From Bdellovibrionota bacterium (lineage in GTDB: Bacteria > Bdellovibrionota_C > UBA2361 > JBIKWN01), in NCBI GenBank assembly GCA_044356295.1, contig JBIKWN010000001.1, positions 1 through 64,000 of the forward strand: a DNA stretch of 64,000 nt, written 5' to 3'. Below are positions 1-64,000 of this stretch, one piece after another. The translations under genes were made by a program, and so were the position numbers. Every line of letters begins with the position of its first letter. Positions within the stretch are counted from its first letter, which is position 1. Below the pieces are notes generated by a model, which was not told where the DNA came from, did no database searches, and saw only the letters and a program-made list of their open reading frames with translations.

Positions 1-1296
1 AATTTGTACCATTGGAGGTTTCACTCGAAACGGAATTTGTTGGTTTCGCTCAAATGTAGGGGCTTTTGCTAAGACTCGGAGTTTGTACTCACCCGCTTCT
101 TCAATCTCAATTGTCTTTGAAAAAACGCCATCTTTAGCAATTTTATCACCATTTTTTCCATCATCAGTAAGGAAATCTCGAATGATAGGCTCAGAAACTT
201 TATCTGTAGGTGTTACCTGGAACGCAAACGTAATCGTCTGTGACATTTCAGGAAGCACAATCGGCTTGTCTTCTTCGAAGAGTCTGGCTTCAAGTGTTAT
301 TTTATTTTGCGCATAAAGGTTTGTTGGCCATTCTGATACTAATCGAAGCTTTGTAAGAACAGTTGCAAATCCTTCTTGATTAGTCACCCCTGATAACTGC
401 CAATCCCCTGCTGTTGGTTGAGTAATTGTTACTACATCAAATTTCTGACCACTAAACCATTTAATATCAGGTGATGTTTTTGACTGTGTAATCGATTCTC
501 CACTTGGCCTTACAACTGCGATTTCACCAGAGACTTCTTCGCGGTTGATGTAAAAAGTGGCTTCTTGAACATCAGCATCAAGTTTAAAACCTTTCTTTGT
601 CATTGGAACAACTTGTGGTTTCTTGACTGCAAGAAAGAGGTTTGCAAATGATTCGTGAATTTTATCAGCAGTGGGTGTATACCAACTTATTGCATCTGTT
701 ACTGCAGCAATTTCCTGTAGAAGATCTTTATCTGCCTGGTCACTAAAAGAGAGTGTATACACTTTCGTACCCTGTTTTTTTAGCTCAGGTAGAGTCACCT
801 CGACAAGGTTCTGGGTGAGAACTGATGCAGAACCAGCCATTATTGGAGGCTCCATTTTACCATCAGACATCAAAATGATCGTTGTATTAGCTCCGTCACG
901 ATGATTGTTTGCCAGCATCGTCACCGCCTTATCAATTCCTGAGGATATGTCAGTGTATTGTCCAGTAGCAGGAACTGCTTCAATTTCTTGACCTACTTGT
1001 TCTATTTGCGATCCATCAAAATCTGAAAGTGGGCGAACTACAGTGGCATTTTCAGCAAAAGAAATAATGCCGAGTCTGTCACCCTTCTTTAGGAACTGTG
1101 TAAAAAGCTTTGCTCCTTCAACCCGAAGCTTTAAAGGATCAGTGGCAAGCATGCTTCCCGACTGATCAAGAACGAGTACTGCATCTACTTTTTCAGAATG
1201 CGAAGATGAGGCATCATCTTCAGCATAAACCGAAACTTCCAGTAGACTGATGCCTAACAAAAGAGAGACACTTAGATTAAGTAACCAACGAATCAC
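1..1296 (-). CDS. Secreted VWA-domain protein (3' end runs off window)
   Basis: Not in ORF track. Minus frame from GTG at 1296: signal-like IRWLLNLSVSLLLGISLLEVSVYA, then DAVLVLDQSGSM (MIDAS DxSxS); same frame is open at position 1. Confidence 0.85.
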   Translation of the reverse strand, partial: MIRWLLNLSVSLLLGISLLEVSVYAEDDASSSHSEKVDAVLVLDQSGSMLATDPLKLRVEGAKLFTQFLKKGDRLGIISFAENATVVRPLSDFDGSQIEQVGQEIEAVPATGQYTDISSGIDKAVTMLANNHRDGANTTIILMSDGKMEPPIMAGSASVLTQNLVEVTLPELKKQGTKVYTLSFSDQADKDLLQEIAAVTDAISWYTPTADKIHESFANLFLAVKKPQVVPMTKKGFKLDADVQEATFYINREEVSGEIAVVRPSGESITQSKTSPDIKWFSGQKFDVVTITQPTAGDWQLSGVTNQEGFATVLTKLRLVSEWPTNLYAQNKITLEARLFEEDKPIVLPEMSQTITFAFQVTPTDKVSEPIIRDFLTDDGKNGDKIAKDGVFSKTIEIEEAGEYKLRVLAKAPTFERNQQIPFRVKPPMVQI

Positions 1297-1354
1297 AAAA
1301 TATATTTACAGACAGGCTGTTTTAATTGATAACCCCTTATTTTCACGGATAAAA

Positions 1355-1942
1355 GTGATAACGAGCAATACTAAATCGTTGTTTAGAGTCAGTCTTATTA
1401 CATTCTTTCTTAGTATTTTGTTTTCAAGCACAGGCTTTTCCCAGGATTTACCTTTCATCATGCCTCCAAGGGCGGAACTTCTAAAAATTAGAAGTGCAGT
1501 GGTTCAAACGAGCCAAGGTGATTTCCTTATGGAGCTGTTTCCAGATATAGCTCCAGTTCATGTAGCAAATTTTAAATTTCTTGCAGATAAAGGTTTTTAT
1601 AACGGGCTCTCTTTTCATCTTGTTCAAAATGACTACATTGTCCAAGGAGGAGACCCAAGCGGATCTGGAAATGGCGGTCCAACCTATAGTCTCCTTCCTG
1701 AATTTAGTGAAAAACATCATGTAAGGGGCTCTGTTGGAATGGCACGAAGAGCAGATGATATAAATCCCCAGCGACTATCGAATGGAAGCCAGTTTCATAT
1801 CCTTCTTAGAGAAGCTCGTCATATGGACAAAAAATATACAATTTTCGGGGAAGTTATAGACGGATTAGAAGTGATTGAGAAGCTCCGTCCTGGAGATAAA
1901 ATTAAAAGCATAAGAGTATTTGTTAGAAAAGATGCGCGGTAA
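1355..1942 (+). CDS. Cyclophilin-type peptidyl-prolyl isomerase, exported
   Basis: FYNGLSFH, VQGGDP, GSQF, YTIFGEV motifs. Start placed at GTG 1355 because the track start at 1250 overlaps the divergent gene. Confidence 0.9.
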   Translation: MITSNTKSLFRVSLITFFLSILFSSTGFSQDLPFIMPPRAELLKIRSAVVQTSQGDFLMELFPDIAPVHVANFKFLADKGFYNGLSFHLVQNDYIVQGGDPSGSGNGGPTYSLLPEFSEKHHVRGSVGMARRADDINPQRLSNGSQFHILLREARHMDKKYTIFGEVIDGLEVIEKLRPGDKIKSIRVFVRKDAR

Positions 1943-2468
1943 TACTCATGTAATGATTGCACTTGGGTCTGCATCGCTCGTAGGCAACGTGCTCGAGATC
2001 CCATTCAAAGAGATCCCATGGCTATTGATTTTATTTTGCAGCTTACTTCCAGATATTGATGAGCCGTCGTCAAATGCATCACGTCCAGGAACCCTACTTC
2101 TTCCTTTTGCCCCAAGAAATATTCAAACAATCATAGATGGTATAGCGTTACTTTTATTATTTCCGTTAAGAATATTTTCAAAACACAGGGGAACTACGCA
2201 CGCACCTCTTTTAGTATTTATCTTAGGAGGCCTTCTATTTGTTTACTCTGAGACCTATTCCCTTTGGTTTATTCTTGCATATGGAAGCCATGTTTTTGCT
2301 GACTACCTAACTAAAATGGGAGTTCCCATTTTATGGCCATTTAATAACAAGAATTATAGTTTAAAAATATGTTCCACTGGTTCTATAGTCGAGTGGGTTA
2401 TTTTCTTTTTATTTGGTTTCTTATTTTGTTTTTTTTGTTATCAGGCTTTTTTGCAAACTACACTGTAA
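1932..2468 (+). CDS. YdjM-like membrane metal-dependent hydrolase
   Basis: TH...LLPDID...HRGTTH...SHVFADYLT..GV motif set; ATG at 1932. Confidence 0.85.
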   Translation: MRGNTHVMIALGSASLVGNVLEIPFKEIPWLLILFCSLLPDIDEPSSNASRPGTLLLPFAPRNIQTIIDGIALLLLFPLRIFSKHRGTTHAPLLVFILGGLLFVYSETYSLWFILAYGSHVFADYLTKMGVPILWPFNNKNYSLKICSTGSIVEWVIFFLFGFLFCFFCYQAFLQTTL

Positions 2469-3600
2469 CATAACTGTCAATTTTTGAATCAGGTAGTAAT
2501 ATAAAGTTACTACCTTCAACTGAAGCAAGAACAAATCCACTTTTTGTTATATTATAGGCTCTATCAACAGCAGTATCTGTCATGTCCGATAAAGGTCTAT
2601 GAAGACATTCTTTTTGTTGACTGAAATAAGGGTATGCCCAAATCATTGCCTCTGGAAACTCCCCTAACATTGTATGACCCACTGAAAGAAGTCCAGATGG
2701 CTGACCAATAATATCTTCAGCCTCAGCAGCATGAGTAATAGTTAATCTTCCATGACCAAACTGAGGAAATGGTTTAAACATTCCATCGTTAAGCCAAAAT
2801 CCTGGAATTCGAGGAACTACTCTTATATCCTCTGCAAGACTTACTTCCTTTAAGCCGACTGTGGTTCCACTTTGTAAAACTTCAAGCACTTCTGCACATT
2901 CATCAAGATGAATTCCTCGATTATGAATAAATAAAATAGTTTCAGGTCTTTTTAGTGCGTCATCTTCACTTACAACTCTAACGACAAGGTTTCTGTTTTG
3001 ATTACAACCAATAACTTCACAACTCTCACTGAATGGTACTACATCAAAATAATAACCTTCATTATTGAAAAGAAGTACTTTGGACGTTTTTTCGGATCTT
3101 ATCTGTTCTTCGCCAAGAATTGAATTTTCATCAATAATTTTTATTGGGGTTATTCCAGATGGGAGGGGTGTCTCTTTTTGATCAAAGGTAAAATAAGAAT
3201 AGGTAACAAGTGCTTGATTTAAATCTCTATCAAACGGATCTATCTGAAATTTCTTCATAACGAATCCATTTGATCCTAATAAATGAATTTCGTTATGAGT
3301 GATAACTTCTCTTCCTGACACTTCTTTTATTGAGGGTTGTTCAAATAAAGATGTTACAGAATTCGAATCTCCTTCAATGACAAACTGTAAACCACTTAAT
3401 GGAAGTGGGACTTCTTGACCATTAAGATCAACAAGTACATCAGATGGCGCCTGGTGATAAAGGATTAAACAACTGTCCCCTTCGGCTATCTTTCGTATCG
3501 CTTGGTTCGATTTTGGTAATTTGGGGTGATCTAAGGTTAGGCCCGTAAAATTTGAATCTAAAAACTGTTCAACAGCAAACATACTAGAGTTTAAAAGCAA
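2458..3600 (-). CDS. Hypothetical protein (possible degenerate beta-propeller)
   Basis: 380-aa ORF filling the gap; no firm family motif. Confidence 0.6.
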   Translation of the reverse strand: MLLNSSMFAVEQFLDSNFTGLTLDHPKLPKSNQAIRKIAEGDSCLILYHQAPSDVLVDLNGQEVPLPLSGLQFVIEGDSNSVTSLFEQPSIKEVSGREVITHNEIHLLGSNGFVMKKFQIDPFDRDLNQALVTYSYFTFDQKETPLPSGITPIKIIDENSILGEEQIRSEKTSKVLLFNNEGYYFDVVPFSESCEVIGCNQNRNLVVRVVSEDDALKRPETILFIHNRGIHLDECAEVLEVLQSGTTVGLKEVSLAEDIRVVPRIPGFWLNDGMFKPFPQFGHGRLTITHAAEAEDIIGQPSGLLSVGHTMLGEFPEAMIWAYPYFSQQKECLHRPLSDMTDTAVDRAYNITKSGFVLASVEGSNFILLPDSKIDSYVTV

Positions 3601-3653
3601 ATTATTGCTTACTCAAGTTTTTTAGATTTTTCCCTAATGCAGACGAATAACCA

Positions 3654-6089
3654 CTATAAATCAGGTGAATCAAGATAAGATTGGGTTTCCTCAGTAAGAG
3701 ACTGGGCTGCTTGTGGTTCAGTACCCTTAATAAAATATTCATATATTGCACCTGACTCTTCACCACTGACGGGCCTTCCGCTTCCTTTATTTACCCACAT
3801 TCCTACAACATCATCAGTAGGTTGAAAATCAAGTGGTTGAATTTTCTCAGGAGCCCGGTATTCAATATGTAATTTTTCTGACTCTTCTTTTGTTCTTTTT
3901 ACTAGTTCTTGATACTGAACGTCATCACGGTATTCAAGAAATGGTTTCATAAAATTTAAGAAAATTGGTGCTGCAATTCTTCCACCTGTTTCTTTATCAC
4001 CAATCGATCGCAGCTGATCAAATCCAGTCCATATTCCGCACACCCATTCTGGTGTATATCCAATAAACCAAGCATCCATCATATCGTTGGTTGTTCCGGT
4101 TTTTCCTGCAACAGGGCGATTGATAGGTTTAACAGCAGTTCCAGTTCCACTTTGAACAACACCTTTCATAATATTTGCCATGATGAAAGCGCTACTCGGA
4201 TTAATTGCTTGTCTTACATGCGAAATAAACTCTGCATCACGATCATACACAACAGCACCAGTTCGATCTTTAATCTGTTCGACTAAATATGAATCCGCAA
4301 GCATTCCTCTTGCAGCAAAAACACCATATGCTCTTGTTAATTCTAAAAGCGTTACCTCACTACTCCCTAATGCAAGTGAAGGATTGCGACCAAGTGGCGT
4401 AGTAATTCCAAGGTCTCTGGCATATTTAATGACCGGTGAAATTCCAATTCTTGAAATAATATCTACCGATACAAGGTTTTTAGATTTCTCTAGGGCAGTA
4501 CGAAGAGTAATGGGGCCCATATACTTTCCGTCATAGTTGCCTGGAGTCCATAACTCATCACCTACTTTAATTGACCTTGGGGAATCGTGAACAATCGTTG
4601 ATGCAGTATATTTATAGCCATCAACTGCAGATAGATAAACAATTGGTTTAAAGGTTGAACCAGGTTGACGAAGTGATTGAGTAGCACGATTTAAGACACT
4701 TCGTTGATATGAATAGCCTCCAAGCATTACTCCAACTTTTCCTGTACTAGGATCAATAAGTGTCAATGCACCTTCAATCATTGGAGTTTGATCTAATTGC
4801 CACTGTATCTTTGTTTGTTTTGTTTTTTCATCTACGGAAGTAACGTTAGCAACTTCGATAATGTCTCCGGATTTGAACTCTAGTTCTGGCTTTATGAAAG
4901 TAGCCTTGTCAAAGTTGTCGATCTTTTTTTTCGCCCATGTTGCGTCTTTAAAAGAGATCTCTATCTTTTGATCTTTTACCTGAACAATCCCCACTCCCTT
5001 ACTACTATTTACGGAAGAAACGAATGCAGGATAGACCTCATCCAATTCTAATACTTCTGGAAGCTGTGCAGAATATTTCTTTAAATAACCATCAACTGTT
5101 TCGCCTTTTTCAAGTACACCACGAAACCCTCTTCTCTTATCAACAGCTCGAAGCCCTTTTCTTAAAGCTTTTTCTGCTAGTTTAGTAGCGTTTAAATCCA
5201 CAGTGGTTTTTATCTCTAGGCCGTCTTGATCGAGATCGTAATTCTTAAAGTTTTCAAGAAAATTCCTGCGCACTTCGCCAACAAAATACGGTGCAGCATA
5301 AATATTTTGTTGAGTTGCTTGATTCACTTTCATTTTTTCATCAAATGCACGATCAGCTTGTTCTTGGGTTATGTAACGACTCCGAACCATTTGATCGAGC
5401 ACATATCGCTGACGCCGTTTTGCACGAGGCATATTTGTTACGGGTGAAAACTTCGAGGGAGCTTTTGGAAGACCTGCAATCATGCTTGCTTCAGAAAGCG
5501 TTATTTGATCAATTGGCTTATTGAAGTAGGCCAGAGAAGCTGCAGCTACTCCGTAGGCAGTGTTTCCGAGGAAAATCTGATTAAGATATACTTCAAATAT
5601 CTCATCTTTCGTAAGAGATCTTTCAAGTTGATATGATAGAACTGCTTCTTTTAGCTTTCTCTCTATTCTTCTTTCTGGGGTCAGAAGAAGGTTTTTTACG
5701 ACTTGCTGAGTAATCGTTGAAGCTCCCTGTTTCGCAGCACCGGCTTGCAGATTTCTTACGAATGCTCGCAGGATACTCCATGGATCAATTCCTTGATGGC
5801 GATAGAATGAAGCATCTTCTGCTGCTAGGAAGGCTTGTTTAACAACAGGGGGAATCTGTGAAAGTTTTAATGGATACCTACGCTCTTTAAAGAACTCGGC
5901 AATTGTCGTTCCATCATTAGCGTATACTTTTGTAACAGCTGATGGGCGGTAATCATTGATAGACTGAACATTAGGTAGATCCCTTGTGATATATCGATAT
6001 CCCCAGGCTGCGATGCCAGCACCAACGATGAGTGAGACAAATCCAAGGATCAGAGATAAAAAGAATAGTTTTCTAAGGATTCGCCACAT
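3654..6089 (-). CDS. mrcA: Penicillin-binding protein 1A
   Basis: N-terminal TM; transglycosylase EDASF, GASTITQQ, RKLKE; transpeptidase STFK, SKN, KTG. Confidence 0.95.
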   Translation of the reverse strand: MWRILRKLFFLSLILGFVSLIVGAGIAAWGYRYITRDLPNVQSINDYRPSAVTKVYANDGTTIAEFFKERRYPLKLSQIPPVVKQAFLAAEDASFYRHQGIDPWSILRAFVRNLQAGAAKQGASTITQQVVKNLLLTPERRIERKLKEAVLSYQLERSLTKDEIFEVYLNQIFLGNTAYGVAAASLAYFNKPIDQITLSEASMIAGLPKAPSKFSPVTNMPRAKRRQRYVLDQMVRSRYITQEQADRAFDEKMKVNQATQQNIYAAPYFVGEVRRNFLENFKNYDLDQDGLEIKTTVDLNATKLAEKALRKGLRAVDKRRGFRGVLEKGETVDGYLKKYSAQLPEVLELDEVYPAFVSSVNSSKGVGIVQVKDQKIEISFKDATWAKKKIDNFDKATFIKPELEFKSGDIIEVANVTSVDEKTKQTKIQWQLDQTPMIEGALTLIDPSTGKVGVMLGGYSYQRSVLNRATQSLRQPGSTFKPIVYLSAVDGYKYTASTIVHDSPRSIKVGDELWTPGNYDGKYMGPITLRTALEKSKNLVSVDIISRIGISPVIKYARDLGITTPLGRNPSLALGSSEVTLLELTRAYGVFAARGMLADSYLVEQIKDRTGAVVYDRDAEFISHVRQAINPSSAFIMANIMKGVVQSGTGTAVKPINRPVAGKTGTTNDMMDAWFIGYTPEWVCGIWTGFDQLRSIGDKETGGRIAAPIFLNFMKPFLEYRDDVQYQELVKRTKEESEKLHIEYRAPEKIQPLDFQPTDDVVGMWVNKGSGRPVSGEESGAIYEYFIKGTEPQAAQSLTEETQSYLDSPDL

Positions 6090-7485
6090 TCGTAGGGGTA
6101 GGTTCCACTACTGGCTTAAACTTTTCAAGTGCTGGAACGATAACTTGGAAGTTTTCTTGATTAATCATAAATGGCTCATTAATCCCTTCCACATAACTTG
6201 GATAGAAATCCCCTCTTTTTTCTCCAATTATTAGGACTAAATCCTTTTTAATCTGGCTCGTATCAGTGGATATGACAACCCGTACAAAAGGTTTTGCTTT
6301 CAAAACAGCATCATCAAAGGGAAGGAACGATTGAACACGTAGTTCACTAATATCTCTAAGATACTGTCTCACAAATGGAGCATCAGCTTTCTCTGAATTA
6401 ACTTGGTACTGGTCTTTGTCTTTAGTCAGCACTAAATAAGGACTCGCATTTTTCTCGACTAAGGCTTTGGTTACGATAAAATGATCAAACTTAAATTGTT
6501 GTGCTTCTCTAAACGTTTCTGTTTTAGCCGATAACCCGCTTAAAGGATGTCCAATTGCCTGGTACACAGTCCCCTTCTTATTGATCTGGAAAAACTCTTT
6601 ATCATTTTTTAGACCGACCGTTACGGTGAGAGGTCCATTTGCTCGGTTAATGACAATTGTATCTTGTGGATTATCCAAACCGTAAAGCGAGAGATCCGTA
6701 GGAGCATCAATAAAAATATCGGCTTGAAGATTTCTTAGGTTTCGGTACACATCAAACACTGCATAGTTTTGAGCAAGTGATTTAATCGGCTCAACTATTC
6801 GAAATGTTTTTTCAGCAGAAGGTTCAATGACAACTTTACCTTCAGGAGACGTCATTGAAATATTTTGTACTTCATCATCACTAAATGTTACTGGAGTTTT
6901 ATCTCTAAATTCTGACTGAGTGACTGATGCAGCGTCGAACAGAGAATCATCGACAAGAAACAATCCATCTCTTCCATGAACTTTTACATATCGTGCTGAA
7001 ATAAATTCACTTTTCTTTCCAAAATCAATGACCTGCTCTTTCCCGGCAACTCTCACAGAAATTGTTAATTCTGGAGAAGCGAGTCCATAGGTTGCAAGAT
7101 CAGTTTCCAGGTCTTTTTGATCCACTGTCTTTTCAGAAGAAAAATTTGCAATAGACGTTGCAAGCCCTTCAATTTTAGCCTTATCTAAGATCGCTTCTGG
7201 AACATTTTTTAAAATCCACGGTGTTGTTGCTTGTTTAGACAAAGAAGGATCCTCAACCTCAACACCTTCAGAAGGGTCTTTAACAACTTCCTTTTTAGGT
7301 TCAGGATTCACAAAATCAAGTGAACTATTTGTTTTTTTTACTGTGATTCCTTGAATTTCACTTGCGGCAAATGATCCAAAAAGTTTCTTTTTATTCTCTT
7401 CGATTTCAATCTGTGGAACTTCATAAAACTTTATGTATAAAGCAAGTGCCAGCAAAAGTAATGCAGGGGTCAGTAATTTTTTCAT
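6073..7485 (-). CDS. DUF4340-like membrane-anchored periplasmic protein
   Basis: N-terminal anchor, repeated 'L..YGL..P' units, position after the GldG-like gene. Confidence 0.8.
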   Translation of the reverse strand: MKKLLTPALLLLALALYIKFYEVPQIEIEENKKKLFGSFAASEIQGITVKKTNSSLDFVNPEPKKEVVKDPSEGVEVEDPSLSKQATTPWILKNVPEAILDKAKIEGLATSIANFSSEKTVDQKDLETDLATYGLASPELTISVRVAGKEQVIDFGKKSEFISARYVKVHGRDGLFLVDDSLFDAASVTQSEFRDKTPVTFSDDEVQNISMTSPEGKVVIEPSAEKTFRIVEPIKSLAQNYAVFDVYRNLRNLQADIFIDAPTDLSLYGLDNPQDTIVINRANGPLTVTVGLKNDKEFFQINKKGTVYQAIGHPLSGLSAKTETFREAQQFKFDHFIVTKALVEKNASPYLVLTKDKDQYQVNSEKADAPFVRQYLRDISELRVQSFLPFDDAVLKAKPFVRVVISTDTSQIKKDLVLIIGEKRGDFYPSYVEGINEPFMINQENFQVIVPALEKFKPVVEPTPTNVANP

Positions 7486-7500
7486 TGTATAAATCTCAAA

Positions 7501-9045
7501 TTAACTTTTGCGTTTCCACCAAACCCAAAGTCCAACAAGAAGGATCAATTCAGGTAAGATAAAGCTCGAAAGTAAAATTAAGAAAAAAGATGCAGTTGGA
7601 ATCGGAGCATATGATGCTCTTATAGTACCTGCACGAATTGTTAGACTTGCTTCTTCACCAGCAAGCCAATTAACTGCATTCAAAAAGAGGTCTCGATTTG
7701 CGTATACATTGAGATTTCCATTTCGAATCCAATCGCTATCACCAAAGACAACAACTTTTGAACCTTTCTTTTCATAAGACATTCCAAGTGTTACTGGTCC
7801 TTTAATATCTTCCTGAGAAAATTCAGCTTTTGGATCATTTGAATCAAGCAGATCACTGAGGTTTTTTTCACCCCAAGCTGTAGCGCTTGATTTTGCAAAC
7901 TCAGAATAAGTTGCTCCTTCTATACCTTTATCAATTTTTGAAAGGGACGAAGCAATGTTAAAAATTGTTATAGTTTGTGCATTAAAAGCCTTTGTTATTA
8001 GAGATGCCGGGTCATACGTTGTAACTATTGGCTGAGCACCAATTGACGGGCCACTAAAAAGCCTCTGCTCTTTATCAAGTACAATATCATTTCGTATTTC
8101 AATACCGACACTTTTTGCAAGTTCACGAACATCCTCGGTAGTCCGTGGATCGTTCATTAAAAGTATCTTTCCATTTTTAGAAAGATACTCTGTTAATACT
8201 TTTTTCTCTGCTTCAGGAATTGGTTTTCGTGGTGTTGCGACGATAACAACACTAGCATCATCGGGAACTTTATCTGCAGCAGCAAGTAATAATGGCGCAG
8301 TTGATAAGTGTTCATCTTGAAGGGCGAGCGCTAGAGCCTTGCCTCCATCAGGTTGAACACTTGCAATATCCATTTCATCATGTCCCTGAAGAAAATAAAT
8401 TTTCTTTGAGGCGCCTTTTGTAACTTTTAGAATAGCATTTGCAATAGCTTCTTCCGTTACTTCATTAATTCTACTAACGGCTGACTCTTCACCTTCTCCG
8501 TACTGCAGATAGATAAGGTTTCCTTGCTTCATTCCATATTTTTCAACGAGCTGCGGTTTTGCTTTTGGATCAATTATCTCTACTGAAACTTTTGCTCCAT
8601 TTTGGTCCTTAAATCGATAAAGGATCTCGCTAATTTTTTCATCATCCTCAGAGATTCCCTTGAATGAAATAAGCTTTAGTGGGCGCTCAAGTTTATTCAT
8701 GAGATCTTTGGATTGAGGTGCTAAGCTATAGACACCCTGCTCAGTTACATCAACTTTCTTATTATGGCGATTTGCAATCCAATTTGTAGCAACAAGAATC
8801 GCTAGAAAAATAGCAGTATACGTTGCAACATGAGTTCCATACCGAGCGCTGCGCCCTTTGATAACTTCAGTAGCATTACCGAGGGATTCTCTTCCAGTTT
8901 TAATTCCCCAAATAACAAGAGAAAAAATACCAATAATCAGATGACCAAAGACAATAGGATTTGAGAAGGAACCAACAATAATCCCACCAAGAAATCCAAA
9001 TCCAAGAGCAACTAAACCAATAACACCAAGAAATTTTGAAACCAT
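7501..9045 (-). CDS. GldG-family ABC transporter auxiliary component
   Basis: DVTEQGVYSL, IYFLQGHDE, VVFGDSDW, NRDLFLNAVNWL; GGAGG upstream of ATG 9045. Confidence 0.85.
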   Translation of the reverse strand: MVSKFLGVIGLVALGFGFLGGIIVGSFSNPIVFGHLIIGIFSLVIWGIKTGRESLGNATEVIKGRSARYGTHVATYTAIFLAILVATNWIANRHNKKVDVTEQGVYSLAPQSKDLMNKLERPLKLISFKGISEDDEKISEILYRFKDQNGAKVSVEIIDPKAKPQLVEKYGMKQGNLIYLQYGEGEESAVSRINEVTEEAIANAILKVTKGASKKIYFLQGHDEMDIASVQPDGGKALALALQDEHLSTAPLLLAAADKVPDDASVVIVATPRKPIPEAEKKVLTEYLSKNGKILLMNDPRTTEDVRELAKSVGIEIRNDIVLDKEQRLFSGPSIGAQPIVTTYDPASLITKAFNAQTITIFNIASSLSKIDKGIEGATYSEFAKSSATAWGEKNLSDLLDSNDPKAEFSQEDIKGPVTLGMSYEKKGSKVVVFGDSDWIRNGNLNVYANRDLFLNAVNWLAGEEASLTIRAGTIRASYAPIPTASFFLILLSSFILPELILLVGLWVWWKRKS

Positions 9046-9050
9046 CTCTA

Positions 9051-9827
9051 TTACCTCCATCGTTGCGCTTCAAGTGCGCGTTGGGTCAGAAAAAGACCAA
9101 ATATTATAACTGATAAAAAATAGACAATTGCTTTGATGCTAATAACTCCTTTCAGTAGATCCTGAACCTGCAATACAGGCGATAGATAGCGAAGCACCTC
9201 ACCAGTGACGCCTCCAAATGAATCAGCAGGAGAATGAATTACATAAAGAAGAAGTAATATTACCATTCCTGAGACTCCTGCAACAATTTGATTCTCTGTA
9301 AATGCAGAAACAGCTGTTCCAATACTTGCAAAAGCAAGAGTGCATAAAGTAACTCCAAGAATGCCACTCATAATAGGAGGAACTTCAGGATTTCCAAAAA
9401 CTATTAACAACGCAGGGAAAACCCAAGCACCAAAAACCATAAGCATCAGAAATATTGAAACTCCCAAAAATTTTCCAATAACAATATCCGATACTGATAA
9501 CGGAGAAGTTGCAAGAAGTTCAAAGGTTCCCTTCTTTTTTTCTTCAGCAATGAGGCGCATTGTTAAAAATGGAACAAGAAAAACTAATACCACCAGAAGT
9601 GTCTGATAATAACCCTCTACAACCCACTGATTAAGATTAGGGGCTGGCTGTTGCCCTCCCATAAGCTGGGCCATCTGAGCATATCGTTCAATTGCAAGAT
9701 TAAAGTAGCCGAGCATATTAAAGAAAAAATACCCGGATAAAAGTAGGAATCCGGTCAGCACGAGATATGCAACTGGAGAAACAAAGAAGGAGAGGAGTTC
9801 TCGCTTACAGATTGACCACCACTTCAT
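9051..9827 (-). CDS. GldF-like ABC-2 permease
   Basis: KRELLSFFVSP, TMRLIAEEKKKGTFELL, GKFLG, TENQIVA. Confidence 0.88.
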   Translation of the reverse strand: MKWWSICKRELLSFFVSPVAYLVLTGFLLLSGYFFFNMLGYFNLAIERYAQMAQLMGGQQPAPNLNQWVVEGYYQTLLVVLVFLVPFLTMRLIAEEKKKGTFELLATSPLSVSDIVIGKFLGVSIFLMLMVFGAWVFPALLIVFGNPEVPPIMSGILGVTLCTLAFASIGTAVSAFTENQIVAGVSGMVILLLLYVIHSPADSFGGVTGEVLRYLSPVLQVQDLLKGVISIKAIVYFLSVIIFGLFLTQRALEAQRWR

Positions 9828-9847
9828 AGTAAACCTTTTAAACTAAA

Positions 9848-10558
9848 TTAATGTTGTTGCGTAATTGACTCAATAAATACCTGCTCAAGGCTCGTCGATC
9901 GAGTCAATGATTCCAGAGTATCTTCACGAACAATCTTACCTCGGTTGATAATAACAACCTTGTTACAGATTGCCTGCACTTCTGGAAGAATGTGAGTACT
10001 GAGAATAACAGTACGACCTTCTCGAAGATTTGCGATAGTATTTCTGATATCAATAATCTGTTTTGGATCTAACCCTGAAGTTGGCTCGTCCAAAATAACA
10101 ACTTCTGGATTATGGATAATGGCCTGAGCAAGCCCTACTCTTTGTTTAAAACCTCGAGACAGCTGTCTACATAGTTTTTTCTGAACAGAGGTCAGATAAC
10201 AGCGCTCTAATACGTCAGAAAGGCGGCTTTTAACTGCATTTTTTTCAACCCCCTTAATTTCAGCTACATATCGCAAATATTCAGAAACCGTCATTTCATC
10301 ATAAAGAGGTGGCGTTTCAGGTAAATATCCAATTTTTCTTCGAACTTCATCGGGATTTTGTAAGATATCAGCGCCAGCAACCACCGCCGTTCCGGAACTT
10401 GGCGGCATGAAAGTGGATAACATTCTAATAGTAGTAGTTTTTCCAGCCCCATTCGGACCAAGAAAGCCTACGATATCCCCTTTTTGCGCAGTAAAGGATA
10501 TATTAGAGACTGCATGGAAGTCCCCATAATTTTTAGAAAGTGAATGAACCGATATCAT
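9848..10558 (-). CDS. GldA-like ABC ATP-binding protein
   Basis: Walker A GPNGAGKT, LSRG signature variant, ILDEP. Confidence 0.93.
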   Translation of the reverse strand: MISVHSLSKNYGDFHAVSNISFTAQKGDIVGFLGPNGAGKTTTIRMLSTFMPPSSGTAVVAGADILQNPDEVRRKIGYLPETPPLYDEMTVSEYLRYVAEIKGVEKNAVKSRLSDVLERCYLTSVQKKLCRQLSRGFKQRVGLAQAIIHNPEVVILDEPTSGLDPKQIIDIRNTIANLREGRTVILSTHILPEVQAICNKVVIINRGKIVREDTLESLTRSTSLEQVFIESITQQH

Positions 10559-11060
10559 GGCAATTAGAAATACAATAAAGATAAAATTTGGAAAAGGTTT
10601 CTTTCAAGAAATTTTTGTCTTGATGCTCACGTTGCTTACAGGGTGTAGTTTTTTTGATTCTCTTCAAGGAAATTCTAATGTTAACCCACAACTTCCATCT
10701 TCTCAGGGAGGATCTCTCCCTTCAAATACATCAACTTCGCTTGGTTCAAATGAAGCAAGCTCTCCTGTTTCTGTAAAACCTCTGAGCGACCCTAAAAAAC
10801 TTACCGATGTATCGCTTGAGCTAAGGCTACCTGATGCTCCAATTGAATTTCTGATCATTAATTACGGAACATCTAAAACGAACCTCAATAATCATAAAAA
10901 AATCAGCAAAGAGTCATTAATCTTAGTAGACGAAAAAGATCGCCTGTATCGTTTTATTCTTCGTGACGCAGGTGAACTTCGCCCTCTTTTTGCTAATATA
11001 GTTACCCAAGCAGGTGAATTTACCTCTGATCCAAGCGAAACGTTTGAAGTTACTGAATAG
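10557..11060 (+). CDS. Hypothetical lipoprotein
   Basis: Lipobox LTGC followed by a Ser/Pro-rich linker; start uncertain. Confidence 0.65.
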   Translation: MAIRNTIKIKFGKGFFQEIFVLMLTLLTGCSFFDSLQGNSNVNPQLPSSQGGSLPSNTSTSLGSNEASSPVSVKPLSDPKKLTDVSLELRLPDAPIEFLIINYGTSKTNLNNHKKISKESLILVDEKDRLYRFILRDAGELRPLFANIVTQAGEFTSDPSETFEVTE

Positions 11061-11083
11061 AAAATTTTTAGGAGTATCAAATT

Positions 11084-12283
11084 ATGAATGACACAGCAGT
11101 TATTGCATTCTCAGGAGGACTGGATACCTCTTTTCTTGTTCCTTTTGCTCGAGAGAAGTATGGATTTAAAAAGATAATCACTTGTACAGTCACAACCGGT
11201 GGTTTCTCTAATGATGAGCTCGAACGAATTGCTAAGCGCTCAAAGGAAGTTGGTGCAGACGAGCACGTATTAGTACGTGCAGAAAATGAATTCTATGATT
11301 CAATTATTCGTTATTTAGTTTATGGAAACGTCAGCCGTGACGGATACCCTCTTTCAGTTGGATCGGAGCGCCTGATTCAAGCAAAACGAGTTGTAGAGTT
11401 AGCAATTCAAAGAGGGTGTAATCACGTACTTCATGGATCCACTGGTGCTGGAAATGATCAGTATCGATTTGATGTTGCGATTCAGGTTTTTAGTAAAAAC
11501 AAAGCAACCTGCGTTACTCCTATTCGAGAATTTAATATTTCCCGAGATGATTCGACAAAATTCTTAAAAGAAAAGGGAATTTCAGTTTCAGAAAAAACGA
11601 CCAAGTACTCGTACAACGCGGGGCTTTGGGGCGTTTCTATCGGGGGAGCCGAAACTCACATATCAACCGGATTAATTCCCGAAGATGCTTGGTATTCAAA
11701 ACCAAATACTTCATCTCAATCAAAAAAATTTAGTATTGAGTTTCATAAGGGCTCTCTTGCAAAGCTTCATGTCGACGGTACAAGTATTACTGAACCAATT
11801 GCTCTAATACAAAAAATTAGTGATCTTGGTAATGAATTTGCAATTGGACGCCATTACCATACGGGAACTTCGATTCCTGGAAAAAAAGGTAGGATTGCAT
11901 ATGAATCACCTGCAGCTGATATCATCTATGAGGCGCACCGCACACTTGAAAAAATCACACTGAGTCAGATGCAGATCTCATCTAAAAAGAATATCGCCGA
12001 AGAATATGGAAAAATTATTCATGAAGCTAAGTTTTTTGACCCTTACAGAGACGATCTTGAAGCATTTTTAGCAAGCTCTCAAAAAAGAGTCACAGGAATT
12101 TGCACCATTGAATTGGGTCAAGGATATATTAAATCAGTTGTTGCAGACTCTCCATTTAACCTCTTGGCTGCAAAAGGTGCTACCTACGGAGAGATGTCAT
12201 CATTCTATGATGGAAGAGACGCAATCGGGTCAACAAAATTATATGGATTTGAACAATATCTTTTTCATTATTTAAATGATTAA
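11084..12283 (+). CDS. argG: Argininosuccinate synthase
   Basis: AFSGGLDTS, HGSTGAGNDQYRF, GKKGRIAYE; AGGAG upstream. Confidence 0.93.
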   Translation: MNDTAVIAFSGGLDTSFLVPFAREKYGFKKIITCTVTTGGFSNDELERIAKRSKEVGADEHVLVRAENEFYDSIIRYLVYGNVSRDGYPLSVGSERLIQAKRVVELAIQRGCNHVLHGSTGAGNDQYRFDVAIQVFSKNKATCVTPIREFNISRDDSTKFLKEKGISVSEKTTKYSYNAGLWGVSIGGAETHISTGLIPEDAWYSKPNTSSQSKKFSIEFHKGSLAKLHVDGTSITEPIALIQKISDLGNEFAIGRHYHTGTSIPGKKGRIAYESPAADIIYEAHRTLEKITLSQMQISSKKNIAEEYGKIIHEAKFFDPYRDDLEAFLASSQKRVTGICTIELGQGYIKSVVADSPFNLLAAKGATYGEMSSFYDGRDAIGSTKLYGFEQYLFHYLND

Positions 12284-13358
12284 TACTGCTGTACCACTAA
12301 TTCAGAGATTAATTCAGATTGAGTCAATCTCAAAAAACGAAGAGGCTCTTGTTGCTTTTTTCTCTGATTGGCTGAGCAAGTATTTCCCTAAAGATTCAAT
12401 CTCTATTGATGATAGAAATATCGCTATCACCATTACAGGTAAAAATTTCAAAGAAGACTCTAAGGAGTCAAAGACTCTCTTACTCTGCTCACACTACGAT
12501 ACCGTTCCTGTTTGTTCAGGTTGGACAAAAAAGCCATTCGGCGCAGAAATTGAAAACGATTCTATTTATGGATTAGGTGCCAACGATGCGCTTGCATCGG
12601 TTGTTTCAATGACCTGTGGAACATTACTTTCACTGAACGAAATTTTATCGAGTAAAAACAGAGTTATCCTTTCCTTCGTATGCGAAGAAGAATTAGGCAA
12701 TAATGGATTTGTTCGAATTGAATCAACCCTGCCTCGCTATGATTATGCAATCTTTGGCGAACCAACTTCGCTAAGAATTGGATACTGCATGCGAGGCTCA
12801 ATGAAACTTAAAGTTCTTGTTCGAGGTAAAGCATGTCATGCATCTCGTCCACATGAAGGAGACAATGCAACTTTTAAACTAATTGATGCATTACAAAAAA
12901 TTAAATCTATAGAACTTTCTGATAGTTCAGCCTGGGGAACTGCTACTCTAGAGCCCGTAAGAATTAATAGCGGCATCGCAGAGAATCAAATTCCTGACCT
13001 GGTTGAGATATTTCTTGATTCACGTCCAACCTGGGAGAGAAATAATGAATATATTATTGAAGCTCTTAAGAGCACTGGTCTTGAATTTGAAGTAGTGCGA
13101 AATATTCGACGACCAATGTCTATCGAGAAAAATCATCCACTGATTCAACTTTTAACATCCTCTCTCGAATCACCACAATTCAAAACAATACTTTATCCAT
13201 TCGGTGGTAGCTGTGATATGGCTTTTTCAAAAGCCCCTTCAGTTATTTTTGGTCCCGGTGCATCTGAACGATCACACGCAGCAGATGAGTTTATTAAGAT
13301 TCAAGAACTCTCTGAGGGAATAATGGCTTTTTCTAGAATAGTATCTGCCCTATCCTAA
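12276..13358 (+). CDS. argE: M20 family acetylornithine deacetylase-like
   Basis: SHYDTV, GLGAND, EE, GEPT, HAADE; overlaps the argG stop. Confidence 0.8.
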   Translation: MINTAVPLIQRLIQIESISKNEEALVAFFSDWLSKYFPKDSISIDDRNIAITITGKNFKEDSKESKTLLLCSHYDTVPVCSGWTKKPFGAEIENDSIYGLGANDALASVVSMTCGTLLSLNEILSSKNRVILSFVCEEELGNNGFVRIESTLPRYDYAIFGEPTSLRIGYCMRGSMKLKVLVRGKACHASRPHEGDNATFKLIDALQKIKSIELSDSSAWGTATLEPVRINSGIAENQIPDLVEIFLDSRPTWERNNEYIIEALKSTGLEFEVVRNIRRPMSIEKNHPLIQLLTSSLESPQFKTILYPFGGSCDMAFSKAPSVIFGPGASERSHAADEFIKIQELSEGIMAFSRIVSALS

Positions 13359-13367
13359 AGAATATTA

Positions 13368-14534
13368 ATGTACTCAAGTAATAACTATCCCATAAGAACT
13401 ATTCTGTTCTATTCAATTTTTACTATCAGTATTTGGATTTCGCTGTACGTACTATTTCCGTTATCTCGATACGATATTATACAGTATATTACTGCTTACA
13501 AAGCATTCACTTCAGGAATAAATTCTTATATTCCTCAAGAAGCTCTTACGCTGCAGAAAACTATCTCACCAGACTATATTCATGCTGTTATGTTCTGGGC
13601 ACCGCCCTGGCTACTCATTCCACTATCACCACTATATTTTTTTGACACACTAGCAAACCAATGGATTGTATTCCTTGGAATTGCTTCTTGTTTTATTACG
13701 CTTCAAGCTTATATCGGTTCGAAAATCTCTTCTAACGTTTTTATCGGACTTATTTCAACTCTCACCACTGCTACCTACTCATCGCTTGCTATTGGTAATG
13801 CAGCCTTTATTCCCGCAACTGGGTTTTCTTTTTTTCTTTACGGGATAATCAAGCGTTCTACTTTTTTAACCGCATTAGGTATAGCTTTAGCAACAACAAA
13901 GCCACATCTGTTATTTAGTTTTTTTATAATTTTTCTTATTACAGATTATCGATTTGCTTCTCAATGCATTACTAAGATCTGTCTATTATTCTTTGGAATG
14001 GTTTCAGTAAGTATCACGGTGAATGGATTTGAAGCTCATCAATATTGGATTCAATCTTTTTTTTCTCAGACTACTGATATTTCAGCCGTTGAAAAAGCAT
14101 CATGGATGTGCGCAAATTTTGATGGCTTCCTAAGAACGATTATCGATTTGCCATATGCACTAAGGATTACTCTCATAGGCGCTCTTAATATTCTTCTTTT
14201 ATTCTTGGTCATACACTTCAAACGGTTAATTAAATTTCCAATTGATTTTATTTGGCTTCTACCGCTTTGTCTTTTTTTAGCACCCTATGGATGGCTCTAT
14301 GATGCAATGTCGATTCAAGTGTGCATTGCTTTTTCGGTTTTATTGGCAGGAAAATATATAATGGACCGTAAATACCTATTCATTATTATTAGCTATGCTC
14401 TTTTACAGACTCTTTTTATTTTTTACTTACTCTACATAGCTAAATTTCAACATGAGTTCTGGTGGTATACTCCCGTTCAGTGCATTCTGGGATTGTATAT
14501 CGCATCAAGAGTTCGATCGTACCAAACGACATGA
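13368..14534 (+). CDS. GT87/DUF2029-like polytopic glycosyltransferase
   Basis: Many TMs; WAPPW, KPHL, PYGWLYD motifs. Confidence 0.65.
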   Translation: MYSSNNYPIRTILFYSIFTISIWISLYVLFPLSRYDIIQYITAYKAFTSGINSYIPQEALTLQKTISPDYIHAVMFWAPPWLLIPLSPLYFFDTLANQWIVFLGIASCFITLQAYIGSKISSNVFIGLISTLTTATYSSLAIGNAAFIPATGFSFFLYGIIKRSTFLTALGIALATTKPHLLFSFFIIFLITDYRFASQCITKICLLFFGMVSVSITVNGFEAHQYWIQSFFSQTTDISAVEKASWMCANFDGFLRTIIDLPYALRITLIGALNILLLFLVIHFKRLIKFPIDFIWLLPLCLFLAPYGWLYDAMSIQVCIAFSVLLAGKYIMDRKYLFIIISYALLQTLFIFYLLYIAKFQHEFWWYTPVQCILGLYIASRVRSYQTT

Positions 14535-15514
14535 CTATTTTAAAAAATATTTTTATCTCCCTAGTAATTACAATAGTTCTACTTGAGTTCATATTACGTC
14601 TTTCTGGATTAATATTCTTCGAGAAACCTACTTCATCAAATTTAAAAGGTCAGAATCCTTTGCGTGTTGATGCTGAAATAGGATGGGATAATAATCCGGG
14701 AGCTCTTATCGGTGGCCACAATCAACCATATACGATTCTTCCATCATCTGATCGAGCAACCACTGACAATGCTCTCATCACGAAAAATGATAATAATCAG
14801 AGTTTTGATTTTTATGGTTGCTCGTTTACCAATGGTGGATGGAATCTGAACAATAACCAATCATATCCATCAGTAGTTCAACAACTTTCACCCTCTTGGG
14901 CGGTTCGAAATTTTGGTGTTTGGGCTTACAGTACCATACAAGCTCGAATGCTAGCAGAAAGACAGATCAATAATAATGATAGTGCAAAGGTAGTACTGTA
15001 TGGGTTCGTTGGATTCCATTCAGCTAGAAATGCGGCTATCCCTGGCTGGACTATACCGATGTCTAACTCTAACTATTTTAATGAATTTTTTATTCCATCA
15101 GCTATCCAGTATTCTGGAACAAATCAGTATTACAATCACTCAATAATAAAAATGCCTTTCAGAGACATGCTACTTACTGCCCGTGCCATAGAAGTTATCA
15201 TAGAACATTTGCGTTTTATTCTATCTAATAAGGATCCAATTCAGTTAACACTTTCTGAGATTAATTCATTTTCACAAAGCGTAGAAAATAATGGCAAACG
15301 TTTTATAATCGTACTCCTAGCTGACTTCAATCCAAGAATGGATGAAATCATAAAAGGCATTAATGCTTACTCATTAGAGATGATCGATTGCAGATATCCT
15401 GGGGATATAAGTAAATTCGCTATTCCTGAAGACGGGCATCCAAATGCAGAACTTCACTCTTATTGGGGTAATTGTGTTTTTAATTATCTAAAGAACCATC
15501 CTTCAGAATCTTAA
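14531..15514 (+). CDS. SGNH/GDSL-like membrane-anchored hydrolase/acyltransferase
   Basis: LEFILRL anchor, GCSFT, NFGV, DGHPN; ATG 14531 overlaps the upstream stop. Confidence 0.7.
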
Positions 15515-18500
15515 TATCCAAGATTCGGGGCAAGCCATTTCTCGGCCTCCTCAAGCGTCATACCTTTTCTCGTTGCATAATCAGCAACTTGATCTTTATC
15601 AATCTTTCCAACTGAAAAGTACTTACTTTCAGGATGGGAAAAATAAAAACCAGAGACACTACTACCGGGATACATTGCACAACTTTCGGTAAGTTTAATC
15701 CCAACTGTTTTTTCAGTTTTCATGAGGTTCCAAATTTTTCTTTTCTCTGTGTGCTCAGGACATGCTGGATATCCTGGGGCTGGACGTATCCCTCGGTACT
15801 CTTCTAAGATCATCGATTCAAAATTTGCAACCGGCTCAGACTTTCCGTAACCAAGTGCAATTCGGATTTGATGATGTAAGTACTCTGCAAAACCTTCTGC
15901 AAAACGGTCTCCAAGCGCTTTCACCATTATTGATTGGTAATCATCACCTTTTTTCTCGTAATAAGTAGCAAACTCGTCTACTCCTTTACACGTTACAGCA
16001 AACGTTCCCATGTAATCTGTAATCCCAAGTTCTTTAGGGGCTACGAAATCTGATAAAGCAAGATTATAAAGCCCTTCTTTTTCCTTCTGCTGTCTTAAAA
16101 AACAGAAGCGCTCTAACACTTCACCATTATCTCCGTATACTTCAACATCATCACCAACAGAAGCAGCACGGTAAATTCCAGCAAGTCCTTTTAACTTAAA
16201 AATCTTTTCATTAATAATTTTTTTGAGCAGTATCTGGCTTTCTTCAAAGATTTCTTTTGCCTGCTGACCATACAGTTTATGTTCAAATATCTTTGGATAA
16301 CTCCCCTTAAGATCCCATGTCCAGAAAAATGGCGACCAATCGATATAATTTGAAACAGTTTTTAGATCAATATCAGAGAAAATCTTTGAACCTAGAAACT
16401 CAGGTGTCTCAACTTCGTATTCCTGGTACGGCCAACGATGAGCTCTTGATTCTTCCAGTGATATAAATTTTGATTCTGCTTTTGCTTGAAGAAATGTTTC
16501 TCTAGTTTTCTTTTGGCTAGATTTTAATTCCTTTACATATCCAACTCGTCGTTCATCACTAAGAAGATTTGAACAAACCTCAACAACTAATGATGCATCA
16601 CCAACATGAACAACAGGGCTTTCATAGTGAGGAGCAATTTTGATTGCAGTATGTGCCCTTGATGTCGTTGCGCCACCTATCAAAACAGGAATATTCATTC
16701 CTAGTTTTTGAAGCTCTTTAACGTTTTGAATCATTTCATCAAGCGAAGGAGTAATTAATCCACTAAATCCAAGAATATGGGCATTATGTTCTTTCACTGC
16801 TTTTAGAATATCTTGGAAGGATACCATGACCCCAAGGTCGATAACTTTGTATCCATTACATGCAAGAACAACACCGACAATATTTTTTCCAATGTCATGG
16901 ACATCACCTTTAACAGTAGCAATGACAAAGGTATTTTGTTGTTTTTGAACACCTGCAGCTTCTTTTTCTTTTTGCATGTACGGTTCAAGGTATGCAACGG
17001 CACGCTTCATAACCCGCGCACTTTTTACAACTTGAGGAAGAAACATCTTACCTTCACCAAAAAGGTCGCCAACCACTTTCATTCCAGTCATTAATGGGCC
17101 TTCAATAACAGCCAGTGGTCTTCCTAAAAGTGCTCGTGCTTCTTCAGTATCGACATCAATAAAATCAACAATCCCTCGTACAAGTGAATGCGTAATACGT
17201 TCATCGAGGGTTCCATTTCTCCATTCAAGGTTTTCAATGCCTTTTTTATCAGAAGAAACTCCTTTAAATTGCTCAGCGTAATCAACAAGTATTTCAGTTG
17301 CATCTGGTCGTCTGTTGAGTAACACATCCTCTACTTTCTCACGCAATGACGGGTCAATGTCCTCATAGACTTCAAGCATCCCAGCATTAACAATTCCCAT
17401 ATCAAGACCAGCTTTAATAGCGTGATACAGAAAACAGGAATGCATTGCTTCACGAACCTTATTATTCCCGCGGAACGAGAAAGAAACATTGCTGATACCA
17501 CCACTCGTTAATGCACCCGGACAGATTTTCTTTATTTCTCTGACTGCTTCGATGAAATCAATTGCATAGTTATTATGCTCATCAATTCCAGTTGCTACGG
17601 TTAAGACATTCGGATCGAAAATAATATCACTCGGTTCAACCCCTACTTCATTAACAAGAATATCGTAGGCTCTTTTGCAGATTCGAATTTTATCATCTTT
17701 CGTTGCAGCTTGACCTTGCTCATCAAAGGCCATTACTACCATTGCTGCACCATAACGAAGCACTGTTGCAGCCTGTTCTTTAAACTTCTCTTCGCCTTCT
17801 TTGAGACTTATAGAATTAACGATTGATTTACCTTGAACACACTGAAGTCCAGCTTCAAGCACACTCCATTTGGAGCTATCAATCATCAAAGGAACTTTTG
17901 AAATATCAGGTTCACTTGCAATCAAATTAAGGAACTTCGTCATGCAGGCTTCGCTATCAAGGAGCCCTTCATCAAAGTTTATATCAATGACATTGGCACC
18001 ATTTTCGACCTGTTGTCTTGCAACTGACAGTGCTTCATCAAACTTATCTTCTTCAATAAGTTTTCTAAATTTCGGAGAACCAGTTACATTTGTTCTTTCT
18101 CCGACCAAAAGAAATCTATTGGTGTCAGAAGGAATGATTGAAAAAGGTTCTAATCCAGAAAGCTTTAGTGATTGAAGGTTTTCAGGAATAGTTCGAGGTT
18201 GGTTTTTCTTATTAAACTCGACTATTGCACGAATATGCTCTGGAGTCGTTCCACAGCAGCCACCGATAATGTTGACGAGCCGCTCGTTAGAAAACTTCTG
18301 AAGGGCTGCAGCTGTATCTGCAGGTTTTTCATCGTATCCTGTTTCACTCAACGGATTAGGCAGTCCTGCATTTGGATAACAGCTCACAAAACAATCTGCT
18401 ACCTTTGATAACACTTGCATGTATGGATACATATCATTTGCACCCAGAGCACAATTGATACCAACACTCAGCGGTTTTGAATGTCGAACTGAATTCCAGA

Positions 18501-19197
18501 ATGCTTCAGTAGTCTGACCAGAGAGCGTCCTTCCCGATAAATCAGTAATCGTAACCGAGATCATCAGTGGCATTTTTTTGCCAGATTCCAATTGATATCG
18601 ATCGACTGCAAAAAGCGCTGCCTTTGCATTTAATGTATCAAAGATAGTCTCAACCAAAAGTAAATCGACACCACTATCACCAAGAACTTTTATCTGTTGA
18701 AAATACGATTCTTCTAATTGTTTAAAAGTAACTGCCCGGTATTCCGGATTATTAACATCCGGAGAAAGCGAGGCAGTTCTGTTTGTTGGACCAACTGCAC
18801 CTGCAACAAAACATTTCCTTCCTGGATTTTTTGCGGAAAATTCGGAAACAGCTTCACGCGCTATCCGAACTGCTGCAGAGTTTATTTCATCAACAAGGAA
18901 CTCGAGCCCATAATCAGCTTGTGCAATCGTCGTAGAAGAGAACGTATTAGTTTCAATAATGTCTGAACCAGCTTCAAGATACTTTAGATGTATCTCTTTA
19001 ATAATTTCTGGTTTTGTTAAACAAAGAAGATCGTTATTGCCTTTTAATAATATCTTATGATCGGCAAGTTCTTTCGTTCGAAAATCTGGCTCTTCAAGCT
19101 TATAGCCTTGAATCATGGTTCCCATACCACCATCAAGAAAAACAAGGCGTTCTTTAAGGATCTTTTCTAGTTCAAGGTAAGCTAGAGTCTTTTTCAT
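15511..19197 (-). CDS. metH: B12-dependent methionine synthase
   Basis: [32 protein letters not shown]; full 1228 aa. Confidence 0.98.
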
Positions 19198-19270
19198 GAA
19201 TCAATAACAGAAACGTTCACACAATTTTAGTTTATTCGGGATTCCTCAGAGCAGTATGGAGTAAGGAATC

Positions 19271-19588
19271 TTAAACATCAATTAATGCTAAGACTGCACT
19301 TCTAAACATTTGATACTCTTTAAAGAGTGACTCTTTCCAACCTTCATCGTCTATATTGAACTGCCGGTCTTCCACTTTTTTGCATCTGTTAAGTAAAGCT
19401 TTTGTAGCTACTTCTAAGTCAGAAAAATGAAAAAAACCTGCGGCACCCTTAACTTTATGAACAATTTTACCAACAGCTACGATTGACTCTTTTGTTACAT
19501 GATTGCCATAAAGGTTTGATTCTATTTCGATTATTTGACCTTTAAGCTCTTGAATAAATAGAATTTTTGCGTCGTCTAATCCAGTCAT
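19271..19588 (-). CDS. Stand-alone Hpt phosphotransfer protein
   Basis: HKVKGAAG motif in a small helical protein. Confidence 0.8.
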   Translation of the reverse strand: MTGLDDAKILFIQELKGQIIEIESNLYGNHVTKESIVAVGKIVHKVKGAAGFFHFSDLEVATKALLNRCKKVEDRQFNIDDEGWKESLFKEYQMFRSAVLALIDV

Positions 19589-19682
19589 ACACTATCTACA
19601 ATATAGACAAAGATGAGTTTAAACCACTTGTATTTTCAGATAGTTACTACTAACCTCTATTTGTAAATTAATAGTTTATTTT

Positions 19683-20780
19683 ATGAAAAAAATCCTCCCA
19701 ATTATTATCATTATTCTCGCTGCAGTAGGCATTGGTTACAATTTCATTAATAGGGAAGGAAAAAACCCAAGCTCAACAACTATTGATACAACATTCCCAA
19801 CTCCTCCAAACCCAGGATCTGGAAGCAATAATTTAGGAGTAGGACCATCTGGCAGCAACTCAGATGTCACATTAGAAGGAGCTGAAGGTGACGACTCAGG
19901 TGTTATCGATGATGTTAAACCAGCTTCTATTGCATATAAGAATGCAGAAGAGGCTCTTAATGCAATTAAAAAAGGTGCTGCTGATTACGACGACATGATT
20001 CTTGAACAGTTCACAAGCCCTGGTGAAGACTGTACCTTTTGTTCACAACTTTACGCAGATTTAAAAAGTCTTCTAAACTCTTCTTCCGCTAAGAATGAAG
20101 AGAAAGCTTACTATGCTGAAATACTGGCTATAAGTGGTAACGTCGACAATATTAAAACTTTAGTAGAAGGCTATAAAAGCGCTGCTTCGACTGAGAATAA
20201 AGAGCTCTTTAGCGCTGCTCTAGAACTATCAACAGGAAAAGATGATGTGGTAAAATATCTTGGTAGTGAGCTTAAAACAGACAATCCAGATCTCAAAGAA
20301 TCAATCGTTGCTGCTATGACCAACCAAGGAGGAAGCATTGCATTCGATACCCTATTTCAAAATATCGTAGCAAGTAAGAATTCTGATGGATTTTATTCAA
20401 TGGGAATTGGTCCAGCTGAGATGATTTTAGATGAACAAGGATTAGCCAAGGCCCAAGAATATGCCCAAAAAAGAGACGAATATTCCCCACTAGCTGTAAA
20501 GGCCATGCTTAATTCCGGATTACAGGGATTAAAATCAGTGATAGACATTCTAGAGTCATCCAATGATCAAGCCTCTAACGAAAAATTAGTTCAAGGCGCA
20601 ATAGATCATATTGGGTTCGATGAGCAAACAGATCTTTTCCTCAAAGAAAAAGCTAAAAGCTCAAACCCTGCTGTTAGAAAACTTGCTGAAGAAACGCTAA
20701 AAGATTACGCAAATCAAGAAGAAGCCTTGGATGAAGATGCTCCATCTGATGAAGCACCAATGACAATGATGAATCCTTAA
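19683..20780 (+). CDS. Membrane-anchored HEAT-repeat-like protein
   Basis: N-terminal TM, Pro/Gly linker, CxxC, helical repeats (NPDLKESIVAAM, NPAVRKLAEETL). Confidence 0.6.
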   Translation: MKKILPIIIIILAAVGIGYNFINREGKNPSSTTIDTTFPTPPNPGSGSNNLGVGPSGSNSDVTLEGAEGDDSGVIDDVKPASIAYKNAEEALNAIKKGAADYDDMILEQFTSPGEDCTFCSQLYADLKSLLNSSSAKNEEKAYYAEILAISGNVDNIKTLVEGYKSAASTENKELFSAALELSTGKDDVVKYLGSELKTDNPDLKESIVAAMTNQGGSIAFDTLFQNIVASKNSDGFYSMGIGPAEMILDEQGLAKAQEYAQKRDEYSPLAVKAMLNSGLQGLKSVIDILESSNDQASNEKLVQGAIDHIGFDEQTDLFLKEKAKSSNPAVRKLAEETLKDYANQEEALDEDAPSDEAPMTMMNP

Positions 20781-20821
20781 TCTAAAGTGTATTTGACTTA
20801 TTATTTTCTTGTCGACTTATA

Positions 20822-21919
20822 GTGCCTCAAAAAGTCATTAATAAAATCCAAGAAATTAGTCTGTATCTAACATGCTTCTTACTGCCGATTAAACTTACAC
20901 TTGGCTATATTGGACTTATTCCACTTTTGTTAATTTGGATAGTTCAAAACTTTTCATCAATCCCTCAGAAAATTTTTCAACTTCCAACTTCAGGTAAGTA
21001 TTTTTTCTGTTTATTATATTCCCTTGCACTGCTTTCACCTTTTGGAATCAATCCTGAAAATTCATTAAGACATATTGGGACACTTATTTTTTTTCCATTA
21101 ACGATTCTCTGTATTTCTTCACTTGCTGAACATTACAAAGACAAAATATTGATGCTGATACTGTTAGGAGCTTCAATATCTTGTTTCTTAAGAATCCTTG
21201 GAGTTATTCCTGGTTTTGATTTTCCAATTATTGGAACGGTCTCTCAATCAGGACAACTTGCTATACTGATTTTTTTATCACTATATTTTGTTTCAACTAA
21301 TTTAAATAAATCAGTGTACGCCTTAGTTTGTTTCATTCTTCTTCTTTTAGGATTGATACTTAATCTTAAAAGAGGTCCATGGATAGGTGTTAGCCTTATA
21401 CTTTCATTCTTCCTACTCAGAAAGCGAACTTCATACGCAGCTTTATTTATTGGATTACTATTGGGTGTGGCATTTTTTATTCCTCCTATCTATGAACGAC
21501 TTGCATCATCGCTCAATCATTTTTTTATTGCGGGAGGAAGAAGTGAAATCTGGGGCATAGGGTATGAACTCTCACTGAAATATCCTTTAGGTATAGGTTT
21601 TGACAACTCAGGTGCACTACGAGATTTTTCTTTAGAAATACCGAAAAACCTAAAACATTTTCACTCGAACTTCCTTAATATTCTTGTAGAAGGAGGCTTG
21701 CTAAGTCTTTATCTTTATCTTGGGTTTATTATCTCTTTAATAAAAGAAGCTAAGATAACAATGATCTCCTCACCACAAGACAGCCAAAGAATTTTTCTTT
21801 ATCTTGGTCTTATGTCTTCTTTGGTTGCCGGACTTGTCGAATATAACTTTGGCGATAGCGCCGTAATAAGTATTTTCTATATTATTCTTGGATTGGCGTA
21901 CTCAAAAACTACTGCTTAA
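20822..21919 (+). CDS. O-antigen ligase (WaaL/Wzy_C) family protein
   Basis: KRGPWIG, R..IW, PLGIG, HFHSNFL..LVEGG. Confidence 0.85.
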   Translation: MPQKVINKIQEISLYLTCFLLPIKLTLGYIGLIPLLLIWIVQNFSSIPQKIFQLPTSGKYFFCLLYSLALLSPFGINPENSLRHIGTLIFFPLTILCISSLAEHYKDKILMLILLGASISCFLRILGVIPGFDFPIIGTVSQSGQLAILIFLSLYFVSTNLNKSVYALVCFILLLLGLILNLKRGPWIGVSLILSFFLLRKRTSYAALFIGLLLGVAFFIPPIYERLASSLNHFFIAGGRSEIWGIGYELSLKYPLGIGFDNSGALRDFSLEIPKNLKHFHSNFLNILVEGGLLSLYLYLGFIISLIKEAKITMISSPQDSQRIFLYLGLMSSLVAGLVEYNFGDSAVISIFYIILGLAYSKTTA

Positions 21920-23051
21920 ACGCCATCAATCGACGCATCATTCCTATATCAAAATCGATTTTAGTTTTAATCTCAGATACTTCTCTACGTACGAGCGATA
22001 GATCACGCATCGTCAGTGCATCTTTAATTTCATTTTTAAGATCTTGAATGGTGCGTCCTTTTTCAGATTTGGCAGTACCCGGAGTAAAGCTAACCATATT
22101 CGGTTTTTGTTTATAGCTACTATATAAAGTATCTCTATCTGAGATTGCTGTCGCTACTTTATTAATCTCACTCAGCACAACACCTCTCGCAGACTGCAGT
22201 GGATCATTTTGATTGGCAATTTGTTGAGGTACTTCTTGCGCTGGTTTTAGGTCAAGCTTCTTTTCCACTGGTGGTACATACGATGCGCGAATAAGATTAT
22301 TCTGCTCTGCCTGCTTGATTTTTAGTTGATCATTTTCATTCAATAACAATGATATTGCTTGATCTTTTTCATTGATCAATTTTTGTAGATTAGCAATTTG
22401 AGGAGTTCTTACTTTAGCTAGGGACAGTTCAATTTCTTTAGAGCAATCACGAACAACTTCTGATTTTTGCGCAACGTTACGACTTGCTTGTATCGATTTT
22501 ACTTGTTGATTACTTTGTTCAAGAGAAGCCATTAATCGTTCAATTTCTCTATCCTTCATCTCAACCTGTACGTTGCTCGTTTTTAAACGTGCAATATAGG
22601 CTTGATTAACTTTTTCTATATTAATACTACAGGATTCACCAGCGGATGCGATTTCAGAAGAGCAATCTTTTTGAATTGATGGACAAACATGCTCTTCACA
22701 TTTTGGGCAGCTTAACGCTGACACTTGCTTAGTATCGCTACCAACAAGATTTTTTTCCTTCAATGGAATTTGGCATCCTTCAGGGGTTCGAGATGACATC
22801 TTTAATTCTACAGAATCTCTTTCACCTTCCAATCCTTGTACTTGTCGTCTGAGTGAATCAACTTCTAACTCAAGCTCAGCAATATAGTCGACCATAGTAT
22901 TGCCAGCATTATCTTTTCTGTAAGCTCTCCCATCAGCAAGTCGTCCACGAGAATCATCTGCGTAAGAGCTGACTGATACAATCAATGAAAGTATACAAAC
23001 AATTGGATAAATCGTCGCACATGTACGAGAGGAAGATAATTTTTGCATCAT
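21909..23051 (-). CDS. Secreted coiled-coil hypothetical protein
   Basis: Signal peptide ending SYA; heptad-rich; Cys cluster CPKCEEHVC. Confidence 0.65.
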   Translation of the reverse strand: MMQKLSSSRTCATIYPIVCILSLIVSVSSYADDSRGRLADGRAYRKDNAGNTMVDYIAELELEVDSLRRQVQGLEGERDSVELKMSSRTPEGCQIPLKEKNLVGSDTKQVSALSCPKCEEHVCPSIQKDCSSEIASAGESCSINIEKVNQAYIARLKTSNVQVEMKDREIERLMASLEQSNQQVKSIQASRNVAQKSEVVRDCSKEIELSLAKVRTPQIANLQKLINEKDQAISLLLNENDQLKIKQAEQNNLIRASYVPPVEKKLDLKPAQEVPQQIANQNDPLQSARGVVLSEINKVATAISDRDTLYSSYKQKPNMVSFTPGTAKSEKGRTIQDLKNEIKDALTMRDLSLVRREVSEIKTKIDFDIGMMRRLMAFKQ

Positions 23052-23061
23052 GTTATATTCG

Positions 23062-24045
23062 TTAATTTGTCTGAAAAACCAATGAGCCCCAGCTTAATCC
23101 GGCACCCACTACGGCGACAACTATTTTTCGTCCTGGCTCAATTTTATTCCAATGCATAGAAAGCACTGCAGGTGCCCCAGCACCAGCTTGGTTACCAATA
23201 TTTGTTACATTAAACCAATGATTTGAATCGGGAATCCCTCTGTTTGTAGTGATCTGCTCAAGCATTGTCCTGTTAGCTTGGTGGCCTACAAAGATATCTT
23301 TGTTCCAGTCAATCTTATGTTCTTCTTCAATTTTTTTAATAAGTCGTACCGTTTGACGCACCGAGAAGTCTCTTACAGCTCGACCATCTTGTTTAAAAAA
23401 ACTATAGCGATCAACAACGACGGCCTCTGCTCTGGTTGGATCAGCATTAAAATGTGACTCAATCAGTGTCAGTTTTCCTTTGTGCTTCGTAGAAACTATC
23501 CAAGCAGCAGCACCATCCCCCCAAATTGCACCATCAGATCTGTCATTATAATTTACGTGCTGGGTTAAAGCTGCCGTAGAAATACACAACACATACTCAG
23601 GGAGCTCTTCTTCCTTGAAGTGATTTAAAAAATCCATATGAAGAGCAAACGCAGGGCATGCAGTAAAAACATCGTATGCTTTCCCTGTAGTACCAAGTAT
23701 GGAAGCAATTCTTTGAGATTCAGGTGGCGTAATATTATCAGGCGAACAACAGTTACAGATTACTAAACCTATCTTATCAGCAGTTAAGCCAGTATTTTTC
23801 AAAGCTTGTTTTGAAGCTTCAACACCAAGTTTTGTAGGATTGGTTGAAGCAATTTTTGCAGCTTTATTTACATCCTGATTTCTTTCTTTCGTAATGTATT
23901 CAATTGGTAGACTTGTTACTCTTGATTCAATTCCAATCTTATCAATAATCCAGGTTGCATTTGTGCCAATGTCCATCTCTTCGAGAGCTTGATTACTAAG
24001 CCTTGTTTCTGGATAAGCTGCACCCATTCCTAAAATACTTAACAT
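23062..24045 (-). CDS. FabH/KAS III-family condensing enzyme (triad intact)
   Basis: TACPAF (Cys), GHQAN (His), GNQ (Asn), WGDGAAA, GAGLSWG. Confidence 0.9.
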   Translation of the reverse strand: MLSILGMGAAYPETRLSNQALEEMDIGTNATWIIDKIGIESRVTSLPIEYITKERNQDVNKAAKIASTNPTKLGVEASKQALKNTGLTADKIGLVICNCCSPDNITPPESQRIASILGTTGKAYDVFTACPAFALHMDFLNHFKEEELPEYVLCISTAALTQHVNYNDRSDGAIWGDGAAAWIVSTKHKGKLTLIESHFNADPTRAEAVVVDRYSFFKQDGRAVRDFSVRQTVRLIKKIEEEHKIDWNKDIFVGHQANRTMLEQITTNRGIPDSNHWFNVTNIGNQAGAGAPAVLSMHWNKIEPGRKIVVAVVGAGLSWGSLVFQTN

Positions 24046-25011
24046 TTAGGACTCCTCTTTAATTAACTGAAGATAGCCATATCCGGAACCAATCCCTCCG
24101 GCGATAAGAAATACAGGAGCTTGTGAAGGTATCTGATTTTTAAATGTATCTAAACAAAAGAACGAACTCGCTCCAAGCATGTCGCCTTGATGCTGATCCA
24201 TACAGAAAATATTCTGAGCAGCAAAACCTATCTCGATTGCTTTTGTTTTTAAAGCATCTGCCCCTAGAGGGTTTAATAAAAGATAACTTTGAGAGATAAG
24301 ATCTTTTTTACTCTTAGATATCATTTCAAGAACAGATTCATTTCTTGGAATCACTACTTCTTGAATCAAATTTGGAGCAAAAACAATACCACCCAATTTT
24401 TCAATTTTTAAGTCTGACACTCGAGAAAAATCATCATGAACCTGTGAATCAACAACACGAAACGCTGATTTTCCATTTTTACTATTTGAAACAACTACTG
24501 CAGATGCTCCATCTGAAAATAGTGAGGACTCTGAATGATGAAAATCAACAGCGTGCGTAGGAGCATTACTTGAAACAAAAACCGAATACTGAGGAAGTTT
24601 TTCCTCTTTCCAACGTCTTGCTGTATCAATATGCAAAATATTTGCAATCCCAGCACCTACTATATCAAAAGAAGGAGTTTTCAATTGAAGTGCGCAAGCA
24701 ATTCTTTGTCCCTCTGAAGGTGTAACTTGAATCGGTGTTGCTCCATCTCCTACAATTAATCCAACAGATTCAAGTGAAATTCCTGCATCAGCGCAAGCAC
24801 GCTCTACTGCTTGTTTTCCAATTGTAGAAGTATTTTCCGATGCGTTAAGAAGTCTGTCTTTAGGGGATGAAAATAGTGCTGCTTCAGAAACGATAGAGGT
24901 ACGACTTGAAGGAGCGTGTGGGTCAATTACTGCCCCAAGCTCTTTCAAACGTTGTGAGGAGATAGAATGTTGCGCAGTTGCGCTTCCAATGCCGAGAATA
25001 AACACTGCCAC
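24046..25011 (-). CDS. FabH-like protein lacking catalytic residues
   Basis: KAS III landmarks (ILGIG, FSDGASA, GGIGSGYG) but Cys/His/Asn replaced; GTG 25011 has GGGG upstream. Confidence 0.75.
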   Translation of the reverse strand: MAVFILGIGSATAQHSISSQRLKELGAVIDPHAPSSRTSIVSEAALFSSPKDRLLNASENTSTIGKQAVERACADAGISLESVGLIVGDGATPIQVTPSEGQRIACALQLKTPSFDIVGAGIANILHIDTARRWKEEKLPQYSVFVSSNAPTHAVDFHHSESSLFSDGASAVVVSNSKNGKSAFRVVDSQVHDDFSRVSDLKIEKLGGIVFAPNLIQEVVIPRNESVLEMISKSKKDLISQSYLLLNPLGADALKTKAIEIGFAAQNIFCMDQHQGDMLGASSFFCLDTFKNQIPSQAPVFLIAGGIGSGYGYLQLIKEES

Positions 25012-25065
25012 GTATTGTAACCCCAACAATCTGATATATCAAACCAACCCCTCAATGCCCTAGAC

Positions 25066-25139
25066 CCGTGACCATGACCATAGGCGTGAGCGTGACCGAA
25101 ATTCCCTGCTCACGCCTACGCCTACGCTCACGGTCACGG
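25066..25139. repeat. Imperfect inverted repeat built of 5+5 hexamers
   Basis: CGTGAC CATGAC CATAGG CGTGAG CGTGAC, 12-nt spacer, CTCACG CCTACG CCTACG CTCACG GTCACG. Confidence 0.85.
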
Positions 25140-25207
25140 AAGAGTAAAGAAAAATATCGAAATATCTTTTTGCGCACCCCCTCATTCAAGACTAATATTA
25201 CAACAAG

Positions 25208-26413
25208 ATGAAGTTCTATAAAAAACCCAGAGTTACCATAATCTGTTTGGTATTTATGATACTTTTTCTGCGCCTATCATATTGGCAATGGACCAGACAT
25301 GAACAAAAAGAAATCATTGTTCAAGAGCTTGAAAACAGAATTAAAGAGCCCCCACTCTCACTTTTAGAATTAATCGATTCAAAGACTCAACCAAAAGAAA
25401 TTTTTTTTCGTCGAGTCTTAATTTCTGGTCGCTACGATTACAATCATGAAATTATTCTAAGAAATCGCAGATACAATAAAGATCCTGGAGTATACGCCCT
25501 GACTCCTCTTCGACTCGATGAGACTCATACAGTCATAGTTAATAGAGGATTTATTCCTTTGACGCTTTCAGAGCCAGAAAAGAGGGCCGCCGTATCCCGA
25601 CCTGCAGAAGTTTCATTTATTGGACTCATTAAAGAGTCTCAGCCAAAAAAATTTCTTGCTCCGTCAGATCCTCCAGCTGGTATTGGACTTCCCTGGGTAG
25701 ATGCATGGCTCAGACCTGATATAACAGAAATATCAAAACAGCTTCCCTATCCTGTACTTCCTTTTTTTATTGAAATTATCGGAACTGAATCTTTAGATGA
25801 ACTTGAAAAAAAAATCATCCAACAAAAATCTGATAAAGCAGAGATCTTTATGCCAAGTGCTCAGATATATTCAATGGTTGGTGGAGCAAACGCTTCATCG
25901 TTAGATCCGAAACTATTTCCAATTCCAGTTTTCGATCCGGTCATTCCTCCCGCAAGACACTTAGGCTACGTTTTTGAATGGGCTGCACTTGCTCTTATTA
26001 CTTTTATTTTTGGAGTAATTATTCAATTAAAACCACCACGAAAACTTTCAATACTTCTCATCTTTTTTTTGGTTTCTGGATCTCTATCAGGTTGCAGTTT
26101 ATTTCGTACTGAATCTTTATTTGATAAACAAGTTGTCACTTCTTATTACGGTGGTAGTGATGGATTTCATGGAAAGAAAACTGCAAGTGGAGAGATCTTT
26201 GATCACAATGATCTAACAGCAGCCCATAAAGCACTACCCTTTGGAACTATGCTAAAGCTCACCAACCCCAATAACGGAAGAAGTTGTTTAGTAAGAATAA
26301 ACGACCGAGGTCCTTATGTTGAAGGACGAGATTTAGATATATCTAAAGCAGCTGCATTTGAACTAGGAATGCTTCGCTCGGGTGTTACTACTCTTGAAGC
26401 AGAAGTTCGTTGA
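25208..26413 (+). CDS. SURF1-family protein fused to RlpA-like DPBB domain
   Basis: [27 protein letters not shown] (SURF1); then LSGC and [25 protein letters not shown] (RlpA). Confidence 0.85.
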
Positions 26414-27540
26414 ACTTCGTGTCTTTCAATTTCTTGCGGAAGAGTAACAATAACTGTTTCTTTCTGTTTTCCAAGTTTTGCACGTGATGGTTTAAATCGA
26501 AGTCTGACTTCTCGTCCAGTTTCCATTGATTCATACATTGCATTGATAAGAGTCAATGATTTCAAACCTTCTAATCCATCAATTGGGAATTGTTCTTTGT
26601 GAATAATTGCATGACATACATCTTGTAAGTAACGGATATGTCCAAAACCATATACATCTGGTGGATTCTCGGCGAACTTTTCAAGTACATCTTCATCGCC
26701 AGGTTGTTTCTCAACAAAACTCCAAGTCTTCATCTGATTAACAGCAAAACCACCGATCTCTACTGATCCACCAGCTCCAAGCACGCTAATTGAACCTTCT
26801 AAATCTTTCGGGCGAGTTGCATTCGTTGCTTCAATAATACCAAGTGCTCCACTTGAAAATTTCAATACTGCAACAGCAGTATCATCAACTTCTACGTTCA
26901 CAAGTCTTGTAGCCGAATATGCAAAAACTGATTCTACTTCTCCCATCATCCACGAAAGAAGATCAATATGATGACTTGCTTGATTAGTAATGACACCACC
27001 GTCAAGAGCCCACGTACCTCTCCAAGCATCTTGATCATAATATTTTTGATCACGAGTCCAGCGTACACGCACTGTTCCCATTACCATTTTTCCGAATCGT
27101 CCTTGTTCAACTGCACTTCTTAGTTTTTGAACTGGAATATTGTATCTATTCTGCTTCACAACAAATAACCGAACACCTGCAACGTTTGTTGCACGGATCA
27201 TCTCTTCTGCATCATCAGGAGTAAGCGCCATCGGTTTTTCAACGATGATATGTTTTTTATACCGAGCGATTTCTATTGTATGTTTTGCATGCAATCCACT
27301 TGGAGTAAGAATTGTTACTACATCAATCTCTGGATGTTTCTCTAACATTTCTTGAAAATTTGTGTACCACTGGACTCCGTATTTTTGTCCTGCAGCTTTT
27401 GCTTTTTCTGTTACGATATCACAACAAGCAATAACATTTGCGTTTGGAATATGATTTTGAAGTGCATCAAAATGTCGAGGTGAAATTCTGCCACAACCTA
27501 CAATTGCAAAGTTTAATTTTTGCCCGGTTGACTCATCCAT
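26314..27540 (-). CDS. Gfo/Idh/MocA oxidoreductase, WlbA/WbpB-like sugar-nucleotide dehydrogenase
   Basis: [33 protein letters not shown]. Confidence 0.88.
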
Positions 27541-27626
27541 GATGCATCCTTACTAAGAAATAAATCCCTTAAATGTTTAGGAATGTAGAGCAGCACAAGA
27601 AGGAGCGTTTGATTCGAGGGCAGAAC

Positions 27627-28121
27627 CTAGTAGGTCATAATGCCAAGCCTCTCTTCTATAAGCTCACGCACAGCACCATCGCCGCCGTTTTTTCCTAAGA
27701 TTATAGATGCAATTTTTAACACTGAAGGATGAGAGTTTTTTGGTGCTACAGAGGTTCCCACAAGCTTCATCACAGCTAAGTCATTGAGATCATTACCAAC
27801 ATACATTACTTTCTTGAGTGGAATTCCCATTTTTTCGCAGTATTTCTTAAGCTCAGATGGCTTATCGTTGATACCTTGAATCACTTTTATCTTTAGTTTT
27901 TTGCCTCTGGCGGATACTACCTTATTCACTTCTTTTGAAAGTATCAGTATATGAAGACCACTCTTTCTGGCCATTTCAATTCCAAGACCATCGCCTCTGT
28001 CACACACAACTGATTCTTTTCCATTTTGATCTAGGATTACTTTGTTATCGGTTAGTACTCCATCGAAATCAAAAACGAGTAGTGAGGGAATAGGTATTTT
28101 TTTTATTGGTGAAGTTTTCAT
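27627..28121 (-). CDS. KdsC-like HAD phosphatase
   Basis: FDFDGVLTD, DGLG, GNDLND, GGDGAVRE. Confidence 0.85.
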   Translation of the reverse strand: MKTSPIKKIPIPSLLVFDFDGVLTDNKVILDQNGKESVVCDRGDGLGIEMARKSGLHILILSKEVNKVVSARGKKLKIKVIQGINDKPSELKKYCEKMGIPLKKVMYVGNDLNDLAVMKLVGTSVAPKNSHPSVLKIASIILGKNGGDGAVRELIEERLGIMTY

Positions 28122-28149
28122 AAGCTACTAATCAATAGCCTCTGAAAGA

Positions 28150-28839
28150 TTATTTTACAATGGCGATTTGAACCTTACTTGGAACTCTTCCAATCTGCAT
28201 TGGAGGAGTTAGATCGGAATCATCGCCTATTTTAACTAATGCTTTTGAGATTTTTTTCCAATCATCTCTGTAACTAGTTTTAAGTAGTTCAAAAGATTTC
28301 ATTAAAGCCTCATTATTTTTTCCAGCTTCTAATGAGAGATTACTTGAAAGAAAAGTAGCCTCCAGTGCTTTAAATTCTGGTTTTTGACGAACTCCTGGAA
28401 ATTCAGAGAGAGATTCTAATTCAAATTTTATTGTCGACTTTGCTTCTGGAGTCAAAAAAAGTGCTCCTCTCGAATCTTGATTATAGGAAGTCGGCTCAGA
28501 TAACGTAAATAAAACTCTTTCTTTTAATTGTAACCGTGACTTTTGAAATTCAAGAGCATCAAGATCAGATGCTGCTTTGTTCGTTCCAGCAAGCGTTGTC
28601 ATTGGAATGATAACTCTACCAACTCCGTATGCTATTATACCAAATCCAACTGCTGCTAAAATAAATCCGTTCCTGACCCCCTCTTTAGCTCCGCTAATGA
28701 ATCCTTCACCAGTATATGAAATTGGATCTAATCCTTTAGTAGTAAGTGGAATTTCAGCAAGGTCTCTACCGTCATTATCCCCGTAGTATTGATCCCCATT
28801 ATGTTTGCGCCCTGGCCGTGGTACTTCTATTTTTGGCAT
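28150..28839 (-). CDS. Hypothetical single-TM protein
   Basis: 229-aa ORF with one hydrophobic segment; no family motif. Confidence 0.55.
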   Translation of the reverse strand: MPKIEVPRPGRKHNGDQYYGDNDGRDLAEIPLTTKGLDPISYTGEGFISGAKEGVRNGFILAAVGFGIIAYGVGRVIIPMTTLAGTNKAASDLDALEFQKSRLQLKERVLFTLSEPTSYNQDSRGALFLTPEAKSTIKFELESLSEFPGVRQKPEFKALEATFLSSNLSLEAGKNNEALMKSFELLKTSYRDDWKKISKALVKIGDDSDLTPPMQIGRVPSKVQIAIVK

Positions 28840-28942
28840 GTATTGAAAGTATCAGATAAAACCAAGATTCAAAGTAGTTTTTTAAAACTTAGCTTCTTTA
28901 TCAGTTTTGCATCCGATTTTTTTACACTAATCTAAGCACCTG

Positions 28943-30070
28943 ATGTCAAAGACGAAGCCCTATTTACTGAAAGATAAGTTCTTATTTTCTCCGGTTGAAA
29001 GACTGTCATCCTCTCGTATTGTTATCGATGGCAAACCGTTTACAGATTTTACTTCTTTTGATTACTTTAATTTTTATCAAGACCAGCGAATTAAAGAGAA
29101 CCTTTTTAAAGCAGGCCAGCTTTCTGGATTAGTTACCCCCTCTCCTCGTTCTCACGGAGGAACTCACGAAGAACATGTTTCATTGGAACTTGCTCTTTCA
29201 CGTACGTTTCAGCAAAGCAGTGCCCTTTATTTGTCATCGCGGCACCAGGCTATTCTTACTTTAATTACTGGGCTCGTTTCTGAAAGTGACATTGTTATTT
29301 ACGATGAAGATACCTCTGCCCCTATTGTCGATGCATGTTATCTCGTTGGGGCAGCCAGCTATCCTGTGGATATGCTTTCCTTTGATTGGACTAATTCTAT
29401 TTCAAAGATAGTAGCCAACGCCCATAAGGGCTCGAAAATATTTCTTTTTGTTGAAGAGCTCTCTTCTACTACTGGCCAAATGATACATCTTACTGAAACT
29501 TTAAATCACTTAAAGTTCTTAGGTGTTACCCTTATTTTAGATGTTACTTTCTCTTTAGGCTTAAGAACATACGAGTTTAATGATGATGATGTGATCATTG
29601 TGGGTGGTTTTGGATACTCACTTCCAGGAGTGGGTGGTTTTATCTGCGGAGATAAGCGAATTGATTTTGTTAAGAATAAATCCAAGGTTTTAACCTCTGA
29701 AGCTCCTCTTCCTAGCTATCTAGCAACTTTTAGCCGCCTGTCTTTAAATCTTCTTCCAGAACTGTCCTTAAAAATAACTCTGATACTTGAAAAGGTACTT
29801 GAGTTTCAACAGGGCGCTAAAAAAGCTTCGGGTTTGAAGTTTCTTGGAATCAGTTCTGGAATCTCCCCTTCTACACCTGTTATTGCGATTCAATTTTTAA
29901 ATGAAGAAATCGCAAGAGCGCTCTATACCAAACTATCTGATAACGGAATTTTCGCAACAAGGATTGCAAGAGGCTCTGTAATGTCCTCAAGATCCATAAT
30001 TAGGTTTAATTTTTCTCAAACACATACTATTAAAGAGATAGAAAACCTAGTTCGTCTATTTTTCGAATAG
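28943..30070 (+). CDS. BioF/Kbl/SPT-family (class II PLP fold) protein lacking PLP lysine
   Basis: SFDYF, GT...H..LE..L, GGF, IRF landmarks; catalytic motifs altered. Confidence 0.75.
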   Translation: MSKTKPYLLKDKFLFSPVERLSSSRIVIDGKPFTDFTSFDYFNFYQDQRIKENLFKAGQLSGLVTPSPRSHGGTHEEHVSLELALSRTFQQSSALYLSSRHQAILTLITGLVSESDIVIYDEDTSAPIVDACYLVGAASYPVDMLSFDWTNSISKIVANAHKGSKIFLFVEELSSTTGQMIHLTETLNHLKFLGVTLILDVTFSLGLRTYEFNDDDVIIVGGFGYSLPGVGGFICGDKRIDFVKNKSKVLTSEAPLPSYLATFSRLSLNLLPELSLKITLILEKVLEFQQGAKKASGLKFLGISSGISPSTPVIAIQFLNEEIARALYTKLSDNGIFATRIARGSVMSSRSIIRFNFSQTHTIKEIENLVRLFFE

Positions 30071-30154
30071 AAGAATAGCTTCCTCTCTATTTATTTCTAT
30101 TCTCCTCTCTGTTTCCTGCCATTTCTACTTCCTTTCGAACTTTAAATAATTTAA

Positions 30155-30170
30155 AGTTCCACGTGGAACA
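30155..30170. promoter_or_regulatory. parS site 1
   Basis: AGTTCCACGTGGAACA, 15/16 match to palindromic TGTTCCACGTGGAACA, just before parA. Confidence 0.92.
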
Positions 30171-30171
30171 T

Positions 30172-30981
30172 ATGATTTCAAATTCTTACATTATCGCAAT
30201 CGCAAACCAGAAAGGTGGAGTAGGAAAAACTACATCTGCTGTTAACATTTCATCTGAATTGGCTTCTAGAGGTCACTCTGTACTCTTAATAGACTTCGAT
30301 CCCCAAGGAAGCGCTACAAGCGGTGTTGGAGTTCAGCTTTTAGAGGAAGGTTCTGACTTGTTCGATGTCTTCTTTGAGAGAGTAACGCTAAACGATATTA
30401 TTCAGCCTACTCAAATTCAAGGACTACACATTGCTCCAGCTTCTAAAGATTTAGTTGGACTAGAAATTGAACTCGGTAAAAAACCTGGGCGTGAACTAAT
30501 TCTAAAAACAGAGATCGCAAACCTTAACAAATCCTATGAATATATAATAATAGACTGCCCACCATCTTCTGGGCTTTTAACATTGAATGCTCTCGGAGTA
30601 GCCCAGCACATTTTAATCCCCCTTCAAACTGAATACTACGCACTTGAAGGTATTTCAGCTCTAATGAATACGATCCATTTTGTTAAAAACACTTTTAACC
30701 CTTCCCTGGAAATTATTGGTGTCTTTAGCACAATGTACGATTCTAGAACTAAGCTCTCAGCCCAAGTTGAAGAAGAAGTGAGGGCGTTTTTCGGTGGGAA
30801 AATGTTTCCTTACCGCGTACCGAGGAACGTAAAACTTTCTGAGGCTCCAAGTCACGGACTGCCTATAAACGTTTACGACCCCTCTTCTATTGGAGCAAAA
30901 GCATATTCCGATGTAACATCGGAGCTTATCATTAGGCTAGAAAAGGGGATAGCAAACCCACAGTCTGCGGCAAACGGATAA
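30172..30981 (+). CDS. parA: Chromosome partitioning ATPase ParA/Soj
   Basis: NQKGGVGKTT, DFDPQG, DCPP, RNVKLSEAPSHG. Confidence 0.96.
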   Translation: MISNSYIIAIANQKGGVGKTTSAVNISSELASRGHSVLLIDFDPQGSATSGVGVQLLEEGSDLFDVFFERVTLNDIIQPTQIQGLHIAPASKDLVGLEIELGKKPGRELILKTEIANLNKSYEYIIIDCPPSSGLLTLNALGVAQHILIPLQTEYYALEGISALMNTIHFVKNTFNPSLEIIGVFSTMYDSRTKLSAQVEEEVRAFFGGKMFPYRVPRNVKLSEAPSHGLPINVYDPSSIGAKAYSDVTSELIIRLEKGIANPQSAANG

Positions 30982-30984
30982 CAA

Positions 30985-31000
30985 AGTTCCACGTGGAACA
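30985..31000. promoter_or_regulatory. parS site 2
   Basis: Identical AGTTCCACGTGGAACA between parA and parB. Confidence 0.92.
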
Positions 31001-31032
31001 AGATATATAACATATTGTATTTATTAGATATT

Positions 31033-32055
31033 ATGGAAGACAAAGTTAAAAAAATAGCAAGATCAGGTTTAGGTAGGGGCTTGGCGGCGTTGATATCGCA
31101 GCAACCGATGCCAGTTACCGTAAATAGTGGAAATAACTCAATAAATCTGAATCAGGGCACCTCAATCTCAACCAATTCGAATTTACAGCCAGTAGGTGGA
31201 AAACTTCCTAGTTACTCAGCTCAAGATTTATCAAATCTACCGATTGAAAATGCAACAGTACAATACGTATCGATTGAAAAAATCACGAACAACTCAGCTC
31301 AACCAAGACAAGAATTCGGAGAAGGCGAAATAGTTGAACTTGCAGCATCTATTAAGAAACTTGGAGTTTTGCAACCAATCGTAGTTAGACCTTCACCAAA
31401 GGAACAAGGTAAATACGAAATTGTTGCTGGGGAAAGAAGATGGCGGGCATCAAAGTTAGCTGCGCTTACTTCCGTTCCAGTTGTAATAAAATCTCTAGAT
31501 GACAGGGAAGCTCTTGAAATTGGAATAGTCGAAAACGTACAACGAGAGAACCTAAATCCACTAGAGCTCGCCAAAGCATATAATCGATTAGCTCAGGAGT
31601 TCTCTTTATCACAAGAGGAAATTGCAGACAGAGTTGGAAAAGACAGGGCTACTGTATCGAATATCCTTCGGATTCTTAAACTAAGCCCTGAACTCCACGG
31701 CTATATTAATGAGTCAAAGTTATCTCTTGGACATGCAAAAGCATTACTTGCCATTAAGGACCCTAAAGCGCAAATCTCACTAGGTAAAAAAGCTGTAAAC
31801 GAACAGCTATCAGTAAGGGCTCTTGAAATGCTCGTTAACCGTGTCGCGGTTCTTGATATAGGAAAAGCTCGGCGTTTGAAGAAGAATCAAGAGCAAGACG
31901 TAACAGATGAACTTCGAGAAACAAATGAGAGGCTCAGAAGGGCGCTTGCAACGAAAGTTTCAATTAAAAAGTCACGTGGGGAAAAGGGCTCAATTACAAT
32001 TGAGTACTTCTCAAATTCAGAACTAGATAGAATTGTTGAAAAAATCTGCCTGTAA
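31033..32055 (+). CDS. parB: Chromosome partitioning protein ParB
   Basis: LGRGLAAL, QPR, GVLQP, AGERRWRA, ENVQRENL, HTH. Confidence 0.96.
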   Translation: MEDKVKKIARSGLGRGLAALISQQPMPVTVNSGNNSINLNQGTSISTNSNLQPVGGKLPSYSAQDLSNLPIENATVQYVSIEKITNNSAQPRQEFGEGEIVELAASIKKLGVLQPIVVRPSPKEQGKYEIVAGERRWRASKLAALTSVPVVIKSLDDREALEIGIVENVQRENLNPLELAKAYNRLAQEFSLSQEEIADRVGKDRATVSNILRILKLSPELHGYINESKLSLGHAKALLAIKDPKAQISLGKKAVNEQLSVRALEMLVNRVAVLDIGKARRLKKNQEQDVTDELRETNERLRRALATKVSIKKSRGEKGSITIEYFSNSELDRIVEKICL

Positions 32056-32232
32056 ATTTAGGGCTGTAAATTAGCAAAAATGAAAATTGGTGATGTTTAT
32101 GTGCGCAATCAAAATAATCATGATACTCACTGCTAACTTGCTGAATAATTGACATAAAACCAAAATCAAAATTTGATTTTTTTAGCAGGACAAACTAGTC
32201 TCAGTTAAACGAAATCTACTAAATTTCCCATT

Positions 32233-32682
32233 ATGAGCTTTGGAAAACCTAAAGACGATTCAGACGATAAAAGAAATGCTTCTGCAGCTCTTCGACCGTC
32301 ATTTGGCGCAAATGTTTCAACAGCAGCATCGGATGCAGTGCTTGGAAGAGGATCAAAAGTTGTTGGAGCTCTTACATTCACAGGATCTGTAGAGATAGAT
32401 TGTGAAGTAGAAGGTGAGATTCATTCAAAAGAAAGACTAACTATTGGTGAAGCAGCTCAAGTGAAAGCTAAAGTTCACGGAACTGATGTCATCATTCGAG
32501 GAACTGTCATTGGTGATATCTTCGCTACGAAATCTCTTCAGTTGAAAAAACCAGCAAGAGTAAGTGGCAATATATCAAGTCCGACTTTATCTATCGAAGA
32601 AGGAGTTATCTTTGAAGGTAAATGTGCGATGACTTCGAATACTCAGGCAAGACCGGCCGAAATCAAAGTTGCACAAAACTAA
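32233..32682 (+). CDS. Bactofilin
   Basis: Beta-helix repeats V.G.I; LSIEEGVIFEGKCAM. Confidence 0.9.
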   Translation: MSFGKPKDDSDDKRNASAALRPSFGANVSTAASDAVLGRGSKVVGALTFTGSVEIDCEVEGEIHSKERLTIGEAAQVKAKVHGTDVIIRGTVIGDIFATKSLQLKKPARVSGNISSPTLSIEEGVIFEGKCAMTSNTQARPAEIKVAQN

Positions 32683-32710
32683 AATTCTAAGATTTACGAT
32701 TTAAGGATCA

Positions 32711-33769
32711 ATGGAAACAATACTAAAGTTCCTCAATATCACTGAGCGCGAAGCCCAAGGAATTGCATTTGCAGTACCAATCTTTTTTCTTTATTGGAAA
32801 CTATTAAACGCATACGTAGTAAAACATTTCGTCGCTCTCTTTGAAGAGAGAGAAGCATTAACTACAGGTGCTCAATCTGCTTCGCATGATACCTACGAAG
32901 AAGCTAAAAAAATCACTGCACAAACAGAAGCAAAAATTCATCAAGCACGAGTACAAGCAAATCAACGCCGTAACGATGAAATTCTAGAAGCAAAAAATGC
33001 TGCTTTTACTATTGTGCAAGAAGCAGAGAAGGAAGCGGCTAATCATGTTCATAAAACAAGAGCAAGCCTTGATGCAGAACTAAAACTTCTTAATGGAAAT
33101 ATTGAACAAACTGTTAATCAACTTGCTAACGAATTGGCAGCAAAAATTCAGAAGCCAACTTCATCTGCTGTCCAAATATTTGCTCTGATTCTTTCTGCTT
33201 CTGTGTTTTCTATTCTTATAAGTACGCCAAGTTTTGCTTTCGCATCGGAAGGTCACAGTGCGGGTCATCATAGCGGTACCCCTGCAGACCTTATTCCTTT
33301 TGCCGTAAACTTTTTTATCTTCATCAGTCTTCTCATTCATTTCACAAAGAAGCCAATCGCAGATGCTTGGTCTAATCGTCTTAATGCTATCAGTACAGCA
33401 GTTTCAAAAGGTCGTACTGAAATGGAGCAAGCTCAAAAAATTCTTAGTACTGCAAAAGCTAGAGCTGGGTCTGTTGAAACAGAGATTGAGAGAATTAAAT
33501 TTGAAATTTCAAAAGGTGCAAAGACTGAATCACAGGAACTTTTAAAAGATGCACACGAAAGGGCACTTCGAGTTCGACAACAAGGTAAAAGTCTTGCTGA
33601 AGGTGATATTAATCACACGAAAGAAGAATACAGAACAAAACTTTCTAAACTTGTTGTTGAAAAAGCAACTGAGCTCCTTACATCTCAGGTTACAGAAAGT
33701 TCTGATCAAGTTCTGCGAAAAAATGCATTAAATCAGTTTGAAGGTCGAGTAAATACTATTATTCAATAA
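32711..33769 (+). CDS. atpF: ATP synthase F0 b'-b fusion
   Basis: Two TM+coiled-coil b-type units in one frame, directly before atpH. Confidence 0.85.
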   Translation: METILKFLNITEREAQGIAFAVPIFFLYWKLLNAYVVKHFVALFEEREALTTGAQSASHDTYEEAKKITAQTEAKIHQARVQANQRRNDEILEAKNAAFTIVQEAEKEAANHVHKTRASLDAELKLLNGNIEQTVNQLANELAAKIQKPTSSAVQIFALILSASVFSILISTPSFAFASEGHSAGHHSGTPADLIPFAVNFFIFISLLIHFTKKPIADAWSNRLNAISTAVSKGRTEMEQAQKILSTAKARAGSVETEIERIKFEISKGAKTESQELLKDAHERALRVRQQGKSLAEGDINHTKEEYRTKLSKLVVEKATELLTSQVTESSDQVLRKNALNQFEGRVNTIIQ

Positions 33770-33786
33770 GGATAGAAGAAAATACC

Positions 33787-34338
33787 ATGACCATACGAAC
33801 AACAAAGACATCAAAAAAATTTGCTAAAGCGCTTTTCGAGCTGTTGAAGCCTGAAGAAATTGAAGCAGTAAATGAACAGTTAAAAAAAGCTTCAGATATT
33901 TTTCTTTCTAAATCAGAACTCCTTTTAGCCCTTGTTGATCCAAGATATTCACTTTCAGACAGACTGCATGTAGTTGAAACTGTCCTTGAAAAAAGTGGGG
34001 CAAATAATATTAAAACATTAAACCTCATTAAGACTCTTACTGAATCCAGAAACCTTTCCGAGTTACAAGCAATAGCTGAATATTTCGATCGATTAGTTCA
34101 AGCACTGAAAAAAAGTCTTCACGTTGAAGTTGTAAGTGCGTTTCCAGTTAAAGCTGAAGAGATTGAGAACCTAAAGTCTTCGATAACAAAGAAATATGCT
34201 GGACTTGCAACTATTACAACTGAAATTGATAAAACATTAATCGGTGGAATGCAGGTAAAGGTCGGAGATAACGTTTTTGATAGTTCAGTTAAAGGAGCGC
34301 TCGAGAAAGTAGGGGCTTCACTGAGCGCAGGAAATTAA
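33787..34338 (+). CDS. atpH: ATP synthase delta
   Basis: FAKALF, LIGG..VKVGDNVFDSSV; operon position. Confidence 0.93.
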   Translation: MTIRTTKTSKKFAKALFELLKPEEIEAVNEQLKKASDIFLSKSELLLALVDPRYSLSDRLHVVETVLEKSGANNIKTLNLIKTLTESRNLSELQAIAEYFDRLVQALKKSLHVEVVSAFPVKAEEIENLKSSITKKYAGLATITTEIDKTLIGGMQVKVGDNVFDSSVKGALEKVGASLSAGN

Positions 34339-34368
34339 AAAAGAAAAGATTTTACGGAGTGAAATAGT

Positions 34369-35940
34369 ATGAGCATAGGTGCAAACGAAATTAGTCAAAT
34401 TCTTAAAGATAAAATCTCGAACTTCGATGCGAAAGCTGAAGTAAATGAGACGGGAAGCGTTATCTCTGTCGGAGATGGTATTTGCCGTGTCTATGGACTT
34501 TCAAAAGTTGCTTCAGGTGAGCTTGTTGAGTTTTCATCTGGTGCAAAAGGAATTGCTTTTAACCTTGAAGAAGACAACGTCGGTATCGTTATTATGGGTG
34601 AGACCTCTGAAATCCGTGAAGGCGATGTGGTTAAACGAACTGGTAAAATTGCTGAAGTACCAGTTGGTGAAGCACTTATTGGACGAGTTCTTGATGGACT
34701 TGGAAATCCAATTGATGGACTCGGAGATCTTAAAACAGACAAATTCAGACGTATCGAAATTAAAGCTCCTGGTATCGTAAACAGAAAATCTGTTCATGAG
34801 CCTATGCAAACAGGCTTAAAATCAATTGATGCGATGACTCCTGTAGGAAGAGGTCAGCGAGAACTTATCATTGGTGATAAAAAAACAGGTAAAACTGCTG
34901 TAGCACTCGATACGATAATTAACCAAAAAGGAAATGGAGTTATCTGTATCTATGTAGCAATCGGTCAGAAAAGATCTTCAGTAGTTCAAGTTGTAGAAAA
35001 ATTAAAAGAACACGGCGCAATGGATCACACGATTGTTGTTGCTGCGACTGCTTCTGAACCAGCTCCACTTGCATTCCTTGCACCATTTGCAGGATGCGCG
35101 ATGGGTGAGTACTTCATGGAAAATGGCAAACATGCTCTTATTGTTTATGATGATCTTTCTAAACACGCTGTAGCATACCGAAGTGTTTCACTTCTCTTAA
35201 GAAGACCACCAGGACGTGAAGCGTATCCTGGAGATGTATTCTATCTTCACTCTCGTCTTCTTGAGCGTGCTGCAAAACTAAGTGATGCAAAAGGTGCTGG
35301 TTCTCTTACAGCTCTTCCAGTAATTGAAACTCAGGGTGGTGACGTATCTGCCTATATCCCAACCAACGTAATTTCAATTACAGATGGACAAATATTTCTT
35401 GAATCAGATCTTTTCAACTCAGGAATTCGTCCAGCAGTAAACGTTGGACTTTCAGTATCTCGAGTAGGTGGTGCTGCACAAGTTAAAGCAATGAAAAAAG
35501 TTGCAGGAACTCTTCGACTTGACCTTGCACAGTTCAGAGAGAAACAGGCGTTTGCTCAGTTTGGATCAGATCTTGATGCAGCTACACAAGCACAGATTGC
35601 ACGTGGTGAAAGACTTGTTGAGATCTTAAAACAAGAACAATACAAACCAATGCCTGTTGAGTTTCAAGTTATCTCAATTCTTGCTGTAAACCTTGGATAC
35701 ACTGATAAATTAGCAGTATCACAAGTGCGTGATTTTGAAAGAGGGCTTCATGCTCATCTTAAAACTCACCATGCAATATTTGTTGAAGCACTTAGAACTA
35801 AAAAAGAGCTTACTAAAGATATCGAGGAAGAATTCAAAAAAATTACTTCTAAGTTTCTTGAAGACTTCTCTGCTGGAAAGACAGAAACAGTAAGTACTGC
35901 TACTTCAAATACTACTGATCAAGCTAAGAAGGCGGCATAA
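34369..35940 (+). CDS. atpA: ATP synthase alpha
   Basis: [32 protein letters not shown]. Confidence 0.98.
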
Positions 35941-35943
35941 ACC

Positions 35944-36843
35944 ATGGCAGGACTTCGCGATATTAAAAGACGATTAACGTCGGTAAAGAATACAAGAAAA
36001 ATTACCTACGCTATGAAGCTCGTTTCTGCAGCAAAGTTGAAACGCGCTCAAGATGCAGTTGTGCGGTCTCGTGATTATACGAAGTCATTAAAACGGCTTG
36101 TAACTGAACTTACAGTAGAACTTGGTGCAAAAGAATTTTCTCATCCATTGTGTGAAAATCGATCAGTTGTAAAAAACATTGCATTAGTAGTCGTAGGAGC
36201 TGGAAGGGGACTTTGCGGTGGTTACAATACAAACGTAAATCGTAAAATTGAAAGCTTTTCTAAAGAGATTAGAAAAGAATTTCCAGATGCTACTATTAAA
36301 AATTTTGCGATCGGTAAAAAACCTGCGGAATATTTAAGAAGAACTAATAAACAGATTGAGCTTTCACTTGAATCAATTCCTGAAGATCCTACTAAGTGGC
36401 CTCTTGAAGAAGTGCTAGAGAAAATTGAAAAACAATTCTTATCTGGTGAGTTAGACAAAGTATATATTATGTATACTCAGTTTCGCTCAGCTCTTTCAAT
36501 GACTGTAGAAGTTGAAACACTACTTCCAATGGCAACAACAATTTCATCTGAAGATGCATTGTTTGCACCTAAGAATAGTTTCCCAGGACAAACAATTATT
36601 GAACCAACTTTAGAAAATGCATTTTTAGCTGCACTTTCAAGAGTGTTTCGAGTCAGACTACTTCAAGCTTCGCTCGATGCGAAAGCATCAGAGCTAGCAA
36701 GTCGTATGACAGCTATGGATTCTGCAACGAAAAATGCAGGTGATCTTATTAAGCGACTTCAGTTGCAATACAACAAACTTCGACAAGCAGGTATTACTGG
36801 TGAACTTCTTGATATCATCGGTGGTGCAGAGGCAATTAACTAA
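35944..36843 (+). CDS. atpG: ATP synthase gamma
   Basis: KITYAMKLV, GLCGGYN, RMTAMDSAT, RQAGIT. Confidence 0.98.
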   Translation: MAGLRDIKRRLTSVKNTRKITYAMKLVSAAKLKRAQDAVVRSRDYTKSLKRLVTELTVELGAKEFSHPLCENRSVVKNIALVVVGAGRGLCGGYNTNVNRKIESFSKEIRKEFPDATIKNFAIGKKPAEYLRRTNKQIELSLESIPEDPTKWPLEEVLEKIEKQFLSGELDKVYIMYTQFRSALSMTVEVETLLPMATTISSEDALFAPKNSFPGQTIIEPTLENAFLAALSRVFRVRLLQASLDAKASELASRMTAMDSATKNAGDLIKRLQLQYNKLRQAGITGELLDIIGGAEAIN

Positions 36844-36852
36844 TTTTTTTGA

Positions 36853-38310
<1,458 letters not shown>

Positions 38311-38345
38311 TGTTTCTGGAATATTAAAAGATAAGGCGAATATAT

Positions 38346-38603
38346 ATGTCGTTTAAATTTAGACTACTTACTCAGGCAGGGCTTGTTACTGAAGTAAAAG
38401 CTACATCTGTCACATTACAAGGTGCTGATGGAGAGCTTGGTATATTCGATAATCATGCTGATTATATTGGTGTGCTTGGGAATGGAACATTAACGGTTAA
38501 TCTTTCCGAGGCTGGATCTTCGCCACTTAAGTTTTCTGCTACTGGTGGATTATGTCAGGTAAAGGCTGGGGATCTTGAGGTTCTTGCTGATTTAGTTGCT
38601 TAA
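38346..38603 (+). CDS. atpC: ATP synthase epsilon (short, N-terminal domain only)
   Basis: GELGIFDNH, GG..V; follows atpD. Confidence 0.88.
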   Translation: MSFKFRLLTQAGLVTEVKATSVTLQGADGELGIFDNHADYIGVLGNGTLTVNLSEAGSSPLKFSATGGLCQVKAGDLEVLADLVA

Positions 38604-38790
38604 CTTAAGCTACTTGTTTCCCTTATTATAACACCTTCAATTGATTAGGTAGTTGCGACTGCTTGGCTGGGCAGCGTCACCATTTTAATCTTAGGAAATT
38701 CTGCCAAATTTAATATCTTTTTAAGATTACGATTCTGGTCTAAATTGACCAAGCATTAATTTAAATATGTAATTTTTCAAAGGGCCATGT

Positions 38791-39426
38791 ATAAAACATC
38801 CGTATAAAGCAATCTTAAAAACATTCTTAGTCTTTGCTTCGACCATATGCATTACGCAGACAAATAATTCCTTTGCAGATCCTATTTTAAATTATTCGTT
38901 CGTTGAAGCAGTTCATTCATCAACAAGTGATAACCTTGGGTTCGGATCAGGAAGTATTCCAGCGTTTGGTGTTAATGGATCATGGTCTCCATCAGAAAAT
39001 CTTTTTGTTCGCGGGTCATTTTTTCATCAAGATGATACTGGATACAATGCACATGGATTTTCATATTCATTTGGTGGATATGTTCCTTTAAGCAAATCTG
39101 TTCATCTTCTTGGTTCTTTTGGTTGGATAGATGAAAGAGCAAGCACAGATGCTGGTGACTCTGACAACGTACTCCCGAGAGATGTATTTAATAAGACTGA
39201 CTCGTTCATCAGCCCAGAATTGAGAATTAGCCTTTTTGATTCAACCGAACTAAATCTGGGATATACTCGTTTTCTAGACGAAGGAACAATTAATTCTACA
39301 AGCCAAAATAGCTATAAAATTGGAACAGTAATAAGAACAAGCCAAGACACTGCACTAGTTTTAGGTTGGGATATTTACGATTCTAATGCTCAAAAGTTTT
39401 CTGCAGGGATAAGAGCTTCATTCTGA
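38791..39426 (+). CDS. Outer-membrane beta-barrel protein, start non-canonical or frameshifted
   Basis: Frame open 38773-39426: signal peptide ending SFA, LNYSFVEA, alternating strands, C-terminal AGIRASF. The track shows only the last 68 aa. Confidence 0.75.
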   Translation: MKHPYKAILKTFLVFASTICITQTNNSFADPILNYSFVEAVHSSTSDNLGFGSGSIPAFGVNGSWSPSENLFVRGSFFHQDDTGYNAHGFSYSFGGYVPLSKSVHLLGSFGWIDERASTDAGDSDNVLPRDVFNKTDSFISPELRISLFDSTELNLGYTRFLDEGTINSTSQNSYKIGTVIRTSQDTALVLGWDIYDSNAQKFSAGIRASF

Positions 39427-39455
39427 TTTTTCTAAAATCATCCTACGGTGCAACT

Positions 39456-39491
39456 AATCTCCTTAATTTCGTAAATGAAATTAAGGAGATT
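39456..39491 (+). terminator. Perfect 15-bp hairpin, probable terminator
   Basis: AATCTCCTTAATTTC-gtaaat-GAAATTAAGGAGATT then TT, 30 nt after the barrel gene stop. Confidence 0.65.
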
Positions 39492-39519
39492 TTAAAGTTT
39501 GTAGAGAATACTGTTTTTA

Positions 39520-39557
39520 GGTCACGCTCACGCCTAAGGTCACGTTCAAGGGTTACG
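39520..39557. repeat. Single arm of the hexamer repeat element
   Basis: GTCACG CTCACG CCTAAG GTCACG TTCAAG; 39520-39536 is the exact reverse complement of 25081-25097. Confidence 0.75.
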
Positions 39558-39695
39558 TTATCTCCACTCTAAGGGCGAAGAGCCATACTTCTCTATCTGA
39601 TTGAAAATACAAACAAAATCAATGACTAACCTCGGTTAGTTATCAATGAATTTACTACCGACAAGACTCGTCTGTTAGTAGTATATTGAGAATGT

Positions 39696-40058
39696 ATGCA
39701 CAAGCTTAGCTACTTCAAGAAATTGTCATGCCTGGTTATTTGCCTGTATGCGGTAGTCGTATTCGTACCGAACTGCAATTGTGCTTCAAGAGAGAACCAT
39801 TGTCATAAACATACAACATCTGAAAAAAAACAATCCGAGAAAAAGTGTTGCATCAATCTTGCAACAGCGATTAATACACCTCCTTTACTATCTGAGACAA
39901 ACCTAGATCAGAGCGACTATCTTTCAACCAACAGTTTTCATGTACCTGTAATTTATAATAAAGCTTCAGATTCTCTGGTTGAGAAAAATCTAGAATTTGC
40001 AAACCGATTCAATCCACAATTTTTCTATAAAACTCGCGGTCCCCCATCCCTCGTTTAA
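39696..40058 (+). CDS. Cys/His-rich exported leader protein with C-terminal RGPP (DUF2946/CutF/CruR-like)
   Basis: Hydrophobic N-terminus, CNC..HCH..CC, ends KTRGPPSLV. Confidence 0.7.
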   Translation: MHKLSYFKKLSCLVICLYAVVVFVPNCNCASRENHCHKHTTSEKKQSEKKCCINLATAINTPPLLSETNLDQSDYLSTNSFHVPVIYNKASDSLVEKNLEFANRFNPQFFYKTRGPPSLV

Positions 40059-40102
40059 ATAATCTTCTTTATTTTAAAAAATTTATTTATTGGAAACTTA
40101 TT

Positions 40103-40333
40103 ATGAAAACTTTAAAACGTTTATTTACTCTTTCAGCTTTAACATTAGCTATGACTGCAGGTGCTCAATCTGTTTTTGCAGATTCGCATTCATGTAATGG
40201 TGACTGTAAAGACAAAAAAGAGTGCCATTGCAAAGACTGCAAATGTGGCAACGAAAAAGAGTGTACCTGCGACAAAGAGTGTAAAGCTGCAAGTTGCAAG
40301 GATCACCATAAAGGTCATGACGATAAGAAGTAA
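40103..40333 (+). CDS. Exported metallothionein-like protein
   Basis: Signal peptide ending VFA; 50-aa mature part with 10 Cys and 5 His. Confidence 0.75.
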   Translation: MKTLKRLFTLSALTLAMTAGAQSVFADSHSCNGDCKDKKECHCKDCKCGNEKECTCDKECKAASCKDHHKGHDDKK

Positions 40334-40410
40334 CGTCTGATAGCTTGGCGAGGTTATGGATCTTGAAGAAGTAACCTCGCTTTTTCCCTTTGATTATCTC
40401 AATGAACGTC

Positions 40411-41724
40411 TTAGGAATCTGACAGAGATAACATCTTTCCAACACGAAGCCCTTCTCGAACTGCGTAATTAGTACCTCTATCCTCAGGATAAACTTGTGC
40501 CATTGTTGTTAGGTAAAGATTCTCAATTGGCGTTTTTTCGGCTGGAATAAAAGAAGAGTAGTGTTTCGTAATAACAGGCTGACTATACGTTGCGCGCCAG
40601 CAAGAATATCCATGAAGCCAACTTTCTTGAAACTCTGGAAATATTTTCTTAATAAACGGAAGGCAGTATTTAAAGTATTCTTCATCTGAAAGCTTAAAGA
40701 GCTCTTCATCTGTTCCAAGATATTTTGAAATATAAGCGATATGCTCCCCTGCATAGTGAGATTTATCATCCATATTTGTGTGCTCAATGACTCCAACGAA
40801 AGGAAATGAAGGGTCTGAAACATTCAACCAGTACGTTGAAGAAAGTGATCTCTTTAATCGAAGAACTAAACAAACATTCCCAAGATACCTAATTGATTCG
40901 CACTGTTTTCGATACGCATCGGGTAGGGATTGAGTCATTTTGGTAAAAACAGGAAGAGGAACAGTCGCAAGCACGGTTTCTGCAAAGTGCTCAGTACCAT
41001 TTGCGCGCACACCGATAGCTTTTCCATCTTTTACAATAATCTCGGAAACTGAAGTATTTTTATGAATAACAGCACCATGAGAAACTAAAAACTTTTCAAG
41101 CGTATCTGTTACCCCTTTAAATCCTCCACGAATATACAAAAGCTCTTCTTTCGCTTTTTCATTTCGCGAAGCACCTCGTAGCTTTAACTTATTCCAAAAC
41201 CATACAGCAGAAATATTTTCAGCTTCTCTTCCAAACTTTCCTTTTAAAAGAGGTTTCCAAATAACTTCAAAGCTATCTTTTCCTGCAACTTTTCTTATCC
41301 AATCATACGCAGAGATATCCTCAAGATACTTCCAATCGGTAATATATCTAGCATAAAGAGCCATAATTCCAGTTCGAACTCGTGCAAAAAATGGAATTGG
41401 ATTGAATGAAAGAAGGTCAAACGGTTTTGCTAAACGAAATATAGAGTTTGCATAGAAAAGCCCTGTATTGGTTTCAACACGTTGTATAGCTGGTTCAAGT
41501 CCAAGCTCTTTAATAAGTCCAAGTATGTGTACATCGTTTGAAAACCAATGGTGATAAAACTTTTCAATAATAATGCCAGGCGAGATTTCAAATACACCTG
41601 CTAGTCCACCAATTTGAGATTCACTTTCAAAAATAGTTACAGGGATATTTTTTTTTACTAATTCAAACGCTGCAGAGAGTGCAGTATACCCACCACCAAC
41701 AATAATGACTGATTTTTCTGACAT
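40411..41724 (-). CDS. FAD-dependent oxidoreductase (amine oxidase/HemY-like)
   Basis: GGGYTAL, IGGLA, EKFYHHWF, YPEDRGTNYAV. Confidence 0.85.
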   Translation of the reverse strand: MSEKSVIIVGGGYTALSAAFELVKKNIPVTIFESESQIGGLAGVFEISPGIIIEKFYHHWFSNDVHILGLIKELGLEPAIQRVETNTGLFYANSIFRLAKPFDLLSFNPIPFFARVRTGIMALYARYITDWKYLEDISAYDWIRKVAGKDSFEVIWKPLLKGKFGREAENISAVWFWNKLKLRGASRNEKAKEELLYIRGGFKGVTDTLEKFLVSHGAVIHKNTSVSEIIVKDGKAIGVRANGTEHFAETVLATVPLPVFTKMTQSLPDAYRKQCESIRYLGNVCLVLRLKRSLSSTYWLNVSDPSFPFVGVIEHTNMDDKSHYAGEHIAYISKYLGTDEELFKLSDEEYFKYCLPFIKKIFPEFQESWLHGYSCWRATYSQPVITKHYSSFIPAEKTPIENLYLTTMAQVYPEDRGTNYAVREGLRVGKMLSLSDS

Positions 41725-41745
41725 GATTAATACGAAATAAAAAAA

Positions 41746-42717
41746 TTAAAGCTTTGGATTTCCAGCTATTGAATCCACTAAGTATAACGGACGATTTTGA
41801 CCTTGCTCAAAGATCCGGCCGATATACTCACCCATAATACCAAGAACCAATAATTGCGATCCACCAAGAAGTAAAATAGTTGCCATCATTGAAGTATATC
41901 CAGGAACATTTATTCCCATAATTTTTAAACCTATGATGATCACAATATACATTGCTGCAAAAATAGACACACCAAATCCAAGATAGGAAGCAATACGAAG
42001 CGGAATATAAGAAAAAGAAACAATAGCATTAAACGCCAATATTAAACTTTTTCTGAATGGATATTTAGTCTCACCGGCAAAACGTTCCGACCGTTGATAA
42101 TGAATAGGGGTCTGTGCAAAACCGACCCAAGAAACCATGCCACGAATAAATCGGTGACGCTCTCGAAGAGAGAGCAGTGCATTTAATGCAGGGCGGCTTA
42201 CTAATCTAAAGTCTCCAGTATCTTCAGGGATTGAAACTCCAGCGATTCTTGTAAGAATTCTGTAAAATGCGTAAGCGAAAAACTTTTTCGCTGCAGTTTC
42301 ACCAGCTCTTCCACTTCTTTTTCCGTAAACAACATCATAACCTTCGTTCCATTTTTCAATCATCTTTGGAAGAAGCTCAGGTGGATCCTGAAGATCTGCA
42401 TCAATGACTAAAATTACTTCACCTGCTGCTTGATCGAGTCCGCAGGTAAGTGCCATTTGATGTCCGAAGTTTCTTGAAAGCTTTATACATTTAAGATGGC
42501 TATCACTTGCGGCAAGACCTTGCATCAACTCCCAAGTCCTATCTCGACTACCATCATCCACAAGTACTATTTCATAAGGAATATTTACTGATTTTAAAAC
42601 CTCAGTAAGTCTTGAAAGAAGCGTGTGTATTACCTCTTCTTCATTATAGCAAGGAGCAACCACTGAAAGAGACTTTGGTGCGGCACTTCTGGGTGTAAGA
42701 GATGAAGTCATTAACAA
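41746..42717 (-). CDS. GT2 polyprenyl-phosphate glycosyltransferase (GtrB/YkoT-like)
   Basis: PCYNEE, DDGS, SRNFGHQ, DADLQDPP, two C-terminal TMs. Confidence 0.92.
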   Translation of the reverse strand: MLMTSSLTPRSAAPKSLSVVAPCYNEEEVIHTLLSRLTEVLKSVNIPYEIVLVDDGSRDRTWELMQGLAASDSHLKCIKLSRNFGHQMALTCGLDQAAGEVILVIDADLQDPPELLPKMIEKWNEGYDVVYGKRSGRAGETAAKKFFAYAFYRILTRIAGVSIPEDTGDFRLVSRPALNALLSLRERHRFIRGMVSWVGFAQTPIHYQRSERFAGETKYPFRKSLILAFNAIVSFSYIPLRIASYLGFGVSIFAAMYIVIIIGLKIMGINVPGYTSMMATILLLGGSQLLVLGIMGEYIGRIFEQGQNRPLYLVDSIAGNPKL

Positions 42718-42856
42718 ACCGTAATTATTAAGATTATTGCTTCAAAAAGTTACCACGATAAAGCGTACTTTGGATAGTCAAAAATCTTAAGAAAAACAAG
42801 AAGATATCTAACTAATAAGAGGAAACATTGAATCCTTTTACTTCGAATACATCACC

Positions 42857-44272
42857 ATGAAAAAGAATGAATTCTGCCTTGATAAGAGCCTTGAAGCTCT
42901 AGAAACATTAACTGCATATGACCTAAGCAGATGCTCTACCCAAAAAGCACGAGAGCTCATCCCTTTTACTGAAGCTAGTAAGGCTAAAATTCTTCCACTT
43001 GGTACAATGACAATTGGCACACAAAAAGATTGCCTTCTCATCGTAGCTACTTCTGATACAACTCCAGAAAAATTAAAAGAGATAAGATATTTATCTCAAG
43101 GATTAGAAATAAGAGCTGTAAAAATAGATGAAAAACCCCTTACTGAAGCGATATTCAAAGCATATAAAAAAGATTCTAACAGTATAGAGAGTGCATTAGA
43201 AAAATGCTCCCCTGGAAAAAAAATCTCAATCACCTCAACAGTTTCAGGATTAAACGAAGTGACCACTCCAGAAAACTCACTTTTGTGTAGCCTCTTTGAT
43301 CATGCAATTGCATGGGGGGCTTCAGACCTTCACATCACTCCAACAAAGCAAGGCTTAGTTATTTCAATAAGGGTAGATGGTGAAATTCGAACGAAAGAAA
43401 CTGAGGTAAGAAATGAATCATTATACGCACGACTCTTGCAAAGAATTCGTATAATTGCAGCAATTGATATCGGCAGAAAAGAACCGGCTCAAGAAGGAGC
43501 TTTAGTTATTCCGTACCTTGATAAAACCATTACCGCAAGAGTCAGCCTCGTGCCATCTCTGTTTGGAGAATCACTTGCAATACGTTTCTTAAGTAAGAAC
43601 AGTCAGATATCAATTGATAAGTTACATGCAAGTTTAAAAATGAATCACCAATTGCACGAAATTACAAAGCTTGATTCGGGACTTGTGTTAATAAGTGGTG
43701 CCACTGGTAGCGGCAAAACAACAACGCTGTATGCGTTAGCAAGTGAAATAATAAAACGTAACAAACGAATAATTTCAATAGAAGATCCAGTAGAGAGCAT
43801 CCTCGCCAATGTTACCCAGATTCAAATCGATCCAAAAAGACATATTACATTTGAAAGTTGTCTTAAAGCTGTACTACGACAAGATCCGGATGTACTTATC
43901 ATCGGAGAAATCCGAGAAGCACATATTGCAAAAGCAGCGCTACAGTTTGCGATGACGGGCCATTTGGTGCTTGCAACTATTCATGCAGGTTCTGTTACTG
44001 AAACGAGAGCTCGATTTTCATATCTTGTAGAAAATCCTCAATATGAAAATCAAATAAAAGCAGTACTATTTCAAAAGCTGTTAAAAAACCAACGAGAACC
44101 TGGAAAAAGAGTCCTTTTTATGCAAATAAATGAGGTTTTTGATGACTTAGCTGAACTGCTAGAAATTGGAATCTTGTCAAAAGAAGATTACACTACACTG
44201 AAAATACATGAACCAGTCCATCCAATCACATCTTCCGTACAGACAGAATGTCTGCATGATTCTCTTCAATGA
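42857..44272 (+). CDS. GspE/PilB-family secretion ATPase
   Basis: ASDLHI, GATGSGKTT, EDPVE, LRQDPD, GEIRE, GHLVLATIH. Confidence 0.88.
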   Translation: MKKNEFCLDKSLEALETLTAYDLSRCSTQKARELIPFTEASKAKILPLGTMTIGTQKDCLLIVATSDTTPEKLKEIRYLSQGLEIRAVKIDEKPLTEAIFKAYKKDSNSIESALEKCSPGKKISITSTVSGLNEVTTPENSLLCSLFDHAIAWGASDLHITPTKQGLVISIRVDGEIRTKETEVRNESLYARLLQRIRIIAAIDIGRKEPAQEGALVIPYLDKTITARVSLVPSLFGESLAIRFLSKNSQISIDKLHASLKMNHQLHEITKLDSGLVLISGATGSGKTTTLYALASEIIKRNKRIISIEDPVESILANVTQIQIDPKRHITFESCLKAVLRQDPDVLIIGEIREAHIAKAALQFAMTGHLVLATIHAGSVTETRARFSYLVENPQYENQIKAVLFQKLLKNQREPGKRVLFMQINEVFDDLAELLEIGILSKEDYTTLKIHEPVHPITSSVQTECLHDSLQ

Positions 44273-44687
44273 TAAAAAACAAATTTTATTAGGAGAAAGA
44301 TTCCGACAAGCTGGTATTTGGCAATTTCCGCAAGGAGGCGTTGAATCAGATTTCTCTCTTGAAGAAAATGTATATCGAGAACTCGAAGAAGAGTTAGGCC
44401 TTGCTAAAAGCAATGTGGAAATTATTAAAAAACTAAATGCAACACACCGCTATGAGTGGGAAGTCACTCCACCTCAATTTGAGAATAAGTTCATTGGTCA
44501 AGAACAAACTTTTTGGTTAGTACGTGTTAAAGATGCTACCGCTATTAAACTAGACAACGAAGAGCAAGAGTTTCAAGATTTCAAGTGGCTCGATCCTGAA
44601 GTTGTACTTGCCTCTGTTGAGCCAGTAAGGATTAAAGGTTACGCTGATCCAATGTCAGAAGTTAAAGAAGTGTTATCATCGCTATGA
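44208..44687 (+). CDS. rppH: RNA pyrophosphohydrolase (Nudix)
   Basis: YRQNV, WQFPQGG, RELEEELG, GQEQ. Confidence 0.85.
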   Translation: MNQSIQSHLPYRQNVCMILFNDKKQILLGERFRQAGIWQFPQGGVESDFSLEENVYRELEEELGLAKSNVEIIKKLNATHRYEWEVTPPQFENKFIGQEQTFWLVRVKDATAIKLDNEEQEFQDFKWLDPEVVLASVEPVRIKGYADPMSEVKEVLSSL

Positions 44688-46405
44688 ACTCTTCAGGGCT
44701 TGTCACTACCGCTCATAAAAAAATTAAAGTACGTGCTATTGATCAAAAAAATCTAAAAGAGATTCAATCGAAGCTTAGCGTTCATCCAGTAACATCAAGA
44801 GTTCTTGCAGCAAGAAATTTTCTTCCTGGTTCTGCATTAGATGTTTTTCTTCAACCGACTCTCAAGCAAGGTCTTCCTCATGCTGAGAAACTGGTTGGAC
44901 TTGTCGATGGAGCAAAACTTACAGCTGAAGTTTTTGCGCGTAAAGAAAAAATTGCACTAGCATGTGATTTTGATGTTGATGGACTTTCTGGTGGTGCCCA
45001 GGCATTTCACTTCTTAAAGCAGATTGGCTCTGACGTTAAAATTTATGTTCCTGATCGATTTAAAGATGGGTACGGCTTAAATGAAAACATGATTCGCCAA
45101 ATGCACGAAGAGGGTCATCGCTTACTCATTACTATCGACTACGGCACGACAAATATAAAAGAGATTGAGCTTGCCAGGTCTCTTGGCATGAAAACTATCG
45201 TTATCGATCACCATCATGTGGCAGAACAGCACGCCAATCCGGATGTCTTTATAAATCCTAATCAACCATCGTGTGGATTTGCCGATAAAATTCTATGTGC
45301 TGCTGGACTTGTTTGGTATTTCTTAAATGGCTTAAAGAAAGCAATTCCAGAAGCGTCCTCTATTGATCTAAAAGACTATCTAGATCTGGCTTGTCTTGGA
45401 ACCATTTGTGACATGGTTCCTCTTACTGGAGTTAATAGAGTTATTGCTAAAAAAGGCCTTGAAGTTCTTACGATAACGAAACGGCTTGGACTTATTTCAC
45501 TAAAAAATGTTGCTGGTATCAAAGGTACAGTCAACTGTCATGATGTTGGTTTTGGAATTGGTCCACGAATTAATGCGGCTGGCAGAATGGTGCACGGTGA
45601 AGTTGTTATTGAGCTACTAACTACAGATCAAACAGATAGAGCAGAAAAGTTGGCTGGTAAACTCAACCGATTAAACAACGATCGACAAGACACAGAGCTC
45701 TTGGTTAAAGACCAAGCTATAAAAATGATTCAAAAACGTGGCATTCTTGAAGCTGGACTTGTTGTATTTCATCCTGATTTTCATACAGGTGTAGTTGGAA
45801 TTGTTGCTCAGCGCCTGGTTGAAACATTTTACCGTCCTGCTGTTGTTATGGGAGTGGATTCGGATGGAATGTACAAAGGATCGGTTCGAGGTATTAAAGG
45901 ATTTAATGTTGTTGAAGCATTACATGCAATTGCCCCAACAATGATTAAGTTTGGTGGACACAGTGGGGCAGGGGGAATGTCAGTAGCGCCTGATAAGATG
46001 CCAGAATTTGTTGAGTTATTTAAAGCAGAATGCGTAAAGCGTTTAGAAAAAATCGAGACTGTACCTTACGTAGAAGCTGATACGGAAGTAGTGCTTGATG
46101 AGCTTGATTTTAGTGTCACTGATGAGCTTCAAGGTTTTGCACCGTTTGGCATGGGAAATCCTACTCCAATTTTATTGGCTAAAAATTTAAATATTATTGA
46201 AGTTGCCGTAATCAAGAAGGCTCATACAAAAGTTATCTTCTCAGATGGTAAACGACATATGACTGGAATGTTTTGGAGGAATCCCTCGCACCCAGCCCTC
46301 GTTACTGGAAGTGCCGTAGATGTGGCTTTTAAACTCGATAAAAGCACTTTTAATGGGCGTACAGACCTTCAAGCTACGATTCAAGCTGTAGAGCAATCAA
46401 AGTAA
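44684..46405 (+). CDS. recJ: ssDNA exonuclease RecJ
   Basis: DFDVDG, DHH, GPRINAAGR, GGH, PFGMGNP. Confidence 0.96.
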   Translation: MNSSGLVTTAHKKIKVRAIDQKNLKEIQSKLSVHPVTSRVLAARNFLPGSALDVFLQPTLKQGLPHAEKLVGLVDGAKLTAEVFARKEKIALACDFDVDGLSGGAQAFHFLKQIGSDVKIYVPDRFKDGYGLNENMIRQMHEEGHRLLITIDYGTTNIKEIELARSLGMKTIVIDHHHVAEQHANPDVFINPNQPSCGFADKILCAAGLVWYFLNGLKKAIPEASSIDLKDYLDLACLGTICDMVPLTGVNRVIAKKGLEVLTITKRLGLISLKNVAGIKGTVNCHDVGFGIGPRINAAGRMVHGEVVIELLTTDQTDRAEKLAGKLNRLNNDRQDTELLVKDQAIKMIQKRGILEAGLVVFHPDFHTGVVGIVAQRLVETFYRPAVVMGVDSDGMYKGSVRGIKGFNVVEALHAIAPTMIKFGGHSGAGGMSVAPDKMPEFVELFKAECVKRLEKIETVPYVEADTEVVLDELDFSVTDELQGFAPFGMGNPTPILLAKNLNIIEVAVIKKAHTKVIFSDGKRHMTGMFWRNPSHPALVTGSAVDVAFKLDKSTFNGRTDLQATIQAVEQSK

Positions 46406-46460
46406 ACTATTTTAACCCTCTTCTGTTGATTTTTATAAATAAAATCAATACCTTCTACAC

Positions 46461-47150
46461 ATGAAACTAACGATTGTTATCCCCTGCTACAACGAGAAAA
46501 ATACAATTCACGATATTATTAAAGCTGTTAACGAGTGTCCAGTTGTAGATAAAGAGATCATCATTGTTGATGACTATTCAACTGATGGTTGCAGAGATAT
46601 TTTAAAAAACGAAATTGCACCTCACGTTGCAAAGATTGTGTATCATGATTTCAATCAAGGAAAAGGCGCAGCGCTTAGAACTGGTTTCCAACACGCAACA
46701 GGAGATATCGTTGTCGTTCAAGATGCCGACCTTGAATACGATCCGAAAGAGTTAGCACTCCTTATGGATCCAATTGTTCGCGGCAAAGCTGATGTTGTTT
46801 TCGGTTCAAGGTTTATGGGTGGACAACCTCACCGTGTTGTTTACTTCTGGCACATGGTTGGAAATAAGTTCTTAACACTTCTTTCTAATATGTTTACCAA
46901 TATTAATCTTACCGATATGGAAACATGTTACAAAATGTTTCGTCGAGAAATCATTCAAAGTATAAAAATTGAAGAGAATCGATTTGGATTTGAGCCTGAA
47001 ATCACCGCTAAAATTTCTAAACTTAACTGTCGGATTTTTGAGATGGGTATTTCTTACTACGGAAGAACCTATGCTGAAGGTAAGAAAATCGGAATGAAAG
47101 ATGGATTCCGCGCGATATATGCAATTATTAAATATAATTTGTTTTCATAA
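46461..47150 (+). CDS. GT2 glycosyltransferase (DPM1-like)
   Basis: [28 protein letters not shown]. Confidence 0.92.
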
Positions 47151-47200
47151 ATAATCTGGCTCGTAGGTTTTTGCACGTTGTCTTGTTTAAGTAGTTATAG

Positions 47201-47527
47201 ATGCCAACTTGTACACAGTTAAAACCACCGAACGGTCTGTCGGATATTCCAGAGGATAACGTCTGGATTCACACTCATGTTCTCTCTACGGAATATTTTG
47301 GTGTGGTAGGATTAGCTGTATACAGCATTGAGGAACTAGCAAAATTAGTATTCCCAGATTGGTCTGACCCAGTAGTTAAAAAAACTTTTAAAGTAATTGA
47401 GATACCCTTCGAGGAGGCCCGAGAGATTGCAAAAACTACATTAAACTCGGATGGAGAACAATTAATTGCCGTACATATTCATGACGAAAGTCCCATGATA
47501 CCTTCTCGGACACATTGGGTAGATTAG
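47201..47527 (+). CDS. Hypothetical protein
   Basis: ORF only. Confidence 0.5.
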   Translation: MPTCTQLKPPNGLSDIPEDNVWIHTHVLSTEYFGVVGLAVYSIEELAKLVFPDWSDPVVKKTFKVIEIPFEEAREIAKTTLNSDGEQLIAVHIHDESPMIPSRTHWVD

Positions 47528-47754
47528 CAGCTAGACGATAACGGAATTTAGTTACGAGATGGAAAAGATCAAAGTAATTTAATTCTTGAAAAAAAATCAT
47601 TTTCTAATTAAGTACTAGCGCCTCCTACCGAATCTTTAACTTTTTATAATGATCTCTTGTTAATCAAGATCGCCTCTTTTGTATTCTGCGAATTCAGATT
47701 TAAATACCTTCGGTGATGGGAAAAGTCGAAAAACATCGGACATAGAATAACTAT

Positions 47755-48102
47755 ATGAAGAAAATTCTCTTTGCTTGTTTTTTTATCTTAATAGACACAT
47801 CTTTAGCCTTTGCAAAAATTGGAGATCCTAAACCAATCACGATTAATAATGTCACATATCAAAGCCATGCTAATTATGTTGAGGCATTGAATGCCACTAC
47901 CCAAGGCCAAATATGGCGAACCACTTTCCCTGGCAGCATAAAACCTGATTCAATTAATCCGAATCTTGAAGAAGACGTTCAATGGCATATAGTATGTTGC
48001 CTAAAAGTTACAGACGACTTCGTAGAGGCAAAATTCAGGCAAATTACTTATCGCTTGAATAGAGTAACGGGTAAAATTGTCTCAGCAATTCCGGCAGAGT
48101 AA
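47755..48102 (+). CDS. Hypothetical secreted protein
   Basis: MKK start and signal peptide ending AFA. Confidence 0.65.
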   Translation: MKKILFACFFILIDTSLAFAKIGDPKPITINNVTYQSHANYVEALNATTQGQIWRTTFPGSIKPDSINPNLEEDVQWHIVCCLKVTDDFVEAKFRQITYRLNRVTGKIVSAIPAE

Positions 48103-48192
48103 GATTTTTCGCAAATAAACTGGATTTATTTAAAATAGTGTCGTTTATTATTAGCACATGATTTGCAATAAGTTCTTAACGCTTCTTTCTAA

Positions 48193-48276
48193 TATGTTTC
48201 GGTGACTTTTACTGATTTACGAATACCTCCAGCCAATAGGCTAGAGAAACTTCATGGTAATCGTGCCGGACAGTGA
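48193..48276 (+). pseudogene. higB: higB toxin remnant
   Basis: Translates to ...TDLRIPPANRLEKLHGNRAGQ* just upstream of higA. Confidence 0.8.
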
Positions 48277-48294
48277 ATTATCACGAGTTAAATT

Positions 48295-48591
48295 ATGAAA
48301 AAAAAGAAATTAAATCCTATTCATCCTGGTGAAGTCCTTATGGAAGAATTCTTGACTCCCATGAATCTAAGCCAAAACAGGCTCGCTCTTGCTCTTGGTG
48401 TGCCAGCTCGCCGAATTAATGAAATTGCTCTCGAGAAAAGAGGGGTGAGCGCGGATACTGCCTTAAGGCTTGCGGCTTACTTTGGTAATTCAGCTACTTT
48501 CTGGCTTGGACTACAAATGGACTACGATCTCGATTGTGCGAGAATAGAAATTGGAAGTTCTATTGAAAAAGATGTTCGAAAAAGAGCATAA
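48295..48591 (+). CDS. higA: HigA/VapI antitoxin
   Basis: PIHPGEVL.EEFL, RINEI, TALRL..YFG, FWLGLQ..YDL. Confidence 0.93.
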   Translation: MKKKKLNPIHPGEVLMEEFLTPMNLSQNRLALALGVPARRINEIALEKRGVSADTALRLAAYFGNSATFWLGLQMDYDLDCARIEIGSSIEKDVRKRA

Positions 48592-48730
48592 CTTAGATTT
48601 TATAGTCAAAGAAGTCAGCCAAAAAAATAGGACTGTCCTTCATCATATCTTAGAACTAATGAATCTATAAACAATACTAAAAAAAACTACTCCGTTACAG
48701 TTTAAGCTACAAAAAACTGCAGGTAGGGCT

Positions 48731-49180
48731 TTGGAAGTTCAGTCAATTAAAGATTACTCGCCATCTTTTTCTAAAGCTACTCTCATTGGAGGTGGTGTAG
48801 ATGCTTTTACTTTTAGTAGTTTTGAATCTGAAAAATATGGAATTATTGCTTTCTTAGTTAAAGGATCATTACTTTATTGTGATGTTAGCACTCAAACGGT
48901 GAATCCAAAGCAGCTAGAAGAAGCAAAAGCAGACAGTGAAAGTTTTCGCAGTGCTTCTGATATTGTTTCAGCAATAAAAGCTATCATTGATATCTATAAA
49001 AGGCCCCCAAATGATGTTTCCGAATTGAGCACGTATCTTAAAGATCAAATTTCATTAAAGAATTTTGAATTTCGCCCTCTTAACGGTGAGGACGGAACTA
49101 TTCGAACACTGCCCTTGGTGGGGGGAAGTATTTCAATTCAATATATCAATGGGGAAGTTCGTATATGTGCAGTAAAATAA
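48731..49180 (+). CDS. Hypothetical protein
   Basis: ORF only; TTG start with AGG upstream. Confidence 0.5.
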   Translation: MEVQSIKDYSPSFSKATLIGGGVDAFTFSSFESEKYGIIAFLVKGSLLYCDVSTQTVNPKQLEEAKADSESFRSASDIVSAIKAIIDIYKRPPNDVSELSTYLKDQISLKNFEFRPLNGEDGTIRTLPLVGGSISIQYINGEVRICAVK

Positions 49181-49303
49181 ATTAGAATTCAATTCTGTGG
49201 AATCAAGAACTAATCTCTTAAAATTACTCAGTTCTAGTATCTAAAAAAGGGGATTAAGTACTTAATATAACATGCCGATTATACCTCACTGGCGAGTTAT
49301 ATA

Positions 49304-51751
49304 ATGAAAGCTGATTTACCTATCAATGAGAATGAAAGATTAGACGAATTATATTCGTTGGATATTCTAGACACTGAATCGGAAAAAATATTCGATGAGC
49401 TTGTTGCATTAGCTGCAAGGCTCTGTGATACACCGATCGCACTGATTTCTATTGTTGATAAAGATAGGCAGTGGTTTAAAAGTAAACTTGGTCTTACTGC
49501 TAGTGAAACTCATCGAGACTTAGCTTTCTGTGCACATGCAATACACTCGACCGAGCCTCTTATTGTCAATGATGCTACTAAAGACTCAAGATTCTCTGAT
49601 AACCTACTTGTAACCGGAGATCCAGAAATCCGGTTCTATGCTGGAATACCGCTGGTAACATCTAAAGGCTACGCTTTAGGAACGCTCTGTACCATTGATA
49701 CAAAACCAAAAGAGATCCCTGAACTAGCCATAGAAACATTAAAAGTATTAGCGAAAAATGTAATTTTTCAACTTGAATTAAAAAAGAAAAATAAGGAAGT
49801 TCAAAAAGCGTGTATCGCTTCGATTGCAAGTGAAAGAAAACTTGAAAAAATCCTTAGTACAACTTCTGTTTTTGTTTGGACTTCTGGAGTAGATAAAAAA
49901 TGTGACTACTTTAATCAGTCATGGCTTGATTTCACTGGAAGAACTCTTGAACAAGAATTAGGAGACGGATGGGTTGAAGGAGTGCATCCTGCCGATCGTC
50001 AAAGATGCTTCAGTACATATAGTGACGCGTTCGAAAAAAGAGCCCCTTTCTCGATGAATTATCGCTTAAAATATAATGATGGTACCTTTCGTTGGATAGA
50101 GGGCAATGGAAACCCTTGGTTCTTTGATAATGACGATTTCGGTGGTTACGTTAATTGTTGTCATGATATTCATGAAAAAGTTCGCATCGAAGAAGAATCA
50201 AAGTTTATCAACGAGAGATATGACCTTGCAGTACAAGGATCCTCCGACGGAATCTGGGACTGGATAGATGTAAAATCAGAAGATGAGTGGTGGTCAAAAA
50301 GATTCTATGAGCTACTGGGGTATGCGGATCAAGAGATTCCTTCGACTCGTTCTACTTTTAAATCTCTCCTTCATAAAGATGATGTCGATAAAACTTTTAA
50401 AGCAGTGAATTCAGCTTTTGAATTTGACGAACCATTCAATATTGAATACAGATTAAAAACGAAAAGTGGGGTTTACCGTTGGTTTCAAGGTAGGGCAAAA
50501 GTAGTTCGTGATGAAATAGGGAATCCAACAAGAATGTCGGGTTCAATAACTGACATCACCGCTAGAAAACGTGCTGAAAACGACCTCAAGGAAGCAGTCA
50601 TAAAAGCTGAGTCGGCAACGAAATCAAAGGCGTTATTTCTAGCTAATATGAGTCATGAAATCCGCACTCCTCTGACTGCAATAATTGGATTTACTGAAAC
50701 CGCAAAACTTCCCGATTGCTCACCCGAGCTTATGCAAGAAGCTTTGGATGTCGTTAGTTCAAGTAGTCAACACTTACTTGGTATCATTAATGATATTTTA
50801 GATTTATCAAAGCTTGATGCAGGCGCAGTCGTATGTGAGAAAATAAATTTCTCTGTTGTAAAAATATTACTAGACACTCAAAAACTCTTTCAGCTTAGGG
50901 CAAAAGAGAATGGGCTTTCGCTTAATTATCATTATAATTGGCCTTTGCCATCAACAATCACAGGGGATCCTCTTAGGCTAAAACAGGTACTATTAAACCT
51001 AATAGGTAATGCAATAAAATTTACAAAGAGTGGTTCGGTCGATGTAACAACATCTTTTAATCAAGCAACTAACAAGATCCAAATCTCTATTAAAGATACT
51101 GGAATTGGACTAACAACAGATCAACAAGCCACTTTGTTTACTCCATTTACTCAGGCTGATACTTCAACAAGCAGAAAATTTGGTGGAACTGGACTTGGCT
51201 TATCAATTACAAAACAACTTCTAGAGATGATGTCAGGTACTATCTCGGTAAACAGTATACATAACAAAGGCTCAGTTTTTACCGTTGAATTAGATACTTC
51301 TAGCAGTACTGGATTTACGATGCTTTCTTCAGTAGAACAGAGCACGAATGATTTCGTACAAAAAGAAAATAATTCCACGCTTCCAACTTTAAAAGGTAAA
51401 ATCTTAATAGCTGAAGATGTGGCAGCTAATAGAAGACTTCTTGAAGTTATTCTTAGAAAAACAGATTTAGAGATTGTATTTGCTCTGAATGGAAGAGAAG
51501 CTATTGAAGCTACTACTAAAAATAATTTTGATCTTATCCTTATGGATATGCAAATGCCTGAAGTTGATGGATTCGAGGCAACTAAAGAGATTAGGAGCAA
51601 AAATAAGAAAGTTCCAATTATTGCCTTTACTGCAAACGCTTTAAATGAAGATATTATTAGAACACAAGAAGCAGGGTGTAATTCGCATCTTGATAAACCT
51701 TTAGATCGTAAGCAATTTATAGAAACGCTTATGCTCTACCTTTCAAAGTAA
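49304..51751 (+). CDS. Cytoplasmic hybrid histidine kinase GAF-PAS-PAS-HisKA-HATPase-REC
   Basis: AFCAHAI/FYAG, two PAS/PAC, MSHEIRTP, GNAIKFT, GGTGLGL, LMDMQMP. Confidence 0.95.
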   Translation: MKADLPINENERLDELYSLDILDTESEKIFDELVALAARLCDTPIALISIVDKDRQWFKSKLGLTASETHRDLAFCAHAIHSTEPLIVNDATKDSRFSDNLLVTGDPEIRFYAGIPLVTSKGYALGTLCTIDTKPKEIPELAIETLKVLAKNVIFQLELKKKNKEVQKACIASIASERKLEKILSTTSVFVWTSGVDKKCDYFNQSWLDFTGRTLEQELGDGWVEGVHPADRQRCFSTYSDAFEKRAPFSMNYRLKYNDGTFRWIEGNGNPWFFDNDDFGGYVNCCHDIHEKVRIEEESKFINERYDLAVQGSSDGIWDWIDVKSEDEWWSKRFYELLGYADQEIPSTRSTFKSLLHKDDVDKTFKAVNSAFEFDEPFNIEYRLKTKSGVYRWFQGRAKVVRDEIGNPTRMSGSITDITARKRAENDLKEAVIKAESATKSKALFLANMSHEIRTPLTAIIGFTETAKLPDCSPELMQEALDVVSSSSQHLLGIINDILDLSKLDAGAVVCEKINFSVVKILLDTQKLFQLRAKENGLSLNYHYNWPLPSTITGDPLRLKQVLLNLIGNAIKFTKSGSVDVTTSFNQATNKIQISIKDTGIGLTTDQQATLFTPFTQADTSTSRKFGGTGLGLSITKQLLEMMSGTISVNSIHNKGSVFTVELDTSSSTGFTMLSSVEQSTNDFVQKENNSTLPTLKGKILIAEDVAANRRLLEVILRKTDLEIVFALNGREAIEATTKNNFDLILMDMQMPEVDGFEATKEIRSKNKKVPIIAFTANALNEDIIRTQEAGCNSHLDKPLDRKQFIETLMLYLSK

Positions 51752-51808
51752 CACTGCTGAAATTAAGTCTTTTCGTGTAAAGGATATAATTCCATTGCCC
51801 AATAAATT

Positions 51809-52576
51809 TCATCTCCCTCGATGAATCATCCGAAACCGAAAAATATCCCGAAACATTCTTATCGAATCAAGAACTAAGTTTACTTTGGAACCAGGGACGT
51901 TTTCCCAGTTGATCGGCACTTCAGCAATCTTCATTTTAAATTTTCTTGCTAAGTATAAAAGCTCAACATCAAAACTAAATCGCTCTGCTGTTTGTAGTGG
52001 GAAAAGTTTTTGCGCAGCTTCAAAAGTAAACATCTTAAAGCCACACTGAGTATCAGTGATACCGGGGAGGATAATAAAATTCACATAATTATTAAAAATT
52101 CTTCCAAGAAGCTTCCGGTACCAAATGGTTTTTATCTGTGTATCACTACTTTTCATTGCACGTGAACCAATTGCAACATCGGCTCCATCTTTAATTGCCG
52201 CTTCCAGTCGTTCTATTTCTGCGATTGGAGTTGCTCCGTCAGCATCTACAAATATTATTCTTGAACCAGTTGCATTCTCTGCTCCGGTTCTTACAGCGTG
52301 TCCCTTACCTCTGTTCTTTGGAAGCCGAATACATTTGACTTCTTGCGGTCGCACTCGTTCAAACTTTCTAACAATCGATGAAGTCTCATCTGTACTTCCA
52401 TCATCAACGACGATGACTTCGTAGTTAATCTCTCGCTTTTCAATGTAATCAATAATGTCGATAAGGGTTGGTGGTAGGCGCCAGCGCTCGTTATAGGCAG
52501 GTATAATTATTGAGAGTTCTATCCCTGTTTTTTGAAGGGGCTGCCCCTTTATCCACTCTTCGACAACATCAGACAT
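51809..52576 (-). CDS. Dolichyl-phosphate glucosyltransferase-like GT2
   Basis: PAYNE, NRGKG, DADG, DTQCGFK, FDVELL. Confidence 0.9.
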   Translation of the reverse strand: MSDVVEEWIKGQPLQKTGIELSIIIPAYNERWRLPPTLIDIIDYIEKREINYEVIVVDDGSTDETSSIVRKFERVRPQEVKCIRLPKNRGKGHAVRTGAENATGSRIIFVDADGATPIAEIERLEAAIKDGADVAIGSRAMKSSDTQIKTIWYRKLLGRIFNNYVNFIILPGITDTQCGFKMFTFEAAQKLFPLQTAERFSFDVELLYLARKFKMKIAEVPINWENVPGSKVNLVLDSIRMFRDIFRFRMIHRGR

Positions 52577-52707
52577 GTAGTAATTTCAGTATGTTAGGTA
52601 TCTTTTACCGCCCAGAAATTGCTTTCTTAGCCTCTAATGAATTAGAATCATTAAACAATATACATTATAGCGAAACATAAGATCTTCAAGTCAGGGCTTT
52701 ACACACT

Positions 52708-52869
52708 ATGAAACGAACCTACCAACCAAGTAAAAAGAGCAGAAAAACTACTCATGGTTTCAGATCAAGAATGGAAACTAAAGGTGGACAGAAAATATTG
52801 AATGCTCGTCGTGCTAAAGGCAGAAAGAGAGTTTCTGTAACTGCGCCTAAGAAAGGTCACTATAAATAA
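52708..52869 (+). CDS. rpmH: 50S ribosomal protein L34
   Basis: Not in track: [22 protein letters not shown]...RRAKGRKRV..., 53 aa. Confidence 0.97.
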
Positions 52870-53194
52870 GCTTAAAAAATCATTTGAGTTCCGTCGCGCC
52901 AAAAACGCCCCTCTCAAACTTCAAAGCTACAATTTATCTCTGCAACTCACTGAAAGTGAGCACGATTCTTGGCGTCTAGGCATTACTGTCTCAACTAAAA
53001 TTGATAAACGTGCTGTCATTAGAAATCGTATCAAAAGAATCCTTAGAGTTGCTTTTCAAAGCCTCCTTCCAAAATTGCAAGGGTCATTTGATATCGTCAT
53101 AATTGCACGTAAGGATTTCTCGGCGATGTCTTCTCAAGATATAGCCAAAGAACTTCAAAAACTCTTGCAAGGAAAATCGCTATTAAAAGCTTAA
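52862..53194 (+). CDS. rnpA: RNase P protein component (non-canonical start)
   Basis: Not in track: [34 protein letters not shown]; lies between rpmH and yidD. Start uncertain. Confidence 0.9.
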
Positions 53195-53214
53195 ATTCGC
53201 TTCTTTCACTTATC

Positions 53215-53427
53215 GTGATAAGCCTCATTAAAGGGTATAAATACTTTGTCAGTCCGCTCTTTGGACAACACTGTAGATTTCATCCGACGTGTAGTGAATA
53301 TGCGATTGATGCGATAAAACACTTTGGAATTTTTAAAGGATTATTCTTAGCAATAATACGAGTTATACGGTGCAATCCCTGGAGCACTGGTGGCATCGAT
53401 CCTCATCACCTACATACAAAGAAATAA
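53215..53427 (+). CDS. yidD: Membrane protein insertion efficiency factor
   Basis: CRFHPTCSEY, RCNPW..GG.DP. Confidence 0.93.
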   Translation: MISLIKGYKYFVSPLFGQHCRFHPTCSEYAIDAIKHFGIFKGLFLAIIRVIRCNPWSTGGIDPHHLHTKK

Positions 53428-53458
53428 AACTTAGACTGAATTTTGAGAAGAAAAAACT

Positions 53459-55165
53459 ATGGAAGATAGAAAAAACTTATTTGTAATCGTTTTCATCCTG
53501 TTCTTTGTAATGATGTATGTCCAGGTAATGTTTCCTACACCTGCACCGTTGGCTCCTGCTGTATCTAATACGACAACAGCACAAGTTCAAAATTCAGGTC
53601 AAGCTATTGCACCAAGCACCACAACGCAAACAATAACTCAAGTTTCCAACACATTTCACAACGACACTGTTCCAAGCTTAAAACAACTTGATGAAAGTCC
53701 TCAAACGTTTATCAATACTGGTATTGCTTTGATTGGTATTAACCACCTCGGGGGGAGAGTCCAGTCAATAAGTTTAAAAAAATATACTGAAAAAGTAGGG
53801 AGTACTGAACCGCTTCAACTAATTTCTAAAGCGGAAGGATCTGCTCTGCCACTGGGAATTATTGCTGATGGTGCAACTGATGATTTTACCCTGTACCAAC
53901 TCGATCAAACGAAACTGCCACAGATGGAAGGGCAGTATTATGTCATCAAAGAAGGAGAGCCCGCAGAATTTACTTTCACTGGTGAATTACCAAGCGGATT
54001 AAAGGTTCAGAAAAAACTTACATTCACGGCTGGATCGTACGTAATAAAGACTGATATTAGCTTTGATAGATTAACTGGCGGCAGTGTTCCGATGCTCCTT
54101 CAATGGACACGACCAACAACTGCTGAGCAAGTAACAACTGAAGGACTGACTAGACTTTTCAGCCATCTATCGACTGAAGATAAACTTTTATCAACACCAT
54201 TTGCTTCACAAAAAGATGCCAAGACATCGAACGAATCATCAAAATGGATTTCAATCTGTGATTTTTATTTTATCGAGGCTTTAATAAATCCAAACAACCC
54301 TGCTCCGGTTTCACAAGGAAAAGTAGGGGATACTTTTTTCATGCAATCGAGTGGGAACTCACAAGGTGGATCGTTCCAAATCTATGTTGGTCCTAAGGAT
54401 GTTGATATTTTACGTGGTGTCGGGTTCTCGCTTGAAAGAAGTATCGACCTAGGAATGTTTTCGTTTCTAGCTCACCCAATATTAGCACTGATGAAATTCT
54501 TTTATTCATTTATTGGAAACTATGGGCTCAGTATTATTCTTTTAACACTTTTAATTAAACTTGGATTTCTGCCCCTAACTCAATCAAGTTTTAAATCAAT
54601 GAAGGCAATGCAAGATCTACAACCTGAAATTGCAGCCCTTCGTGAAAGAGTTACCGATCCAAATATTTTGAACCAAGAATTAATGACCCTTTACAAAAAA
54701 AGAGGGGTTAATCCTCTTGGTGGTTGCTTTCCAATGCTTATTCAAATTCCAGTTTTTTTAGGTCTTTATAACGCATTACTGAATTCAATTGATTTAAGAC
54801 ATGAGCCGTTTGCGTTATGGATTAATGACCTGGCAACACCAGAGAGCCTACAACTTTTTGGTATCGGTATTCCGCTGATGATTATTCTTATGGGTGCTAG
54901 CATGTTCGTTCAACAACTCACACAACCATCCACAATGGATCCTCAACAGAAAAAAATTATGCTGTTTATGCCCGTTATTTTTACAGGGATGTTTATTCTG
55001 CATCCAATGCCTTCAGGACTTGTTCTGTATTGGCTTACAAATAACTTAATTAGCATTGTTCAGCAGTATTCAATTCGTGAGGATCGAAGAATTACTCCTA
55101 TTCAAGCTACTGCATATGCAAGCCTTGTAATTTTTTCATTTGGATTCATCCTGACGAAGCTTTAA
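53459..55165 (+). CDS. yidC: Membrane insertase YidC
   Basis: GNYGLSII, NPLGGCFP, LWINDL, GLVLYW. Confidence 0.96.
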   Translation: MEDRKNLFVIVFILFFVMMYVQVMFPTPAPLAPAVSNTTTAQVQNSGQAIAPSTTTQTITQVSNTFHNDTVPSLKQLDESPQTFINTGIALIGINHLGGRVQSISLKKYTEKVGSTEPLQLISKAEGSALPLGIIADGATDDFTLYQLDQTKLPQMEGQYYVIKEGEPAEFTFTGELPSGLKVQKKLTFTAGSYVIKTDISFDRLTGGSVPMLLQWTRPTTAEQVTTEGLTRLFSHLSTEDKLLSTPFASQKDAKTSNESSKWISICDFYFIEALINPNNPAPVSQGKVGDTFFMQSSGNSQGGSFQIYVGPKDVDILRGVGFSLERSIDLGMFSFLAHPILALMKFFYSFIGNYGLSIILLTLLIKLGFLPLTQSSFKSMKAMQDLQPEIAALRERVTDPNILNQELMTLYKKRGVNPLGGCFPMLIQIPVFLGLYNALLNSIDLRHEPFALWINDLATPESLQLFGIGIPLMIILMGASMFVQQLTQPSTMDPQQKKIMLFMPVIFTGMFILHPMPSGLVLYWLTNNLISIVQQYSIREDRRITPIQATAYASLVIFSFGFILTKL

Positions 55166-55174
55166 AATTTACAT

Positions 55175-56554
55175 ATGTCACATACAACTACTACGATTGC
55201 AGCCCTTGCAACGGCTCCTCAGCCTGCAGGAATTGCAGTTGTGCGCGTCAGTGGTTCGCGTGCTCATTCAGCAGTACACGCTGTCTTTAAAGGTAAAAAA
55301 GACCCTACAAATAGGCCTCGAGAGATGGTCTATGGTGTGATGCTCGATTTTGAAACACATGAAGAGATTGATAAAGCACTTTGCGTCTTTATGCCTGGTC
55401 CACATTCCTTTACCGGTGAAGATATTGCTGAGTTTCAATTTCATGGAAGTCCCCTCATTGTTGAAAAAGTCCTCAGATCCCTTTTTTCATGTGGAATGAC
55501 TCCGGCAGAGCCCGGTGAGTTTACTAAACGGGCTTTTTTGCATGGAAAACTTGATCTACTGCAAGCTGAAGCCATTGCAGATGTTATTAATGCAACAAGC
55601 GACCGGGCACTGACCGTTGCAAGTGAGCAACTGAGTGGTCACTTAAGTCAAACAATAGAAACTCTCGGTGAACCGTTAAAAAATATTCTTGCTGAACTTG
55701 AAGCGCATATAGATTTTCCTGAGGAAGATATTGAACCAAGTTCTCTTCTGAGAATGAGGAGTGACATTGCTGCAACGAAAGAGGAGATCTCTGGATTACT
55801 TTCTACTTTTAGATACGGACAAACGGTTAAAGATGGTTTTCGAGTGCTGCTTTGCGGCAGACCAAACGTAGGGAAATCTAGTCTTTTAAATCTTTTACTT
55901 GAAAAAGAACGAGCAATTGTTACCCCAATTCACGGAACGACCCGAGACATTATTGAAGAAAGTTGCAATCTAGGAGGTTACACATTCATTTTTTGTGACT
56001 CTGCCGGTATCAGAGAAACTGATGATGAGGTCGAAAAAATTGGTGTTTCTCTAACGAAAGGCAAGATTGATTGGGCTGACCTTATTTTATTTATTACCGA
56101 TGCAACCGACCAGTCTGGCGAATGGAAAGAGGTCATAGAAGAATTTAGGGGTCGAGGAAAACCAGTGTGGATGGTCACCAATAAGATAGATCTCAATCCA
56201 AAAGCAGTAGGAGAATTTTTCTGTGAATCAGGTATCTGCCAGCAAAATATTTACCTGTCTGCAAAAACTAAAAATGGGTTCTCTAATCTTATTAAAGAGC
56301 TTATTGAAGCTGTTAAAAATACTGCCCATACAAGTGCTGAAAGCTCTTTAGTTATTACAAATGAACGTCAGCGAAACTGCCTTTATCAGGCTGAACAGTC
56401 TCTTGCGAGAATTGAAAAAGATAAAAATCTTCCTTTAGAGATAATGAGCGAAGATGTACGCACCGCTCTTGGAGCGCTCTCTGAATTAGTTGGAAAAACT
56501 ACTACCGAAGATATCCTAGGTAGGATATTTTCGAAGTTTTGTATTGGCAAATAG
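55175..56554 (+). CDS. mnmE: tRNA modification GTPase
   Basis: SFTGED, GEFTKRAF, GRPNVGKS, GTTRD, FCIGK. Confidence 0.97.
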   Translation: MSHTTTTIAALATAPQPAGIAVVRVSGSRAHSAVHAVFKGKKDPTNRPREMVYGVMLDFETHEEIDKALCVFMPGPHSFTGEDIAEFQFHGSPLIVEKVLRSLFSCGMTPAEPGEFTKRAFLHGKLDLLQAEAIADVINATSDRALTVASEQLSGHLSQTIETLGEPLKNILAELEAHIDFPEEDIEPSSLLRMRSDIAATKEEISGLLSTFRYGQTVKDGFRVLLCGRPNVGKSSLLNLLLEKERAIVTPIHGTTRDIIEESCNLGGYTFIFCDSAGIRETDDEVEKIGVSLTKGKIDWADLILFITDATDQSGEWKEVIEEFRGRGKPVWMVTNKIDLNPKAVGEFFCESGICQQNIYLSAKTKNGFSNLIKELIEAVKNTAHTSAESSLVITNERQRNCLYQAEQSLARIEKDKNLPLEIMSEDVRTALGALSELVGKTTTEDILGRIFSKFCIGK

Positions 56555-57458
56555 TATTCGTACACCACAGTTTGCAGGGAGGGTCTATCACTCTGACCCA
56601 GCCGTCTTGAAATCAGACGTGATGGAGATACTTGCTCTAGAGCCACTGCAATCGATTCCAAATCCTAAAAATCTAAAACTACTTAAAGTACCTCATATTG
56701 ATTATTTTCGTGGTCACAGAAGTTACGGTAAAGGATATCAATTACTTCAAAATTCAGAGTTAGAAGTAATTTTTTTAATGGGCACCTCTCATCAGCTAGG
56801 CGATTCATTATTTATTGGCACAAAAAACTTATACTCGACACCTCTTGGTATTCAACAAAACGCTGATGATATTATAGAGAAATTGATAGATCTTTATGGT
56901 ACGCGCTTTCTAGAAGAAGCCTCTCTCCATACTCACGAACATTCACTTGAACTTCAAATGCCTTTCATTACAACGATTCTTCCAAATGCCAAAATAGTTC
57001 CGATTCTTGTAGGAAGTCTTTATCCTTTTTACAACATAGAACGATCTCATTTCGAACCATATGAAAAATTTATTAAATCGATGGTTGAAATCATTTCCGA
57101 TCTTGAAAAAAAGAATATTCGTTACGGATTTATTGCAGGTGTTGATATGGCACACGTTGGTCAAGCTTTTGGAGATACAGCAAAGACAACCAAAGAAAGA
57201 CTTGAGCAAGTGCAAAAACTCGATGAACAATATCTAAACTACATTATTGAAAATGATCCTGACAAACTCTTCTTGCACTGCGTAAAGGATAATGATGCTC
57301 AAAGAATCTGTGGACACTCCACAATGATGACAATTTCAGATATTTTAAAAAGACAAAAACAAGTAACAAGTTATTGCTTTGCATCTTATGAACAGTGCTT
57401 TAGTGAACAAAATGATTGCTTGGTAAGCATAGCAAGCCTTGGTATTTATTCGAAATGA
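56544..57458 (+). CDS. Memo-family (AmmeMemoRadiSam B-like) protein
   Basis: AGRVY, PHIDY, GTSH, EHSLELQ, DMAHVG, ICG. Confidence 0.85.
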   Translation: MANSIRTPQFAGRVYHSDPAVLKSDVMEILALEPLQSIPNPKNLKLLKVPHIDYFRGHRSYGKGYQLLQNSELEVIFLMGTSHQLGDSLFIGTKNLYSTPLGIQQNADDIIEKLIDLYGTRFLEEASLHTHEHSLELQMPFITTILPNAKIVPILVGSLYPFYNIERSHFEPYEKFIKSMVEIISDLEKKNIRYGFIAGVDMAHVGQAFGDTAKTTKERLEQVQKLDEQYLNYIIENDPDKLFLHCVKDNDAQRICGHSTMMTISDILKRQKQVTSYCFASYEQCFSEQNDCLVSIASLGIYSK

Positions 57459-58525
57459 GCATCTATATTCGGAAATACTTACAAAGTAATTCTACTCAGA
57501 AAAATCAAAAATCATCTATACGATATTCAGTTAAAGATATCTTCTTTGTAAAAGACTCCCCTTGCAGCTTTGGTATCAAACCAGAATATATTGCATGCGC
57601 AAAATCTTCGAGCATACTTATTGGAACTCTCAATAAACATTTTACTCTAATAGGTTCAGTAAATCTGTCACCGCTGTGCCTAGACAGTACTGCTAAAAAC
57701 CCATTTTTTGGAGATGGGCACGTTGCAGAAGTTGTAGATGAGGGAAAAGTTTTATACGGATCATCATTTGGTTCTGCTTTATCTGTTGCTACTAAAAATC
57801 TTGAAGATAAAGTTGATTTTAGTATCGGTTCCGATTCTGGTGGAAGTATTCGTGCTCCTGCTGCAGGACTTGGACTGTACGCCATACGCTTAAAAAGTAA
57901 TGTCGTATCTAAAGAGAATTCACTTCTACTAAAAACAAATCTTGATTCAGTTGGCGTTATTTCTGATAAGAAAAGTACACTCAGAGAGGTTGTAAGAATA
58001 TTAACTCCACAGATCCCATATACACGCTCTCGGTCTATCTATATCCCTCATAATGATGAATTAACTCAACTTTCGAATGAGCACTATGATTATTTTTTCA
58101 AGCTCATTGAATTCATTTCCAAAACATATGAAATTAAAGTTTGTTCCCAAGAATTTTTTAAGAACTTTTTTAACGAAAGAAAAAAAATACTACAGAACGA
58201 ATTAAGAAATTTACTTTTTCAGGACGAACTGCAAGAAGCAATTGAAGCGATACCTCAAGCTAAAGCACTACAAGTATCACTTGCCCAAACACAGTCCCTT
58301 GAATATGTGCAACAAGATTTTATATTCGATCAAAATGCTATGCTTCTCCACCCCACAATTTCTTCTAAAGACCCAATAAACTTCTATCTTCCTGCAGCTA
58401 ATGTTTTAGATTTATTCTCAGCATCTTTTTTCCTCGAAAAAGACACGTTATTTTCTTTATGTATTAGTGGACATAACGACACTGAGCTGCTTGATTTCAT
58501 TGACGAAATTCAGAAGAGCCAGTAA
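57455..58525 (+). CDS. Amidase-signature family protein (divergent)
   Basis: VKD, GSSFGSA, GSDSGGSIRAPA; ATG 57455 overlaps the upstream stop. Confidence 0.75.
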   Translation: MSIYIRKYLQSNSTQKNQKSSIRYSVKDIFFVKDSPCSFGIKPEYIACAKSSSILIGTLNKHFTLIGSVNLSPLCLDSTAKNPFFGDGHVAEVVDEGKVLYGSSFGSALSVATKNLEDKVDFSIGSDSGGSIRAPAAGLGLYAIRLKSNVVSKENSLLLKTNLDSVGVISDKKSTLREVVRILTPQIPYTRSRSIYIPHNDELTQLSNEHYDYFFKLIEFISKTYEIKVCSQEFFKNFFNERKKILQNELRNLLFQDELQEAIEAIPQAKALQVSLAQTQSLEYVQQDFIFDQNAMLLHPTISSKDPINFYLPAANVLDLFSASFFLEKDTLFSLCISGHNDTELLDFIDEIQKSQ

Positions 58526-58691
58526 TAAATAAAAATTCACTAGATACTTTCTAAGAAGATTTCGTAGAACGCCGTACAAGAATTTTTGTATTTTGAATCT
58601 CAGCACAAATTGCTTACAATTTCATGAATCAATCTTCAAGCCCCCGCTGATATGTGTGTATTAACATCTCGTAATTAATAAAAGGGATTAC

Positions 58692-59009
58692 ATGGAAAAT
58701 AAAGAAAACTTCTTCGAAAAATTTGGTCTTGAAGTAACCTCTGGTGACGTTGAGATTGGTCAAACATATCCAATCTACGGGATGATAACAAAAGTTTTGA
58801 GCGAAGCTCCTGGTGCAGTAATTGTTGAGATAAACTTCTCAATTAAAGCAACAATGACAGTGCCTGATGCTGTTAAAATTGAGCTACTTAAAGAAAGAGC
58901 TTTTGAACCTGGAATTTTCGTCTCAACAGTAACATCAAAAGATGATGCTGGATTAAACGTAGATTGCTCAACAGTCGTATTCGGAAAAAGACAGGACTAC
59001 GCAGCATAA
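58692..59009 (+). CDS. Small hypothetical protein, possible OB/S1-like fold
   Basis: AAGGGA upstream, own terminator. Confidence 0.7.
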   Translation: MENKENFFEKFGLEVTSGDVEIGQTYPIYGMITKVLSEAPGAVIVEINFSIKATMTVPDAVKIELLKERAFEPGIFVSTVTSKDDAGLNVDCSTVVFGKRQDYAA

Positions 59010-59049
59010 TAATACAGATTTTCTCTCTTGTACTCTCTATTCTCTCTCG

Positions 59050-59075
59050 AGGACACCTAAAAAGTGTCCTTTTTC
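59050..59075 (+). terminator. Intrinsic terminator
   Basis: AGGACAC-ctaaaaa-GTGTCCT followed by a T-run. Confidence 0.75.
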
Positions 59076-59130
59076 ATTTTTTGTTCAGCATTGCACATAT
59101 CCTTATCATCTTCTAAACTTTCGACTTCTT

Positions 59131-59751
59131 ATGAATGATTCAGGGCTAAAAAAACTTTGGCAAGAAGCGGTATCTTTTGTTGTAACAGTAGGGCTCCTTC
59201 TTGGTTTAGCATTTTTAATAATTCGCCCGACTTTTATCGAGCCATTTCAAATTCCATCTTCTTCGATGGTTCCGACACTACAAATTACAGACAGGATTTT
59301 GGTCAATAAACTTGCCTACGGATTTCGTATCGCTTTTATGACCAATACACTCTTTGATTGGAAAATGCCCTCACGTGGAGACGTTGTTGTTTTTACCCGT
59401 CCAGATGAAGAATCTACCTCTCAAAATGAAGATGAAACAAATTTCATTAAACGAGTTATTGGACTTCCTGGTGATAAGGTTGAAGTCCGCGGCACTGAGC
59501 TCTATGTAAACGATGCTCTACAATCTGAAAACTACGCAAGATACAGTCGAGGTGGCATTGAAGTTGGAGACTTTGGCCCTGATATTGTCCCAGAAGGTCA
59601 TATATTCCTGCTTGGAGACAATCGAGATGATTCAAAAGACTCCCGATTTTGGGAACAGCACTATCTTGATGTCAGACGCGTTAAAGGAAGGGCTTTTATC
59701 GTCTATTGGTCGTGGGCTGGATTTGATCGACTAGGAACAATTATACGATAA
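59131..59751 (+). CDS. lepB: Signal peptidase I
   Basis: SSSMVPTL, IKRVIG, GDNRDDSKDSR. Confidence 0.95.
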   Translation: MNDSGLKKLWQEAVSFVVTVGLLLGLAFLIIRPTFIEPFQIPSSSMVPTLQITDRILVNKLAYGFRIAFMTNTLFDWKMPSRGDVVVFTRPDEESTSQNEDETNFIKRVIGLPGDKVEVRGTELYVNDALQSENYARYSRGGIEVGDFGPDIVPEGHIFLLGDNRDDSKDSRFWEQHYLDVRRVKGRAFIVYWSWAGFDRLGTIIR

Positions 59752-59804
59752 TCTTCTTAAGTGAAGTCCAATAATTGGGTCTTCATTCATGAAAGCCTCC
59801 TATC

Positions 59805-60674
59805 GTGAAATACTACTATATCTCTACAGCAATTATTCTTGAAGTAAGTGGGAAAGATTCTCCAAGATACTTACAATCTCGCCTAACGAATAATATCAAA
59901 AGTTTATCAGTTAACAGCAGCTGCCCCGCAGCTCAAATTACTCCCCAAGGAAAAACTCAAGGTATTTTTACAGTTTATAAAGTAGAAGAAACAAGATTTA
60001 TTCTTGTTTGTAACAGAGGAAACCCTGATGAAGTAATATCAGCATTTAAAAAATATATAGTTGCAGACCGAGTCACTGTTGAAAATATAACAGAGAAGGG
60101 TGCAAAGGTTTTTTGTGTATCAAAGACTTTGTCAGTTCCACTAACAGATTCTTTATTATCAACGACAAATAATAGTAATGATTTCAGAGTTATCATTACT
60201 TTAAATTCTGAGTCAGAGAATCAATTATTAGATATTTTTGACAAAAATAACGTCAGATTAATGTCAGAAGATGAATACGATTATTTAGAATTTACTGCAG
60301 GCATCCCACGATTTGGCAAAGAGCTAACAGATCAAGTCCTTTTTAGCGAAAGCGGCTACGACGATGCAATTGCAGCTAATAAAGGATGTTATGTTGGTCA
60401 AGAAGTAGTTGAAAAGATTGAAAGCTTTGGAAAAACTCCAAAAATATTCAAAAGACTTATTACCGACAATTCTTCAGAGTTGCAAGAAGCTATCCCCGAA
60501 CAAACAAGCATATTATTAGACGGCACTGAAATAGGGCGTGTTGTCTCTGCTCACTATGATAAAAATTCAAATCATCATTTAGTTTTTGTTCGTATAAAAA
60601 ACGATGAAAGAATAGATATGAGTAACGTTATAATTGCTGGAAATAAGGTGCTTGATAATGTTGATACAAATTGA
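59805..60674 (+). CDS. ygfZ: Folate-binding protein YgfZ
   Basis: KGCYVGQE motif. Confidence 0.88.
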   Translation: MKYYYISTAIILEVSGKDSPRYLQSRLTNNIKSLSVNSSCPAAQITPQGKTQGIFTVYKVEETRFILVCNRGNPDEVISAFKKYIVADRVTVENITEKGAKVFCVSKTLSVPLTDSLLSTTNNSNDFRVIITLNSESENQLLDIFDKNNVRLMSEDEYDYLEFTAGIPRFGKELTDQVLFSESGYDDAIAANKGCYVGQEVVEKIESFGKTPKIFKRLITDNSSELQEAIPEQTSILLDGTEIGRVVSAHYDKNSNHHLVFVRIKNDERIDMSNVIIAGNKVLDNVDTN

Positions 60675-61347
60675 AGAATATCAAAAATCATTTATTAGGT
60701 TTCTCTTACAAGAGAAAGCTCTGCTCTTTGGGGAATTTAAAATCAAAAGTGGCAGACTGTCTCCGTACTTTTTAAACTTCGGAAAACTTCATTCAGGAAG
60801 CGCATTAGTTGAGCTTGGTAATACCTATGCAGCTGCAATGAAGCACCACCTGCCAGAACTTCCTTCAATAGTATTTGGGCCGTCATATAAAGGCATACCG
60901 CTCTCTGTAGCAACGACATCTGCTCTTTATAAAAATTATCAACATAACGCCGACTACTGCTTCGATCGGAAAGAAGCAAAAACGGCCGGAGAGGGCGGAA
61001 TGCTTGTTGGAAAAGTTCCAACTCAAGGGGATACCGTAGCTCTGGTTGAAGACGTTATTACTGCGGGAACAACAATCAAGAAAATCGTTCCAATACTTTT
61101 AAATGAATTAAAAGTAACATTACTAGGAATCTGTATTGCTGTTGATCGATGTGAAGTAGGGGAAGGAACTATTTCTGCAAAACAAGAAATGGAGAATCTA
61201 TTTAAAATTCCCATACACCCACTTGTTTCTATACACCATATCATTTCATATTTGTCAGGATCAGAGGCAGGTGAATATGCTTTAGGCATTGAACAGCAAG
61301 AAGCAATTAAGAATTATCTTTCTCAATACGGTGCAAAGGAATCATGA
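60658..61347 (+). CDS. pyrE: Orotate phosphoribosyltransferase
   Basis: KSGRLSPYF, GPSYKGIP, RKEAK, VEDVITAG. Confidence 0.95.
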   Translation: MLIQIEEYQKSFIRFLLQEKALLFGEFKIKSGRLSPYFLNFGKLHSGSALVELGNTYAAAMKHHLPELPSIVFGPSYKGIPLSVATTSALYKNYQHNADYCFDRKEAKTAGEGGMLVGKVPTQGDTVALVEDVITAGTTIKKIVPILLNELKVTLLGICIAVDRCEVGEGTISAKQEMENLFKIPIHPLVSIHHIISYLSGSEAGEYALGIEQQEAIKNYLSQYGAKES

Positions 61348-61736
61348 AAAATAAGCGATTCAATCTATCCGTGCTTTTTTTAATAGCACTATCTTCGTCT
61401 ACTTTCTTATATGCCGATGAGCAGATAATTGAATCAAACGCTCAGTCTATTTTTACTTCCGTGATGAGCCCCTACTGTCCAGGAAAACTTTTATCAGATT
61501 GTCCAAGTGCTAAAGCAAGTGAATTAAAAAAAACAATTCGCGAGGAATTATCTAAGGGACTTAGTAAAGAAGAAGTTATCACCAAATTAAATGATGATTA
61601 TGGTGAAGAAACCCTTAAAGCAGTTCCAGATAGTTCTGGATTTGGAATGCTTGCTTGGTTGGTGCCGATATTATTTTTGATTAGCGGACTAGGTCTTGGT
61701 ATAAAATTCCTGACTAAACTTACCAAGAAAAAATAG
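61344..61736 (+). CDS. ccmH: Cytochrome c biogenesis CcmH/NrfF-like protein
   Basis: Signal peptide, MSPYCPG..L..C.S..A, YG, C-terminal TM. Confidence 0.8.
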   Translation: MKNKRFNLSVLFLIALSSSTFLYADEQIIESNAQSIFTSVMSPYCPGKLLSDCPSAKASELKKTIREELSKGLSKEEVITKLNDDYGEETLKAVPDSSGFGMLAWLVPILFLISGLGLGIKFLTKLTKKK

Positions 61737-61759
61737 TTAACCTCACCAGCGAGCTATCT

Positions 61760-62077
61760 ATGAAGCCAACAGATATAACTTTTAAAGCAACGAGTATGGC
61801 AAAGCCGCTCATTGAATCGATTGCACACCTCCCAGAGTTCGATCAATTCATGAAAAGTTATTTTTTATTCTGGAAAAATCCTCGTATGCATTATGCACCT
61901 GGTGGAAAATCAGAAGGCATTCATGAGGAATTAGGCTTTGCGGCAATTATGAAAACACTTCAAGACAGAAGTCAGATAGTTGAATTCTATCATATATCGG
62001 AAGTAGAAAAAGTTGGTACCTCAGTTGAGCCACGCGTAGAAGCAACTTTATCCGTATCTTTAGGAAAACTTCAGTAA
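61760..62077 (+). CDS. Hypothetical protein
   Basis: ORF only. Confidence 0.55.
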   Translation: MKPTDITFKATSMAKPLIESIAHLPEFDQFMKSYFLFWKNPRMHYAPGGKSEGIHEELGFAAIMKTLQDRSQIVEFYHISEVEKVGTSVEPRVEATLSVSLGKLQ

Positions 62078-62092
62078 GAAACCGTACTTCTA

Positions 62093-62962
62093 TCAATATA
62101 TTCCTAGCCCTACATCTAGAGCTAAGAGAATAAACAAAAGCGGTAAGTATAAAATTGAATATCTAAAAACTGTCTTAGCGGCGGCGTTTTGATGGGTTCT
62201 GCTACTTTGCTCACAGTAATAGATCATTATAAAGCCAAGAATGGTCGAGCCAATCGCATAAACAACCCCTGCAGCCCCTATACAATAAAGAGCCAATGTG
62301 GAAAGAAGCATTAAGTATGAAAACCATCTAATTTGTCGAAAGGTACTGATGCCATCTGGCTCAATACAAGGGAGCATTTTAAAACCTCCACGGGCGTAAT
62401 CTTCTCGAAGCATCCATGCAATCGCATAGAAATGTGGATGCTGCCAAGTAAACATTATGGCAAACAAAATCCATGCTTCAATAGATATATGATTTGTAGC
62501 AGCAACCCATCCTCCCATAATAGGTAGTGCTCCCGGGATAGCTCCAATAGCGGTATTTAACCATGTTTGTCTTTTTAAAGGAGTATAAACAAGTGCGTAA
62601 AGAAATGTGGTCATTAATGCAAGAAATCCTGAAAGCAGATTTACTTGCCAAGCAAGGAGTGTGCACCCAAAGATTGTGCACAAAATTCCATAAGCAAAAG
62701 CTTCTTGTGCCGAGACTCTTCCACTTGGAATCGGACGGTTTTTTGTACGATTCATTTTTGTATCAACATCACGCTCTAAGAAGTGATTGAGAGCGCCAGC
62801 TCCAGCAGCACAAACTGTTGTGCCAACTAACGTAATAAAAAGAATATAAAAATTTGTTGCAGCACGCTCAGCAAGAACAAAACCAAGAGCAGTTGATACA
62901 AGAACAAGAATTAAAATTCCTGGCTTTGATAATTCAATATAGTCTTTAATCTTTTGACGCAT
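62093..62962 (-). CDS. cyoE: Protoheme IX farnesyltransferase
   Basis: D..MNRT.NRP, YTPLKR, WQHPHF, DY. Confidence 0.95.
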   Translation of the reverse strand: MRQKIKDYIELSKPGILILVLVSTALGFVLAERAATNFYILFITLVGTTVCAAGAGALNHFLERDVDTKMNRTKNRPIPSGRVSAQEAFAYGILCTIFGCTLLAWQVNLLSGFLALMTTFLYALVYTPLKRQTWLNTAIGAIPGALPIMGGWVAATNHISIEAWILFAIMFTWQHPHFYAIAWMLREDYARGGFKMLPCIEPDGISTFRQIRWFSYLMLLSTLALYCIGAAGVVYAIGSTILGFIMIYYCEQSSRTHQNAAAKTVFRYSILYLPLLFILLALDVGLGIY

Positions 62963-62980
62963 GTAGTTCCGAAAGTATAC

Positions 62981-63976
62981 CTATTCTTCTCCAGCTGGAC
63001 GAGACATAAGAAGTCCTACCATCTCTTCAGGTTGGATGGCGCCGTGTAATACGCGATGAAGCGCCTCTGTTATAGGCATTGAAATTCCATGTTTCTTAGC
63101 AATTCTATCAACAACTGGAGTTGAAAATACACCTTCAGCCGTAGAACCTACTTCATCTGCTGCTTTTTCTGCTGTAAGACCTTCTCCAATCTTATAACCA
63201 AAAGAATAATTTCTGCTGGTTATTGAAGAAGTGGTAAGAATCAGGTCTCCAAGCCCAGAGAGACCAGATAACGTTTGAGGTTTACCTCCGAAGTACAGTG
63301 AAAACCGTGTCATCTCTGCAAGACCTCTAGTAATGAGGGCAGCTTTCGTAGAATCACCAAGTTTTAAACCTGCACAAATTCCACTCGCGACAGCTATAAT
63401 ATTTTTTAAAGCACCACCAAGCTCAACTCCAATAACATCGTCTGAAGGATAAACTCTCATTGAGGAGGACTGAAAAAGTTCAGAGATCAGTTGGGCATCC
63501 TGTTTTTGAGCAGAAGCAATACTTACCGCAACAGGAGTCTTAGTCATAACATCAATTGCAAAACTTGGTCCAGAAAGACTACAGAGCTTTGCCTTTGAAC
63601 CTTGCTCTTTATAATAAGCACAAGGAGTAAGGTTCGTCAGTGGCTCAAACCCTTTCATAACACTGACAAGGTACTGTTTGTCATCAAGCCTTGAGGCAAA
63701 GTCATACTCACTAATTACGCGAGTTGGAAGAGCTACTAAAATTATTTCACTTTTTGAAATTATGCTCAGTTCAGTTGTTGCACTAAATAAAAGAGCAAAC
63801 TGTGAAAAACAGTATGGATGCTTTTTAGTTTGTGTAATAGATCGAACTATCTCTTCTTCGCGAGACCATCCAGTAACAGTATGACCAAGTCGAGCAAGAT
63901 AGTGTGCTAGCGCAGTACCCCAGTGTCCGAGACCAACTACCCCAATACTGCGCTTTTGCATGCCATTTTTTGCCAC
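62981..63976 (-). CDS. gpsA: NAD(P)H glycerol-3-phosphate dehydrogenase
   Basis: G.GHWGTA, SGPSFA, GGALKN, GLGDL, SRN. Confidence 0.95.
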   Translation of the reverse strand: MAKNGMQKRSIGVVGLGHWGTALAHYLARLGHTVTGWSREEEIVRSITQTKKHPYCFSQFALLFSATTELSIISKSEIILVALPTRVISEYDFASRLDDKQYLVSVMKGFEPLTNLTPCAYYKEQGSKAKLCSLSGPSFAIDVMTKTPVAVSIASAQKQDAQLISELFQSSSMRVYPSDDVIGVELGGALKNIIAVASGICAGLKLGDSTKAALITRGLAEMTRFSLYFGGKPQTLSGLSGLGDLILTTSSITSRNYSFGYKIGEGLTAEKAADEVGSTAEGVFSTPVVDRIAKKHGISMPITEALHRVLHGAIQPEEMVGLLMSRPAGEE

Positions 63977-64000
63977 AAAAGATTACTCAGCTTCCCCATC

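Follow-up and report, generated by a model that had tools for sequence, protein, structure and literature searches.

The window (the whole stretch of DNA analysed here, 64,000 nucleotides) carries a 120-aa open reading frame that ends shortly ahead of a gene for a small Cys-rich exported protein, and on its sequence this leader may well be a diverged metal-sensing arrest leader of the CutF/CruR kind with a new target, a reading that we regard as evenly balanced. The arrangement is best explained if the leader and the exported 76-aa protein make up a two-gene unit, complete in itself and flanked by two terminator-like hairpins, which jointly with the sensor reading we give about an even chance, and if the leader lineage has diverged too far for recognition by the DUF2946 model. 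Such a leader would stall, sense metal and control the downstream gene. The features of the locus are as follows.

39457..39499, plus strand: inverted repeat with 13-nt arms, an 8-nt loop and a T-rich run, likely terminator of the upstream barrel-like ORF
39658..39687, plus strand: promoter-like CCGACA-18-TATATT, 9/12 matches, the -10 ending 8 nt before the leader ATG
39696..40058, plus strand: leader ORF, 120 aa, with a CutF/CruR-like layout
39723..39767, plus strand: L10-V24, hydrophobic and preceded by K8-K9; by sequence and heuristic, either a signal peptide or a signal anchor
39774..39851, plus strand: candidate metal-binding stretch, P25-x-C27-x-C29, H35-C-H-K-H39 and C51-C52
40035..40046, plus strand: RGPP (CGC GGT CCC CCA), candidate arrest core, residues 114-117, followed by S-L-V and TAA at 40056-40058
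40059..40102, plus strand: A/T-rich spacer, 44 nt, predicted to lack stable structure, with a GGA (40092-40094) placed 8 nt ahead of the ATG
40103..40333, plus strand: exported Cys-rich (metallothionein-like) protein, 76 aa; signal peptide probably residues 1-26 (40103-40180)
40348..40385, plus strand: hairpin, arms GCGAGGTTA / TAACCTCGC around a loop of 15 nt, TTTTT following; likely terminator at the end of the two-gene unit

The leader begins with MHKLSYFKK followed by LSCLVICLYAVVVFV, and its K8-K9 with 15 uncharged hydrophobic residues satisfies our own heuristic for a signal-like start; since no clear cleavage site is visible, this N-terminus may be a signal anchor. Its Cys and His residues are grouped as CNC (27-29), HCHKH (35-39) and CC (51-52), and every sequence feature listed in a preliminary description of this DNA is present, each at its position. 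The open frame spans 122 aa, with just two codons open 5′ of the ATG. Its coding score of -0.041 is lower than the 1st percentile of pieces of real genes; 78% of all ORFs of 100-152 aa exceed it, and the leader frame scores best among its three frames. The score penalises unusual composition, given that the downstream Cys-rich gene, which is certainly real, is also placed near the 1st percentile (-0.006). The Atlas model of the leader (pLDDT 0.50, pTM 0.17) has no confident fold, as expected for a regulatory nascent chain. Contigs of four lake-water runs cover 39430-40400 in part and show zero differences inside both genes; none of the matching sequencing runs listed is of RNA.

RGPP stands three codons ahead of the leader stop, with P116-P117 four residues from the end, and among the rare codons of this genome are CGC (9% of its family), CCC (8%), TCC (6%) and CTC (11%). 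The capacity for stalling that had been ascribed to this motif agrees with its published description as a robust arrest core that is unrelieved by EF-P (Fujiwara et al., 2025, PMC12992588, main text). In genome ORFs of at least 200 aa, comprising 772,139 residues, RGPP was seen 0 times against 3.96 expected and RAPP 0 times against 4.41; AGPP (0 against 6.25) and AAPP (1 against 6.95) are depleted too, so that the avoidance of [AG]PP is not Arg-specific. R[AGP]PP within 15 residues of the end occurs in 5 of the 8963 six-frame ORFs that reach 50 aa, and as judged by eye from the printed 40 N-terminal residues, only the leader among these five has a charged start followed by a hydrophobic stretch. 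Similarly, 4088 genome ORFs of 60-150 aa include 101 with a signal-like N-terminus and 119 with PP in the last 15 residues, five with both, and a single one, the leader, when a C-x0-3-C motif is added. The loose CutF-like rule alone yields an estimated half a chance match per genome; what raises the leader above chance is the strict motif, the Cys-rich exported neighbour and a second instance in another genome.

This second instance comes from G011, a genome of the same order and a different family, where a 132-aa leader ORF lies 47 nt 5′ of a homologue of the Cys-rich gene. Its hydrophobic segment, P-x-C-x-C, H-x-H, S-E and CC follow in the same order as in the window leader, and it ends in ...ARPPPLRFEHA, with RPPP six codons before the stop. 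The synteny with Cys-rich small genes for which the preliminary description would have relatives searched was thus found once, as a homologous leader with RPPP ahead of a homologous Cys-rich exported gene. The two leaders align by BLASTP with E = 1e-5 and 32% identity, with an alignment score matched by 0 of 2000 full and 0 of 2000 block shuffles, and P25, C27, C29, H37, H39, S42, E43, C51 and C52 are invariant between them. R114, P116 and P117 align with RPPP in G011 and with RAPP in two DUF2946 ORFs of the same phylum. Beyond the N-terminal 30 residues the similarity is marginal (reached by 99/2000 shuffles locally and 55/2000 semi-globally), and an alternative alignment sets the window's TRGPPSLV against TRPSPHLF of G011, not RPPP, so that conservation of the motif between leaders would rest on two sequences and one ambiguous alignment.

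Given that the window and G011 loci have no common flanking genes, the pair appears to travel as a unit. The leader was found in 2/124 genomes of the phylum, a count that leaves out weak matches in G015 (E = 0.003, 1 stop) and G041 (E = 0.006, 2 stops). In G002, which belongs to the same genus, the Cys-rich gene has the same position relative to an amine-oxidase gene, and a divergent gene lies ~218 nt upstream of it; there is no leader at this locus and no leader match in a search of that genome, hence the pairing proposed earlier does not extend to the closest relative carrying the Cys-rich gene. Three large protein searches, with the leader and with a two-leader profile, returned the leader itself and the repeat proteins P0003 and P0004, which are read as noise because their scores come from 5-7 summed repeats. 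Two family assignments for the leader were rejected: DUF1980_N, at 21.6 bits against a cut-off of 25.9, did not hold, and DUF6769 had an Atlas feature score of 0.95 from merely 128 common features, with no match at the leader in G000 (the window's own genome), G002 or G011 at E up to 10.

The 76-aa protein starts like a signal peptide (MKTLKRLFTLSALTLAMTAGAQSVFA), and its 50 mature residues include 10 Cys and an HHKGH tail. In Pfam it matches Metallothio_Euk with 19.9 bits, under the 22-bit cut-off, and no metallothionein family above cut-off; its homologues in G002 and G011 have no metallothionein match in Pfam. A PDB profile search with it gave nothing relevant, and the nearest Atlas clusters (score 0.85) are auto-named metallothionein, which is a lead only. 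The G002 homologue is 58% identical (E = 7e-22) and has an HHHHHKH tail, and that of G011 is 46% identical (E = 3e-4). With this protein alone, a large protein search returned just itself and an all-species genome scan zero matches; the scan with a 3-sequence alignment returned loci L023 and L024, which add no instance, since their core 600 nt is identical to L004 and L005. Metagenome loci L007-L009, which matched the signal peptide only (residues 3-28), were set aside, and a match in G060 (35% identity, E = 0.007) proved to be another sort of His/Cys-repeat peptide that lacks a leader-like ORF upstream, and was dropped from the family.

At the RNA level, a weak pairing had been proposed between TAAATAA at the leader stop (40056-40062) and TTATTTA (40083-40089). 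These all-A/U 7-mers are indeed present and complementary, but they are unused in the predicted fold and their pairing is negligible: 40020-40125 folds with a minimum free energy of -4.5 kcal/mol (z = +1.54), and 190/200 shuffles fold at least equally well. The G011 counterpart region reaches -10.4 kcal/mol (z = -0.48). The ribosome-binding site is predicted to be unpaired with a probability of 0.52 in the free window RNA and 0.43 when a ribosome footprint covers the arrest site; the G011 values are 0.575 and 0.582, and no hairpin masking this site is predicted at either locus. The inverted repeat at 39457..39499, as a likely terminator, marks the 5′ boundary of the unit. As side observations, 39456-39491 self-matches on the opposite strand at 89% and is absent from the results of our pattern scan, and a dispersed intergenic repeat lies just 5′ of the leader region. 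The scan missed the hairpin at 40348..40385 because its loop limit is 8 nt, and for promoters and terminators it gave site counts no higher than shuffles. The promoter-like site is therefore not above chance (5 found vs 5.9 expected in shuffles); a -10 hexamer 8 nt from the leader ATG would mean a very short or absent 5′ UTR. In G011, TGcTATAAT ends 6 nt before the leader ATG, and the leader mRNA may be leaderless. The window and G002, compared over 229 nt ending just inside the Cys-rich gene, have no convincing common promoter or operator. The 107 nt ahead of the downstream start contain 23 C and 8 G, which makes an output of the Rho type possible at this locus.

The preliminary description had placed the leader beside those of the DUF2946 type, an assignment that the HMM search does not bear out: PF11162 (gathering score 23.7 bits) gave no match to the window leader at E up to 1, none to the G011 leader at E up to 10, and 0 matches in a six-frame search of the window's own genome. 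The six-frame method works in this phylum, as it found matches in 2/124 genomes. These are G058 (L021, 1492-1824, minus strand; 26.0 bits, over the cut-off) and G003 (L022, 1495-1839, minus strand; 22.7 bits, under it), where the ORFs end in RAPPAL and RAPPV, each 5′ of a large gene (a 447-aa ORF and, by eye, a receptor-like ORF of >480 aa). Like the leader, both have a hydrophobic segment, a His-rich stretch, a Cys pair and a terminal R-x-P-P in the same order, with RAPP 1-2 codons from the stop and the R-x-P-P of the window and G011 leaders at 3-6 codons; unlike the leader, they carry CxxC, precede large genes and match PF11162. A four-way alignment of the two leaders with these two ORFs leaves C27, H39, S42, C51, P84, R114, P116 and P117 invariant. 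A comparison of the two pairs by hhalign gave a probability of 20.5% over 33 columns, and the score of the window leader was reached by 47/2000 shuffles against G003 and 813/2000 against G058 (14/2000 and 260/2000 for the G011 leader); by these measures the similarity of the window leader to these two DUF2946 ORFs is not significant.

If the leader acts as an arrest peptide, its N-terminal hydrophobic segment would take the nascent chain to the Sec translocon. With the ribosome at RGPP, the Cys/His residues 27-52 would then lie 64-89 residues behind, a distance at which these motifs should already be clear of the ribosomal tunnel and the translocon. By analogy with CutF, metal binding or failed disulfides could alter the pulling force and hence the length of the pause at RGPP, and a ribosome paused three codons from the stop may change the yield of the downstream gene. 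The output step would not be of the CutF type, given that no hairpin masking the ribosome-binding site is predicted; candidates are access of Rho, as for CruR, to a 3′ end that is rich in C and poor in G, shielding of the A/U-rich spacer from nucleases, or re-initiation.

The leader could instead be a small Cys/His protein of the ordinary sort, anchored in the membrane or secreted, that works in finished form and is merely co-transcribed with the Cys-rich protein; it might serve the latter in the periplasm as partner, chaperone or anchor, and its proline motif would be non-regulatory. The window and G011 leaders are indeed best conserved along the Cys/His stretch and the hydrophobic segment rather than at the C-terminus, no switch structure is predicted, and G002 keeps the Cys-rich gene without a leader. 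Moreover, both leaders contain in their C-terminal 40 residues a loose R-x-x-P-x-hydrophobic-hydrophobic repeat (RFNPQFF and RGPPSLV in the window, RPSPHLF and RPPPLRF in G011), owing to which RGPP could be a copy of a structural motif. We nevertheless hold an ordinary protein to be somewhat unlikely, since RGPP and RAPP are absent from the 772,139 residues of long ORFs and RGPP is described as counter-selected (PMC12992588, main text), and since the leader lacks a confident predicted fold. It is also hard to reconcile with the placement of R-x-P-P in both homologues, where 3-6 codons separate it from the stop and the next gene begins after 44-47 nt, a position that the DUF2946 ORFs of the phylum likewise approach with RAPP 1-2 codons from their stops.

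An arrest leader might also monitor a cue other than metal, such as periplasmic disulfide formation or secretion, and tune a non-metal disulfide-rich peptide, for instance a knotted structural or antagonistic one. The even number of Cys (10) in a mature protein exported to an oxidising compartment would suit this, as would the reported occurrence of RAPP/RGPP leaders ahead of thioredoxin-like and Sec genes besides metal genes (PMC12992588, main text) and the link between arrest relief and nascent-chain disulfides in the available text of the CutF preprint (10.1101/2025.02.05.636593). HCHKH in the leader and the His-rich downstream tails (HHKGH; HHHHHKH in G002) point to metal, however, as do the K/D/E-rich C-x-C and C-x-x-C of metallothionein-like character (19.9 bits against a cut-off of 22, with the Atlas lead), and we think such a non-metal role improbable. 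Slightly less probable again, in our opinion, is a non-functional leader, an open frame by chance or in decay within transcribed or intergenic DNA ahead of the Cys-rich gene. Its poor coding score would be explained in this way, but the Cys-rich gene, whose reality is certain from the 58% identical G002 homologue, likewise scores -0.006, and the leader frame is the best of three. The lack of leader relatives in very large protein collections, its absence beside the G002 homologue, the dispersed intergenic repeat just upstream and an estimated chance match to the loose CutF-like rule about once per two genomes would also fit a chance frame; what a chance frame would hardly produce is a homologous frame of similar length with ordered Cys/His in another family, at 32% identity and with 0/2000 shuffles reaching its score.

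Should the metal-sensing arrest reading be true, the arrest-leader principle would reach sequence families that are invisible to the DUF2946 model and would gain a metallothionein-like secreted protein as a new type of target. To our knowledge, CutF and CruR are the only two metal-sensing arrest leaders shown experimentally; both are DUF2946 proteins and control an oxidase or an importer. Metal-sensing arrest would further extend to loci without a CutF-type hairpin, where the output step is testable, and the pair, at ~700 nt and self-contained, is readily moved into a reporter. The literature searched gave no description of a pairing between such a leader and a metallothionein-like gene, and none of a 'periplasmic metallothionein'. 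The locus may represent a recurrent module not yet in print, in which exported R-x-P-P nascent-chain sensors gate secreted metallothionein-like sponges without a hairpin, possibly from leaderless mRNAs and through Rho or mRNA stability, a generalisation that we consider doubtful. If it were true, bacteria would have a new class of metallothionein, periplasmic or extracellular, and metal-sensing arrest peptides a third mechanism of output in addition to those of CutF and CruR. Leader/Cys-rich modules of this kind may be widespread, hidden among unannotated small ORFs.

The bacterial metallothioneins known so far, of the SmtA/BmtA type, are cytoplasmic. The Cys-rich protein resembles metallothioneins in its dense Cys, C-x-C and C-x-x-C motifs, Lys/Asp/Glu spacers and His-rich tail. 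Bufferins are exported, MNIO-modified copper-binding peptides whose precursors have a Sec-type signal peptide, a trait that the Cys-rich protein shares. The MNIO partner gene of bufferins was not found in the window's own genome: PF05114 gave 0 matches in G000, which is 93.6% complete, and in G002, and 1 match in G011, on a contig other than that of the pair.

Across 10 major bacterial groups no tetrapeptide is reported to be more under-represented than RGPP, which is said to be under strong counter-selection except where it serves arrest; it is described as enriched close to the C-terminus in small proteins, secretory or membrane, encoded 5′ of diverse genes, some of them copper-related, with RAPP/RGPP leaders also found ahead of thioredoxin-like and Sec genes (PMC12992588, main text). 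The leader resembles these peptides in its RGPP near the C-terminus, its small size, its signal-like start and its location upstream of another gene, and, like the metal-related RAPP/RGPP examples described there from Streptomyces lividans, it has conserved Cys/His residues. The words Bdellovibrionota, metallothionein and RPPP are absent from the main text of that paper, whose downstream classes, as presented there, were built from annotated functions and would therefore be escaped by a Cys-rich orphan. CruR (Bp2923), a DUF2946 protein from an upstream ORF in Bordetella pertussis (PMC9973294; 10.1101/2025.02.05.636593; PMC12992588), is reported to arrest in vitro when Pro-Pro occupies the P and A sites (PMC12992588). 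Like the leader it has a C-terminal R-x-P-P a few codons from the stop, and its reported output is Rho-dependent termination, with no hairpin at the ribosome-binding site. In contrast to the leader, CruR as described carries RAPP and acts across an intergenic region of 162 nt on a TonB-dependent transporter; it reportedly works independently of its signal sequence, and copper is said to lift the arrest and switch the operon off, which is the reverse of what a metal sponge would need.

CutF-like proteins have been defined by a rule set of less than 150 aa, a signal peptide, motifs with Cys/His, PP among the final 15 residues and, on the same strand, a downstream gene at a gap of <1000 nt, most <100 nt, and were retrieved by jackhmmer from 29 sequence-similarity clusters (Ozturk et al., 2023, PMC9973294). 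The CutF-like layout that the preliminary description had seen in the leader agrees with these published rules: its 120 aa, PP position, Cys/His motifs and 44-nt gap (47 nt in G011) all fit, and it is the only one of the 4088 ORFs of 60-150 aa to do so, the signal-like start being assigned by heuristic. CutF itself, a DUF2946 protein of the cutFOG operon of Rhodobacter capsulatus (PMC9973294; 10.1101/2025.02.05.636593), is described with C41xxxC45 and G-PPP-RL, ~70 residues lying between CxxxC and PPP, and the preprint connects relief of the arrest with disulfides forming in the nascent chain (10.1101/2025.02.05.636593). In its reported switch, a stem-loop covering the target's Shine-Dalgarno sequence is opened by the stalled ribosome and is essential (PMC9973294; 10.1101/2025.02.05.636593). 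The leader differs from CutF in having no DUF2946 match, CxC, HCHKH and CC instead of CxxxC, a core of RGPP (RPPP in G011) rather than PPP, and a small Cys-rich exported protein instead of a multicopper oxidase as target, at a locus without the predicted stem-loop over the ribosome-binding site that the CutF mechanism needs. The two are alike in their length of <150 aa, an N-terminal Sec-type hydrophobic segment, a periplasm-exposed Cys motif ~64-71 residues before the C-terminal proline motif and a gene, on the same strand and a short gap away, whose exported product handles metal, and the logic of CutF would also match that of the leader, with more metal giving more of the detoxifying product.

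The RGPP-ending leader ORF and the Cys-rich ORF behind it form a gene pair bordered on either side by a hairpin with a T-run, and all features of the two ORFs named in the preliminary description were found in the sequence, as follows:

39457-39499: hairpin and T-run, 5′ border of the gene pair
39696-40058 (+): leader ORF, 120 aa
40035-40046 (+): RGPP, with TAA three codons later
44 nt, A/T-rich: spacer from leader to Cys-rich ORF, with GGA 8 nt ahead of the ATG
40103-40333 (+): Cys-rich ORF, 76 aa, typical signal-peptide start
40348-40385: hairpin and T-run, 3′ border of the gene pair

The leader begins with MHKLSYFKK and an uncharged hydrophobic run (LSCLVICLYAVVVFV), followed by P-N-C-N-C, H-C-H-K-H and C-C, a polar stretch and the C-terminal end FFYKT-RGPP-SLV, and its arrest-site codons (CGC, CCC, TCC, CTC) rank among the least used of their families in this genome. 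A weak promoter-like site ends 8 nt 5′ of the leader ATG; in the pattern scan such sites were no more frequent than chance. Since -10-like hexamers end 8 nt before the leader ATG in the window (TATATT, 39679-39698) and 6 nt before it in G011 (same order, another family; TGcTATAAT, L005 2135-2150 (-)), translation of the leader genes may start on leaderless, or nearly leaderless, mRNAs; no Shine-Dalgarno sequence was found at the G011 leader. The last 40 residues of the window leader (39936-40055) also align with a 25-residue tandem repeat (YHAPVIYNRGPVDIVDVKSKS...) of P0003, an 802-aa protein of the representative library, exposing a loose internal duplication within the leader (FHVPVIYNKASDSLV / FNPQFFYKTRGPPSLV); this similarity is probably due to chance and a score summed over repeats.

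In a 3-periodic Markov model trained on the long ORFs of its own genome, the leader scores -0.041 bits per base, placing it under the 1st percentile for 363-nt fragments of held-out genes, and 78% of all ORFs of 100-152 aa outscore it, with its own frame being the best of three; the Cys-rich gene also falls at the 1st percentile (-0.006), though it is certainly real. The leader matches no Pfam or NCBIfam family, and among 5.8 billion clustered proteins and 1.84 billion representatives its only matches were itself and two repeat proteins with summed-repeat scores. In G011, a 132-aa ORF lies 47 nt 5′ of the Cys-rich homologue on the same strand, reading MRIKNLHYG-ICLFFAVILIP-ICGC-ST-HAH-ALSE-NSHS-CC ... 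CACTSC ..., with FARPPPLRFEHA as its final part. Its N-terminal 38 residues align to the window leader (BLASTP, E = 1e-5), and the MAFFT alignment gives 32% identity with 34 invariant columns, including P25, C27, C29, H37, H39, S42, E43, C51, C52, Y75-L76 and N79-S80, and further R104, P107, F110, K112-T113, R114, P116 and P117. None of 2000 shuffles matched the local or semi-global score, even when the hydrophobic block was kept intact; with the first 30 residues removed the similarity becomes marginal, the score being reached by 99 of 2000 (local) and 55 of 2000 (semi-global) shuffles. Because a homologous ORF precedes the Cys-rich homologue in G011, the leader is best regarded as a conserved protein-coding gene, and the synteny for which a check had been proposed is present. 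The leader and the Cys-rich gene are conserved together despite wholly different flanking genes. Conservation of RGPP itself holds in one alignment and not in the other: R114, P116 and P117 align with RPPP of G011 by MAFFT, but the semi-global alignment sets TRGPPSLV opposite an earlier TRPSPHLF. Both leaders carry two loose C-terminal copies of R-x-x-P-x-hydrophobic-hydrophobic.

The mature part of the downstream protein, 50 residues long, includes 10 Cys, arranged as C-x-C and C-x-x-C amid Lys, Asp and Glu, and ends in HHKGHDDKK. It reaches 19.9 bits against the Pfam eukaryotic metallothionein (cut-off 22 bits), its nearest Atlas clusters are automatically named metallothionein, with scores that count as leads only, and the structure profile search found no solved relative. 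From its sequence, exported metallothionein-like protein seems a fair description, and it may also be a disulfide-rich peptide with another role. A bufferin-type precursor was considered and rejected because no MNIO gene was found in the window's genome.

With the two-leader profile, leader matches came from 2 of the 91 genomes in the order and from 2 of the 124 in the class (the whole phylum as sampled), leaving out two weak matches containing stops. The Cys-rich protein occurs in three genomes: the window's own, G002 of the same genus (58% identity to the window protein) and G011 (46%). Scanning 185,579 species, one genome each, with patterns from the 3-sequence alignment returned just two loci, identical to the G002 and G011 sequences. 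A weak match in G060 was rejected as a different His/Cys-repeat peptide; that locus (L006) holds a 75-aa signal-peptide ORF with HKCSGDKKCSGEKKCSGDHGCHG repeats (1498-1725 (-)), then a 277-aa ORF (626-1459 (-)), which by its appearance may be an MNIO/DUF692 enzyme, and which, if so, would make it a modified-peptide locus of another kind than the window pair. No leader was found in G002, where the profile search gave no match and the Cys-rich gene has a divergent gene just some 218 nt upstream. Since G002 has the Cys-rich gene and no leader, this gene appears able to exist, and presumably to be expressed, without it.

The Cys-rich gene of both same-genus genomes is adjoined by the same convergent flavin amine-oxidase-family gene (window 40411-41724 (-); L004 of G002, 100-1407 (+)), whereas everything upstream differs, with the end of an ATP-synthase operon and a barrel-like ORF in the window and divergent queD-/folE-like genes (by eye) in G002; a rearrangement breakpoint therefore falls at the leader. 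Directly 5′ of the leader lies a dispersed short repeat (39512-39584; core about 40 nt, GGTCACG-type direct repeats), for which a DNA search gives 26 other matches of 77-94% identity in its own genome, spread over many contigs and in both orientations, and also one in G001 (same genus) and two in G010. Its appearance is that of an intergenic element of the REP or MITE kind, and contig depth in run X2 passes from 4.4 to 60 within it (39529-39561). An open frame of about 220 codons at 38764-39426 (+), ending in AGIRASF, has a signal-peptide-like stretch (KAILKTFLVFASTICITQTNNSFA), a beta-barrel-like look and no Pfam match. It contains no ATG, GTG or TTG before 39220, and the ATG found at 38788, beside an A-run, is out of frame by one base; a frameshift, a misassembly or an unusual start could be involved. 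The runs with identical pieces of the stretch are lake-water metagenomes, in whose contigs no variants were found within the two genes; the runs listed include none of RNA.

The 1856 ORFs of at least 200 aa in the window's genome (772,139 residues) contain neither RGPP nor RAPP, about 4 of each being expected; AGPP and AAPP are depleted to the same degree, so the avoidance covers [AG]PP generally. Of the 8963 six-frame ORFs that are 50 aa or longer, 5 have R[AGP]PP at most 15 residues from the end, and none of the other four (57-95 aa) has a charged start and hydrophobic stretch in its first 40 residues, by eye. Under rules modelled on the published CutF-like definition, 101 of 4088 ORFs of 60-150 aa have a signal-like start, 119 have PP in the last 15 residues and 5 have both, the leader alone adding a close Cys pair. 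We estimate that the loose rule by itself is matched by chance about once per two genomes; what carries the case is thus the strict motif together with the neighbour and the conservation.

As for the output step, the proposed pairing of TAAATAA with TTATTTA would be a 7-bp all-A/U helix, and the predicted fold does not use it. At 40020-40125 the fold has -4.5 kcal/mol, a value equalled or bettered by 190 of 200 shuffles, and the G011 counterpart has z = -0.48. Both loci have unstructured, A/U-rich spacers. Partition-function folding of whole transcripts gave equal access to the ribosome-binding site with or without a 31-nt footprint forced open at the arrest site. Because of these weak folds and the unchanged access, a CutF-type switch is not supported by the modelling. 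The final 107 nt before the downstream ATG hold 23 C and 8 G, a C-rich, G-poor composition that would be compatible with Rho loading, as in CruR.

We give about an even chance to the reading that this ORF acts as a CutF/CruR-like arrest leader, diverged and restricted to its lineage, that is coupled to an exported Cys-rich protein and whose output does not depend on a hairpin. Its main rival, that the ORF encodes an ordinary Cys/His protein, small and anchored, in which the proline motif is incidental, seems to us rather unlikely. Of the original proposal, that the RGPP leader couples metal binding to translation of a metallothionein-like protein, the sequence observation is confirmed and the interpretation is supported in part, with no support for DUF2946 membership or the base pairing.

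CutF of Rhodobacter capsulatus combines a Sec signal peptide with a CxxxC in the periplasm and the C-terminal sequence G-PPP-RL (PMC9973294; preprint 10.1101/2025.02.05.636593). The rules that define CutF-like proteins ask for fewer than 150 aa, PP within the 15 final residues, a signal peptide and a same-strand gene a short distance downstream; these proteins carry Cys and/or His sites (PMC9973294). The window leader fits in length, PP position, gap and Cys/His sites, and its start is signal-like by sequence. The distance from the Cys/His motifs to Pro116 is 64-89 residues in the window leader and at least 71 in G011, compared with about 70 in CutF, a geometry that appears to fit CutF spacing. 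Fujiwara et al. (2025; PMC12992588) name RAPP and RGPP as the most robust arrest cores, with an arrest not relieved by EF-P, and RGPP as the tetrapeptide most strongly under-represented across 10 major bacterial groups; both are over-represented close to the C-terminus of small proteins of the secretory or membrane type that are encoded upstream of diverse genes, some copper-related, and in vitro CruR of Bordetella pertussis arrests with a Pro codon in each of the P and A sites. A full-text literature search turned up no account of such a leader paired with an exported Cys-rich protein, nor of a "periplasmic metallothionein"; the supplements of PMC9973294 and PMC12992588 may list such neighbours without comment.

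CutF and CruR are DUF2946 (PF11162) leaders, and the HMM of this family gives no match for the window leader. True DUF2946 ORFs occur in 2 of 124 genomes of the phylum (G058 and G003), with the ends RAPPAL and RAPPV:

L021 1492-1824 (-): DUF2946 ORF of G058, directly 5′ of an ORF (447 aa) whose start is signal-like
L022 1495-1839 (-): DUF2946 ORF of G003, directly 5′ of a receptor-like ORF of >480 aa (label by eye)

Aligned with the two leaders, they leave C27, H39, S42, C51, P84 and R114-x-P116-P117 invariant. The hhalign probability of leaders versus these sequences is 20%, and the score of the window leader is reached by 47 of 2000 shuffles against G003 and 813 of 2000 against G058, statistics that do not establish homology. 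Given the lack of an HMM match and these weak statistics, the leader is classed as one that would work like CutF and CruR, rather than as a member of DUF2946.
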